Assembly: GCA_030390025.1 (NCBI GenBank)
Contig: CM059426.1
Coordinates: forward strand, 206,274,001 to 206,338,000
Direction: 5' to 3'
Source of the DNA: Squalus acanthias
Lineage: Eukaryota
DNA: 64,000 nt
In this document: positions 1 through 64,000 of the stretch, piece by piece
Layout: each line of letters opens with the position of its first letter
Numbering within the stretch: the stretch's first letter is position 1
The notes under the pieces: generated by a model
Databases searched by the model: none
Seen by the model: the letters and a program-made list of their open reading frames with translations, nothing else
Told to the model about the DNA's origin: nothing
Program-made: the position numbers and the translations under genes

Positions 1-409
1 AAATGGAGTAAGCAACAGCTTCTGCTCTTGGAAAGTGAACAGCTGTGAGGTGGGAGCTTTTATAGTACATTTCAAGCTGTCAACTAATCAGCTGATTCAA
101 TGGCTATTCAACTCCCGCCTCAGGTTAACAGACGTGGTCCACGAGTAGCGTGGACCCCTGTGGGCGAGCAGTTAAAGTTAAAAGGTAAGGTTAAAACCAT
201 TATTAAGTGTCTGTCAACAAGCCAATAATTGCTTTAATTGGGTCGCCCGCCTCTGCGGGTCGGGTCCGATCCGAGATCACAGACGCGCCATTGGGAAAGG
301 TGCATTGCGGCGGGTTGACAGCGGGTCCCTGACCCGCTGTCAAAAAAATCAAATTTCCCGCCCGACCCGCCACCGATCCCACGCGCTGACCCCCTGGAAA
401 ATTCCAGCC
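1..409. mobile_element. Terminal part of a PIF/Harbinger-type non-autonomous element (runs off the window start)
   Basis: Ends in GAAAATTCCAGCC, the reverse complement of the GGCTGGAATTTT terminus at 24259. It has a subterminal palindrome TTGACAGCGGGTC-cct-GACCCGCTGTCAA (315-343), also seen at ~23088 and ~24325. Confidence 0.7.
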
Positions 410-1238
410 AATGTAACTGATACAGTTTCTGTTAAACTCTGGGCCTAGGAATTTCATGCAAATATGTCAAACGTTCTTCCAGTAATATTGAACAGAAATT
501 CCTAGACAGTGGTGCCAATATTTCTGACAATAAATTGTGCTCAGTTATAATCCTAAATCACTGCAAATAAAGAAGTACATTCAGATTGTCATTAACCTAG
601 CTGTGTGTGTTTTCTTTTAGCAGCGACTTAAGGTTGAAACTGCTACATGATTACATAGAATATAATTAGAAAAGAAAATCTGTCTGCCTGTTGGAAGACA
701 GTCTCCGAATATTTATGGAATTAATATAACAAAGCGTTCTTGGCTGTTCCGTATTATTCAAGGATTAGTTCTACAATTGCACCTTTAAATAGACTCTGAT
801 TGTCAAGGCTTGTAGTGGATTAGTCGTCACTCTCGGTTCAGTTAGCCTGATTTGTGAAATAAAAAGCTTGTGTTATTCCCCCTTCGGGGAATAGTCAGCG
901 ATGACTGAGAAATTTGGTGAAAGTGAAGAGATAGCGACTGAACCACTTTAGACTCTCTTTGGTGCCAAAATGTAAGAGGAACTTTTGATGTAGCGGTTTT
1001 ATTCATCCCGCATTTAATCTGAACCCAAAGGAATGCTCAAGTCTGCGAATGATTTGTTGCAGTTCACTTTCAAACACTGTCTAGGACTCGCTGTCAAGTG
1101 TGGTGAAGTATGCAAGTGGATATGTTTGGGGGAAACGGCAGTTTATTTTTCCACAACGACAGAAAGATTTTGGACTATCCCAGAAATGTAAATTATGAGG
1201 GTTTACACCAGCCGAATCATAGCAAAGAGCGAAACAAT

Positions 1239-3263
1239 GGTCCGGAATTTGCGGTCGGGATTATGACGAACTGGCAGCGTTCGCCATCTTTCTGCCTTTG
1301 AAACTGACCGTAACTTCGGGCTCTGGCTTTGCAAACTACCGTCCCATCTCCAAGCTCCCCTTCCTCTCCAAAGTCCTTGAACGTGTTGTCGCCTCTCAAA
1401 TCCGAGCCCGTGCTTCCCGTATCTCCGTGTTTGAATCCCTCCAATCAGGTTTCCGCCCCTGCCACAGTACCGAAACAGCTCTCACCTACAACGGCTTCTC
1501 TTCCCGCTCCCGCATCATTACCTCTGGTGTCCCCCAAGGATCTATCCTTGGCCCCCTCCTATTTCTCATCTACATGCTGCCCCTTGGCGACATCATCCTA
1601 AAACACAATGTCAGTTTCCACATGTACACTGATGTCACCCAGCTCTACCTCACTACCTCTTCTCGCGACCCCTCCATGGTCTCTAAATTGTCAGACTGCT
1701 TGTCCGACATCCAGTTCTGGATGAGCAGAAATTTTCTCCAATTAGATATTGGGAAGACCGAAGCCATTGTTTTCGGTCCCCGCCACAAACTCCGTTCCCA
1801 AGCCACTGACTCCATCCCTCTCCCTAACATCTGTCTGAGGCGGAACCTTAGTGTCATATTTGACCCTGAAATGAGCTTCTGACCATATATCCGCAGCATA
1901 ACTAAGACCGCCGATTTCCACCTCCATAACATCGCCCGTCTCTACCCTTGCATCAGCTCATCCGTTGCTGAAACCCTTATCCATGCCTATGTTACCTCTA
2001 GACTTGACTATTCCAACGCACTCCTCGCTAGCTTCCCACGTTCTACCCTACGTAAACTTGAGGTGATCCAAAACTCGGCTGCCCCGTGTCCTAACTCGTA
2101 CCAAGTCCTGTTCACCCATCACCCCTGTGCTCGCTGACCTACATTGGCTCCTGGTTAAGCAACGCCTCGATTTCAAAATTCCCATCCTTGTTTTCAAATA
2201 CCTCCATGGCCTCGCCCCTCCCTATCTCCATAACCTCCTCCAGCCCGACAACCCCCCAAGATATCTGCGCTCCTCTAATTCTGCCCTCTTGAGCATCCCT
2301 GATTATAATCACTCAACCATTGGTGGCCATGCCTTCTGTTGCCTAGGCCCTAAGCTCTGAAATTCCCTCTCTAAACCTCTCTGCCTCGCTACCTCTCTTT
2401 CCTCCTTTAAGACACTCCTTAAAACCTACCTCTTTGACCAAGCTTTTGGTCACCTGCCCTAATTTCTCCTCATGTGACTCGGTGTCAAATTTTTTGTCTT
2501 ATAATACTCCTGTGCAGCGCCTTGGGAGGTTTTACTACGTTAAAGGCGCTATATAAATACAAGTTGTTGTTGATTTTGCGCAGACGCATGCGGAATTCCT
2601 GAAGTTGCGGTCTGTCATTGCCACACGCCCCGGCCCCCCAGTCCCCCACCCCGCCACAGAGCCGACAATCAGTGTAATCACCCAAATCATTGCAACTGAT
2701 GAAAACTTTGGCTTTGATGGAGTAACTTTGCTGTTAAAGATCCCACTAAAAGTTAGACCCAAAGGGATCAGCTGTAACTAGGGTTTTAACAGCGTGTTGA
2801 CTGCTAAACAAAGGTAATGGCCCCGAAAGGCTAATTTTAATTTTGTGCAGTGTCAAATTTGTCCATTTTAATAAAAAATAAAATTTTTAAGAAAGTTCAA
2901 AAATAATTTTTGAATTTTTAAAAAAGTTTGTTTATCTTTATTTAGGTTTGCCTTTTCCCCGTATGAGAGTCCCAATCTTTGTTTTGCTCCCTATAACATT
3001 TTTTAAAAATTAAGAATTTTAAGGGTTGACTCACTTCCTTGTTCGCTGTCTGTGAACATTCTGCGCTGTGATTGGCTGCTTCGGCAGCCTGTTGATGTCA
3101 CAGCAGCTCGCACAAGGGAATCCCCATTAACCTCCGTTGATTTGAACTGAACGTCGGAAAACCCAAAGTTCTCGACACAGGGATCGTGAGATCCTTGTAC
3201 GAAGCGTACTTCGGGGCCAGCGGCGATTGCCTTCGCTTTGCCGCTGACCGCAAATTCCGGACC
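1239..3263. mobile_element. Harbinger-like MITE with a nested L2
   Basis: 18-bp TIR GGTCCGGAATTTGCGGTC / GACCGCAAATTCCGGACC; 3-bp TSD AAT (1236-1238, 3264-3266); AT-rich core. Confidence 0.8.
1321..2572 (+). mobile_element. L2-clade LINE, 5'-truncated and internally deleted ORF2 (RT) plus 3' end
   Basis: ORF 1298-1882 has NYRPISKLPFLSKVLE, QSGFRP, GVPQGSILGPLLF and a decayed YADD (YTDV). LHWL motif in ORF 2127-2360. Tail GGCGCTATATAAATACAAG(TTG)n. Confidence 0.92.
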
Positions 3264-3389
3264 AATATTCGCAGTGGTTGTAAGGAGGGGAGTTGTTGCA
3301 AAGATCTACATTCTCCGATTAATCCTTTAAATAGCCTTATAGATGTTAAACGTTCATGTGCAAATTCTCAACAGACTGCCGTTGTGCTG

Positions 3390-4089
3390 TGGGCCCGCGT
3401 GGGATTCCGATCCTGGGCCTCCTCCAGCTGCCGGTGTGCAGTGCTTGCGTATCCCAGGGGTGCAGTTAGTTCGAAGTGTCCCCTGGGATCACGTGGGCCA
3501 TGGAGAGCCAATTGGAGCAAGGAATCTCCATTCATAGATTTTGACAGGAAGACCTGTCAAATCTATGAAGAGATCAGCCCCAAAACCTCACTTAAAATTT
3601 CAAATAAATTTTTTTAAAAATCACATTTTTAAAATAACTAGAAATTACATAAATTAACTACTTTAAACAAAAATTTAAATTTTTGAAAAAATTAATTACA
3701 CTTTTTAACGGTGCTAAAAATAAACTTACCTTTCTTTAAAGTATGTAAAAAAGATAAAGCTGTTGAAAAATTGTTTAAATTGTATTTAATTCACCACTTA
3801 CCTTGTTAAAAGCAGGCCTTGCGCCTCCTTTTTTCCCCACGCAGCTTCTCCGTACTTACCCTCACGGAGAAACCTGTAAAAAAAAAAAAAAAAAAAAAAA
3901 AACGGAAGTTCGCTGCGTGCGTGCTGCCTCTCCGGTGTACGCGGTTGATCCTCGAACCCCTTCTTTCACGAGACCGGAAGTTCCGGTTTCCCGTGCATGC
4001 GCAGTGCATGCGCGAAACCAGCACTTCCAGTGGCCCTACGGGTGAGTACCCAGCGCGTCCTCACCCGTGGAGACCCGAATTTCTGCCCC
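3390..4089 (-). mobile_element. Truncated Harbinger-like MITE, related to 46749-47414 and 39863-40070
   Basis: Shares the CCTGGGATCACGTGGGCC block and AT-rich core in inverse orientation to 46749-47414. Ends GAATTTCTGCCCC. Contains poly(A) at 3878-3902. Confidence 0.6.
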
Positions 4090-4291
4090 AGTATCTTTTA
4101 GGCCTTTGACTTGAAGCGAAGGAAAACAAACTATCATGAATACACATTTGACAGATGCTTGAGTAGGTTGTAGTGTGATGCCTTAGTGATAATTTGGATA
4201 AAGCATCATTGTGAAAGTGTTGAATCTTCCTAGTTAAATTCTGGATGATTTCTTACCCCTAAGTATTCAAAAGGGAAGCTATGAACACCAT

Positions 4292-4939
4292 GGCCTATAA
4301 TTTCAGCTGTGATGTCCCTGTTCTTCAGGCGCATTAGTGGCCTACTAAGCCCCAATTTTGCGGGAAGGCGGTGCACGCACATTTACGGCCAGATATACGC
4401 CGCCCGCCATTTTGAGAAAGGAAAACAAATAGGCGTCCAGAGCCTCCGGCTGAAACAGGTGTCAGGCCCTTTGCATATACAAATAAGGGGCCAAACGCTT
4501 GCCTGAGGCCCCCGCTTTGAGTGGTTTGCCCTGAGGCAACCAGCACCGACTGCACTCAGTAAAAACTGATCTTGGGACCACCCGCTGCCTACAAGGTAAG
4601 TTTTTCCACATTTACTTACATGAGTGTTCCTCCCTACCCCACATTTAAATAAAGCTCGCAGCTGCTCCTGACCCCACCGATTGCTGCTTCTCCCGACTCC
4701 CTCCGGCCTCCAATTCTGACCCCACATGCCTCGGTTCCTTCCCTCCCCTGGCTGCCGATCCTTCCCACCCCCCTCCCTCCCCCCAGCCACTTAGCTGAGG
4801 GCCGCTGCTAACTTCGCAGCGGCCCAGTTTTGGTCTTCTCTTCATCAACTGGCTGCTTACGCCACGCCGGCTCCTCCGAGGTGCCTTGGGCCTCACCATT
4901 CAGGCACAGGGCAGATGGGCGGGCCTGAATTTCTGGGCC
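4292..4939. mobile_element. Harbinger-like MITE
   Basis: Imperfect termini GGCCTATAATTTCAG / CTGAATTTCTGGGCC; TSD CAT (4289-4291, 4940-4942). Confidence 0.6.
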
Positions 4940-5139
4940 CATGTTCTTCCCAAATAGAATTAACCCAGGCAAGATTAATGACTCTGTCATGAAAGTGATG
5001 CAAGTCTTAGACAGGCTAAAAGAGTTCAAACACAATAAATCTAAAATTGAAGAGAAATGGACTGAACCTCTGGTGCCCATGTTGAAAAAGAGGCAACAAA
5101 TCGGAAATGGGCAGCAACAGCCCCAGCAGTATTACTTCA

Positions 5140-5688
5140 ACTGGAGTATTGTGTCCAATTCTGGGCACCGCACTTTAGGAAGGATGTGAAGGCCTTAGAG
5201 AGGGTGCAGAAAAGATTTACGAGAATGGTTCCAGGGATGAGGGTCTTCAGTTATGTGGCTAGACTGGAGAAGCTGGGATTGTTCTCCTTAGAGCAGAGAA
5301 GATTGAGAGGAGATGTGATAGAGGTATTCAAAATCATGAGGGGACTGGACAGAGTAGATAGAGAGAAACTGTTCCCGTTGGCTGAAGGGTCGAGAACCAG
5401 AGGACACAGATTTAAGGTGATTGGCAGAAGATCCAAAGGCGACATGAGGAAAAATGTTTTTACTCAGTGAGTGGTTAGGATCTGGAATGCACTGCCTGAG
5501 AGAGTGGTGGAGGCAGACTCAGTCATGGCTTTCAAAAGGGAGTTGGATAAGTACCTGAAGAAAAACAAATTGCAGGGCTACGGGGAAAGGGCGGGGGAGT
5601 GGGACTAGCTGAAGTGCTCTTTCAGAGAGCCGGCACGGGCTCGACGGGCCGAATAGCCTCCTTCTGTGCTGTAACCATTCTATGATTC
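5140..5688 (+). mobile_element. CR1 LINE 3' fragment
   Basis: ORF 5186-5470 LERVQKRFTRMVPG...LGLFSLEQRRLRGD...TRGH is the CR1 ORF2 C-terminus. 3' end GGGCCGAATAGCCTCCTTCTGTGCTGTAACCATTCTATGATTC. Confidence 0.92.
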
Positions 5689-5689
5689 A

Positions 5690-7050
5690 ATGGCGGGATA
5701 AAATAATGGAACCAATTATTAGGTGTAAACTTGCAGATTATTTATATAATATTATTCCAGGAAACATTAGCCCGTGTGGATTCAGAAGGGGAAGATCCTG
5801 CCAAACCAACCTCATTGACTTATTTGAGGAAGTGGCAGCCCAATTGGACTGTGGTAAACCTTATGTTGGGTTGTCCCTAAAGTTCCAGAAGGCATTTGGC
5901 AAAGTTCTACGTGAATGTCGATAAGTTAAACTCAATGCTCTGGGGATTTAGGGCAAAATTGGGTATGGAGTATATTGGTTGAAGGGCAGAGTTATGTTGG
6001 GGTGAGAGAAAGTACTGAGTGGGGTGTCCCTGGTATAAGTGATAGGACTGCACCACTACTATTTCCAATTGACTTGACCTCAACAACAACAACTTGTATT
6101 TATATAGCACCTTTAACGTAGCAAAATGTCCCAAGGTGCTTCACAGCAGTATTAAAAGATTTGACACCGAGCCACATAAGGAGATATTAGGGCAGGTGAC
6201 CAAAAGCTTGGTCAAAGAGGTAGGTTTTAAGGAGCGTCTTAAAGGAGGAAAGAGAGGTAGAGAGGCGGAGAGGTTTAGGGAGGGAATTCCAGAGCTTAGG
6301 GCCCAGGCAACAGAAGACACGGCCACTAAAGGTTGAGCGATTATAATCAGGGATCCTCAAGAGGGCAGAATTAGAGGAGCGCAGATATCTCGGGGGGTTG
6401 TGGGGCTGAAGGAGATTACAGAGATAGGGAGGGGTGAGGCCATGGAGGGATTTGAAAACAAGGACCAGAATTTTGAAATTGAGGCATTGCTTAACCGGGA
6501 GCCAATGTAGGTCAGCGAGCACAGGGGTGATGGATGAACGGGACTTGGTGTAAGTTAAGATACGGGCAACCGAGTTTTGGATAAACCTCAAGTTAACGGA
6601 GGGTAGAATGTGGGAGGCCAGCCAGGAGTGCGTTGGAATCGTCAAGTCTAGAGGTGACAAAGGCATGGATGAGGGTTTCAGCAGCGGATGAGCTGAGGCA
6701 AGGGCAGAGACGGCCGACGTTACGGAGGTGGAAATAGGCGGTCTTAGTGATGGCGCGGATATGTGGTCGGAAGCTCATTTCAGGCCTCGAACCCAATGAT
6801 ACTCGACCAGGACGGGCAGTCGTGTTCGAGAAGGCAGCTCAGAAACTGAAGACATATTGTGAGCTGGACACAATATGTAAGTGGGCAGAACAATGGCAGA
6901 TGAAATTTAATACAGATCAGTGAAAAGTAATGTAAAGAGGAAGGAAGAATGTGAAACATACATACTTCATGATTAGTATTGAAATAGCTAAAGATAAATT
7001 TGAAAAAGACCTAGGAATTAATAATTTAAGAATCAATTAACTCAATCAAT
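5690..7050 (+). mobile_element. Old degraded CR1 ORF2 fragments, interrupted by an L2
   Basis: GFRRGRSCQTNLIDLFEEV and FQKAFGKV in ORF 5682-5924. TGGGCAGAACAATGGCAGATGAAATTTAAT (WAEQWQMKFN) near 6882-6911. Confidence 0.65.
6081..6785 (-). mobile_element. L2 LINE 3' fragment
   Basis: ORFs 6187-6666 and 6593-6796 (TKTAYFHLRN, AFVTSRLD, ITPVLADLHWLPV); (CAA)n tail at 6081-6092. Confidence 0.92.
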
Positions 7051-7170
7051 TAAATGTCTCCCGTGAGGAGACTTCAGGGTCATCTGGATGGTTGAATTAA
7101 GGTGGGCTGGTTAATAAATATTTGAGAAGTCGCACAACACCAGGTTATAGTCCAACAGATTTATTTAATT

Positions 7171-7208
7171 TTACAAGCTTTCGGAGCTGTCGCTCCTTCG
7201 TCAGGTAA
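7171..7208 (-). ncRNA. Minimal type-I hammerhead ribozyme motif (PLE family A)
   Basis: Minus strand reads UUAC-CUGACGA-A-GGAGC-GACA-GCUCC-GAAA-GCUU-GUAA: catalytic core, 5-bp stem II, stem I UUAC/GUAA. Confidence 0.8.
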
Positions 7209-7736
7209 GTTAGCAATGAGAGAATCTCCCAGAATTCACAATTTAAACCCAGACAAAATCTATTCACATTATTCGCTACAACAAAGAGCACAGCCAAGAC
7301 AATGAGGCAGGAGGGTTGCCTCCCAGTCGGGGAACACTTCAGCAGCCAGGGGCATTCAGCCTCGGATCTGCGGGTAAGCGTTCTCCAAGGCGGCCTTCGA
7401 GATACACGACAGCGCAAAATCATAGAGCAGAAACTGATAGCCAAGTTCCGCACTCATGAGGATGGCCTCAATCGCGATATCGGGTTCATGTCACGATACA
7501 GAACGTGACTTGACATCATGGCCGGTCTTCCCAGGTGTTTTTTTTTGTTTTTTTTTTAAAAAGGCTAACACAAGAACACAAATTGACAGGATATGCAGCC
7601 AGCAGGTGGTTTGACACGTTGGACCCCCTGGGACACATCTCATTGTCTTGGCTGTGCTCTTTGTTGTAGCGAATAATGTGAATAGATTTTGTCTGGGTTT
7701 AAATTGTGAATTCTGGGAGATTCTCTCATTGCTAAC

Positions 7737-7774
7737 TTACCTGACGAAGGAGCGACAGCTCCGAAAGCTTGTAA
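7737..7774 (+). ncRNA. Minimal type-I hammerhead ribozyme motif (PLE family A)
   Basis: TTAC-CTGACGA-A-GGAGC-GACA-GCTCC-GAAA-GCTT-GTAA. Palindromic AGCU stem III; predicted cleavage after 7770. Confidence 0.82.
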
Positions 7775-8439
7775 AATTAAATAAATCTGTTGGACTATAA
7801 CCTGGTGTTGTGCGACTTCTCATTTTTGTCCACCCCAGTCCAACGCCGGCATCTCCACATCATAATAAATATTTGTAATTGTTTTGTGATCTTGTGAAAT
7901 GTGAACTCAGTGGCTAAGCTATTCCTTCTTGTTGGAGGCAAGAAGCCAGAGCCACACTTGGCGGGGGGGGGGGGGGGGGCAGGAGACAAATGTTTTCAAG
8001 TTGAATTGGAAAATAGATTCAATTCCCTGAATAAATGCAAAAATAATACAATAATACATTTCTTTAACTTCCTGAGATTGTGTTCTTGAATTTAATTAGA
8101 TCAGTATTGGTCATGATCTAATACTGCCAGTTTTCATGATGCAGTTTGATATGATGTCTATTTCCATTCTCTGTAAAACGCATATGTAAGAAGATAGCGG
8201 GGGGGGGGGAGACACTGTGATAAGAAAGGGATGATGAAAGACCTGATGGCTATCCCTGCACACTTAACACGCTTTACCTTCAGCAAAGCAACAATGACCA
8301 CTACAAATAACAGTACGTGCCACTGAATAATCTGTCGCACAAATCAATTGATTTTTTTTGTTTTGTTTTGCAGGGTAGCTCGCTGTATTTTCACACACAG
8401 AATACTATATTGTTAGTTATGCTTCAGCACACACATCAA

Positions 8440-8897
8440 GTACCCGGTACCAAGGATGAGGAACTTCAGTTGTGTGGAGAGACTGGAGGAGCTGGGATTG
8501 CTGTCCTTCGAGCAGAGAAGGTTCAGGGGAGATTTAATTGAGGTTTTCAAATTGAGGAGGGGTTTTGATAAGAGTAGTTAGGGAGAAACTGCTTCCAGTG
8601 GCAGGAGGGTCGGTAACCAGAGGATATAGATTTAAGGTAATTGGCAAAAGAACCAGAGGGGGAGATGAGGAGAATGTTTCTTTACGCAGAGTGACCTGGA
8701 ATGCGCTGCCTGAAAGGGCGGTGGAAGCAGATTCAATAGTAACTTTCAAAATGGAATTGGATAAATATTTGAAGAGGAAAAAATTTGCAGGGCTGTGGGG
8801 TAAGAGCAGAGGAGTGGGACTAATTGGGCAGCTCTTTCAAAGAGCCAGAACGGGCACGAATGGGCCGAATGGCCTCATTCTGTGCTGTATGATTCTA
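8440..8897 (+). mobile_element. CR1 LINE 3' fragment
   Basis: TRGYRFKVIGKR, WNALPERAVEADS and FKMELDKYL in ORF 8565-8915; CR1 3' end CTGTGCTGTATGATTCT. Confidence 0.88.
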
Positions 8898-9924
8898 AAC
8901 ACTATCCTCTTTTAAGCATTCCCGGAGTTGAATGCCAGAAGGCAAATTTACCAATAATAGTTGGCTTATGAAACTTGCATTGATAATGATCAATTGCTGG
9001 TTGGAACATACAATTACCGATATCTGATTAATGACACGGAGGGGAGTGCTGCTTTTTGCTCAACATAAAAATCTATAGTATAGATATTCCTTGAAATCCC
9101 AAATTACATATACCATCAACAGCATTATAACCAGTGACTATGCCAGTAACTTCCTTCAACAGCACAAAAATCCCACCCGTACATGCTTTCCAGAACAGAA
9201 AATCACTGTAGCATTGTGCAATGCCATTATTTTGAATTAACAATTTAACCTTGGAGTTCAGATGTCTGAGTTTCTCTCATATGGCTTAGGACACCATCTA
9301 AATCCAATGATTAGTTTAATATCTTGTCTCCCCAAGTGGTATCTGGTTGCTTATATTATTTATTTTTCTTCACTGCTGCACCATTTTCTGTTTTCTGTGT
9401 CGTTCCTGTCTAGCACTATGATGCGCAGTTACGCTAGTTATATAAATCTGTAAGTTTAGCAGAATGCGCCCTTGAATTTTTGATCAGGTAACTGCATCAT
9501 TTAAAATCCTGAGGCACTGCACTCTTGCAGACGTTAAACATATATATATATAATTGTGAAGCACAAGGTCTGTCTATGTGGGTGTGCAGTGTGATGAGAT
9601 TGTGTGCAGGGAGTCAGCATTCAGCAGCAGCAGTGTTAGGGGTGGGGGTGTGTGGGGAGAAGTGGGTAGGACAGCTCATTCAGAGGCTGATACCAGATAG
9701 ATCGATTAATGATCAATCTCTCTGGCAGTGTGATGAGGAGCTGGACTGGGATCAGTAAAGCACGACTCCCTGTGGCTCTCTGGCCTGGGCCGATCGTGAT
9801 TGGCAATAATTGTTATTGTAACTATATTATTCTCAGCCATTGGGAAAGCTAGCAGAGAATTCAGTCTGCTGAAAAACTACAACAAGTTTTTAAAAAGTCC
9901 GCAATCAGCTGTTTTGTATCTTGG

Positions 9925-11013
9925 AGGGGCGGGGGTTGAAATGTGGGGCAGTGTGACGGTGGGAGGGGGGGGGGTGGTGGGGGATGGGGGGGGACAGTGT
10001 GACGGTGGGGGGGGGGGCGGGGGTTGTGGTGCACAGTGTGACAGTGGGAGGGGCGGGGGTTGGGAGGCAGTGTGACGGTGGGAGGGGCGGGGGTTGGGGG
10101 GGGAGTGTGACGGTGAGAGGGGCGGGGGTTGGGGGGGAGTGTGACAGTGGGAGGGGCGGGAGTTGGAGGGGCGGGGGTTGGGGGGGCAGTGTGACGGTGG
10201 GAGGGGCGGGGGTTGGGGGCAGTGTGACGGTGGGAGGGGCGGGGGTTGGGGGGGAGTGTGACAGTGGGAGGGGCAGGAGTTGGGGGGGGCGGTGGGAGGG
10301 GCGGGGGTTGGGGGGGCAGTGTGACGGTGGGAGGGGCGGGGGTTGGGGGGAGTGTGACGGTGGGAGGGGCGGGGGTTGGGGGGAATGTGACGGTGGGAGG
10401 GGCGGGGGTTGGGGGCAGTGTGACGGTGGGAGGGGCGGGGGTTGGGGGGCAGTGTGACGGTGGGAGGGGCGGGGGTTGGGGGGCAGTGTGACGGTGGGAG
10501 GGGCGGGGGTTGGGGGGCAGTGTGACGGTGGGAGGGGCGGGGGTTGGGGGGCAGTGTGACGGTGGGAGGGGCGGGGGTTGGGGGGAGTGTGACGGTGGGA
10601 GGGGCGGGGGTTGGGGGGCAGTGTGACGGTGGGAGGGGCGGGGGTTGGGGGGCAGTGTGACGGTGAGAGGGGCGGGGGTTGGGGGGCAGTGTGACGGTGG
10701 GGGAGGGGCGGGGGTTGGGGGCAGTGTGACGGTGGGGGGGGCGGGGGTTGGGGGGGGAGTGGGACGGTGGGAGGGGTGGGGGTTGGGGGGCAGTGTGACG
10801 ATGGGAGGGGCGGGGGTTGGGGGGCAGTGTGACGGTGGGAGGGGCGGGTGTTGGGGGGCAGTGTGACGGTGGGAGGGGTGGAGGGGAGTGTGACGGTGGG
10901 AGGGGTGGGGGTTGGGGGGAGTGTGACGGTGGGGGAGGAGCGGGGGTTGGGGGAGGAGTGTGACGGTGGGACGGGCGGGGGTTGGGGGGGCGGTGGGAGG
11001 GGTGGGGGGGGGG
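9925..11013 (+). repeat. G-rich minisatellite, ~30-33 bp unit (GGGCAGTGTGACGGTGGGAGGGGCGGGGGTTGG)
   Basis: About 30 or more tandem units visible. It explains the Pro-rich and Gly-rich ORFs in the track. Confidence 0.95.
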
Positions 11014-11077
11014 AGTCCTCACTCTTCACTGGGCAGGAAATAGGAGGGAAAAAATGATGCAAGAGAGAAATAGGAGT

Positions 11078-11315
11078 GAAAGAACTCGCATTTATATCGC
11101 ATCTCTATGACCTCAGGACATTTCAAAGCGCTTCACAGCAAATGAAGTACTTTTGAAGGGTACTCACCCTTGCATTGTAGGGAAACACGGCAGGCAATTT
11201 GTACACAGCAAGGTCCCACAAACAGCAATGAGAGAAATGATTAGATGATCTGTTTGTGACGTTGGTTGAAAAATAAGTGTTGTCCGGGAGGCCGGGAGAT
11301 CTCCCCTGTTGCTCT
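11078..11315 (-). mobile_element. Deu-type SINE 3' fragment (degraded)
   Basis: Reverse complement of the 3' half of the SINE at 18155-18620. Confidence 0.75.
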
Positions 11316-11575
11316 TGAAATAGAGAAAGAGAAGGAAAAAAAAAGTAAGGAAGTGGAGGAGAAAAAGGGAAAGTGAAAAGGCGAAATGAAGTGAGAGAGT
11401 GGGAGAGAAAAGAAGACTGGGGAGGGCGTGAAGTGGAGGACAGCGAGAGAAAGAGTAAACAATAGCGAAGGAGGAGAGGGAAAGTGTGAAACAAATGAAG
11501 GAAGGCCAAAAAGAAGAGCAACAGAAATAAAGAAGGGCAAAAGAGTGAGAAAGAGACGTGAAGAAAAAGAGAGCT
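11316..11575 (+). repeat. Purine-rich low-complexity tract
   Basis: Almost exclusively A/G. Confidence 0.8.
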
Positions 11576-11729
11576 TTTTTATTTACTGACTTACCAGTAC
11601 CAGTATACCTAGCTCGATGGGCACGAGGGGCTCTGAGAATTTATTGGTAGAGCCCAGCCTGAAGAAGTTTGAGAACCATAGAGGGTATCATCAGAGCTCG
11701 CCCAACATCTCAGTGGTGTGGTAGTGAGA

Positions 11730-12025
11730 GATTTGACCCCTGGTCTATGTTGAGTTAGCTGGTCTCAGTAAGAGAGGGGAAAGAGTAGCCAGGGCTTTTC
11801 CCCTCCTGAATGCGAGGCAGTGAATCCTGCTGGCAAAGATGTACATGCATTGATGTTGGAAGTGTGGCACAATTGGGTTCAGTTGCTAAATACCTCTACC
11901 TTACTGATCTTGCTCACCTTACTGATAATTACCGTAGGTACAGAAAGGCAACTTGAATAGAGCACCTGAGGGCTATTTGCACCCATGCAATCAAGCCTCA
12001 ACAAGAATAGCATCTTCAGGATTGG
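11730..12025 (+). mobile_element. LF-SINE-like degraded copy
   Basis: GTTGAGTTAGCTGGTCTCAG...AGCCAGGG...CTCCTGA...CAGTGAATCCTGCTGG resembles the LF-SINE body as recalled; similar to 16560-16860. Confidence 0.5.
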
Positions 12026-12162
12026 AGCGTTTTATTCCATGTAGTTCTTTATGGTGCTTGGTCTTCTTTTAATGCCAGTGCAGTGTCATGGATCATGGGT
12101 AACAGCATGAGCGACTACCTCCCGCTTGCAAACACTTCAAAACAAAAATGTTATTGCACCTA

Positions 12163-12442
12163 AAGCAAAAACACTGCGGTTGCTGGAAGTCAGAAATAAA
12201 AACAAAAACTGCTGGAAACACTCAGCAGGCCAGGCAGCCTCTGTGGAAAGAGAGAAACAGAGTTAACGGGCTGGATTTTGATACCGGGGCGGGTTGGGGT
12301 CGTGTCATCCGCATTTCGTGTTATCCACCCGACTGCAATTGGATGTGGGAGATTGATGGAATTTTCACTTAATTGGGCAATTGAGTTCCAGCATGTGGGA
12401 ACCCATGAACCAGAGAGGACCTGGATGCAAAATGAGCAGCAT

Positions 12443-12479
<37 letters not shown>

Positions 12480-12983
12480 GTTTTTGCAACCAAGTCCTCC
12501 CAGGCAGTCTCTGAAGACATTCAATGCAGCAGCATCAGAGGCGACTTTCAGACCTAATACTACTACTATATTCATCACAATACTACTACTACCTTCATCA
12601 CATCTCCGTTGTAATAGTGGACCTGCAGCTGATAGTCAGCTATCCACTTGTGCTCCCGCCAGGTTTCACTGGCATGTTTCACACCAGGCGTACTTCACGT
12701 CGGAAAAGGGTTAAACTAGCTAAAACGTTTCAAAATGGCATTACAGAGCCAATTTAGGGCTTGTTAAGGGCTTTAATGGCCTCTCCCGCCTCTTGGAGGC
12801 GGGACGGAGTCGGGAACCCCGCGACCGATTTTGTCAAAATTGCGTGGAGGCGGAATGGAGTCGGGATGGGATCGGGACCCCCGAATCTGCAACTTTAACC
12901 CCCCACACGCCTCCAAACCCGACTCCACGGGTCATTGAAAATCCAGCCCAACGCTTCAGGTCGATGACCCTTTCGTCAGAACT
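12163..12983 (-). mobile_element. PLE family B pLTR fragment split by a MITE
   Basis: 12163-12267 and 12950-12983 match the pLTR at 53682-53816, including the hammerhead motif. Confidence 0.8.
12268..12949. mobile_element. Harbinger-like MITE containing (GA)n
   Basis: TIR GGGCTGGATTTT / AAAATCCAGCCC; TSD AAC (12265-12267, 12950-12952). Confidence 0.82.
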
Positions 12984-13208
12984 ATTATTTTACCAGCTGA
13001 TTTGAGCAAGTGATCTGTAACAACATCTATAAACATACAAAATTGACGGGCAGGAAAACTCCAGCTGGTCCATCAAGCCTGCCCCACACCTCATGATGGC
13101 TGGAACATAATGACTGAACACTTCCCATTGGTCCGCGCCCGACTACAGGCACAAAATGGACGAAGGGCAAATACAATGCCCGTCCGAAGTAGTTGGCCTG
13201 AAATTGGT

Positions 13209-13995
13209 CATAGAATAGAAAGTTACAGCACTGAAGGAGGCCATTTCGGCCCATCGTGTCTGCGCCGGCCAACAAAGAGCTATCCAGCTGAATCCTACTT
13301 CCCAGCTCTTGGTCCGTAGCCCTGCAGGTTACAGCATCCCAAGTGCACATCCAAGTACTTTTTAAATGTGGTTAGGGTTCCTGCCTCTACCATCCTTTCA
13401 GGTAGTGAGTTCCAGACCCCCCACAACCCTCTGGGTGAAGAAGTTTCCCCTCAAATCCCCTCTAAACCTTCTCCCAATTACTTTAAATCTGAGCCCCCTG
13501 GTTTTTGACCCCTCTGCTAAGGGAAATAGGTCCTTTCTATCCACTTTATTTATGCCCCTCAGAATTTTATACACCTCAATAAGGTCTCCCCTCAGCCTCC
13601 TCTGTTCCAAGGAAAACAGACCCAGCCTATCCAGTCTTTCCTCATAGCTGAGATTCTCTACTCCCGGCAACATCCTTGTAAATCTCCTCTGTACCCTCTC
13701 TAGTGCAATCACATCTTTACTGTAATGTGGTGACCAGAACTGCACGCAGCACTCTAGCTGAGGCCTTAACTAGTGTTTTGTACAGTTGAAGCATAACCCC
13801 CCTGCTCTTGTATTCTATTGAGAGGTCGCACAACACCAGGTTATAGTCCAACAGTTTTATTTGAAATCACAAGCTTTCGGAGCTATCGATTGCTCCTTCC
13901 TCGACTTGTATTCTATGCCATGGCTAATAAAGGCAAGCATTCCGTATGCCTTCTTAACCACCTTATCTACCTGGCCTGCTACCTTCAGGGATCCT
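13209..13995 (-). mobile_element. CR1 LINE 3' fragment
   Basis: ORF 13398-13745 QFWSPHYSKDVIALERVQRRFTRMLPG...; KKAYGMLAFI upstream. Confidence 0.92.
13819..13904 (-). mobile_element. 86-bp PLE family A micro-insertion with a damaged hammerhead
   Basis: Matches the arm at 7123-7200. 12-bp TSD CTTGTATTCTAT (13807-13818, 13905-13916). CUGA box lost. Confidence 0.82.
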
Positions 13996-14158
13996 GGGTC
14001 CTCAGTACCGGGAAACCAATGGGCCCTGGGCACCAATTGGGCGTCCCGCTGCAGCTTGCCAGTTGTGCCCAGTGCTAACTTGGCCAGCTCAGGTAGGTCT
14101 TGGGGGTGGGTGGGTGAGTGGTAGTGGAGGTGGGGGCTGTCAGCCTTTCTCTTACTAC

Positions 14159-14879
14159 TGTTCGGACTTCGAGAATTACGAATAAGCGTAACAATGACAG
14201 ACAAGTATGTGATCAATAAAATTGGTCTTTATTCACACTATAGCTCAAAATTCAAGTGTACAATCGCAATCAATATGCGCCCAATTTACCCGTACATATA
14301 AGTACCCACAGCAACTTTCACGCTACCTCCTGGTGATTTATATTCCAAGTCAACCGTACATAAAAGTACCCCTTTTAACAATATCTAAGCTCTACGTCCG
14401 ACTTTCATACATACTCCTTTATCTCTGGGTGATCAATCCAGAAAAGTTGTAAGCCGAAACGTAGACTGGCCTGCTTTCTCTGTTCATCTGTGCTTCCATT
14501 CTGTCTCCTTTGTTCTGAATTTCCCGCCTCTGGGTCACTCTTTATAGCGCCTTTCTGCCGGCCTCCCTCGTATATCACTGTCTGCCTACCTCTGATAGGT
14601 CAGTTTCACTCCAAACCTTCCCTGATTGGAGTTCCTTCCGCATGACACGTTCATGTTCCTGTGAGGTGTGTGGGGCCGGGACTTCCTTGTCACTCGTGTC
14701 CCTCCTTCCTGTCCATGTGGCCTTTCAAACAAAGGACCATATGCTGACCACCAGCCAAGGGACCCCCTGCTGACTTCCACCATTTTGTGTCTTCACAAAC
14801 AAAGAACACATGCTGATTTCCTACATTTTGAATCCGTCTGTAACCATTTCACAATTCATCCTGAACTTCGATCTCCACA
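14159..14879 (-). mobile_element. Probable solo LTR
   Basis: TG...CA ends. On the minus strand a TATA-like CTATAAAG (~14540) precedes AATAAA (~14229), in U3-R-U5 order. No clear TSD. Confidence 0.55.
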
Positions 14880-15200
14880 CGGTAGTACCGGCCAGGAGCA
14901 GCCCGCAGTAGTGCTGCGGACCCAGGAGAATCGCTCCTGGTCCTCCTGTTTCCATATTGAGGTAAGCAGAAAAAAAAAGTTTAGTTGCCTTGTCTTCGAT
15001 GACCAGCAGTCCCTTCAAGGAACCCAGGGAAAAATAGTCAGGAGTTTGCACAGCGCGGGCTCTGCCAATTTTTTGAGCAATTTCAGTGTGGAGTTCTTAA
15101 ACAGGCGTAAGGTTCCTTGCGCATGCTAATGAGGGTCCTAACGGCTGCCAGGGATGCCTGAATATCGCCCGAGGCAATAGTTGGACGTGTTTCAGGCTCC
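14880..15200. mobile_element. GC-rich MITE-like remnant, probably continuous with 13995-14158 and related to 4292 and 59182
   Basis: AAACAGGCGTAAGG..CCTTGC..ATGCTAATGAGGG motif similar to 4457-4490 and 59275-59315. Confidence 0.4.
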
Positions 15201-15924
15201 CTATTATATGTTCGTAAAAAGTGACAGCAGCGTCACGTAAACCTTGGGTTCAGTGCCACCAATAGCTGAAATCCTTGTGCAACATAAGAAGGTGCAGGCT
15301 GTCATAAAGACTGTGCATTTGCATTAATGGCCTTTGATGTGCGTCTTATTTGATAAAAAGGACTGGGGGAATAGAAAGCAAATGAGAATGTTTATTCCAT
15401 TCAGACGTGTTAATTATTCACTGTGATCTGACTCCTTAGCTTAACTATTTGTCAAAAAACAGAAACGAAAGCACCATGCCAAACCCTTTGAAGTCAAATT
15501 ACCTGAAGAAACTAGAGCCTGGATCTGAATTTTGCAGCTGTAATTATGATCATACATATATGCTTAATAAAAGACGTTTCACAAAAGCTAATTGGAAGTA
15601 GTGTAGTGTCTCAACATTGGAAGTAATTATCTGCCATCTTGTATTAAGTAGACATGCAAGGCTCCTCTCCATGCAATTGTGATGTTTTTCATTCTACAAA
15701 CACCTGGGTTCTGAACAACAAAAAAGACCTTGGTTCCTCGTTTCAGATGTAAATATAAATAGTTAAGACCCAAAAGCAATGTCGTTGATATTGTACTTGT
15801 ATCATGACACAAAATAGAATATATTTGTGAGTACTGGTTGATGCAGTGAGATAAATCATCATAATTTCTTCTGTCTGTCACCAATGGGCTAAGAAACTTA
15901 TTCCGGCACTCCCGTTGGCTCAGT

Positions 15925-16465
15925 CTCTTCATCCCTCTTAGGCAGTCCCTCGGAACCGAGGATGACTTGCTTCCACATTAAAAATGAGTTCTCAGGTGAA
16001 TAATGAGTCCAATGCGGGACCTACAGTCTCTGTCACAGGTGGGGCAGACGGTCGTTGAAGGGGCGGGTGGGTGGGGTGCTTGGGTTGACGTGCGCTGCTT
16101 GCGCTTAGCTTCCGCTTGCTCCTGGCGAAGAGACTCAAGGTGTTGGGCGCCTTCTCCTTCACTTTGTGCGGTCTTGGGCCAGGGATTCCCAGGTGTCGGT
16201 GGGGATGTTGCACTTTTTCAAGGAGGCTTTGAGGGTGTCCTTGAAGCGTTTCCTCTGCCCACCTGGGGCTCTCTTGCCATGTCGGAGCTCCGAGTAGAGC
16301 GCTTGTTTTGGGAGTCTCGTATCGGGAATGCGGACGACGTGACCTGTCCATCGGAGCTGATCGAGCGTGGTCAAAGCTTCGATGCTGGGGATGTTGGCCT
16401 GAGCGAGAACACTGACGTTGGTGCGCCTATCCTGCCAATGGATTTGCAGGATCTTGCGGAGGCAG
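15925..16465 (-). mobile_element. RTE-clade LINE 3' fragment
   Basis: ORF 16159-16374 QLRWTGHVVRIPDTRLPKQALYSEL..GKR..GGQRKRFKDTLK is the typical RTE C-terminus; 3' hairpin CCTCGGAACCGAGG. Confidence 0.9.
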
Positions 16466-16559
16466 CTAATTTACAGAACAAACGGGAAACTGTTCAACCT
16501 CCGTTGCCTCCAGTCCAGATCCAAGGTCGTCCCATCCTCTTCATCCCATGAGTAGCTAA

Positions 16560-16860
16560 GACCACAGAGATCGGCAAAGTCTCAGATTTATTCTGTGCTC
16601 AGTGCAAAGTGGCTGATCTCACCCAGGGTGGCAGTAGCAGTGCTACCATTGACCTCGGCACCTCTGGGTCAGATGGGTGCAAGTCATCCAGGGTTCCACT
16701 GCTGAAGGTTATCCAGTGAACAATGCACTTGTGTGACCATCAGGTGAAGACCAGGTGCGGCTTGGTTGTGATGGTCCATGTGGTCGAGTAACCTGCCCAA
16801 CACTCGTTGTCAAGGATCACACCTGGATAATGGCCACTCTGAAGCCTTACTTGAGCCCAT
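16560..16860 (+). mobile_element. LF-SINE-like degraded copy
   Basis: GCTGATCTCACCCAGGGTGGCAGT..GTGCTACCATTGACCTCGGCACCTCTGGG..CCAGGGTTCC..TATCCAGTGA follows the LF-SINE motif order as recalled. Confidence 0.55.
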
Positions 16861-16879
16861 AACCAAGGCTGACACCCCG

Positions 16880-17240
16880 AGTACCGGGAGAGTGCTGTAT
16901 TGTCAGGAGGTGTCGTCTTTCGGATGAGACGTTAAACCGAGGCCCCGTCCGCTCGTTCGGATAAATGTAAGAGATAGCATGGCACTATTTCGAAGAAGAG
17001 CAGGGGAGTTCTGCCCAGTGTTCTCGTCCATATTTATCTCTCAACCAACATTCAATTAAAAAAAAAAGATTATCTGGCCATTTATCTCATTGCCGTTTGT
17101 GGGAGCTTGCTGTGCACAATTTGGCTGCCGCATTTCGTACATTACAACAGTGACTACACTTCAAAAGTACTTCATTGTTTTTCAAGTACTTTGGGATGTC
17201 CTGAGGTCGTGAAAGGCAAGATATAAATGCAAGTTCTTTT
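16880..17240 (+). mobile_element. Deu-type SINE (headless)
   Basis: Deu-domain-like GTCTTTCGGATGAGACGTTAAACCGAGG; tail ATATAAATGCAAGTT. Confidence 0.85.
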
Positions 17241-17499
17241 GTTCTTTTGCCAATGGATCCATATCCCAGCAATGAGTCGATGCCTTTAGGTGAAAAGGGA
17301 GGAGAGAAAGTTAGCAAAGAGAAAAAATAGATTTGGGCTCTCTGGCACTTGCAATGGCGCTCCGTAAATTACATTTGGGTTCCCAAGTGCCATTTCTAAC
17401 AGGCTTGAGTCCACACCACAAAACTGTCCACAATTCAGCACAGACTGGACTAAAGTTTGAATCAGTTCAGAGAAGCCATGAGATTGCACTCGGGGTCCT

Positions 17500-17660
17500 T
17501 CTCAAATTGAGCAAGCGGGGTAAGGTTGGTTGTTGGGGCAAGAGTAGAGGGAGTTTTACCGTGGATCTCACTTGTGTTATGCCTAACCTGGCAGTGCATC
17601 ATGCTGACACTGATTGCCGGCCCCCAGCATTGACGTTCCTCACTTTGAGCATAAAAGCTT
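17500..17660 (+). mobile_element. Ancient SINE-like remnant (UCON3-like, tentative)
   Basis: AGAGGGAGTTTTAC..GATCT..TATGCCTAACCTGGCAGTGC..ATGCTGACACTG..CCCAGCATTGAC..CCTCAC resembles a recalled ancient vertebrate repeat; not verified. Confidence 0.35.
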
Positions 17661-18154
17661 TGCCAAATAAGGACAAGCATTTGATATTCTGTTTGTTTTT
17701 CATCGAATTCCTTTAGTCCATGATTTTCCCGGTAATTGCGTTTGATTTCATATCCAGCAAATGAAGTAAATTAGATCTGGTTGGGATGTTATTTATTTGA
17801 AGTGCAGTGTAAGATGAAGAGAGTATACATTTCCAAGCTGATCAGATACCCAAGTTTGAATTAAAATTGTATATTGAAACACACTGGATGATACAATCTC
17901 CAATAAACTCCTTATTTGAATGAATCCCTGTGTGTTGTTTCATGGGGCAATCAGTGTAAATAAAGATACAGTGAGATAGCATAGTTGTTATTCAAAGCGT
18001 GCACACAGGTTATCGAGTATGTCACATTTTGCCTCTTACCAGTTGTTTTCCAATCACAAGTAGTTAATGAGCAGCCTAATCCTAGGGGATATAGGACAAA
18101 TCTCCTTAAAATTTGGTACTTAATATTTGAAAATAGACAAAAAAAATTCTATTA

Positions 18155-18620
18155 TGTCAGCCGTGGCTCAGTGGGCAGCACTCTCGCCTCTGAGTCAGAA
18201 GGTTGTGGGTTCAAGTCTCACTCCAGAGACTTGAGCACAAAAATCCAGGCTGACACTCCAGTGCAGTACTGAGGGAGTGCTGCACTGTCGGAGGTGCCGT
18301 CTTTCGGATGAGATGTTAAACCGAGGCCCCGTCTGCCCTCTCGGGCAGATATAAAAGATCCCATGGCACTATTTCGAAGAAGAGCAGGGGAGTTAACCCC
18401 AGGGTCCTGGCCAATATTTACCCCTCAACCAACATAACAAAAACAGATGATCTGGTCATTATCACATTGCTGTTTGTGGGAGCTTGCTGTGAGCGAATTG
18501 GCTGCCGCGTTTCCTACATTACAACAGTGACTCCACTTCAAAAGCACGTAATTGGCTGTAAAGGGCTGTGGGACGTCCGATGGTCATGAAAGGCGCTATA
18601 TAAATGCAAGTCTTTCTTTC
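18155..18620 (+). mobile_element. Full-length tRNA-derived Deu-domain SINE (SacSINE1-like)
   Basis: A box TGGCTCAGTGGG, B box GGTTCAAGTCT, Deu domain GTGCCGTCTTTCGGATGAGATGTTAAACCGAGG, L2-like tail GGCGCTATATAAATGCAAG(TCTT)n. Confidence 0.9.
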
Positions 18621-18786
18621 TTATTAAAAACCTTGTGCGATTGTATGATTGTAATATTCTATGATTATATTATTGCACTGTCCCGTCCATGCTCACCATG
18701 TGACACCAGGGATCAATGAGATTATTGGGGGAAAAAGGTCGTACTAATCCTCCGCCAAGGGCTGTTTTTAAAGCAAATAGCCTTTC

Positions 18787-18828
18787 CTCTATCTCTCTCT
18801 CACTCTCTCTCTCTCTCTCTCTCTCACT
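18787..18828 (+). repeat. (CT)n microsatellite
   Basis: Seen directly. Confidence 0.85.
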
Positions 18829-19049
18829 CGCTTGAACTTCAGTTCTGGTGTGGGTAATATAAAAGACAGTGTCTATATCTTTTGGAAATACAGTATAGGA
18901 TAAGATTTCCCAATACTGTAACGTCTCAATTTGTTAGTGAAGATTTCCTCCTGTCTGGCATTTCAAGCAAAATTGTGATTGACTTCTTTTCGAAAATGTT
19001 TACAACTTCACGAGAAATGCCAAAGACAGGAAATCAATGAAAAGAAAAG

Positions 19050-19516
19050 ATAGACAGACTTGCATTTATTTAGCACCTTTCACGACCACCGGACATCCCA
19101 AAGCGCTTTACAGCCAATGAAGTACTGTAGGTTGTAATGTAGAAAATGCAGCAAACCCATTTGAGCACAACAAGCTCCCAGAAACACAATAATGACCAGA
19201 CAATCTGTTTTTGTTATGTTGGTTGAGGGATAACTATTGGCCCCAGGACACCGGGGATAACTCCCCTGCTCTTCTTCGAAATATTGCTGTGGGATCTTTT
19301 ACGTCCACCTGAGAGGGCAGACGGGGCCTTGGTTTAACATCTCATCCGAAAGACGGCACCTCCGACAGTGCGGCACTCCCTCAGCACTGCACTGAGAGTG
19401 TCAGCTTAGATTTTTGTGGTCAAGTCTCTGGAGTGGGACTTGAACCCACAACCGTCTGACTCACATAAGGTTATGACTCACAGCGAGGGTTCTACCAACT
19501 AAACCGCGGCTGACAT
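19050..19516 (-). mobile_element. Full-length Deu-type SINE, inverted relative to 18155-18620
   Basis: Reverse complement of the same head, body and tail. Confidence 0.9.
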
Positions 19517-20056
19517 TTCTGTTTCACTGCATATAGTAACCAGAGGAATTCTTACCACTGTCTGTGCCTCTTTTTTTTTTACCTCGGTTGTGTCTGCCCT
19601 CTGGAGGTTCTGTTTCTACGGCAGGGACGATTGAACTGCTGACAGTGTTTCTTGACATATCAACGTTATGAGATGGAAAGCTTAGAATATAAAGTGTAAT
19701 TAGGCAGAGGATATTTCACCAGTTAGCACTAATGCACTAGGGTTTGTTTGGCGTCTGTGGAAGGGCTAGATATGCGAGTTAATTACAAAGCCTTTCTCAC
19801 GAGTGAAGCAAATTGGATGGTGCACTGGACAGCATACAGCCTCTGCAACAGCTCCATCAGAATGTGAATAAAGAAAGGAGGCAGATAGCTGACCCTTTAT
19901 CAGATCTGGAAAGGGTAGACAGGCAAGCCTCTTTATCGACTGGCTGAAACAAACAGGGTTTGAAAAAATAACGAGATGAAGGTGCCCAGTTACAGATGCT
20001 AAATATTAGTACCAAGAAGTAGCTGATGGGTTTAGTAAAGTAACCTATGAACAGTC

Positions 20057-20417
20057 GGGTTGCCAACTCTGGTTGGGTGTATTCCCTGGAGGTTTCATCA
20101 CATGACCTCGGACCGCCCTGCCCCCACACACCCGCCATTGGTCCATCCTCGAGGCACACCGTCTTCCCACGGCCAATTGGAAGAGGAACAGACTCTTTGT
20201 TATCTAACTGGATTAATGTTGACTGTTTGTAAAACAGCCTTTCTCCCCATCTCCAATATGTTTATCATTAATAAATACAAGTGTACAAAGAAAATGAAAA
20301 AAATTATTTTACTTTAATGGCCCTATAATTTTTCTCCTGGGTTGCTTACAGCAGTGTCCTAGAGATTAATCTCCAATTCGTGGAGACTCCAAGACCATCC
20401 TGGAAGGTTGTTACCTG
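20057..20417. mobile_element. Non-autonomous DNA element with GGGTTGCCAAC terminus (hAT-like, tentative)
   Basis: Begins GGGTTGCCAACTCT. Homologous in reverse to the split element at 24088-24258 + 26018-26178, which ends GTTGGCATCCCT. Confidence 0.55.
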
Positions 20418-21174
20418 AATGAACAGGTATTTCAGAAACACCGGGAAGAGGGGAAACACACTGGTTGAAATGCCCAGCCTGTGGAAAAATAAGGCATGAG
20501 AAAGACAAGAAGGGAGTAAAACAAGTCTGAAATGAAAGGGAACAAACGGGAATGTGAATGAGGGGAAAAGGGAGAGAGACCTTAAGTTGCTCCAGTTGAT
20601 GTTAAAGCAGACTGCGCCAGAGTAAGGTGAGATACTGAAGTTTATATTGAGCTTAGTTGGAACAGTTTAAGAGGCCAATCACAGGCAAAAGTGGAGCTGG
20701 GCAGGGAGTTGATGTGGCAGTCGCAGGGAGGTTGCATTATACTGCTGGACAAAACCGAGATGCTCACCAAAGCAGACACCCGACTTGTGTTTGGTCTTTC
20801 GAACAGAGAGGAACCGGCCACTATGCAGTAAATGCAGCACACCAGTTTATCGTAAGTGAACGTGTAACTCCCCAAGACAGCAGCAAGAAACCAATAATGT
20901 GATGCTTCTGCAGACTTAAAAGCCAGTGAATTAACACTATTGCTGAAATCTCCTCTGTCTAATTACACTTCAGATTTTAACCTTTTTGACCCATAACATT
21001 GATACATCATTAAACTTCAAGAAACCCTTTCAGCAATTAAATTGTACCTGCCATAGAAACAGAACCTCCAGAAAGCAGACATGACCCAGATAAAAACAGT
21101 GGTAAGAATTCCTCTGGTTATTATGTGAAGTGAAATCAGAAGCGCGTCGCTGACTGACTGCTAATTGTAAATGA

Positions 21175-21310
21175 TCTCACAGGATTTTGAGCTGTGACAC
21201 AGACCTTCACAGGAGGTGAAACTGTGGCAGAGAACCTCACAGGATATCGAGTGTAAAACAGGGCCTCAAAGGATATCAAACTTTGGCAGAGAACCACAAA
21301 GGATATCTTG
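21175..21310 (+). repeat. Degenerate ~30-bp tandem repeat
   Basis: CTCACAGGA/CTCAAAGGA anchors recur about every 30 bp, with alternating TGGCAGAGAACC units. Confidence 0.6.
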
Positions 21311-21364
21311 CTATTTTGGACAGTTCTGTATATAACAGAAACCTGTACATAGCTGAATTTTTTT

Positions 21365-21543
21365 TAAATTCATTCACGCGATGGAGTGACTCGCTCGGCT
21401 ATTTCAGAAGGCAGTTAAGTGTCAACCACATTGCTGTGGGTCTGGAGTCACATATAGGCCAGACCGGGTAAGGACGGCAGGTTTCCCTCCCTAAAGGACA
21501 TTAGTGAACGAGATGGGTTTTTACCGACAATCTGGTAGATTCA
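21365..21543 (-). mobile_element. Fragment of the second SINE family (as 58175-58540)
   Basis: Reverse complement of GTTCACTAATGTCCTTTAGGGA..CTGCCGTCCTTACCCGGTCTGGCCTATATGTGACTCCAGACCCACAGCAATGTGG. Confidence 0.85.
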
Positions 21544-21544
21544 T

Positions 21545-23200
21545 GGGCCGCAATATCACCTACCGAGGCGGGTCCGGTGTGGCCGGGGTCGGTGGCGAAG
21601 TGCGACCCCGTTGCTAGCTCCAGCCCGCTCTGTAGAGTAATCTTACGATGATTGGGCTTGTTAAGCCTGCCCAGCGCGTTTCCCGGCCAATCGAAGGAAG
21701 CGGGTCTGATGACATCACTTGATGACACATCATCAGCCAGTTTCCTTAAAGGGACCATGCGCAAATTGATTTTGACAGTTGTGCTGTCAGTGTTCGACAG
21801 CATTGAGGTGCTGCAAACACTGACAAGCACTGCACAGAGGTGCATGGCTGCACCCAGGCTCTACCATGACTCCCTCCATATGCTGATGGAGGGAGTCACA
21901 GCACGCAGGGAGGTCCTCTCCCCTTCCCGTTGGTGGAAGAGACCTCCCCAGGAGATCAACGCAGCCTGGTTGCACATTGTACAGGAGGACACAAGCTGGG
22001 ATGTCGTCAGGAGGACCAGGCTGCAGTGATGCAAACCTTTCAATGATCTCAGTAGATCACGAAACGTTACTGCCAAGCCACACTCAACCTCATCCTGCTG
22101 TGCCACTCATCACATTCCCATCACTCTGCCTTCCCTACCCTACTCCTGCACAACGTTAATCACACCAACTTACCTTGCACCTCCACCCATCCCTCTCTAT
22201 CTACATTATCACTTCCCCATCTCACTAGTCACCCCTCACACTCACCCTCATCCTAGTCCAATCATACCAACTAACAACACACAAGGGTAGGCACTTGGGT
22301 GTTGTAGCCAATGCTCATGTAAAGTTTCTGTTAATATGCTGTCAAACATTGAAATCTTTATTTTCAACACTTTGCGTTCTTGGACAGATTCGTGTGCACC
22401 TTTGGAAGTGGCTTAGTGAGTTGCAGTGAATGGTGAGACATAATGGTACCAGCCGCAATGGCGATGATTGTGAAAGGAATGGCTTGGGCATTGTAGGAAT
22501 GCTTTATGGTGTTGGTGTGGGGTGGTGCCAACCTGGCGCATCATGTGGCAGCCAGGGTGTACAGCGTCAAGTGAAGTAAATCTGACTATGGTGAGGCCAT
22601 CGCTGGTGTCCCGGGCAGCAATGTGCTTGGGTGCTGATGCCCTGTGTCCTGTGCAGCACCAGCTGATTGCGGAGAAGGTTGGTGTTGTGGTTGGTGCTGC
22701 TGGTGATGCTGGTGTTGGGGCTGATCATGGTGTGATTCTGAGGACCAAGGTGAGATAGTTTCAAGGGTACCGATGCTGATGGAATAGATGGCGGGTGAAC
22801 TTGAGATGACAGAAGCGATCTGTTAATGGTGAGAGAGGTTGTTCCATTTGCAGCTGTCAAGTTAAGAAATCTTCACATGCTGACACACGTGACCTCCTTA
22901 CCTGATGTGATCCCCGAGCAGCGGGGAAGCCGTTGGCGAACTCTTAAAATCTAAAGGTGAGCTTAAAATAGTTTTTAAGTGCCTGTTAACAAGCTCTTAA
23001 TAATCTAAATTGCCTCCGCCGCTGCTTGGTGTCGAGTCTGTTCTGCGATGACAGACCCGACATCTGGGAGACTAGCGTGGAGGCGGGTTGACAACGGGTT
23101 CCCTACCCGCTGTCAAAAAATATTTTTTCCCATTTTACCCGCCACCAAACGCACCCCCTGATCCCCCCGCCCCCCCCCCCCCCCCCCCCGAAAAATTACT
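21545..23200 (+). mobile_element. Harbinger deletion derivative with a Myb/SANT-like ORF remnant
   Basis: ORF 21652-22029 APRL..DSL.ML.EGV.ARREVL.P...KRPPQE..AAW..I......V.RRT..Q, then CKPFNDL after a stop, matches the Harbinger Myb/SANT (NAIF1-like) domain pattern. Termini are shared with 24259-26017. Confidence 0.75.
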
Positions 23201-23825
23201 GATACTAGCTCTTTATGCCAGAAAAATTGAGAGTCATCAATGTCGATCTGAATGTAACAAGGTGATGCAGGCCCAGGACCGAGTGGTCAATTAGACACGC
23301 AGACTAAATCTTAAACCAAGTGAAGTTTATTCACTCATGTGGTGTCTTGACTTGTAGCAATGAAGAAAAAGATGGATATTACTTTCCAGCCTACCTCTAT
23401 CCCTCTCACTTCCTCTCTCTCCACAACTGAACTATTATCCTGCCTTTTATTCTTCTACACTGGGAGTTGTTTTGATTAAAGGCAAATTAAGATCAATGAT
23501 TTCTTAAAACTACAGCGCCTTTTATACAACTTCTTAAAGTTGTATCCCCATCTCGGATACAGAGCTCTCAACATCCTATGGCTGATATATCGTCCCCCTC
23601 TCACTCTGTTACACTGAAAGAATGAAAAGTATTAAGTCAGGAATGTCGTTGCTTCTGTGTGTTTTTCTTAACTTTGGCTTCTGATTTGTTAAAATATGGA
23701 GGCCATGAAACTCCTGGATTCCCATCTGGCCGTTCTCCAAGATACAGACCCTGACCCAAATTGCAAGGATGGGGTTATTTGCAGAGCTGAGGTGGGCACA
23801 TTGCACCAAGTGTGTTTCAGTGGCA

Positions 23826-24042
23826 TCTGGCCAATATTTATCCCTCAATCAACATCACAAAAACAGATGATCTGGTCATTATCACATTGCTGTTTGTGGG
23901 AGCTTGCTGTGCGTAAATTGGCTGCCGCATTTCCTACATTACAACAGCGACTACACTTTCAAAAAGTACTTAATTGGCTGTAAAGCACTTTGAGACGTCT
24001 GGTGGTCGCGAAAGGCGCGATAGAAATGCAAGTCTTTCTTTT
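23826..24042 (+). mobile_element. Deu-type SINE 3' half
   Basis: Matches 18408-18620. Confidence 0.85.
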
Positions 24043-24087
24043 ATCTGCCCCAAGCCATTGGTTGGGATGACAGTGGCGCCATGCTCG

Positions 24088-26178
24088 CGTTGCCAACTCT
24101 CCCGGGTTGTCCTGGAGCCTCCATGATTTAAAGATTCCTCTCCCAGACACAGCAAGCGAGCAACCCGACAGCAGGGAGGAGGGGGTGAATATATGGGAGA
24201 TGGGATAAAAAAAAGGCTGTTTGACCGACAGTCAAGAGTCAACCAATCAGGTAACGAAGGCTGGAATTTTACCGCCGCTGAGAGGTCGGGATTGGAGGCG
24301 GGTCAGCTGTGAAATTTGAAATGATTGACAGCGGGTCAGGACCCCGCTGTCAACCCGCCTCCACGCTAGTCTCCCAGGTGTTGGGTATGTCAGCGCTGAA
24401 CAGACCCGACACCAAGCGGTGGGGGAGGCAGTTTAGATCATTAGCTGGATTGTTAAGAGGCAATTAAGTATTATTTTAAGCTCACCTTTAGATTTTGAGA
24501 GTTTGCCAATGACTTCCCCACTGCTCGGGGATCACGTCAGGTAAGGAGGTCGGGTGTTGTGTCAGCATGGAATGATTTCTAAACTTGATAGCTGCAAATG
24601 GTCTATAAAAGGTTCCAGTTCATAGGTATTCACATTCCAAAGTTAGAAGCTGTTGCTTATTGCATTTGGAAGACAGATTGAGCTTTATGCAGCTTGCAAG
24701 TGTTTGGAGCAAACTCTCTATCCAGTGTCACCTTATTGGATCAAGCTCTCTCACCATTGACAGATCGCTTCTGTCATCTCAACCTCACCTGCCATCTAGT
24801 CCATATGCATCGGTGCCCTTGAGAAAATCTCACCTTGGTCCTCAGAATCCGACCACGATCAGCCCCAACACCAGCATCACCGGGCACACCAGCAGCAGCA
24901 CCAGCATCAACACCAACCTTCTCCACAATCACCTGATGCTGCACAGGACACAGGGCATCAGCAGCCGACCGCATTGCTGCCCGGGACGCCAGGGATGGCC
25001 TCACCATGGCCAGATTTACTTCACTTGATGCTGTGCACCCTGGCTGCTACTTGATGCGCCAGGTTGGCACCACCCCACACCAACGCCATAAAGCATCCCT
25101 ACAATGCCCAAGACATTTCTTTCACACTCATCGCCATTGTGAGGGGTACCGTTATGTCTTACCATTCACTGCAACTCACTTCCAAATCTGTCCAAGAGGG
25201 CAAAGTGTTGAAAATAAAGATTTCAATGTTTGACAGCACATTAACGGAAACTTTACATGAACATTGGTAAAACACCCAAGTGTCTACCCTTGTATATTGT
25301 TAGTTGGTATGATTGGACTAGGAGGAGGGTGAATGTGAGGGGTGACTAGTGAGATGGGGAAGTGATAATGTAGATAGAGAGCGATGGGTGGAGGTGCAAG
25401 GTAAATTGGTGTAAGAATGTGCAGGAGTAGGGTAGGGCAGGCAGAGTGATGGGAATGTGATGAGTGGCACAGCAGGATGAGGTTGAGTGTGGCTTTGCAG
25501 TAACGTTTTTTGATCTACTGAGAACATTGAAAGGTTTGCGCCACTGCAGCCTGGTCCTCCTAACAACATCCCTGCTTGTGTCCTCCTGTGCAATGTGCAA
25601 CTAGGCTGTGTTGGTCTCCTGGGGAGGTCTCTTCCACCCATTAGAAGGGAAGAGAACCTCCCTGCGTGCTGTGACTCCCTCCATAAGCATTTGGAGTGAG
25701 TCATGGGAGAGCCTGGGTGCAGCCATGCACCTCTGTGCAGTGCTTGTCAGTGTTTGCAGCACCTCAATGCTGCAGAACACTGACAGCACAAATGTCAAAG
25801 TAAATTTGGACATGGTCCCTTTAAGGAAACGGCTGATGACGCGTCATCAAGTGACATCATCAGACCCGCTTCCTTTTAATTGACCGGGAACCTCGCTAAC
25901 AAGCCCAACCAACATGAAATCACTTCAACAGAGCGGGATGGAGCAGCAGGCAGCAGGCTGGGACCTTGCTACCGACCCCAGTCGCCCCGGACCCGCCTCG
26001 GTAGCGAAATCGCGGCTGAAGAGTCTGTTCACTTTCCACTTGGCGTTGGAAGGCAGTGCGCTGCTAGAATGGACAAACGAGAGACCAATGGCAAGAACGT
26101 GGGGGTGGAGGCGATAGCACACAGGAGGTCATGGGATGAAACTTTCCAGAATACATTCAACCAGTGTTGGCATCCCTG
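24088..26178. mobile_element. GTTGCCAAC-terminus DNA element split by the Harbinger insertion
   Basis: Halves 24088-24258 and 26018-26178 match 20057-20417 in reverse. Confidence 0.55.
24259..26017 (-). mobile_element. Harbinger deletion derivative, inverted copy of 21545-23200
   Basis: TSD GAA (24256-24258, 26018-26020). Myb/SANT remnant in ORFs 25601-25813 and 25346-25600 (APRLSHDSLQMLMEGVTARREVLFP; RRTRLQWRKPFN). Confidence 0.8.
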
Positions 26179-26483
26179 GGCCATGCTATTCCGACAGTAG
26201 AGAAGAGCCTGGGAAGGGACCACGAAAACCTTCAAAGTTTTTAATCTTCTCCTCCCGATGTCGCAAGAAGCCCTCTTGGGCAAGGTAATGAATAACCTCC
26301 AGGAGCGACGTGGGAGGGTCAACAGAAGACCTACCCATGGTGACACCTGCTCCCCCACATCAGAATTTAAGATGCCAGTGTACACAGGGCGGAATCCTGA
26401 CATTCTGCAAATATCTGGAACCTCTCAGAACAGAGATCTTCCTTTCTTCCTCTTCCCCAAAGCCCAGGAACTTCGAGACCGTA

Positions 26484-27000
26484 AAAGAAAAGAAAGACTT
26501 GCATTTCTATAGCACCTTTCACAACTTCACGACGTCCCAAAGCACGTTACAGCCAATGAAGTACTTTTGGTACTGTGCGCAAATTGGCTACCGTGTTTCC
26601 TGCATTACAACAGTGACAACACTTTAAAAGTACTTCATTGGCTGTAAAGTGCTTTGGGACGTCTGATGGTCGTGAAAGGCACTATATAAATGCAAGTCTT
26701 TCATTCTTTCTTGAACTGTAGTCACTGTTATAATGTAGGAAACGTGGCAGCCAAATTGTGCACAGCAAGCTCCCACAAACAGCAGTGTGATAATGACCAA
26801 ATAATCTGTGTTTTTTGTGATGTTGATTGAGGGATGAATATTGGCCAGGACACCGGGGAGAACTCCCCTGCTCTTCTTCAAAATAGTGCCATGGGATCTT
26901 TTACATCCACCTGAGAGAGCAGACAGGGCCTCGGTTTAATATCTCATCCGAAAGACGGCACCTTCGACAGTGCAGCACTCCCTCAGCACTGCACTGGAAT
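26484..27000 (-). mobile_element. Deu-type SINE with an antisense SINE 3' fragment (26573-26710) nested inside
   Basis: Minus-strand tail at 26484-26570, plus-strand fragment, then the minus-strand body resumes at ~26711. Confidence 0.85.
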
Positions 27001-27177
27001 CGAAGAACCGTAGAATCGAAGAACCATAGAATTGAAGCTGCACCCAGGTTTAACGTGTTGCATGCAATACTGGTGGCCTACATAGGTTGCTTATCATAGC
27101 CTTTCTTAATGACCTTAATAATGACCAGACCAAGCTGACTGCCAATACATCCCACAGCAGGTTGTACTAGTTGGAAA

Positions 27178-27422
27178 AAAGAAAGACTTGCGTTTATATA
27201 GCGCCTTTCACGACCTCAGGACGTCCCGAAGCACTTTACATCCAATGAAGTACTTTTGGAGTGTAGTCACTGTTGTAATGTAGGACACACGGCAGCCAAT
27301 TCGCTCACAGCAAGCTCCCACAAACAGCAATGTGATAATGACCAGATAATCTGTTTTGGTAATGTTGATTGAGGGATAAATATTGGCCAGGACACCGGGG
27401 AGAACTCCCCTGCTCTCCTTCA
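27178..27422 (-). mobile_element. Deu-type SINE 3' half
   Basis: Reverse complement of the SINE tail and body. Confidence 0.85.
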
Positions 27423-28274
27423 ATATATTTAGGACATTAAAGTAAAAGATGTCACTTGTAATCGTTCAAATATTCTAATTCTGTCTGCACCAGTACATAA
27501 AGAAAAACAACTTTAACTGTTTTTTTGAGTGAAATTGTCTGCTAATAGGCTAAAATGATTTCAGCAGTCTAAATCAACATGAAACATCAATACTGCAAAT
27601 TAATTTTTAAAAAACTGACTTCTATAAATGACAGCATTGCACTTTAATATCTTTAATATGATAAATTAACCACTTTCTAAGCATTTATAATATGCTTCTC
27701 CCTAATATTTATTGTTTTTCTTTCATACGCCCTTCAAACCAAACAGAATACTTACGGTAAGGGGCAGTCTTACTTGTTCCCATAGCAATGAGAGGGCCTC
27801 CCCTCCAGTAGCTGTCTGTAATTTATCTTCTACCAGTTGGGAGCTGAACATAATGTATAAAAATCACTTTTGTCCTTGCTCCCATCTCTCAAGAGCCAAT
27901 ACTTTATCCAAGTGAGGCGACAGGTAATGAGAGGAGAACATTCATAATGGAGAATAATGTGTCATATATTTTGCTCTACAATAATACGATAAAAAATAGA
28001 CATGCATACACTGAAGTGCTATTTCAGTCCAAAGTACTAATGAACTATTTGAAGATTGCGCCTATCCAAACATGGGTTCAGGAAATTAGTAAAAAGTTGA
28101 GTGAAAAAAGGAGCTTTGTGTTTGTTAAGACCCTTATTAAAGGCCAATCTTGAATAGCTCATTACTCAGAGCAGGAGCGAGATGGAAAATTGAACTCAGC
28201 ATCAGATCGAGTGGTGATCAGACAAATGAAGTATTGCCAAAGCATTGACAGGAGCAAATAGTGCAGAGGAGTTT

Positions 28275-28600
28275 GAAGTAAAAATAGAAAATGCTGGAAG
28301 CACTCAGCGTCTGTGGAGAGAGAAACAAAGTTAATGTTTTAGGTTAATGGCCTTTCATCAGAACTGTAAGATGTTAGAGATGAACAGTCTTTAAGCAAGT
28401 GCAGAAGCAGGGATAGAACAAAAGGCTGGAGGGCGGCAGTCTGTTGTGGGGTGGAGGGTAAGAGTGATTACATGGCGAAAGTGATGCTTGTGCAAGGCAA
28501 AAGGGGGTGACAATGAGCCAAGTAAAGATGGGGCCTGAGGAGGCACAAATGGTTACAGCAGAAGAACAGAGGAGGAGGGAAGCATGGAAGATCTGGCAAG
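28275..28600 (-). mobile_element. Degraded PLE family B pLTR
   Basis: Similar to 53718-53900. The hammerhead remnant at 28329-28365 has GAAA changed to AAAA. Confidence 0.65.
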
Positions 28601-28883
28601 GTGAAGGCTCCCGTGAGGCAGATAGAGTTTTTTGTGTCTACGGAATGGGTGCCATAGCCCTTGCAGCAGGAGATGGTTCTGGAGATGCTCAACTTGCAGA
28701 ACTAACCAACGATCTCAGGTAGCTGAAACCCTATTCCACACACACTACAGGGGTACCTATTGGCAGCGGCAGAGACAACTAACATTTTCTGAATTGGTGG
28801 CTTTCCCAAGGTTCAGCGTATCGTTGACAGTATATGTGTAGCCAAGTGTGTGCCTACTAACAGTCCTGAGGCATCTCTAGATA

Positions 28884-30062
28884 GGAACGTCAATCATTTC
28901 GACAACATGCAAATGGTTTGTAACTCCCACCAGGGAATAATGCAAGTCAACCCATGCTTCCTGGAGTTCTGCATGAGGTTCATTTTGAGGGAATCAGCTT
29001 TTGGAAGCAGAGGGAATGATAGACAGCTGGACCCTCTTAGATATGGTGCAACAATAGCTGATCGCACCTCTGTACAATCCTCAAAACCCAGCAGAGACAG
29101 ATACAACGATGCACAAACGCAAACCAGGGTCTTTACAGAACAGACGCTTCGGGTAGGGCTGAAGCTCTTGGACTGGTCATCAGGACCCCTTACAATATAT
29201 GAAAGCCATTCCACTCCTTGAGCCTGTGTCAGTTCTCGCTCTTCAGCTATGCTAATCGCACTCGCCTGCCCTTTTCCTGTATCCTTTTATATTCTTCCTT
29301 TGCAAATACTTGTACAAATCCTTTTGTTATCGTGTCTCAACAGCCACTTTGTAGTGAAGCATTCCTCTGCATGGGGGAAAAAAAAACATTCTTCTAACTT
29401 CTCCCATTGATATTTCCTAGAGAAATCTTCAGACTTATAGCAGCATTCTGCATAGCAATTCCATGGACAGGAGTCTCACCACAGACTTTGAGCATTAAAA
29501 AGCAGCAGGACAATGGTACACAACAACCATTACCAGGAGCCCAGACACTGACGATTGAGAGACTACTTCAGGAAGGCATCATCACCCAGCTCTTTAAGTG
29601 TGTTCTGCAAGTGGACCCCAATGATTTTCTGTCTCGGGTAGTTTCAGCTGAGACTTCAGGGGGGGTCATATTTTTCTCAGGGCATGGAGTCTCCCAACAT
29701 TTGCCCCCGTATGTTTTGTTTGCTTTAATTTTGGATCATGTTTTTATCTGCACAGTAAACCAATGACAGACTGTAAAACATAATAAAGGTAAATTAATTT
29801 TATTCGGTGCATCATTGGTTTGGAACGTCAATCATTTCAACAACATGCAAATGGTTTGCAACTCCCGCCAGTGAATAATGCAAGTCGGCCCATGCTTCCT
29901 GGAGTTTTGCATGAGGGAATCAGCTTTTGGAAGCAGAGGGAATGATAGACAGCTGGACCCTCTTAGATATGGTGCAACAATGGCTGATCGCACCTCTGTA
30001 CAATCCTCAAAACCCAGCACAGACGGATACAGCGATGCACAAACGCAAGCCAGGGCCTTTAC
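28884..30062 (+). repeat. Local direct duplication: 28884-29136 and 29822-30062
   Basis: About 240-bp copies with scattered substitutions and one 12-bp indel. Confidence 0.9.
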
Positions 30063-30443
30063 CAGGGTGTTCGAATCCATGTGGTGCACGTGCTTAATGT
30101 GTTTCTCTCTTATGTTTTTGCTCCTGTTTAAGTCTTGTACATGCACTGTACTCCTAAGTGCGCCTATAGGTGTCAGCCTTGGATCAGCTGGTAGCACTCT
30201 CGCCTCTGAGTCCGAAGTGCTGTGGGTTCCAGCCTCACTTCAGAGACTTGAGCACATAATTCTCGGCTGACGCTCCAGCGCAGTACTGAGGAGCCGTCTT
30301 TCAGATGAGACGTGAAACCGCGGTCCCGTCTGCCCTCTCAGGTAGACATAAAAGATCCCACGGCACTATTTGAAGAAGTGCAGGAGAGTTCTACTGGTGT
30401 CCTGGCCAATATTTATCACTCAATCAATATCCAAAACAGATTA

Positions 30444-30552
30444 CGATAGCAAAATACTGCGGATGCTGGAAAATTGAAACAACAACAGAAAACGCTGGAA
30501 AAACTCAGCAGGCCAGGCAACATCTGTGGAGAGAGAAACAACTGTTGTTGTC
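30444..30552 (-). mobile_element. 109-bp PLE family B tail insertion
   Basis: Matches 53688-53780; 13-bp TSD CCAAAACAGATTA (30431-30443, 30553-30565). Confidence 0.8.
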
Positions 30553-30637
30553 CCAAAACAGATTATCTGGCCATTATCACATTGCTGTTTGTGGGAGCTT
30601 GCTGGGCACAAATTGGCTGCTGTGTTTCCCTACATTA

Positions 30638-30782
30638 TTGAGAAGTCGCACAACACCAGGTTATAGTCCAACAGTTTTATTTGAAATCACAAGCTTTCGG
30701 AGCTGCTGCTCCTTCGTCAGGCGAAGTAAAGAAATACCAATTTTGTCCACCCCAGTCCAACACCGGCATCTCCGCATCATGA
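30638..30782. mobile_element. 145-bp PLE family A mini-element (inverted hammerhead arm + plus-strand tail)
   Basis: 11-bp TSD TCCCTACATTA (30627-30637, 30783-30793); arm and tail match 7123-7208 and 7823-7863. Confidence 0.85.
30687..30724 (-). ncRNA. Minimal hammerhead ribozyme motif (family A)
   Basis: UCGC-CUGACGA-A-GGAGC-AGCA-GCUCC-GAAA-GCUU-GUGA; stem I pairing is retained through substitutions. Confidence 0.78.
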
Positions 30783-32398
30783 TCCCTACATTACAACAGT
30801 GGCTACACTTCATTCAACTAAATTTGGGGCTCTTATTTATAAGAACATCCTCTTTTCAGCTCAGCTGTCTGTAAGGTGGATCTTAACACCAAATCATAGG
30901 TAGTCTACCTCAGTGTTTGGCATGACTGTGGAACTATCCTGTGGTAAGAGCAACTACCTGTTATAGCTATGCATTCGTTGAATATAGTTCATCCTTCCTC
31001 CTATCCTTAATGCCAATGTCCCAATCTGCAGTGTCGGAATTGTTGATCAACTGAAGTCTGAAGGTTACATTGCTTTGCAAAGTGCACTTGTATTCGCGTT
31101 GAATACTCCTTTATGTATTATACATGTGCGTCCACAAAATATGTTTGTACATAGAGGATAAAAGACTTTGCAAAAACTCATTTGTGACTGAATCGATATT
31201 TGTGGAACGGAAAGGGGTTCCTCATTGTAATAATAAGGCAGTGATCGCGGCACATTTTTCGCAGCACCTGCCACAATGATGTCACTACTTCTCTCGTGAA
31301 CCTGTGCATCCCCGCCTTCAGCGTAGCATCTGCTCATGTCTTGTGCAATGCAGATGCAAATCGATGGCACCAGTCGAGGACAGGAGAATTGAACTCGAAC
31401 CTTTGAAAGGAAGCTGCATTACCAGGGCAGCATTAATTCCCGATCCTTACATGTATCTGTGTGATGGTGGTAATAAGCTTTTCAGAAACAGAAACAAGGG
31501 GAGTGGGGGGGGGAGAAAAAAGGCATGATGTGCACCAGACAACAAAGCAAAGTAGACACATGGCAGTTACATTTTGCTGAGGCCGTTTATTTTTTTTTCA
31601 ATGTTTTTCCATCAGCTAATGTGCTTTTGAACTTTCGAAATTACATTTTCAGGATGAAAGGAAATGGTTAATTATGCACCGGTGCAGTTATGGGATGGCT
31701 GTCTGTGCTATTTGCCGAAAAGCAGTGTGTTCCTCATGCCCCCACAACCGCCCCCCCCCCACCCCCGACCACCCTTTGTACAACGGCACAAGGGCTTTGT
31801 ATGAAATGGTGGTGTTGAGGGGGAAATTAGGCCATCGCTGTGAGGACTTTCGACAGCCTGCAAGTAGAGAGCGGTTCCATCGACCTGGAGGTTGTTTTTT
31901 AAAAAAATATTAGCTCGTGGAATTGCAGATGAATTGCACACAGGCCCATTTCTGCGAGGTTAAGCAGCGCCTGTTCTGAGAACTGCCGTTTTTGATTCTT
32001 GCAACTGATATTTGTCCGCAATGCAATTTAATCAACTTGACAAGACCTTGAGTTTTACGCTGCCTCTGCCTTGGAAACATAAATATATAATAACTGTCCA
32101 CGATTGGAGCTCATCGGTGATGTGGAATATTCCCATTGTCATGGCTCACACGTGGACAATGGTCACTCGAGTGAGGCAGCAGGTGATATCTACAGAGCCT
32201 TAATGCAGCAAGGAGTCAACGCCTTCAGGAGTGAAGATCGGCTGGGCAGTTTGGTTCGGAAAAAAATGAATGATTTTGTTAAATTTATTTAGATTTTTTT
32301 GCCTTATTTATTCTCATTAAGATTCTCCCAAATCTACACAGGATTCCTCAGGCAAGAAATGAGCAGAAGTCTTGTTTAGAGCAAGCTGTAGGAGGCTA

Positions 32399-32718
32399 AT
32401 AGCCGTGGCTCATTGGGTAACACTCTCGCCTCCGAGTCAGAGGGTTGTGGGTTCAAGTCCCGCTCCCGAGACTTCAGCACAAAAATCTAGGCTGACAGTC
32501 CCAGAGCCGTGCTGAGGGAGTGCTGCAATACCAGAAGAAATGTTAAACCGAGGCCCGCCTGCCCTCTCAGGTAGATGTAAAAGATGTCATGGCTCTATTT
32601 TGAAGAATAGGGGAGTTGGTTTGCGGGATAAATATTGGCCAGGACTCTCTCAGACTTGAACCCACAACATTCTGACTCCGAGGCGAGAGTGCTACCCACT
32701 GAGCCATGGGTTGACACC
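32399..32718. mobile_element. Deu-type SINE 5' part (+) fused to an inverted SINE tRNA head (-)
   Basis: 32399-32645 is the plus-strand head and body; 32646-32718 is the reverse complement of the head. Confidence 0.8.
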
Positions 32719-32914
32719 TTTGAAGTTTAATAGCAGGGTCCTGTGCCCAACCTACCACAGGCAATGCCACAATACAATAGCCAAATTTGTTTTCGTGTGT
32801 AGAACAAAGTGGTACACTTGAGCTACAAGGTGCAGCCATTTTTTTTTCTCAGGTAGGTTCTAGAAGTGGCTTTGCTACTTTTTATTTTCAGCTGCTCTAA
32901 GATTTGAGGGAGAA

Positions 32915-33700
32915 TACATTCGTGCCACAGAAGTGCCAGGCAATGACTATCTCCAACAAGTGAGAGTCTAACCACCTCCTCATGACATTCAACAGCATTA
33001 CCATTGCTAATCCCCACCATCAACATCCTGGGGGTCACCATTGACCAGAAACTTAACTGGACCAGCCACATAAATACTGTGGCAACAAGAGCAGGTCAGA
33101 GGCTAGGTATTCTGCGGCGAGTGTCTCACCTCCTGACTCCCCAAAGCCTTTCCACCATCTACAAGGCACAAGTCAGGAGTGTGATGGAATACTCTCCACT
33201 TGCCTGGATGAGTGCAGCTCCAACAACACTCAAGAAGCTCAACACCATCCAGGACAAAGCAGCCCGCTTGATTGGCACCCCATCCACCACCATAAACATT
33301 CACTCCCTCCACCACCGGCGCACCGTGGCTGCAGTGTGTACCATCTATAAGATGCACTGCAGCAACTCGCCAAGGCTTCTTCAACAGCACCTCCCAAACC
33401 CGCGACCTCTTCCACCTAGAAGGACAAGGGCAGCAGGAGCATAGGAACACCACCACCTCCCCAAGTTCCCCTCCAAGTCACATACCATCCTGACTTAGAA
33501 GTATATCACCGATCCTTCATCGTCACTGGGTCAAAATCCTGGAACTCCCTCCCTAACAGCACTGTGGCAGTACCTTCACCACACGGACTGCAGCGGTTCA
33601 AGAAGGCGGCTCACCACCACCTTCTCAAGGGTAATTAGGGATGGGCAATAAATGCTGGTCTTGCCAACGACGCCCGCATCCCAGGAACGAATTAAAAAAA
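32915..33700 (+). mobile_element. CR1-group LINE (clade uncertain, Zenon/Crack-like) 3' fragment
   Basis: ORF 33004-33444 ILGVTIDQKLNWTSHI...YKAQVRSVMEYSPLAW...IQDKAARLI; A-rich tail. Confidence 0.88.
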
Positions 33701-33906
33701 ACATGAGCAAGCTCACCTCATAAACACTTGAAGATGTGATTTATTGCTGGATCCTTAGGGGGATAAGAGTACATTTTTGCCTAAGATCTGCTGGGTTTGC
33801 TAGAATGAAGACATGTTGAACAGAATGCACTTGTGAGGTTTTTAAAACCATTTTTTCTTCTAAAAAAAAATGACGTGCCATAAATATGTTGTAAAAAAAA
33901 ACCTCT

Positions 33907-34754
33907 GGGGGCGATTTTGTGAATGGGGGTGCGTTGGAGGCGGGACTGCTGCTTGTCGGGTTTTAGTCCCGCCTCCATCGATTTGTGGCCAACCCACGCT
34001 ATTTTCCATTGATTGACCTTGTTAAGCCCGCCCAGCGGGCTTAGCAGGCCAATTAAGGGAAAGCCGGTTGCAGAGCACATCAACGTATGACGTTTCATCT
34101 GTCAAAATTTTTGACAGATGAATTGTCATCGTTTGACAGCTCTGTGAAGCTGTCAAACAGTGACATTCTCTGTAGTTTGATGAGGTCTTGCATACAAGAC
34201 CTCATCAACCTTCTTTCTTTTACACAAATGTGATAGTTGTTGCATCTGAGAATGCAACGGCCATCTCTCATCTGCAACACGGAGGTCCGAGACTCTCCAC
34301 ATACAAACCGACTGAACCCTGCAGGGAGAAACAAAGGTAAGTACACTTTTAAAAACACTTTGCACTTACTTCAGATACTCACTTCTGCACTCTTGCACCC
34401 ATCACTTGCCTTCACACCACACTTTTGCACCCGACCCCCCCCGCCGACCCCCGCAGACCCAGTACTCACCTCGCTGAGCTGAGCTGGTGGGTTTCGGAGC
34501 CTTCGGGAAGCCCGCACTTGCGAGGGCAAAAAGGGGATAATCCTATTTTCTGCCTGTTAACGACCTGTTCACAGGCAGTTAATAGGCTTTAATCCCTTCC
34601 CGCCTCCAAGGAGACGGGACCCGGCGCGGGACGGCTACCCGCCTCCTGGGAAGATGGCACGGAGGCGGGTTGGGCACCCGCCCCCAAATTCTGCCATTTT
34701 CCCGGCAGTCCTGCCTCCATACCCGCCTGCTCAGGGCTGGCAAAATCGCCCCCC
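33907..34754. mobile_element. Harbinger-like MITE
   Basis: TIR GGGGGCGATTTTG / CAAAATCGCCCCC; TSD TCT (33904-33906, 34755-34757). Confidence 0.82.
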
Positions 34755-35094
34755 TCTGTATTTTGGCTACTTCCGGCCCAAGTGACTAATTCCATTTTTA
34801 TTAAGGCAGTGCAAACTTTTAAATGTGGAAAGGAAGTCTTCTGTTGTTTATCCAGCTTGTGATCCCGATCATGATGGCAGTTTCTCTCTACTTCGCAGCT
34901 GACTGCTGGCGTTGAGACAAACTGCCTTGATTTAATCTCAGTTGTTCTGCTGATCTATCGCCTTGGTGTTCAAAGGACCTGCTGGGCAGGGCAAAATTAT
35001 AAAATCGCTTGTTTTCTTTTTTTTTAAGCAGCAATATTCCTCATGTTACTCTGACAGTTCCCTCTCAGTCCCATATGCTTTTTTTTTACAAAGA

Positions 35095-35750
35095 GGTCTC
35101 TTTTTCTCTAGAAAAGAGAAGGTTGAGGGGTGACCGAATTGAGGTCTTTAAAATTATGAAGGAGTTTGATAGGGTAGACGTAGAGAAGATGTTTCCTACT
35201 TGTGCGGGGAGTCCAAAACTAGGAACCGTAAATATAATAAAGTCACGAATAAATCCAACGAGGAATTCAGGAGAACCTTCTTTACCCAGAGAGTGGTGAG
35301 AATGTGGAACTCGCTACCACAGGGAGTGGTTGAGGTCACTAGCCTAGATGCATTTAAGGGGAAGCTAGATAGGTACATGAGGGAGAAAGGAATAGAAGGT
35401 TATGCTGATAGGGTTAGTTGAAGAAGGGTGAGAGGAGTATAAACGCCGGCATGGACTGGTTGGGCCAACTGGCCTGTGTGTGAGCTGTAGATTCGAGGTA
35501 ATATGTATGTATGATACAATGAAGTCTGTTTAAGTGAATCGCCCAGAAGTTTAGTTGGCAAGCAAGCCGCTCACTGGCAAATGCCATCAATGCATTTAAG
35601 CTGGAGAAGAACATGTGAAAGGAATAGAAGGATTTGTCAATAGGGTGAGATGAAGTAAATAGAATGGGAGGAGGCTCGTGTGGAGTGTAAACACTTAAAC
35701 GGTTGTGCCAAATGGCCTGTTTCTGTCCTGTAAGTTCTGTGTAATGTAAC
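35095..35750 (+). mobile_element. CR1 3' fragments (35095-35495 and ~35580-35745)
   Basis: FSLEKRRLRGD and FFTQRVVRMWNSLPQ; two 3' UTR ends GGCCTGT..CTGT. Confidence 0.85.
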
Positions 35751-36194
35751 TTCAGCAGCTCCATTATATTACCATTTCTGTTGACGATGAGAGTCTCATC
35801 TTCCACTTGCTTCGGTCTTTCTCTTGCACCTGCCCTGACCAAGAATGGAATTGGAAACGAGCCATTGAGGAATCTGCAGCACTGTCTCAGGCTGACTGCC
35901 CCTCCATTTTAGGTGTTCCTTGCTTGTGGCATCTCGGCTTGGCAGCTCCCTACGACAACACGGCTGAGATTAGGAACTGTGCGTGTGTAATATCACAGCT
36001 CATGAATCTGCATCCTTACATTTCATGGCCTAAAGCTCTAATCCACTGCACCAACACACCAGCCCATCTCTGAAACTTAAAGAAGCTTTTGAGCTTAGTA
36101 AACAATCTTTAGACTAACTGAATTGGAAAACTAATGTTGAAATAGAGTGATAATTGCATTTTACTCTCAGTCTTCAAGTTACTTTTACCTGTGC

Positions 36195-36458
36195 ACTGAA
36201 GATCCCCGATTTTTATCGCTCCACCATTGGCACCTGTGCCTTCAGCTGCCTCGGCCCTAAGCTCTGGAATTCCCTCCCTGAACCTCTCTGCTGCTCTACC
36301 TCTCTCTACACCTTTAAGCCACTCCTTAAAACCCACCTCATCTGTCCTAATATCTCCTTAGGTGGCTCAGTGTCAAATTTTGTTCGCTAACGCTCCTATG
36401 AAGCGCCTTTGGACATTTTACTGTATTAAAGGCGCTATATAAATGTAAGTTGTTGTTC
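36195..36458 (+). mobile_element. L2 3' end
   Basis: AFSCLGPKLWNSLP; tail GGCGCTATATAAATGTAAG(TTG)n. Confidence 0.85.
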
Positions 36459-36704
36459 TTATTGCACCTTGTGCTGCTGAACGAAAATGACAAGCTTTTG
36501 CCACAACTGCCCCTTACCATGCAGAGTGTGGAATTAACTCCTTCCTTTAATATAACAGTGGTGGGTGATTTGTACTGCAGCGTTATTGTTTATACAATTA
36601 CAAAGTTGTTTAAAAATGCATGTTTGGGCTGACCAACCATTACAAGAGTCCAACAAGTTACGTCGGAGATGTTCTGTTAGATACCATAGAGACACAGGCT
36701 GAGG

Positions 36705-37315
36705 CTCCAAGAAGGACAAGGGCAGCAGGTGCATGGCAACACCAAGTTCCCCTCCAAGTCACACAGCCCGCTTGATTGGCACCCCATCCACCACCTTAAA
36801 CATTCACTCCCTCCACCACCGGCGTACCGTGGCTGCAGTGTGTACCATGTACAAGCTGAGTGGTGACCTGATCGAGGTCTTTAAGATTACGAAAGGGGTT
36901 TGACAGCGTAGACGTAGAGATGATGTTTCCATCTGTGCGGAGACCAAAACCAAGGTCACTAATAAATCCAATAAGGAATTGAGGGGAAACTTCTTTGCCC
37001 AGAGAGTGGTGAGAATGTGGAACTCGCTCCCACACGGACTAGTTGAGGCGAATAGCATAGATACATTTAAGGGGAAGCTAGATAAGTACATGAGGGTGAA
37101 AGGAACAGAAGGATATTCAGATAGGGTGAGATGAAGTAGAGTGGAAGTGGCTTGAGTCGGGAATAAACACCGGCACAGACCAGTTGGGCCGCATGGCCTG
37201 TTTCTGTGCTGTACATTCTACATTACAACAGTGACTACACTTCATTGGCTGTAAAGCGCTTTGGGACGGCCGGTGGTCATGAAAGGCACCATAGAAATGC
37301 AAGTTTTTCTTTCTT
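36705..37315 (+). mobile_element. Chimeric run: rearranged Zenon-like LINE pieces, CR1 3' end (36856-37218), SINE tail (37219-37315)
   Basis: Each piece matches copies elsewhere in the window. Confidence 0.75.
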
Positions 37316-38147
37316 TATGTAATAATTGCCTATTCCCTAAAGAGGGCTGAAAAGCCCACATATTTTAATGTTTGCTTATGTCAGATGGGTGCACACACAC
37401 GCAGGCGTACAGCGAAAGCTACAAAGGACAGTGAAGCAACAGATGGAGAGTACTAAAACTATATTAAAAAGCACTTCTAACTTTTTGGGTGACCTCCTTT
37501 CCAGAGATCGACGCTAGCCATTGTGCATCAATAGTAGAATGGCGTTGCTGCTGCTTGCTTCCCTGACCTGGCCCAAAGTCCTGGCCAACCTTGAAGTGAA
37601 GCACACAGCACCTTCTTATAACTAACATCGCAGAAAGTTATGGCTGGTAATTGATGACATCAGGGCCCTTGTAATGATAATGATAACGTTCCTGCAATGC
37701 CACGCAACCTCAGAGGCCTAGATAGGGAACAATTGAAACTGTGGAATCTCACTCCTGCAGGTAGTAAATTGATCCTCGAGGTTTTTTAAATTTTAATCTT
37801 TTTTTCTTACTTTTCCTTTTTGTGTCTTTTTTTTCTCTCTCTTAATCCAATCTTTCTTTCCCTCTCTTTATTTCTCTTTCTGTTCTGTTTTGACTCCAAT
37901 TCACCCTATTTCCTTCTCAGTCATTCGCTCTGCTTCTTTCTCCATCCTTAAATTTAATTGGTGAAGGAGAGAGACTATTGGTCCCGTTGTTCACTCAGAT
38001 CCCAGATGGCCCGTTGACCTTGCACAAGTTATCAACTCATATTTCCAGCAATTTGTGGCGCAGCATTAGTTGGAGCTGCCCCACTCCAGCAAAGTCTGGC
38101 CAAATACCTTTTGTTTTAGGCTTTCAGAGATGGTTCCAGTGGCAAAT

Positions 38148-38273
38148 GGCCCAGGAAATTTTGGCTTGGCGTAAGTAAAGACATCGTGCCATAATTTCCT
38201 GGAACTTCTGCGTCAGAATAATGCCATAGACCGTAGATGTACTATGGCGCGTGTTTTCAGGAAATTCTGGGCC
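38148..38273. mobile_element. Short palindromic MITE
   Basis: GGCCCAGGAAATTT...AAATTCTGGGCC; flanks AAT/GAT; internal hairpin GCCATAG/CTATGGC. Confidence 0.5.
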
Positions 38274-39360
38274 GATGATTAGGGGCACTGTGACCTCCTC
38301 GTGACCCATGACATACTTGGCTTTGCACTGCAGTCTGTGTTAACATCATGTCGAATTTTGCACCGCAGATACGGCTTTTTACAGGAATTGCGGTAGTCAG
38401 CAGTTCACATTACGTCTCGAAATATTTAAGCTGATTTAAAACCACTGTCAATAAATTTCCCACGTGACATTTGCATTTTAAGACACCATCTCCTTATGAA
38501 AAGATATCTGCCATTTTTTTGGGAGGGGAGTGGAGAAAATCCAGCATCGCTCTGCATTATTTACTTTTAACCAGTCAGAATGTTGATGCTCCCATATGCA
38601 ACTAACTCTTACGATGCTTTTTGACGAGACTTATGTGATTAGGTTATATATTTCCAAAGAAATAACACAAAGACATTTGCGAAACACTTGTTTATGAATA
38701 ACAGAATAGATTGCAGAAAACACATGCTGATTATAAACTAAGGAAATGAGTTAGATGTAAATTAAGGAGTCATTTGATGCACGTCAGTTCTTGCTCGTGA
38801 CTCTGCTCCCAACTGAGTAGTTAAATCTAATGTTGACCAAATCATTACAAATGGGTACAGATAGAATTGAACAGCAGGTGGGAAACTTGTGTTATCATCA
38901 GCACTGAGCAAATCAAGTCCTTAAATCTGTCAAAAATTTAACCTTGATCGTACCCAAGCACTTTGTTCTGTGACAGTTTCAAACTCTCTTCAGTTACTGA
39001 ACTGGCTTGATAATTCCAACCGACCTCCCCTGGGGCAAACAAGTGATTAAAGATGGATATAAAAGCTGGGAAGTGGTGGAGATACCTCAAGAAAGCTTGT
39101 GTGACAAGTGACGTTTTGCAGTCAAAATGTTTGCATGGCTTGTGTACTTTGTATTAGGTTGAGCGGTTGGGGAAGTTGAATGTCTTTCATTCATATGCAT
39201 TGAGCATACCTAAAAGAGAACACAAGAGACAAGAGCAACAGATAAGGAACAAGGTCACTTGCGGTCAGAGCCTTCTGACATCGGTGGTAATCCGGGTAGT
39301 TCTGGAAGCAGTTCCGGGTCTGGTTGGCGCTGGGCTCTACCGTTAACCAAGTAAGGAGGA

Positions 39361-39487
39361 CATGATGCGGAGATGCCGGTGTTGGACTGGGGTGGACAAA
39401 AATGAGAAGTTGCACAACACCAGGTTATAGTCCAACAGTTTTATTTGAAATTACGAGCTTTCGGAGCTCTGCTCCTTCGTCAGGTAC
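39361..39487 (-). mobile_element. 127-bp solo PLE family A pLTR starting at the hammerhead
   Basis: 11-bp TSD AGTAAGGAGGA (39350-39360, 39488-39498); collinear with 7737-7863. Confidence 0.87.
39451..39487 (-). ncRNA. Minimal hammerhead ribozyme motif (family A, CUC site)
   Basis: GUAC-CUGACGA-A-GGAGC-AGA-GCUCC-GAAA-GCUC-GUAA. Confidence 0.78.
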
Positions 39488-39862
39488 AGTAAGGAGGAGA
39501 GGTCTGTGTAACGTATCCTAGATTTAGATATGGGGGTGGGGGGTTGGAAGTTAATGGAAATGAAAATCGGGCGTGGTGTATAACAGGCAGCCGAACCGCT
39601 ACCTTTCATTTTTGCTCCCCCACTGAAGTTGAATTTACCCCCCCTTGGTTCGTGGGCAGGAGTTCTTGCATACAGCAAATCCTATCGCAGAAACGTTAGC
39701 GAAAAAAGAAAGCTGAGTTTCAGGTTATTCATTTTTAATATTAAAACCAACCCTCTAGCCCAGTGGATTAATCTCTTTGTATGATTTGGGACGGTAACGC
39801 TGATTGATCATTCTCCCTTTGGAATGAATTATAATTTGTATTACTTTTGTTCAGAACATAGT

Positions 39863-40070
39863 AGGGCGAAAATTGCGGTCGGAGGCGTACCTCCGGAGTA
39901 CCCCTCCGAACCGGGAAAGAATTACGAATCTACCTGCTGGCGGCCAGGCTCGAAAACCTGAGGTCTCAGGCCTCAAGGCGGAGGGCAGTGTAACGGCCCA
40001 GGGATCCCAGGGACGCAGGCGGTGCGGAAACGTACCTGGGATCACGTGGGCCCTGGTCCTCCAATCACAA
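39863..40070. mobile_element. One end of a Harbinger-like MITE
   Basis: Starts GGGCGAAAATTGCGG; homologous to the reverse complement of 47200-47414. Confidence 0.6.
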
Positions 40071-41333
40071 AGCCATTTTAATTGCATTTTAATCATTTCT
40101 GATATGAATCCCGTAATGAGATGTAAAGGAATCCTGAAATCTAATCTCATTACAAGTTACAGAATTGGAATTTTATTCGTAATTACCTTCATTCCACCAA
40201 CCTCACTAAAAATTAAATTTTTTGATCATTTTAGACATCCATTAAAATTGTAATCTGGGCCAAAATTTGCATGAACTCATTTTGATGCAGCGTATGTGCA
40301 TAATTTACGATATGAAAATGTTTAATTAATGACATGGATATCCCCTTACACTGATGCAAACAGGCCCTGCACCTGTTTGCATCAACCATAACATTGCCAT
40401 GTGCAATCGCTGGCCAGTTAGCCCAACCCTGTGCCAGCGATTGCTTTTTCTTGGCCCGTGCGGCTGGTCTGTCAACATGTACATTGACAGACCGCAAGTT
40501 CCGGATTTTGTGCGTGCGGAAATATGCCACCATACCGACCGTAAATATATTTTTATCCTTGAACACGTAGATAACATGGCAATATTTTTAATGGAGATTA
40601 TTTAATAACTGTAACTTTTTATTTGCTGAGAAAATGCCTCTGAATTTGTTTGTTCGATTTTTAGTAGTGCGATCAACTCAATGACATGACTTCAGTGGCA
40701 AATCAAAGTTGTTGTCAGCCACAATCTCCTGTACCTAACTGAGTTAGAGATAGACACGTAGGAGGAGGAAAGGAAATGAATTCTGCGCCACAACGCAGAT
40801 TGTCCATTAGAACTGGCTAGGTTCGTACTGGAAAGTCAAAGTCAAATCCCTCCTGTGAAACTTGATCCTACTGCATAGGTTTGGCAACTTCAGTTTATGT
40901 GCTCAGAGATGGAATATTATTGTGTAATTTGACAGACTGCAGAGCAAACTCATCTCCAGCTTCTTAACTAAGTAGCAATCCAATTCCGTCTCGATCAGTG
41001 GACTTTATTCCGGTAGCCTGTTTCATCAGGACTCAATCTCCACGACATCAAGCAGTTTTGGTTCGGGTGCCGGTCATCATTGACAGTAGTAACACGACAA
41101 GAGTTATTAGTGCCTGAGCAACAACTCTGATCTTTTACCAGGGACACAACATCTCTTACAGCTGTATTGAGTCATTCTGCATTGATCAAAAACGCCCGCA
41201 TATCATACCACCCAATGAAGCTTGACACACGCCTCCTGCTATTGGAACGCAATCTCAGATACAGTTGTCACCTGAAATCTCGGCTCTTTCATATAGACGT
41301 TCGCGTTCAGAGTTAACCACGATTTACTGAAGG

Positions 41334-41399
41334 GAATGCTAAAAATGCTGGAACCATATTTACTTCAGATTTCCTGCCTCCGCAGTATTCTGCTTTTGC
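41334..41399 (+). mobile_element. 66-bp PLE family B tail micro-insertion
   Basis: TTCAGATTTCC.GC.TCCGCAGTATT.TGCTTTTG is the family B tail; TSD TTACTGAAGG (41324-41333, 41400-41409). Confidence 0.7.
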
Positions 41400-41609
41400 T
41401 TACTGAAGGAAAGTTGCTGCAGCTTGCTTTAGGCTGTGGGTAATCTGTGATTTGGCTATTGGTACTTCAGTATAATTGCTTGAACTCTTTCTCTGCTCCC
41501 AACAACCATCAAGGTCAAATCCATGTGCCATCTGCCCTTGTGGCACTGGTCTGCAGCTGCCTCCCTTGTTGTCCTACCTGATAGCCAGAGCACAATTATG
41601 CCAGGTTTA

Positions 41610-42620
41610 ACAGAAGCAGTTTATCTTTCGAGAGCACACCTTATGTCAAGATATCTCAGGGAACTTTACAGGAAGGAGAAATGAACACTAGGAGGGGGGA
41701 AAAAGATGAATTGAGCGTGAGTGGGGGGAGATCAAAGGCACGGCTTAGCTAAGTTCTTAGGGGGGAAATTCGGTGGCACCCCCTTTCCGCCCCGAAAAAG
41801 TTAGCGCCCCTGTGCCGTAAATTCAGTGGTAGCGCCACGGTATTGCAGGCAACCCTCCCCTGATTAAAGGGGAGGGGCCAAGTGCTGCACGATACCGGGC
41901 CCTGCTGGACCACCGGGGAGCGGGGTGCCGGGAAAATAGCCCGGCACTCAGAGTGGGGTGCTAACGGGAGGCACAAAGCAACCCAATATTTCCCCCTTAG
42001 ACTTTTAAAGGCATGGAGAGAGGTGAAAAGGTGAATGTTGTTTGGAATAGAATTCCAGAGGGCAGGTGTAATGGCTGAAAGTTTGGCCTCTGATGGTGCA
42101 GTGGAGGTAGAAGGGTACAAATAGCAATCGAAACAGGGTGCTGCCTGGGAAGGTTTCCCATATAGGGTGGGGCTGGACCACGAAGAGATTTGCAAATAAG
42201 GGCGAGGATCTTGAAAGGAATTTGCGGTGGCATAGGAAGCTGGCGGTAGCTGGGTGAGGCTGGCGGTGATGGATGGACAGGATTTTGTGCAGGCGAGGAT
42301 CTGGCCTGCCGAGTTCTGATTTTTTGAGATAAACTTCGCGAAGGATGGGAACTGGGAGCCCAGTAAGGACAGCAGTTGAGAAGTACGTCCTTAAGGTAAG
42401 GAAGGCAAGGGTAAGGGGACAGCAGTGAGGGGTGTAAGGGTGTCAGTAGGTAAGATTCAGGAACTGGGAAAGTACAGTCTTGGTGATAGACCAGTGTGGG
42501 GTAAACGCTGTTGGGAAGAGACGCCATCACGTCGAACAGCCTGCCTTCGAGGGCAGTGCATGTGGATTCATTTGAAATGTTTAAAGAAGTAAATGGATGC
42601 CATCCTGGAAACTTCAAAAA
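41610..42620 (-). mobile_element. Old L2 fragment interrupted by a MITE
   Basis: PALWNSIPNNIH, FKILALICKSLRGPAPPY and a tail similar to other L2 copies. Confidence 0.65.
41760..41996. mobile_element. Harbinger MITE
   Basis: GGGGGGAAATT / ATATTTCCCCC termini with canonical TTA TSD (41757-41759, 41997-41999). Confidence 0.82.
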
Positions 42621-42627
42621 TTTATTA

Positions 42628-43050
42628 AAGAAAAGAAAGACTTGCATTTATGTAGCACCTTTCACGACCATCGGACGTCCCAAAGTGCTTTACAGCCAAT
42701 GAAGTACTTTTTTTTTGAAGTGTAGTCACTGTTGTAATGTAGGAAATGTGGCAGCCAGTTTGCGTACAGCAAGCTCCCACGAACAGCAATGTGATAATGA
42801 CCAGATAATCTGTTTTTTTTTGTGGTGTTGATTGAGAGATAAATATTGGCCCCAGGACACCGGGGAGAACTTCCCCTACTCTTCTTGGAAATAGTGCCAA
42901 GGGATCTTTTACGTCCACCTGAGGGAGCAGACGGAACCTCGGTTTAACGTCTCATCCAAAAGACGGCACCTCTGACAGTGCAGCACTCCCTCAGCACTGC
43001 ACTGGAATGTCAGCCTAGATTTTTGTGCTCAAGTCTCTAGAGTGGAAGTC
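42628..43050 (-). mobile_element. Deu-type SINE
   Basis: Reverse complement of the body and tail. Confidence 0.88.
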
Positions 43051-43621
43051 CACTGGAACAGAAAGGAAATTTTGGCCCCAAGATATTTTTACAAGAGAAA
43101 AGCTTACTCTTGACAAAAATCTAATGCCAAATAAATTAATGGTGTTTATTGGACTGATGTGTATCTGATACTGTCATTGCACAGAAGGTGGAAGACGTCC
43201 GCTACTCCTTCTTGATGAACATGTGTGTACAAACTCCCTTATTTTACTTAAGTACCCTTAAATGTTCCCAATATAACCCATAATTTATTTTCTTTGCAAT
43301 GTTCTTCACATTAGCCCTTTGGATAGTTTTGTGTGTTATCATAATATGTACATTTATTGTACAAATGTGACTGGAGAATGATACAGCTAATGTTTATCCA
43401 TTTGTCTCAGAGGAAGCTTACAACCACCGTCATAAAAAACTTATCTATACATGATCTCATTGGTAAAACTAGGAAGGAGATGGAGAGACAGAACGGGAAT
43501 GAAGAAGTGAATACCCGTTCCGACCCCTGTTGGCAACAACCATTGAGTTCCCAACCTTGTGAGCGGAGATAAAGATTCGATTGTCGTACTTAGCAAGACC
43601 TAATGTTGCAGGGGACTCTTT

Positions 43622-44019
43622 GGGGGAGAAATTCGGTATCGCCCCATTTGGGGCGCAATTATCGGCCGGGCGCAAAGTTTAGTGCCTGGTGCTAATTATC
43701 GCCTCCGACTGCAAACTTGGCTTCTATCAGTCAGTCAGCAATGGAACATAGACACACTGGCGCCGGCCAGTTCTTAAAGGGGAGGGTCGATCTTGCTCTC
43801 CATCCACACCCTGCTCATTGCAGCCTTGAATCTCGGCCTGGAGAAACCTGTACATCAAATCTGCTGGAAAGAACAATGGAGAGGCCCAGGGAAAGAGCTC
43901 AGAGTGCAGACCCCATATTCTCTTCTAAATCGATGCAAGGAAGGTCAAATCAAAATGAACCTGCAAAGTGCTGCTCAGTACCCAAAACACCTTCACACAG
44001 GGTTGAATCTCTCCAGAAG

Positions 44020-44050
<31 letters not shown>

Positions 44051-44370
44051 GTGGTGCAAAAATGTCGCCGACAAAAAAAGGCAGGAAGCGGTCGCCTTTA
44101 AATAGCGCTCCTCCAGTCCCTTCCCAACTGCAAAACGTTCCCCTCAACCTGTCATTGCTAGTGGCAGGCGGAAAGGCAGGGGGCACCACTCACTATCCGG
44201 TCCGGGGCGCTACTGGGGCGTTGCACGCTCGACTGACGTCACGATCTGCGGGCGCAGGAGATCGTGGCGGTAGTGTTTAGTGCCGCCGCAAAATGTCTGG
44301 TGAATTTCGCGAGCGGTGCAAACATCGCAGCGCCCGGGCGCTAGTTGCTTTGCGACCCATTAGCGCCCTG
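43622..44370. mobile_element. Harbinger-like MITE containing (CT)n
   Basis: Starts GGGGGAGAAATTCGG; shares TTAAAGGGGAGG and AGCGCC motifs with 41760 and 60548. Confidence 0.65.
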
Positions 44371-44571
44371 TATTATACATAAGAAAGCGTTGCCAAGAGG
44401 GTTTATTAGAATCTTTGCAGGTTATGGGGTTATGTGTTCTCGGTTTGAGGATTGTGTGGGCACAGGTTGTTTGTAATGTGTGGCTCTTCGGGACCTCTTG
44501 TTGATCCTGAAAGATGTTAAAAGGAGGCTGGCTAATGGTTTTATTGGCTATTGGGTTGATATTGCTGAAAA

Positions 44572-44762
44572 GAAAGAAGAAAGGAAGACTTTCATTTATA
44601 TAGCACCTTTCACGACCTCGGGATGTCCCAATATGCTGTACAGCCAATTAAGTATTTTAGAAGCGGAGTCACTGTTGTAATGTAGGAAAGGCGGCAGCCA
44701 ATTTGCGCACAGCAAGCCCCCACAAGCAGCAATGAGGTAATGACCAGATAATCTGCTTTTTG
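44572..44762 (-). mobile_element. Deu-type SINE 3' fragment
   Basis: Reverse complement of the tail. Confidence 0.8.
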
Positions 44763-45259
44763 TGCTGTTGTATGGTGGAATCTAGAGAAATGTGGCTATT
44801 TGGAAACAACTGCAGAGGTGTATAATTATGCATGTGCAGCTGTTTAAAAGTTGTATTCACAACTTAAGTATCTGGTGCTGGATCTTGGGAAATGTTGGTG
44901 GGAGATCTTTAGAGGCACCGGTACAAATAAAAAACTGTATTGCTGGCTCCTAAAGGTGAGCCGATAGCTCGGCCTGTCTGCAGCCAATACAGAACCGGTG
45001 ACCAGCAGCAGTGTCAGCGGTCGTTTGTTGCTGGTGATGTTTTACCTGTAGCAGCGAAGGGAGAGACCAGCTCTTAAATTGGGCTTCTCTGCCCTCGGAG
45101 GCACCAGCGCTGTCTCTCTTACGTTACAGGTCTGCCGCCAGAATCAGCACTGTGATATAAATGTAGCATTAGCCTTTACTGTTGGTGGTTGTGTTCTGCA
45201 TTATTGTTGCTGTTTTGCTGGGAGAGTCATGGAAGGGAACCAGAATTCTCCTTGTAACC

Positions 45260-46610
45260 AATTGTAGACATCTTGATTAAGCAATCGTGCAGTGAAACAA
45301 TTGTTCCCCGAAATGACCAGGAATAAAGAACTTAGAAATACGTTTACGGTCATTATTGTTCCCCAATTTCTTTAAGTTGCTCTCTTAGATTACCATGCTG
45401 TATTTTCTATCTGAGAAGCATGTTAGGTAACCTGTTACCTTCCCCCTCCTGAGCTGCTCAGTAGCTGGTTGTTGGGATATGTGGGTAGACCTTCTCCTGT
45501 GAAGGAATAAGCCATATAACCTGTTCAGAAAAATACACCATCTTATGAAAGAATTCTGGCCTGATTAAAACATGACAAACTGGGTTTGGAAATTTAGAAA
45601 CCTAACTATGAAATAGCTATGAAAACATTCTGGCTATTGAGATAAGATAGTTGTTGACCCTGAATAAATAACTTTATTGAAACAGAAGGCTGAACTTTTT
45701 GGAATGAAACAATGGTTCACCCTGGATAAGTGTTCTAATTTACACTTCGTAAAGAAGCACATAAGATAAGGAACATCTGCCCCTGTAAAGATGACATAAA
45801 GTAAGGAACACCTGCCGTCACACCGTTTTTATATGGTAAACTTAGAACACCTAGAGATGAGACACGAGTCTGGCTGAGTTGGCAGTAAGAGTTGCAGAGG
45901 TTGGCAGAAAAATGACTAGAGATAATTAACTTGCATCAGCAGAAAACCTTAAAGGAAATACCACTGGAAAAGGGTATAAATATTGAACTCTCAAATAGGA
46001 TAACAGACTCGCTTTAATCGGGCAAAGCGATTCTTGGCTTCAGGGGCGGCTCTGTAAGTCTCCAACTCTTTGTACCTCGGGGATCAAAGGTATTTGATTT
46101 TGGTGGATATCCTAAGAACTGTAATACTGTTGTGAAGTTAAGATTTAAAAGTAAGATTCTCTGTTAATAAGATTGTAAGTTTTCTCTTTTTGGAACTGTT
46201 AATGTTGCGATTGACTCACCAACTGTAAATTACATGTCGGTTCTTTAATAAATCTATATATTTTTAGAATTGTCTCACATAAGACTTCTGTATCAAAAAC
46301 TCGCGAACTCAATCTCTGTACACTCTTTGGTGAAGAGTTGCAGAATTCTGAGGGAGTTTTCCGGACCCTCATAATATCTGGAACGTTACTGTCTAGCTAA
46401 ACTTATTAAAAGTGCTATCTGGAGGACGGTAACATTTTCGGGTTGTTCCTTTCCTTTAGGGAGAGATAGTCTGGACCTTTAGACCCAATGAAGCGTCTTT
46501 AGGATTCGGCTACCTCAAACTTTAGTTGAAAGTGAACATCTTGAGAAATACGCCTGATCCGGGGTAGCCCTAAAGGGGCTAGGACTAGTAAATATCCTTT
46601 CACTCCCACA
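45260..46610 (+). mobile_element. LTR-like segment (boundaries uncertain)
   Basis: TATA box GGGTATAAATA ~45972 followed by AATAAA ~46247; ends in ..CCCACA; no TSD identified. Confidence 0.4.
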
Positions 46611-46748
46611 GTGACTCACCTCTGAGTTTTCACTCCCTACGGAAAAATATCTCATCAGCATTCAGCCACTCCCCAGGATGGCCTGGTTGAGAATGAAACC
46701 TCACTGGGCATGGAGCCACAGGCCATGTTATGTCCCACTCCACACAAT

Positions 46749-47414
46749 GGGCTGGATATCCCGACCCCCACGGGTGTGTACGAGGTGTGCACGCACCCGT
46801 AGGGGCCTCGCAAGTGCCGGTTTCAGGCGCGCGAAGCGCATGCGCTAAAACCCGGCACTTCCGATCTGTCAAGAATCCTCTTGACAGATCATCCGCCTGC
46901 CCAGGAGAAGGGCCTGCTTTTACCAGCATAAGAGTTAAAAAAATAAAAAATTACTTTTTTTTTCACTCATTTATAATTTAAAAATACTTTTAAAAAAGGT
47001 ACATTTATTTTTAGCCCCTTGAATTATTTTTTTCAAAAAATTAAATTTTTGTTTAAAATATTTAATTTAATGTAATTTTAACTAATTTTAAATACGTGAT
47101 TTAAACATTTTTTTATTTAATGTTTAACTTTTTTAAGTGATCCCCATTCATACTTTTGACAGATCCGTGTGTAGAGACCTGTCAAAAGTGTGAAGGGGGA
47201 TTCCCTTCTTTGATTGGTTCCCCATGGCCCACCTGATCCCAGGGATGCTTGCGAACCGCCTGCGCCCCTGGGATACCTGGGCCTCTGCCCGCGCGGACCA
47301 GGAGAGGCCCAGGATCGGAAGTCTCGGGACCTACGGAGTCGGCAGGTAAGAGCATAGATTTTTCCCGATCGGAGGCATCCGCACGCAGGAAGCCTCCGAT
47401 CGGAAAATCCGGCC
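46749..47414. mobile_element. Harbinger-like MITE
   Basis: GGGCTGGATATCC / GGAAAATCCGGCC termini; flanks AAT/ACT; AT-rich core. Confidence 0.7.
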
Positions 47415-47679
47415 ACTTATCATTCCACTTTAAAGTGCAATAGTGACTCCTGTAGAGAAAGAACAGGAGTTAGCCACTGAGAGTGCTCACACGTTAGAAG
47501 TTTTATGTTTGTTCTCCAGCTGTACCGGGTGATACAGACTTTTGAAAGCATCCTATTTTCCATTTGTAACAGTATAAAAGGGTTGACAGTCGATAAGATT
47601 AGTGTTGTGTGGGTAGAATTTGGTTCATTACCTAAAAGTTCACGGTAGCAACTGGGTACAAATTTCAAATAATCCCAAA

Positions 47680-48800
47680 GAATCAAAGGGATGGTTAGAA
47701 AAAAATATCTTTACACAGAGGATGGTTAAAGTGAAGAATCCTTTGCCATAAACCATTGTTGAAGTGGAGTCCATAAATTCTTTTTAAAAGCGAATTGGAT
47801 AATTACTTGAAAAAGAAGAATGTTAAAGGGTATGGGAGCAAATAGGGTAGTGGAATTAGACCAGGTGGCTCATGGAAAGGAACACAGGTGAGGACTCGAT
47901 GGGTCAAATGGGCTGTTTCTGCGTCGATGCTGGGACCACGACTGCTTCTAATTTAATTAACTGACCTGGATTCAGAAGCTCAATGCAAAGCGGTCAAATT
48001 TGCCACTGATGCCAATCCAGGAGGGGCAGTGGGCTCAGGAGAGGCAACTTAAAAATTACAGAATGAGTTGGACAAAATATGTAAGCGGACAAAACAATAA
48101 AAAAGGAAATGTAAGGCAAACAAGTGTAAACGCGACACATAGGATGGAAAAATAGAAGGCACATAAATGGTGTTGAAATAGCTAAGAATGAAGCTGCAAA
48201 AGTCCGAGTGGATTAGTTGCTGGACACGTTCGATGAATGCAGAGCAGGAATCAACAAAGCCAATAAGAAGTTGAACTACATAGCCCAATCTGTAGAGTAA
48301 AAGTGAGCGTAAGGTGAATGATTAAACGTTATGATGGTCTGGTCAGACTGCACCTTAAATGTTGCGTTCAACTCTGGTCATCAAGAAGCAACAAGGACAT
48401 TCATGAACTGGAGGGAGTGCAGAGAAAAGCCACAAAGTTGATCCCCAGTCTCAGGCATAAGTGTTATGAGTAAAGACTGCAGATATTTGTGCTTTTCAGC
48501 CCAGAAGGAATACGTTTAAGATGTGATCTTGCAGACGTATATAAGATTGTTACTGGATATAGAAAAAGCTAACCGGCTTATTACTTGAAATGAAACAGCG
48601 GAATTAGAACAAGGGGACACGGGCTCCAGCTAGTAAAAGGTAATTTTTGGAATTTTTTCTTCACTCAAAGAATGGTTAACATGTAGAATGAACTTCCACA
48701 TAAAATTCTGGAAGCAAAATTCCTGGAATTATTATTCAAGAAATAATTGGGGACTACAGTGGAGCGAGTGGGAAGTGTGAACTGGGATTGGTCTTTCTGA
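47680..48800 (+). mobile_element. Old degraded CR1 fragments
   Basis: Decayed CR1 motifs: CTGGTCAGACTGCACCTT, GAACTGGAGGGAGTGCAGAGAAAAGCCACAAAGTTGAT, AGAACAAGGGGACAC, TTCACTCAAAGAATGG. Confidence 0.65.
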
Positions 48801-48939
48801 TCCGTAATTATCTGGTTATTTTTCTCAGTTAAATCTGTAACAATCTAGAACATTTACATGATTACTATTGATTAATGAGATGACGAGAAAGTGTCACCAG
48901 AATGTGGCTTGTAGATGATATCTGTTGCGTAACAACCGA

Positions 48940-49130
48940 TAAGTGCTATCCATGCCTAGAAGCACCTGTGGGTGGTATCTCTGCTTTTAAGTACCTGTGG
49001 GTGGCATCAATGGGTGCAGATAGTGCACATGCCCAGAGGCATCTGTGGGTGGTATTCCTGATTTTAAAGTTCCCGTGGGTGGCATTAAGTCCTCCAGTTG
49101 GTATCATTGCCTTGAAGTATCTGTAGGTTG
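48940..49130 (+). repeat. Degenerate ~29-bp tandem repeat (AAGTACCTGTGGGTGGTATC core)
   Basis: The C.GTGGGTGG core recurs four times, with further decayed units. Confidence 0.6.
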
Positions 49131-49634
49131 TGTAAAGGTCTGTAGTTAGGGTACCAATCCCTATTCACACATTTATTTGCAAATAAGGCGTGGAGAGACT
49201 GATCTCCGGGATCAAAAAATGAAAGCAAAGAGTTGGCAGTGACTGCATAGTCTAGAATAGTTTTAACTAGGGCTACACTACAGGCTGCGATTCAGAATCT
49301 ACCAAGGATGGCTTCCTTTGTCTTATCACACTGCCACCAATGCCCTTCCAGACCCGGAACCTCCACCAAACAGCTGTGTCGTTGCCTCATTTTGAAGTGT
49401 AGAACCTGGACATTTGGTCTTTACTTTCTCATTGGCACTTCATTTGGTGGCATTCTTATGGTGCCGTTATAATATAGGTACTGGCTTTACTGTGCCACCT
49501 GTTCTGGAGTGATTTGAGCCAGCAGCATTGAGTTACGCTGGCATTTGAACAAAGCAGTTCACTGGCAGTGGCACTTACTAACGTTAAAATTGTTAAGACC
49601 GTCCACCTGAGATCTTTTTAAACTTTAAAAACAT

Positions 49635-49746
49635 GGGGGCAGCTTTCGACTTTGTACGATGGAGATAAAAATCAGGAGAGATGTAGAACGGGCTGCCACT
49701 TCGCTATCACCCATTTTACACTATCTCACAAAGTCACAGTTACCCA
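49635..49746. mobile_element. Small palindromic MITE
   Basis: GACTTTGT/ACAAAGTC inverted arms; TSD CAT; similar to 39530-39643. Confidence 0.5.
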
Positions 49747-49882
49747 CATGGTCTTGTGCCATTTGCAGTTATATTGCACCATGTGTGAAGCCCAAGTGGT
49801 GTGAGACTCAAATTGGTGGCATCAAACTGGTGTATCAGTGACATGAAAATGCCGACACATCAACAAAGACTAAAATCTAACT

Positions 49883-50510
49883 TTTTTGTATTCGTTCCTG
49901 GGATGTGGGCATCGCTGGCAAGGCCAGCATTTATTGCCCTTCAGAAGGTGGCGGTGTGCCACCTTCTTGAACCACTGCAGTCCGTGTGGTGAAGGTACTG
50001 CCATGGTGCTGTTGGGGAGGGAGTTCCAGGATTTTGACCCAACGACGATGGAGGAATGGCGATATATTTCCAAGTCAGTCTGGTGTATGACTTGGAGGGG
50101 AACTTGGAGGTGGTGGTGTTCCCATGCGCCTGCTGCCCTTGTCCTTCTTGGTGGAAGAGGTCGTGGGTTTGGGAGGTGCTGTTGAAGAAGTCTTGGCGAG
50201 TTGCTGCAGTGCATCTTGTAGATGGTACACACTGCAGCCAAGGTACACCGGTGGTGGAGGGAGTGAACGTTTAAGATGGGGTGCCAATCAAGCGGGCTGC
50301 TTTGTCCTGGATGGTGTTAAGCTTCTTGAGTGTTGTTGGAGTTGCACTCATCCACGCAAGTGGAGAGTATTCCATCACACTCCTGACTTGTGCCTTGTAG
50401 ATGGTGGAAAGGCTTTGGGGAGTCAGGAGGTGAGACTCTCACTGCAGAATACCCAGCCTCTGACCTGCTCTTGTAGCCACAGTATTTTTGTGGCTGGTCC
50501 ATTTAAGTTT
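49883..50510 (-). mobile_element. Zenon/Crack-like LINE 3' fragment
   Basis: Reverse complement of 33050-33700. Confidence 0.88.
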
Positions 50511-50599
50511 CTGGCCAATTACTTAAGTGACTAGAGTAATGAGCTTCTCTTTCTACAACAAGGACTACAACACATGCCTTCATTTGACCCCTTCAATAA

Positions 50600-50990
50600 T
50601 GTGGAAGAACGTTCCAAGGCGTTTACCAGCGACTTAAGGAAAGAAATGGATGCCGAGCCAAAGAGGAGATATTAGGAATCTTGACCAAAAAGCTGTTTAA
50701 TGACTGTTTCAAAGGAGAAAATGGAGGGAGGTAGAGAGGTCAAGAGGCGAAGGGCAGGAATTCCAGAGAGTGGGATCCAGGTGGCTGCAGACTTGATGGT
50801 GGGATGAGGCGAGAGGTGCACAATAAGCTACAGTCAGAGGAATGGATGGTTTGGAGCGGGAGGGTTGTAGAGTGGAAGAGGTTGCAGAGGTAGGGAGGGC
50901 CAAGACCAAGGATGGATTTAAACATCTGGATGAGGACTTGGAGGACCAAGAGTTAATGTAGGTCAGCAAGAATAGGTGTACAGGGCAAAG
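50600..50990 (-). mobile_element. Old L2 3' fragment
   Basis: FKSILGLGPPYLCNL and PTLWNS motifs. Confidence 0.65.
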
Positions 50991-51988
50991 GTGGCCAATC
51001 AACTCCCAATTCCAAAGGCCACATTTGAACTATGTCTCAGTCATTTTGGGAGTCATTGCTTTCGAAATGAACATTTGCTTCAGGTAGCATGGTGCAATCT
51101 TGCACTGTAATTGTTCTCGATAATCTAGATCATTATACAACAACATCACACCTGCCAAAAGGACCACTCACTTCCATAATACATGACTCTTGTGGTCAAT
51201 TAGTCCACTATTGGTGGAGTTATTTTTGAATCTTCAGTATTATTATTTGCCCACTACTTAAATATTCTTTTTTTTAATTTGCTACTTTTGATAGCCAGGC
51301 CATTCACTGAAAGGCATTTTCGCCTTCCTGACTTGCTGCTAAAACCTATATTAACGTTTATCCTTTTGTAGCTGAATTTAACCTCCCGAGCATTTAAATG
51401 GTGATAGTGAGAATCTACGGAAAACCTAATTTATGTATGCAATTGAGGGATAATTAGTATTATTCATTAATATGTCGTTCCCAGGCGAATGACAATTACA
51501 CTCCATGTATCAGAGAGATAGCGGTTTGTTTTTGATTTGGAGGGGAATTTCTGTTTTCTAATGAAATTTTCACATGAAATTCAAATTAGCATAATTCATT
51601 AATATGCTCACTGGCTTTTATAATAATGAGATGCACTGTTTGGGGGGGGTTACATTTTATTCAATTTTCCTGGCAATTCTTCATCAAAATGTGTCGTTTT
51701 CTGTGAAGAAACTGGCTGAAGCCCCGCCATGTCCCACGGACGGTTTATTTTTATGTCACATCAGTCGGGCAGGGAACACTGATGAGATTAATGAGTGGAT
51801 CAACACTTTTGGCTTGCTGTCTGACAAAGCTTTAATGAAATTGACTTGGAGTCTCTCTTCTTAATATTCTGCCCCTCCGCTTTTAATTCTTGGAGAAAAT
51901 GGCCTCTGATGTTCTGATGGGCCAGGCATAACTACTCCCCATGTTGATATGAAATTCTGGCCCATCCTCACGAAAAGCTGGTAGCGTA

Positions 51989-52450
51989 GAAAGAAAAGGA
52001 AGGAAGACTTGCATTTATATAGCGCCTTTCATGACCTCAGGACGTCCCAAAGCACTTCAGAGCCAATGAAGTGCTTTTGAAGTGTTGTAATGTAGGAAAT
52101 GTGGCAGCCAATTTGCGCACAGCAAGGTCCCACTAACAGTCATGAAAAATATGATCAGATCATCCGTTTTAGGTGTTGGCTGAGGGGTAAATGTTGGCCA
52201 GGACACTGTGGAGAACTCCCAAGCTCTTTTCCTAATCGTGCCGTGAGATCTTTCATGTCCACCTGAGATGACAGGTGGGGCTTTGGTTAAATGTCTCATC
52301 TGAAAGACGGTACCTCCGACAGTGAGGCACTCCCTCAGTGCTGCACTGAAGTGCCAGCCCTAATTACGTGTTCAAGTCTCTGGAGTTGTCCTTGAACCCA
52401 CGACCTTCTGACTCAATAGCGCGAGTACTACTGAGCCAAGGCTGACACCT
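51989..52450 (-). mobile_element. Full-length Deu-type SINE
   Basis: Tail, Deu domain and tRNA head in reverse. Confidence 0.87.
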
Positions 52451-52584
52451 AAATAACTGGTATTTAGAGACTTAAAATGCAGTGTTACCCCATCAAATAT
52501 CATTTAACTGTAACCAGCATGGGTCTTAATATAGTGATCAGAAATAATATCAAGCCATTTTGAGTACTAAAACCTCCTCAGGAG

Positions 52585-53004
52585 GCTGTGGGTTCAAGTC
52601 CCACTCCAGGGACTTGAGCACAGATATCGAGGCTGACACTCCCAGTGCAGTGCTGAGGGAGTGCTGCACTGTCGGAGGTGCCGTCTTTCGGATGAGACGT
52701 TAAACCGAGGCCCCGTCTGCTCTCTCAGGTGGGCGTAAAAGATCCCACTGCACTATTTCGAAGAAAAGCAGGGGAGTTATCCCCGGTGTCCTGGCCAATA
52801 TTTATCCCTCAACCAACATAACAAAAACAGATTATCTGGTCATTATCACATTGCTGTTTGTGGGACCTTGCTGTGCGCAGACTGGCTGCCGCGCTCCCCA
52901 CATTATAACAGTGACTACACTTCAAAAGTACTTCATTGGCTGTAAAGCGCTTTGAGACGTCCGATGGTTGTGAAAGGCGCTATATAAATGCAAGTCTTTC
53001 TTTT
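52585..53004 (+). mobile_element. Deu-type SINE (from the B box on)
   Basis: GGTTCAAGTCCC, Deu domain, tail. Confidence 0.9.
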
Positions 53005-53779
53005 TTTTCCTTTAAAAATCCTGAGAAGAAAGGTGTACTGAAAGAGTTATCATTCGCTAAAAAATTGAAGCTGCCTATACTTTTAATAACATGAATTTGA
53101 GCTTATTTGCTTTTTAACATTTATGAGACAATTTTCTTCATAAATATCCATATTTGTCAGAGTCCCCTGGAACCACCTCCCCTGGTCTTGTCCCTAAACT
53201 CGTAAAAGAAAATCGAAAAGGCTGCAGTTTGGCAGATATCTCAGCTGTAAGTAAAGCAATTGCAATGTGAAAGGAAAGAGTGTAAATTAAATACACATCA
53301 AAAGTGTGCAAAAACTGCAGCCCGTAGACAGTTGTAAAAGGTGTCAAAATGATGCATTTGTCCAAACTGGCTGCCATATCAACATTACATACACAGCACA
53401 GTTACTGTGATTTAATCCTTCTCTAGCAGATGACAACATTTGAAATCGGAATTCCTTCAGGGCTCGATTCATCAACAGTCAAGTGAAATTGTAAGCACAG
53501 TGTATCCACTGCGCAGGCAAAAGGAGGGATAAATATTATTAGATGGTCCTATGATAAATGAGTTGTGCATATGTGATGCAGATTTCACAGTCTTCCGTGC
53601 AAATTATAACAACCTGGGAGCATGTGACATGAAAGGTATGCTTGCCTAATGCCTGCTGAAAGCAAGACTTGCATTTATATACAAAAAGAAAATACTGCAG
53701 ATGCTGGAAATCTGAAATAAAAACAGAAAATGCTGGAGATACTCAGCAGGTCAGGCAGCATCTGTGAAGAGAGAAACAG

Positions 53780-53816
53780 AGTTAATGTTTCAGGTCGATG
53801 ACCTTTCATCAGAACT
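53780..53816 (-). ncRNA. Minimal hammerhead motif (family B), stem III CpG-decayed
   Basis: AGUU-CUGAUGA-A-AGGUC-AUC-GACCU-GAAA-CAUU-AACU. Confidence 0.65.
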
Positions 53817-53952
53817 GGAAAAAAGCAGGAAATGGAACAGATTTTTAAGCAAGTGCAGGGGCTGGGAAAGGGGGGATGGGATGAAAGAACAAAAGGGAAG
53901 GTCTGTGATAGGATAGAAGGCAGGAGAGGTTAAGAGACATTAAGAGATATTC

Positions 53953-55430
53953 TTGCCCCACGGAACTTATCTCTTCCTATCTCGACTCTATTTTTTCTCC
54001 CCTTGTCCAGTCTCTTCCCACCTACATCCGCGACTCTTCCGACGCCCTCCGCCACTTTAACAGTTTCCAGTTTCCTGGCCCCAACCGCCTCCTTTTCACT
54101 ATGGACGTACAATCCCTCTACACCTCCATCCCCCACCAGGATGGCCTGAGGGCGCTCCGCTTCTTCCTTGAACAGAGGCCCAATCAGTCCCATCCACCAC
54201 CACCCTCCTCCGCCTGGCTGAACTTGTTCTCACGTTGAACAACTTCTCTTTTGACTCCACTCACTTCGTCCAAATCAAAGGTGTCGCTATGGGAACCCGC
54301 ATGGGTCCTAGCTATGCCTGCCTTTTCGTGGGATATGTGGAACACTCTTTGTTCCAGTCCTACTCGGGTCCCCTCCCTCACCTCTTTTTCCGGTACATTG
54401 ATGACTGTATCGGTGCCGTCTCTTGCTCTCGCCCTGAAATAGAAAATTTCATTCACTTTGCTTCCAATTTCCACCCTTCCCTCACCTTCACATGGTCCAT
54501 CTCTGACTCTTCCCTTCCCTTCCTCGACGTCTCCGTCTCCATCTCTGGGGATAGGTTATTGACAAACATTCATTACAAGCCCACTGACTCCCACAGCTAC
54601 CTGGACTACACTTCCTCCCACCCCGCCTCCTGTAAAGACTCTATTCCATTCTCCCAGTTTCTCCGTCTCCGCCGCATCTGCTCGACGATGCCACCTTCCA
54701 TACCAGTGCTTCCAACATGTCTTCCTTTTTCCTCAACCAAGGATTCCCCTCTACTGTGGTTGACACGGCCCTTGACCATGTCCGTTCTATCTCCCGCACT
54801 TCTGCCCTCACCCCTGCCCCTCCCTCCCGGAACCACGATAGAGTTCCCCTTGCCCTCACCTTTCACCCCACCAGCCTTCACATTCAACGGATCATCCTCC
54901 GCCATTTCCACCACCTCCAACGTGATCCCACCACCAAACGCATCTTCCCCTCCCTCCGCGACACCTTGGTCCACTCCTCTATCACCCCAACGCCCATTCC
55001 CCTTCGCCCGGCACCTTCCCGTGCAAGCGCAGGAGATGCAACACATGCCCTTACATCTCCCCCCTTCCTACTGTCCAGGGCCCCAAACACCCCTTCCAGG
55101 TGAAACAGCGATTTACTTGTACTTCTTGCAATTTAGTATACTGTATTCGCTGCTCACGATGCGGTCTCCTCTACATTGAGGAGACCAAACGCAGATTGGG
55201 TGACCGCTTTGCGGAACACCTCCGTTCAGTCCGTAAGGGGGACCCCGAGCTTCCGGTCGCCTGTCACTTTAATTCTTCACACCACTCCCACTCAGACCTC
55301 ACCGTCCTCGGCCTCTTGCATTGTTCCACTGAAGCTCAGTGGAAGTTCGAGAAACAGCACCTCATCTTTCGATTAGGCACTTTACAGCCTCTGGACTCAA
55401 CATAGAGTTCAACAATTTCAGATCATAACC
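53953..55430 (+). pseudogene. PLE reverse transcriptase + GIY-YIG endonuclease, 5'-truncated and frameshifted
   Basis: DVQSLYTSIP, GVAMGTRMGPSYA, FRYIDD, FLDV, YKPTD..YL..SSHP, then VYCIRCSRCGLLYIEET..L.DRFAEH..VACHFN..H. Confidence 0.93.
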
Positions 55431-55729
55431 TCGTCCCCTATCATATATATATTTTTCATCCACACTTTTTGTCTGTGTCTTTTTTTCTTCTCTCACACAT
55501 GGCAGCTGTCTTTCATTCTGCCAGCGCAATTTACACTTCATCTGGAGCCATCCTTTGTTCCTTAACCTGTCCCATTACCATCTCCTTTTGCCTTGAATAT
55601 CTCTTAATGTCTCTTAACCTCTCCTGCCTTCTATCCTATCACAGACCTTCCCTTTTGTTCTTTCATCCCCTCCCCCCTTTCCCAGCCCTACACTTGCTTA
55701 AAAATCTGTTCCATTTCCTGCTTTTTTCC

Positions 55730-55766
55730 AGTTCTGATGAAAGGTCATCGACCTGAAACGTTAACT
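55730..55766 (+). ncRNA. Minimal type-I hammerhead ribozyme motif (family B)
   Basis: AGTT-CTGATGA-A-AGGTC-ATC-GACCT-GAAA-CGTT-AACT; palindromic ACGU stem III, stem I AGUU/AACU. Confidence 0.8.
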
Positions 55767-55872
55767 CTGTTTCTCTCTTCACAGATGCTGCCTGACCTGC
55801 TGAGTATCTCCAGCATTTTCTGTTTTTACTTGTATTTATATAACGCTTTTCAGGACGTCCCAAAGCGCTTTT

Positions 55873-56620
55873 TAAAATTTTGTTTTTATGGGATCAGGGC
55901 GTCGCTGGCAATGCCAGCATTTATTGCCCATCCCTAATTGCCCTTGAGAAGGTGGTGGTGAGCCACCTTCTTGAACCGCTGCAGTCCGTGTGGTGAAGGT
56001 ACTGCCACAGTGCTGTTAGGGAGGAGTTCCAGGATTTTGACCCAGCGACGATGACGGATCGGTGATATACTTCTAAGTCAGGATGGTGTGTGACTTGGAG
56101 GGGAACTTGGAGGTGGTGGTGTTCCCATGCGCCTGCTGCCCTTGTCCTTCTCGGTGGAAGAGGTCGCGGGTTTGGGAGGTGCTGCCGAAGAAGCCTTGGC
56201 GAGTTGCTGCAGTGCATCTTGTAGATGGTACACACTGCAGCCACGGTACGCTGGTGGTGGAGGGAGTGAATGTTTAAGGTGGTGGATGGGGAAGCCAATC
56301 AAGTGGGCTGCTTTGTCCTGGATGGTGTCGAGCTTCTTGAGTGTTGTTGGAGCTGCACTCATCCAGACAAGTGGAGAGTATTCCATCACACTCCTTACTT
56401 GTGCCTTGTAGAGGGTGGAAAGGCTTTGGGGAGTCAGGAGGTGAGACACTCGTCGCAGAATACCTAGCCTCTGACCTGCTCTTGTTGCCACAGTATTTAT
56501 GTGGCTGGTCCAGTTAACTTTCTGGTTAATGGTGACCCCCCAGGATGTTGATAGTGGGGGATTTGGCGATGGTAATGCCATTGAATGTCAAGGGGAGGTG
56601 GTTAGACTCTCGCTTGTTGG
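55873..56620 (-). mobile_element. Zenon/Crack-like LINE 3' fragment inserted in a SINE
   Basis: ORF 56078-56581 matches 33004-33444. Confidence 0.88.
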
Positions 56621-56830
56621 ACAGCCAATGAAGTACTTTTTGAAGAGTAGTCACTGTTGTAATGTAGGAAAAGTGGCAGCCAATTTGCGCACAGCAAGCT
56701 CCTACAAACAGCAATGTGATAATGACCAGATAATCTGTTTTAGATGTTGTTTGAGGGATAAATATTGGCCCAGACACCGGGGAGAACTTCCCTGCTCTTC
56801 TTCAAAATAGTGCCATGGGATCTTTTACGT
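56621..56830 (-). mobile_element. Remainder of the Deu-type SINE whose tail lies at 53662-53681 and 55829-55872
   Basis: The sequence is collinear across both insertions (…CAAAGCGCTTT | ACAGCCAATGAAG…). Confidence 0.8.
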
Positions 56831-57631
56831 CCTCCAATCTGTCCATCTTACAACTGAAGTGCAGGAGACTTCATACCAATGTCATCTAAAAATATGTTTG
56901 ATATGTTTGTGGTTACTATCTTACTATTGTACGGCAATTACTTAATTAGACCTGTGTAAAGCTCGAACTTATCAGACGAGTAACTTATTATACTCAAAGG
57001 GAGTCTTGTGTTGTAGGGCTTCTTGATGGCAGCTTGAGCCATTGACACACAAGCTGGTAACACTATGTGTGAACAATGCTTTATAACGGAAGCAGCCCAC
57101 AGGGGAGGGCAGACTGCTGATCCCCTAACAGTGTGCTCGAGGTCAGAGAGATTACTGTGGAGGTCACGCAGTACATTCTGATGACTTTTGTCGAAGTCGC
57201 TTTCAGTTGTGGCTATCATTAGATTAACAAGACTAGGTCTGGAAGACCTCAAAATGTCAGCTTGATCTCCCCTTCACAGAGGATGCAGTGAATCTTAATG
57301 TTTGCTTTCAGTCTTCAAACACGATTGCTTGAGTTTTGTTTTCAGTGTTGCAAAATACTAATTGCACTGGTCTCCTCTCAATCCACTCGATGCCAGCCCG
57401 AATGTAAAGAGACTTAAACCCCTCAACAGCCCTGCAACATCCTTTTCTTTAAAAAAAAGACTCCATGTAGTTGTACTCAATTCAGCCTGTCTGTGCATGG
57501 ACTTCTCATAGCCTTGGTGTCAGTGGTGTCATTTAACCATTTAATTCTGTACCACTTGTTTAAGGAGTACAGTCTGCAAATGCCAAGTGCTGCTGACAGT
57601 TGTAGTGCTTAACTGATCAAGAAACTCAAGC

Positions 57632-57850
57632 TCAGCTGCCAAGGCTCTAAGCTCTGGAATTCCCTCCCTAAACCTCTCCAGCTCTCTACCTCTCTCTCCT
57701 CCTTTAAGACGCTCATTTAAACCTACGGCATCTGGCCAAATATCTCCTTTATGTGGCTCGGTGTCAAATTTTGTTTGATTAAGCCCCTGTGAAGCGCCTT
57801 GGGACGTTTTACTACATTGAAGGCGCTATGTAAATGCAAGTTGTTGTTGT
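57632..57850 (+). mobile_element. L2 3' end
   Basis: AAGCTCTGGAATTCCCTCCCTAAACC...GGCGCTATGTAAATGCAAG(TTG)n. Confidence 0.85.
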
Positions 57851-58174
57851 TTTATAAGGTAAAGCATGCTACACTTTTTTAAAAAAATATAGTCAATCTT
57901 CCATGGCGTTGCACACAAAGAGTTAAGTGTATTCTTCAGGTGAAGTGGGGTTAGAGGCTGGGGCTAATTGGAGCAGAGCGTGCAGTCGTAATTCAATCCC
58001 CATTTTAAAGTCATACCATCTGCCCTTATTTTTATATTTCCATTGTCAATTGCCATGTCAGCATTTATATAAGGAGAAAATGCTTATGTAAACTTGTCAC
58101 ACTATAACTGTACCCTTCCCTAGTATTGGCTTTAAAGCTACAGATTCGAGCATTTATCAATCTAGAACTCTAAC

Positions 58175-58540
58175 AGCGGGTACAGTAGCATAGTGGTTAT
58201 GTTACTGTACTAGTAATCCAGAGGCCTGGATGAATGATCCAAAGACGCAAGTTCAAATCCCACCACATTTTAAAAATTCAATTAATTAAATAAATCTGGA
58301 ATTAAAAACTAGTATCAGTAATGGTGACCATGAAACTATCTGATTGTCGTAAAAACCCATCTGGTTCACTAATGTCCTTTAGGGAAGGAAATCTGCCGTC
58401 CTTACCCGGTCTGGGCCTATATGTGACTCCAGACCCACAGCAATGTGGTTGACTCTTAACTGCCCTCTGCGGGCAAAATAGGCAATAAATGCCAGCCTTG
58501 CCAGCGATGCCCACATCCCATGAACAAATTAAAAAAAGAA
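58175..58540 (+). mobile_element. Second tRNA-headed SINE family sharing its 3' tail with the Zenon/Crack-like LINE
   Basis: A box TAGCATAGTGG, B box GTTCAAATCC; tail GGCAATAAATGCCAGCCTTGCCAGCGATGCCCACATCCC-A-rich. Confidence 0.85.
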
Positions 58541-59181
58541 ATGTAACACTGACATCCGAGTCTCTTTATATTGCCTTTGAGTATGAACATGTTCTCTCCT
58601 ATCTTCTGCCTATCTTGCCTCTTGGGAAAGTGGTTGTATATTCACCTGTATCAGCAGGTACTGGCATATGTATGCTCCTCCCCAGACTTGTCAATCTGAC
58701 AACTCTGTAACTAGACTACCAGGGATCAAATGATCCTTCCCCCCGCGCCACACCCACCCCTCCTCCTCCCACAACACCATTTAATCTTGTGACATTGGTA
58801 TCCCTCCCCATTCCCTTTCTACAATTACATGCAGACAAACACACACCAACTAGGGTAAGCGACCAAGGATTGAACCTTAGAACTGTTCTTGTTTAGTTGG
58901 AGATTCAAAAATGGCCTCTCACAATGCAATTTTATTTTAATTGGTGGAGAAAGAAAAGGATAATTTTACACATAAGAGAAACAGCGGGAAGGGGATTAAT
59001 ACTCAATGGATTGCAGGAAACCTCTGTTTTGGTTCAGTATTACATTTTTACATTTCTGCAATCCAACACAGTACAGGTTGCCAGAATCGTGGTAGTGTTG
59101 AAGATAGATGGTCCGCAACTTATGGATGATGACATCGCTAATGTTTCACATCAAAATAACGTCAATGCCGTAAGGATTTTT

Positions 59182-59510
59182 GGGTAGAAATTGGACCTCA
59201 CGAGGTCCAATTTCGGGGACCAATGCCCAAAATTTGGTCAGGTCGTTTAACAGGTATCTGTAACGGCTGCCTAAAACAGGTGCTTAGGCCCCTTAGATAA
59301 ATATGTAAGTGAGGGGCCTGACTCCCGTTGTAGGCCCGCTCACCGGAATTGGCCTGGGATGAGCGGGGCAGGCATTGGGCCTAGCCTGCTCAGAATTCTT
59401 CAATGGCTGCTGCAGCCTAAGCAGCGGTTTCCAACAAAAGATATTCCTGAGGAGCAGAAGTGTTACTCTGAGCTTCACAGCTTCAGCCAGTTTAATTGCA
59501 GCCAACCGTA
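59182..59510. mobile_element. Truncated GC-rich MITE
   Basis: Starts GGGTAGAAATTGG; motifs shared with 4292-4939. Confidence 0.45.
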
Positions 59511-59527
59511 GACTTCAGTGTCATTTA

Positions 59528-59878
59528 GAAAGAAAGAAAGACTTGCATTTCGATAGCGCCTTTCACGACCTTTCACCGGATGTCTCAAAGCGCTTTACAG
59601 CCAATGAAGTACTTTTTGAAGCGGAGTCACTGTTGTAATGTGGGCAACGCGGCAGCCAATTTGCGCACAGCAAGCTCCCACAAACAGCAATGTGATAATG
59701 ACCAGATAATCTCTTTTTTGTTATGTTGGTTGAGGGATAAATATTGGCCAGGATTCCGGGGATAACTCCCCTGCTCTTCTTCGAAATCGTGCCATGAGAT
59801 CTTTTACATCCACCCGAGAGAGCAGGCGGGGCCTCGGTTTAACGTCTCATCAAAAGACGGCACCCCCGACAGTGCAGC
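59528..59878 (-). mobile_element. Deu-type SINE
   Basis: Reverse complement of the tail and Deu domain. Confidence 0.88.
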
Positions 59879-59927
59879 AATCTTTATTCTAATCCTACTC
59901 CATAAATTAGCACTCAAATCAATGTTT

Positions 59928-59957
59928 TGTGTGTGTGTGTGTGTGGTGTGTGTGTGT
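59928..59957 (+). repeat. (GT)n microsatellite
   Basis: Seen directly. Confidence 0.9.
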
Positions 59958-60099
59958 CACTGTGGGGGACGAGGAGGGGGAGCGGTGCGAGTATGAGCTA
60001 AGAGTGTTGCAAAGTCATTCTAAAATAGTAGTCCTAATTTGTTCTCAGACAGCATTTAAAAGTGCACCGTCACTTGAGTGGTCTGTTGGTAAGAAGGTA

Positions 60100-60393
60100 C
60101 AGTAAACTCTTTCTTATCCGGCACCTATGGGACCAGGATGGTGCCGGTTGATGAAAAATTCTGGATAACAGAGAGGTATACCTACCAAGGCAATTTTTAA
60201 CACAAACAAAAATAAAAAATCAAGAAATGTACTGTATAATTGGGTACTCACCTACAGAATGTTCCGTTAAATGTATGGTAGAATCGGCAAGATTACCGGT
60301 TATTGAGGTGTTGTTTTGCATTGAGATATATCTATTTTGCCAGTTATTAAAGTATTCTGGATGATAAAGTGACGTTTAAACAAGAGTTTACTG
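60100..60393. mobile_element. Tc1/mariner (Tigger/pogo-like) MITE
   Basis: Perfect 12-bp TIR CAGTAAACTCTT / AAGAGTTTACTG with TA on both sides (60098-60099, 60394-60395). Confidence 0.8.
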
Positions 60394-60547
60394 TATTTCA
60401 GTTTTGCAAGCCAGTAAATATCTGATTGGGCACACTCAACTGACATGTCAATGTTCAATGGTAGTATTCTGTAAGTGTTGAAGTAGTGCGATATGTCATG
60501 TAGATGAGTTTGCAGCAACATTTCCCATTAACATTTTTAGTTATTAT

Positions 60548-61269
60548 GGCCTAATAATTCGGTTGCTTAGCGCCTCCCGTTTGCGCCCTAAGAGGGCCGC
60601 AAAGCAACTAGCGCCTGGACGCGGCGCCGCCAACGCCTCTCGCGAAATTCAGTGGGAGGTTAGCGGCGGAGGTAACTGTTAGGCCCAGCGGTGCTGCGCC
60701 GCCGGCGATGACGTCATCACCGTGCGCAGCGGCCCGCTCGCTCCTCGGCCGCAATCTTCGGTAGCGCCCCCTGACTTACCGCCGGATGCTATGTCTGACG
60801 GGGTCAGAGGGGCCTACCTGCGGCCGGGGCTGCGCTAATTAAAGGGAAGGTGCTGGGCGGCCATTTTTGATGCTGGCTGCCTGCCAGCACTTGCCCCCGT
60901 TGCCGTTCCCGGCCTCCTGTGCAGCCCCCCCCCCGCGGAGTGCCGGCTGCGCTCCGTGAGCCCGGCACTTCTCTTGAGTACCAGGCTCGTTTGCCGGCAC
61001 TCCGATCCCTGGTGACCCATCTGGGCCCCGGGTCATGCTGCGCAAGGCCTCTCCCCTTTAATAAGGGGAGGAAGGCCTGCAGTACCGTGGCACAACGTGC
61101 CGCAGCACGTGGCGCTGCAGCACATAGCGCGCGATATTCACTCGCAGCGCCCCAAGAGGGAGGCGGGGCACTTCCAGTAGCTACCGATGAATTTCAGCCG
61201 CGGGGTCGCAAATTTTTTCGGGGCGCTAAAAGTAGCACCCCAAAGGGGGCGCGACTCAATTTTTCCCCC
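60548..61269. mobile_element. CpG-rich Harbinger-like MITE
   Basis: Ends CAATTTTTCCCCC; TSD TAT (60545-60547, 61270-61272); related to 41760 and 43622. Confidence 0.72.
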
Positions 61270-62321
61270 TATGTCTCTTCCACCCCATTATCTACTATTG
61301 TATTTTTTAAATCAAATGCTTCATAAAGAGATGACAAAGGTAACTTTCTCTGTCATGTTTTGCAACACATGCAACATGAATGGGCAATTATGACATTGTG
61401 ATTTACAATGTGTTTCAAAACTTATCAATCATTCTGGTGTGCTCTGCTTTCTTCAAACAAATTGGTGCCGTTTCCTTAAACAGTGCAACTTTATATACTT
61501 AAGTGTTCACGATGCCTTCAGTCAGAAAGGCTGTGCTATTCAAAATACAGAGTGTCTCTCTAGTGCGTCAGTCAATGAGTTGCACTATGTCAGTCAATGA
61601 GTAGGTGGTGGGGCGGGATTTATGCAGGACTCACAGCAAGCAAGTCTGCTTCACAGCAAACAGAGTCTATTTAAACAGCGCACCAGAGCAAACAGTCTAC
61701 AGAGTCTATTTAAAAAGCATGTTTATGAACGAGAGGAAACAGACCAAAACTGTAGCAACTTCTCCCGATAAAACCACGATGATTTCTCCAGTAAAATGCA
61801 GTGAGTGGAGGGTAGTTGCATAAAACAAATTTTGCACGTGAAATCAACCCCAGTCCCCTACAGCAGTGCGGTCTCCAGGCGTGATTGACAAGGAATTACC
61901 CAATCATCTCCATTGTGACTGGGAATAGTGGTGTCACTATATGCAGCCTTCAAAATATTGTCAGCTTTTCAGTAAAAGGAGCTATTCGGAATGATTCAGA
62001 TGGAAATTCCATTGCGTGTCAAGAAAGGTTGAAGAGTGAGTCAGGTACAGGCTGCCCCATGTGTTCTTACAGAGTGTCATCTGACCTCAGTCAATAGCTG
62101 ACCACAAACCTCAACGTTAATCCAGATCAGGTAAGTCTTTGGCTGATGGTTTGGCTAGAAATATTATGGAGGATTAGGAAATGGCTGATATGTCGTGTTC
62201 ACTCTTCATGGCAAACTCCAAACCTAGTTAAACTGGCTTCAGGAGATTCCATAAGAAATGTAGATGTTTGATGAAGAATAGTATAATATTCATTTTTTAT
62301 AATACGAACTCTATATTATAA

Positions 62322-62820
62322 AAAGGATCTAGAGGCGTTGGAGAAGGTGCAAAAAAGATTCACAAGGATGATACCACAACTGAGAGGGTATACTTATCAG
62401 GAAGGATTGAACAGGTTGCGGCTCCTTTCTCTTGGAAAAGGCTGAGGGGTGACCTGATCGAGGTTTTTAAGATTATGAAAGGGTTCGAAAGAGTAAATGT
62501 AAAGAAAGTGTTTCCACTTGTGGGCGAGTCCAAAACTAGGGGACGCAAATATAAGATAGTCACTAATAAATCCAATAGGGAATTCAGGAGAAACTTCTTT
62601 ACCCAAAGAGTGGTGAGAATGTGGAACTCGCAACCACAAGGAGTAGTTGAGGCAAAAAGCATGGATGCATTTAAAGGGAAGCTCAATAAGCACATGAGGG
62701 AGAAAGGAATAGAAGAATATGCTGATTGGGTGAGATGAAGTAGGGTGGGAGGAGGCTCGTGTGGAGCATAAGTGCCGGCGTAGACTAGTTGGGCCAAATG
62801 GCCTGTTTCTGTGCTGTACA
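62322..62820 (+). mobile_element. CR1 3' fragment
   Basis: ALEKVQKRFTRMIP; ORF 62475-62738 FFTQRVVRMWNS. Confidence 0.9.
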
Positions 62821-62822
62821 GT

Positions 62823-63543
62823 CTTGACATTTGACGGCATTACCATCGCCAAATCCCCCACCAACAACATCCTGGGGGTAACAATTGACCAGAAACTTAA
62901 CTGGACCAGCCACATAAATACTGTGGCAACAAGAGCTGGTCAGAGGCTGAGTATTCTGTAGTGAGTGTCTCACCTCTTGACTCCCAAATGCCTTTCCACC
63001 ATCTACAAGGCACAAGTCAGGAGTGTGATGGAATACTCTCCACTTGCCTGGATGAGTGCAGCTCCAACAACACTCAAGAAGCTCGACACCATCCAGGACA
63101 AAGCAGCCCGCTTGATTGGCACCCTATCCACACCTTAAACATTCACTCCCTCCACCACCGGCGTACCGTGGCTGCAGTGTGTACCATCTACAAGATGCAC
63201 TGCAGCAACTCGCCAAGGCTTCTTCAGCAGCACCTCCCAGACCCACGACCTCTTCCACCTAGAAGGACAAGGGCAGCAGGCGCATGGGAACACCACCACC
63301 TGCAAGTTCCCCTCCAAGTCACACACCATCCTGACTTGGAAATATATCGCTGAACCTTCATCGTCACTGGGTCAAAATCCTGGAACTCCCTCCCTAACAG
63401 CACTGTGAGAGTACCTTCACCACACGGACTGCAGCGGTTCAAGAAGGCGGCTCATCACCACCTTCTCAAGGGCAATTAGGGACGGGCAATAAATGCTGGC
63501 CTTGCCAGTGACGTCCACATCCCAGGAACGAATTTAAAAAAAA
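62823..63543 (+). mobile_element. Zenon/Crack-like LINE 3' fragment
   Basis: Near-identical to 32980-33700; A-tail at 63536-63543. Confidence 0.9.
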
Positions 63544-64000
63544 CACTCAATGTATTAGATGTCTCGACACTGTGGAACCTTCAGGAAAGTGAATGAGATA
63601 ACAGAAAAGTCTTTGGTTGATTTAGCTGGCTCGTTTCATGCCTGTATTAAAATATGAGGTCACTTTGACATTAGTAGTTGGAAAAATCCGCGATAGTTTT
63701 ACGGGATGCTATTGTAAAAAGAAGAGGAAACGGAACTATCGGATATGTGGTGCTTCGGGGCCGGTGAGGTTGCAGCGGCAGCACGAGAACGGTGGACAGC
63801 ACACAATATTGTCGTTGGGACCAACCGGGCGTCACAGACTCGCAAATGATGGACTCCATCCTGCTGCGGGCAGTGCCACACGACATCGGCTAGTAAGTTT
63901 ATATAAATGGAACGATAAGAGGTCTGACACGCTCGTGTAGTGAATGCGTTGAGGTGAATGTTGTTGCTGTAAAAGTGGGAGAATGGTATCGTGGCTTAAT

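Follow-up and report, generated by a model that had tools for sequence, protein, structure and literature searches.

The stretch of DNA analyzed here, referred to as the window, covers 64,000 nt of the Squalus acanthias genome and carries four hammerhead ribozyme motifs, all of which were found at the positions given in the initial annotation (Table 1). A 13-nt pattern spanning the core and stem II matches the window four times, against 0.06 matches expected from 100 shuffles. The motifs contain the core boxes of the minimal hammerheads of Penelope-like elements (PLEs), namely, CUGANGA, GAAA, and an NUH site, and the predicted cut is correctly placed, given the U at H17 of the 7737 copy. This copy also has an extra A after its CUGACGA box, absent from the earlier description, and its monomer fold retains stems I and II (z -3.1). 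Searching with the Rfam hammerhead models (release 15), which had been proposed as a check, yielded zero hammerhead matches even at an E value of ≤1. The motifs had been presented as four copies; they stand as motifs but not as independent ones, since those at 7171 and 7737 lie on 184-nt inverted arms with 100% identity and hence belong to one of only three insertions. The window thus holds three independent intact motifs and, in addition, a truncated fifth copy. Same-strand tandem hammerhead pairs among the window copies number zero, so that none of these hammerheads should be able to dimerize in cis.

Table 1. Hammerhead motifs and parts of the surrounding insertions in the window.
Feature	Position	Strand	Remarks
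Hammerhead	7737-7774	+	minimal type I; predicted cut after 7770
Stem I of 7737 copy	7737-7740/7771-7774	+	4 bp
CUGACGA of 7737 copy	7741-7747	+	followed by extra A at 7748
Stem II of 7737 copy	7749-7753/7758-7762	+	5 bp
GAAA of 7737 copy	7763-7766	+	
AGCU palindrome of 7737 copy	7766-7769	+	H17 = U at 7770
Hammerhead identical to 7737-7774	7171-7208	-	on inverted arm of same insertion
Hammerhead	30687-30724	-	loop AGCA, private G-U in stem I; insertion 30638-30782, 11-bp TSD
Hammerhead	39451-39487	-	loop AGA, H17 = C, 3-bp stem I; solo insertion 39361-39487, tail, 11-bp TSD
Fifth copy	13819-13902	-	truncated within core, lacking its first two bases; 12-bp TSD
Inverted insertion	7123-7863	.	184-nt arms, 100% identical; 10-bp TSD
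TSD, left copy	7113-7122	.	right copy 7864-7873
Inverted 5' arm (pLTR without tail)	7123-7306	-	inverted-repeat comparison
3' end of PLE ORF (GIY-YIG C terminus), 5' truncated	7305-7508	+	match to intact unit L088
TATA-like box in pLTR (putative)	7698-7704	+	TATA-like box also in long copies of family
AATAAA (putative poly(A) signal)	7780-7785	+	9 nt past predicted cut; GU-rich stretch downstream
Tail, about 40 nt	7823-7863	+	ends at ORF start codon in intact copy

Positions 7305 to 7829 of the window are 96.8% identical to an intact unit found elsewhere in the 3.7-Gb genome (L088; G000:C1:5493500-5500500). This unit consists of a pLTR, an 892-aa open reading frame (ORF), and a second pLTR, with a truncated copy in front, and it belongs to the same subfamily as the 7737 copy. 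Its two hammerheads, one per pLTR, flank the ORF at a distance of 3,046 nt. The ORF matches RVT_1 (E = 2.3e-8), while a Pfam search of the same ORF gave no GIY-YIG match and a PDB search returned no relative. The C-terminal motifs VVYLIRC...WYIG and LNRD can be read in its translation, and we take them to mark a GIY-YIG-type domain. Being intact, the ORF is a candidate for biochemistry. The linker between its RT and EN regions, CHGNLCKTC (CX4CXXC), fits the CX2-5CXXC pattern given for Neptune and Nematis (PMC8557442). Judged from its translated sequence, the element is an EN+ PLE with a Neptune-type linker, which would also fit Nematis. The proposal that the motif is a minimal type I hammerhead of a PLE pLTR is supported by the core, the extra base, the palindrome, and the intact pLTR-ORF-pLTR unit.

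The copies show the EN+ PLE hallmarks of partial tandem arrangement, an inverted 5' arm, and a one-sided tail. The tail of L088 terminates at the ATG of the ORF, and copies of the element have two fixed 3' ends, one per arm, at the end of the pLTR and at the end of the tail. Exactly one arm carries the tail in 225 of 229 inverted pairs. One-arm tails that end at the ATG fit two internal RT starts, one per target strand, as shown in vitro for the Poseidon element of Anolis (PMC11167929). The AATAAA that follows the cut is present in 29 of 29 haplotypes examined. The window copies are best explained as dead, 5'-truncated products of this PLE.

Genome-wide, the exact hammerhead pattern has 31,490 matches, the relaxed pattern has 77,402, and a 23-nt anchor downstream of the hammerhead has 99,980. 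Among the relaxed-pattern matches listed, 7 of 100 belong to a subfamily with a U4C core and a compensatory U-A pair in stem II (e.g., L061:799-838, - strand), which would comprise ~5,000 copies if this share applies genome-wide. U4C lowers activity in vitro yet still supports viroid infectivity (PMC3088659). The family is also present in contigs of three RNA runs, which cannot show ends, strand, or expression; of a fourth run, examined as raw reads, 0 reads were placed on it. The association of minimal hammerheads with PLEs is already published (PMC4209133), and this family is a new instance of it. Our literature searches turned up no paper on a shark family of this hammerhead PLE, with Repbase, Dfam, and most subscription journals outside their scope, and no shark entry was found in the consulted text of PMC4209133 or in its supplement file 2, in keeping with the suggestion that the family may be uncharacterized.

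We parsed 242 of 284 arms as hammerheads, allowing one mismatch per element, in a set partly chosen by hammerhead patterns. Covariation was assessed on 82 arms with native upstream sequence, which yield 17 haplotypes seen at least two times (22 singletons were excluded), some of the doubletons being the two arms of one insertion. Across the 17 haplotypes, 149 of 153 stem cells (97.4%) are paired, compared with 25 to 48% in slid controls. Stem II pairs throughout (100%) and varies by one compensatory C-G/U-A pair and three G-U variants; in stem I, one pair switches between C-G and U-A (10:7), and 4 of the 17 haplotypes do not form the outer pair. None of 500 shuffles reached the percentage paired, whereas 26 reached the count of pairs in which both bases had changed, figures to be read with the kinship of the sequences in mind, which inflates shuffle tests. 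The covariation looked for across family copies is therefore present as two compensatory pairs and three G-U variants, and it stems from few independent events in related sequences.

The recurring core variants in the 82 arms are confined to N7, H17, and U4C, all other core bases being invariant, and U4C co-occurs with the compensatory stem II pair. CUGACGA is kept in the four window motifs, as annotated, but it is not a family invariant, since N7 may be C, G, A, or T. N7 also differs between the arms of one insertion (G versus C) at L114, L163, L312, L124, and L162. The extra A between positions 9 and 10.1 occurs in 242 of 242 parsed arms, and both the G-C identity of the G10.1-C11.1 pair and the AGCU palindrome are invariant (17/17 haplotypes each). 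H17 is mostly U, which is a poorer cleavage site than C. The pLTR downstream is conserved to the same degree as the hammerhead.

The initial annotation held that the hammerheads were under selection in the source elements, and the pairing of 97.4% of stem cells genome-wide, together with the two compensatory pairs, upholds this view. The evidence cited for it was weaker than stated: two of the copies belong to a single insertion, the G-U pair is private to one copy, and some of the loop changes were acquired during individual insertions. Stem I does stay paired, but of the 242 parsed arms, only the one in the window has its G-U variant UCGC/GUGA. The loop of stem II does vary as described; within the AGC group, however, 16 of 58 arm pairs have two different loops, and a linked site distinguishes the arms in only 3 of 58, compared with 29.8 expected under random pairing. 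The variant AGCC is found on both arms of an insertion in 0 of 8 cases, and loop differences in pairs of other subfamilies amount to 3 of 39, each a single substitution. These counts suggest that the 3-nt loop II is a hot spot for insertions made by the RT, so that variation of the loop, taken by itself, says little about selection.

Where the arms end was examined in an unbiased set consisting of the first 100 exact anchors on contig C1, in which arms reaching less than ~20 nt past the anchor are poorly resolved. The predicted cut is crossed by 96 of the 100 arms and is the end point of none; 6 arms stop 7 nt short of C3, and 14 stop somewhere from -9 to -6. Genome-wide, a purine before -7 has 3,909 matches, with 83 G and 17 A per 100 among the matches listed, compared with 844 matches (54 G and 46 A per 100 among those listed) for a purine one base further out. 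No subfamily templates a purine at the position before -7. We examined 91 such junctions. In 75 of them the base is G, which is explicable by the partner arm or the TSD in 41, is not in 22 (a few of these being misclassed mutated arms), and is ambiguous in 12; in the 16 with A, the corresponding numbers are 8, 2, and 6. At L368, both arms have a G-marked end before -7.

A TATA-like box lies ~30 nt upstream of the A at -7, which itself falls inside an initiator-like word. TATA and Inr-like motifs have been reported in pLTRs (PMC3846280), transcription starts in the upstream pLTR (PMC2377424), and an extra 5' G has been taken as the reverse-transcribed cap in L1 and SVA (PMC2912911). The G before -7 is thus likely a copied cap. 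The arms would then be run-offs to a capped 5' end, and their templates would have been uncut. This reading is shown for the CAC/GUG subfamilies only; in the window's own subfamily, the start predicted at -13 was not supported (82 matches, with G about equal to A). A literature search for a cap mark in PLEs found no paper, most subscription journals being outside its scope. At L172 and L319, a cap-proximal arm is joined to a site ~70 nt into the ORF; these are possible template jumps.

The predicted cut site also accumulates ends across the genome. A junction pattern placed at the cut, which captures 3/8 of random junctions, has 379 matches, compared with 100 for a pattern shifted one base downstream (capture also 3/8) and, for patterns shifted upstream (capture 9/16 each), 163 at one base and 136 at three bases. 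After scaling, ~1,010 ends fall at the cut versus 240 to 290 at its neighbors, an about fourfold excess. Microhomology of at least 4 nt is found in 8 of 30 cut-site junctions, and 2 of the 30 are not junctions; microhomology is to be expected here because stem I is self-complementary. Junctions without microhomology number 11 of 30 at the cut, 17 of 30 one base downstream, 7 of 30 one base upstream, and 9 of 30 three bases upstream, which corresponds to ~370 microhomology-free ends at the cut versus 150, 70, and 70, a roughly 2.5- to 5-fold excess by a rough classifier on small samples. Microhomology contributes to the cut-site excess, which could reflect either cutting of a minor share of the templates or RT stalling at helix III. 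With -2.5 kcal/mol, the AGCU helix has little stability, and the catalytic dimer was not among the results of unconstrained cofolding.

Taken together, the motifs are relics of a minimal type I hammerhead in the pLTR of an abundant PLE, conserved in its source elements; we think it likely that this hammerhead marks the start of a capped mRNA and that it cuts only a minority of the copied RNAs. In the main subfamilies, Pol II would start at the initiator-like A ~30 nt after the TATA-like box and 7 nt before CUGA, which would place the hammerhead at the very start of the capped mRNA. RT would start at one internal site for each of the two nicked target strands, read through the intact hammerhead up to the cap, and add a C opposite the cap. 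The two cDNAs would then join head to head, or, alternatively, one cDNA may jump elsewhere on the RNA and give rise to longer copies. Cleavage would require two hammerheads paired via the 4-bp AGCU helix, probably with the help of protein, as for the Anolis carolinensis Poseidon element PAc, and would be slow or late.

Several other explanations deserve consideration. In the model of PMC4209133, the transcript is cut at either end by a hammerhead, the monomer is circularized, and copies derive from religated circles. The tandem hammerheads that flank the ORF and the surplus of cut-site ends agree with this model, and a religated junction would also let arms span the cut site, as 96 of 100 do. 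It does not account for the ~3,200 arms that stop behind a G 7 nt ahead of the core, where a circle would have no end, and the main substrate of Anolis Poseidon is uncut RNA, with hammerhead mutants still inserting (PMC11167929). We therefore regard circles as an improbable source of these copies. It is conceivable, though we give the idea limited credence, that the motif was kept as a structure, either a protein-binding site or a clasp of RNA ends or of two RNAs, that was noncatalytic in vivo, and that cut-site ends are RT stalls or microhomology joins. The abundance of the U4C subfamily with its lowered in vitro activity, the prevalence of U at H17, and the long microhomology in 8 of 30 cut-site junctions point this way, and ends left by an RT stalling at the helix III edge would map to the same position. 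Such a role sits less easily with recurring haplotypes in which the other core bases are invariant while the free positions N7 and H17 vary, with an excess of ends that persists without microhomology by the rough classifier, and with the compatibility of U4C with viroid infectivity (PMC3088659).

The G at -8 could also reflect a microhomology hot spot between two cDNAs rather than a copied cap, given that the partner arm or the TSD has the matching base in 41 of the 75 junctions with G and that several recur at one partner position. We doubt this strongly, as G outnumbers A by 22 to 2 where the base is nontemplated, the G excess is gone one base away, and the TATA-like and initiator-like motifs are correctly spaced. 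Finally, each inverted insertion might derive from two RNAs drawn randomly from a pool, which would account for the loop II differences between arms and for the 7 of 156 pairs that differ at a diagnostic downstream site. In the AGC group, this diagnostic site differs in far fewer pairs than random drawing would produce (3/58 versus 29.8), and the loop differences in other subfamilies are all single substitutions. Random templating by two RNAs was rejected on the former count and is very unlikely indeed; two RNAs from one locus are possible templates.

The preferred reading of capped, mostly uncut templates can be extended into a single scheme, which we put forward only tentatively and consider rather unlikely as a whole. 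The mRNA would start with a hammerhead 7 nt after the cap and end at a poly(A) site just past the downstream hammerhead, so that the two ends form an R repeat. A strong-stop-like cDNA would extend to the cap, AGCU-paired hammerheads would clasp the RNA ends, and a cDNA jump would regenerate the pLTR, the ends at H17 being a fossil of minority cutting in vivo. If true, the junctions would constitute a genome-scale record of the PLE cycle, with a short retrovirus-like R repeat. The role of PLE hammerheads is described as an open question (PMC8557442, PMC11167929), as is pLTR regeneration (PMC2377424). With ~100,000 junctions and an intact ORF, the family allows the start site, the two RT starts, and the cut to be predicted to the base, and its junctions weigh against an obligatory circular-RNA model. 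The motif as such was known before.

Minimal hammerheads of metazoan PLE pLTRs have been described with an extra base, a palindrome, low dimer activity, and opposite-strand pairs (PMC4209133), and the class has been reviewed (PMC6765202). The Squalus family resembles those of PMC4209133 in its type I topology, CUGANGA/GAAA core, extra base between 9 and 10.1, G10.1-C11.1 pair, palindrome for helix III, short helix I, heterogeneous subfamilies, and thousands of solo or opposite-strand copies. It differs from them in having a 5-bp helix II and a U4C subfamily. Counts of ~4,000 in coelacanth and ~9,000 in Xenopus given there compare with the 77,402 pattern matches here, obtained by different search methods. 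PAc likewise combines a pLTR hammerhead, two internal RT starts that bound the tail, inverted insertions, and uncut RNA as the main template (PMC11167929). Unlike PAc, the Squalus element has a CX4CXXC linker of the Neptune/Nematis type; its hammerhead lies wholly upstream of the ATG, at which the tail ends, whereas the ORF of PAc starts in stem II and its tail lies inside the ORF. The cap-derived G seen in the Squalus family is not reported for PAc in the accessible text of that source.

Head-to-head arms, a one-sided tail, a TSD of ~10 bp, and TATA and TCACT in the pLTR are shared with Adineta Pen2a (PMC3846280; PMC8557442, Fig. 2). For Pen2a, a putative promoter and inversion via self-priming on an antisense template have been proposed, whereas the Squalus junctions point to sense, capped templates. 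The type I hammerheads of non-LTR retrozymes, described in a preprint that includes one chondrichthyan (10.64898/2026.07.22.740005), are related to those of PLE pLTRs and resemble ours. Retrozymes form head-to-tail noncoding arrays, whereas the window copies derive from an autonomous PLE, stand singly or inverted, and have TSDs of their own; with tandem noncoding units absent, we rejected their assignment to retrozymes.

The window contains a second PLE family at 53715-55831, with inverted arms at 53715-53874 and 55672-55831 and a frameshifted RT/GIY-YIG ORF at 54172-55405. Its hammerhead at 55731-55765 (+ strand) has CUGAUGA, an extra A, a stem II of AGGUC/GACCU, and an ACGU palindrome, and it is mirrored near 53781-53815. 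A G-rich minisatellite with a period of ~34 nt occupies 9916-11037, and fragments resembling LINEs form long inverted repeats at 1865-2495/6154-6784 and 21740-22846/24737-25830. An abundant SINE-like repeat of ~350 nt is present at 16906-17247, 18258-18624, 26545-27453, and 52642-53008, and the hammerhead insertion at 30638 apparently lies inside a copy of this repeat. Elsewhere in the genome, one inverted junction recurs four times at intervals of 1.5 to 3 kb (L222-L225, L277-L280), a recurrence that reflects tandem amplification of a region carrying a short copy.
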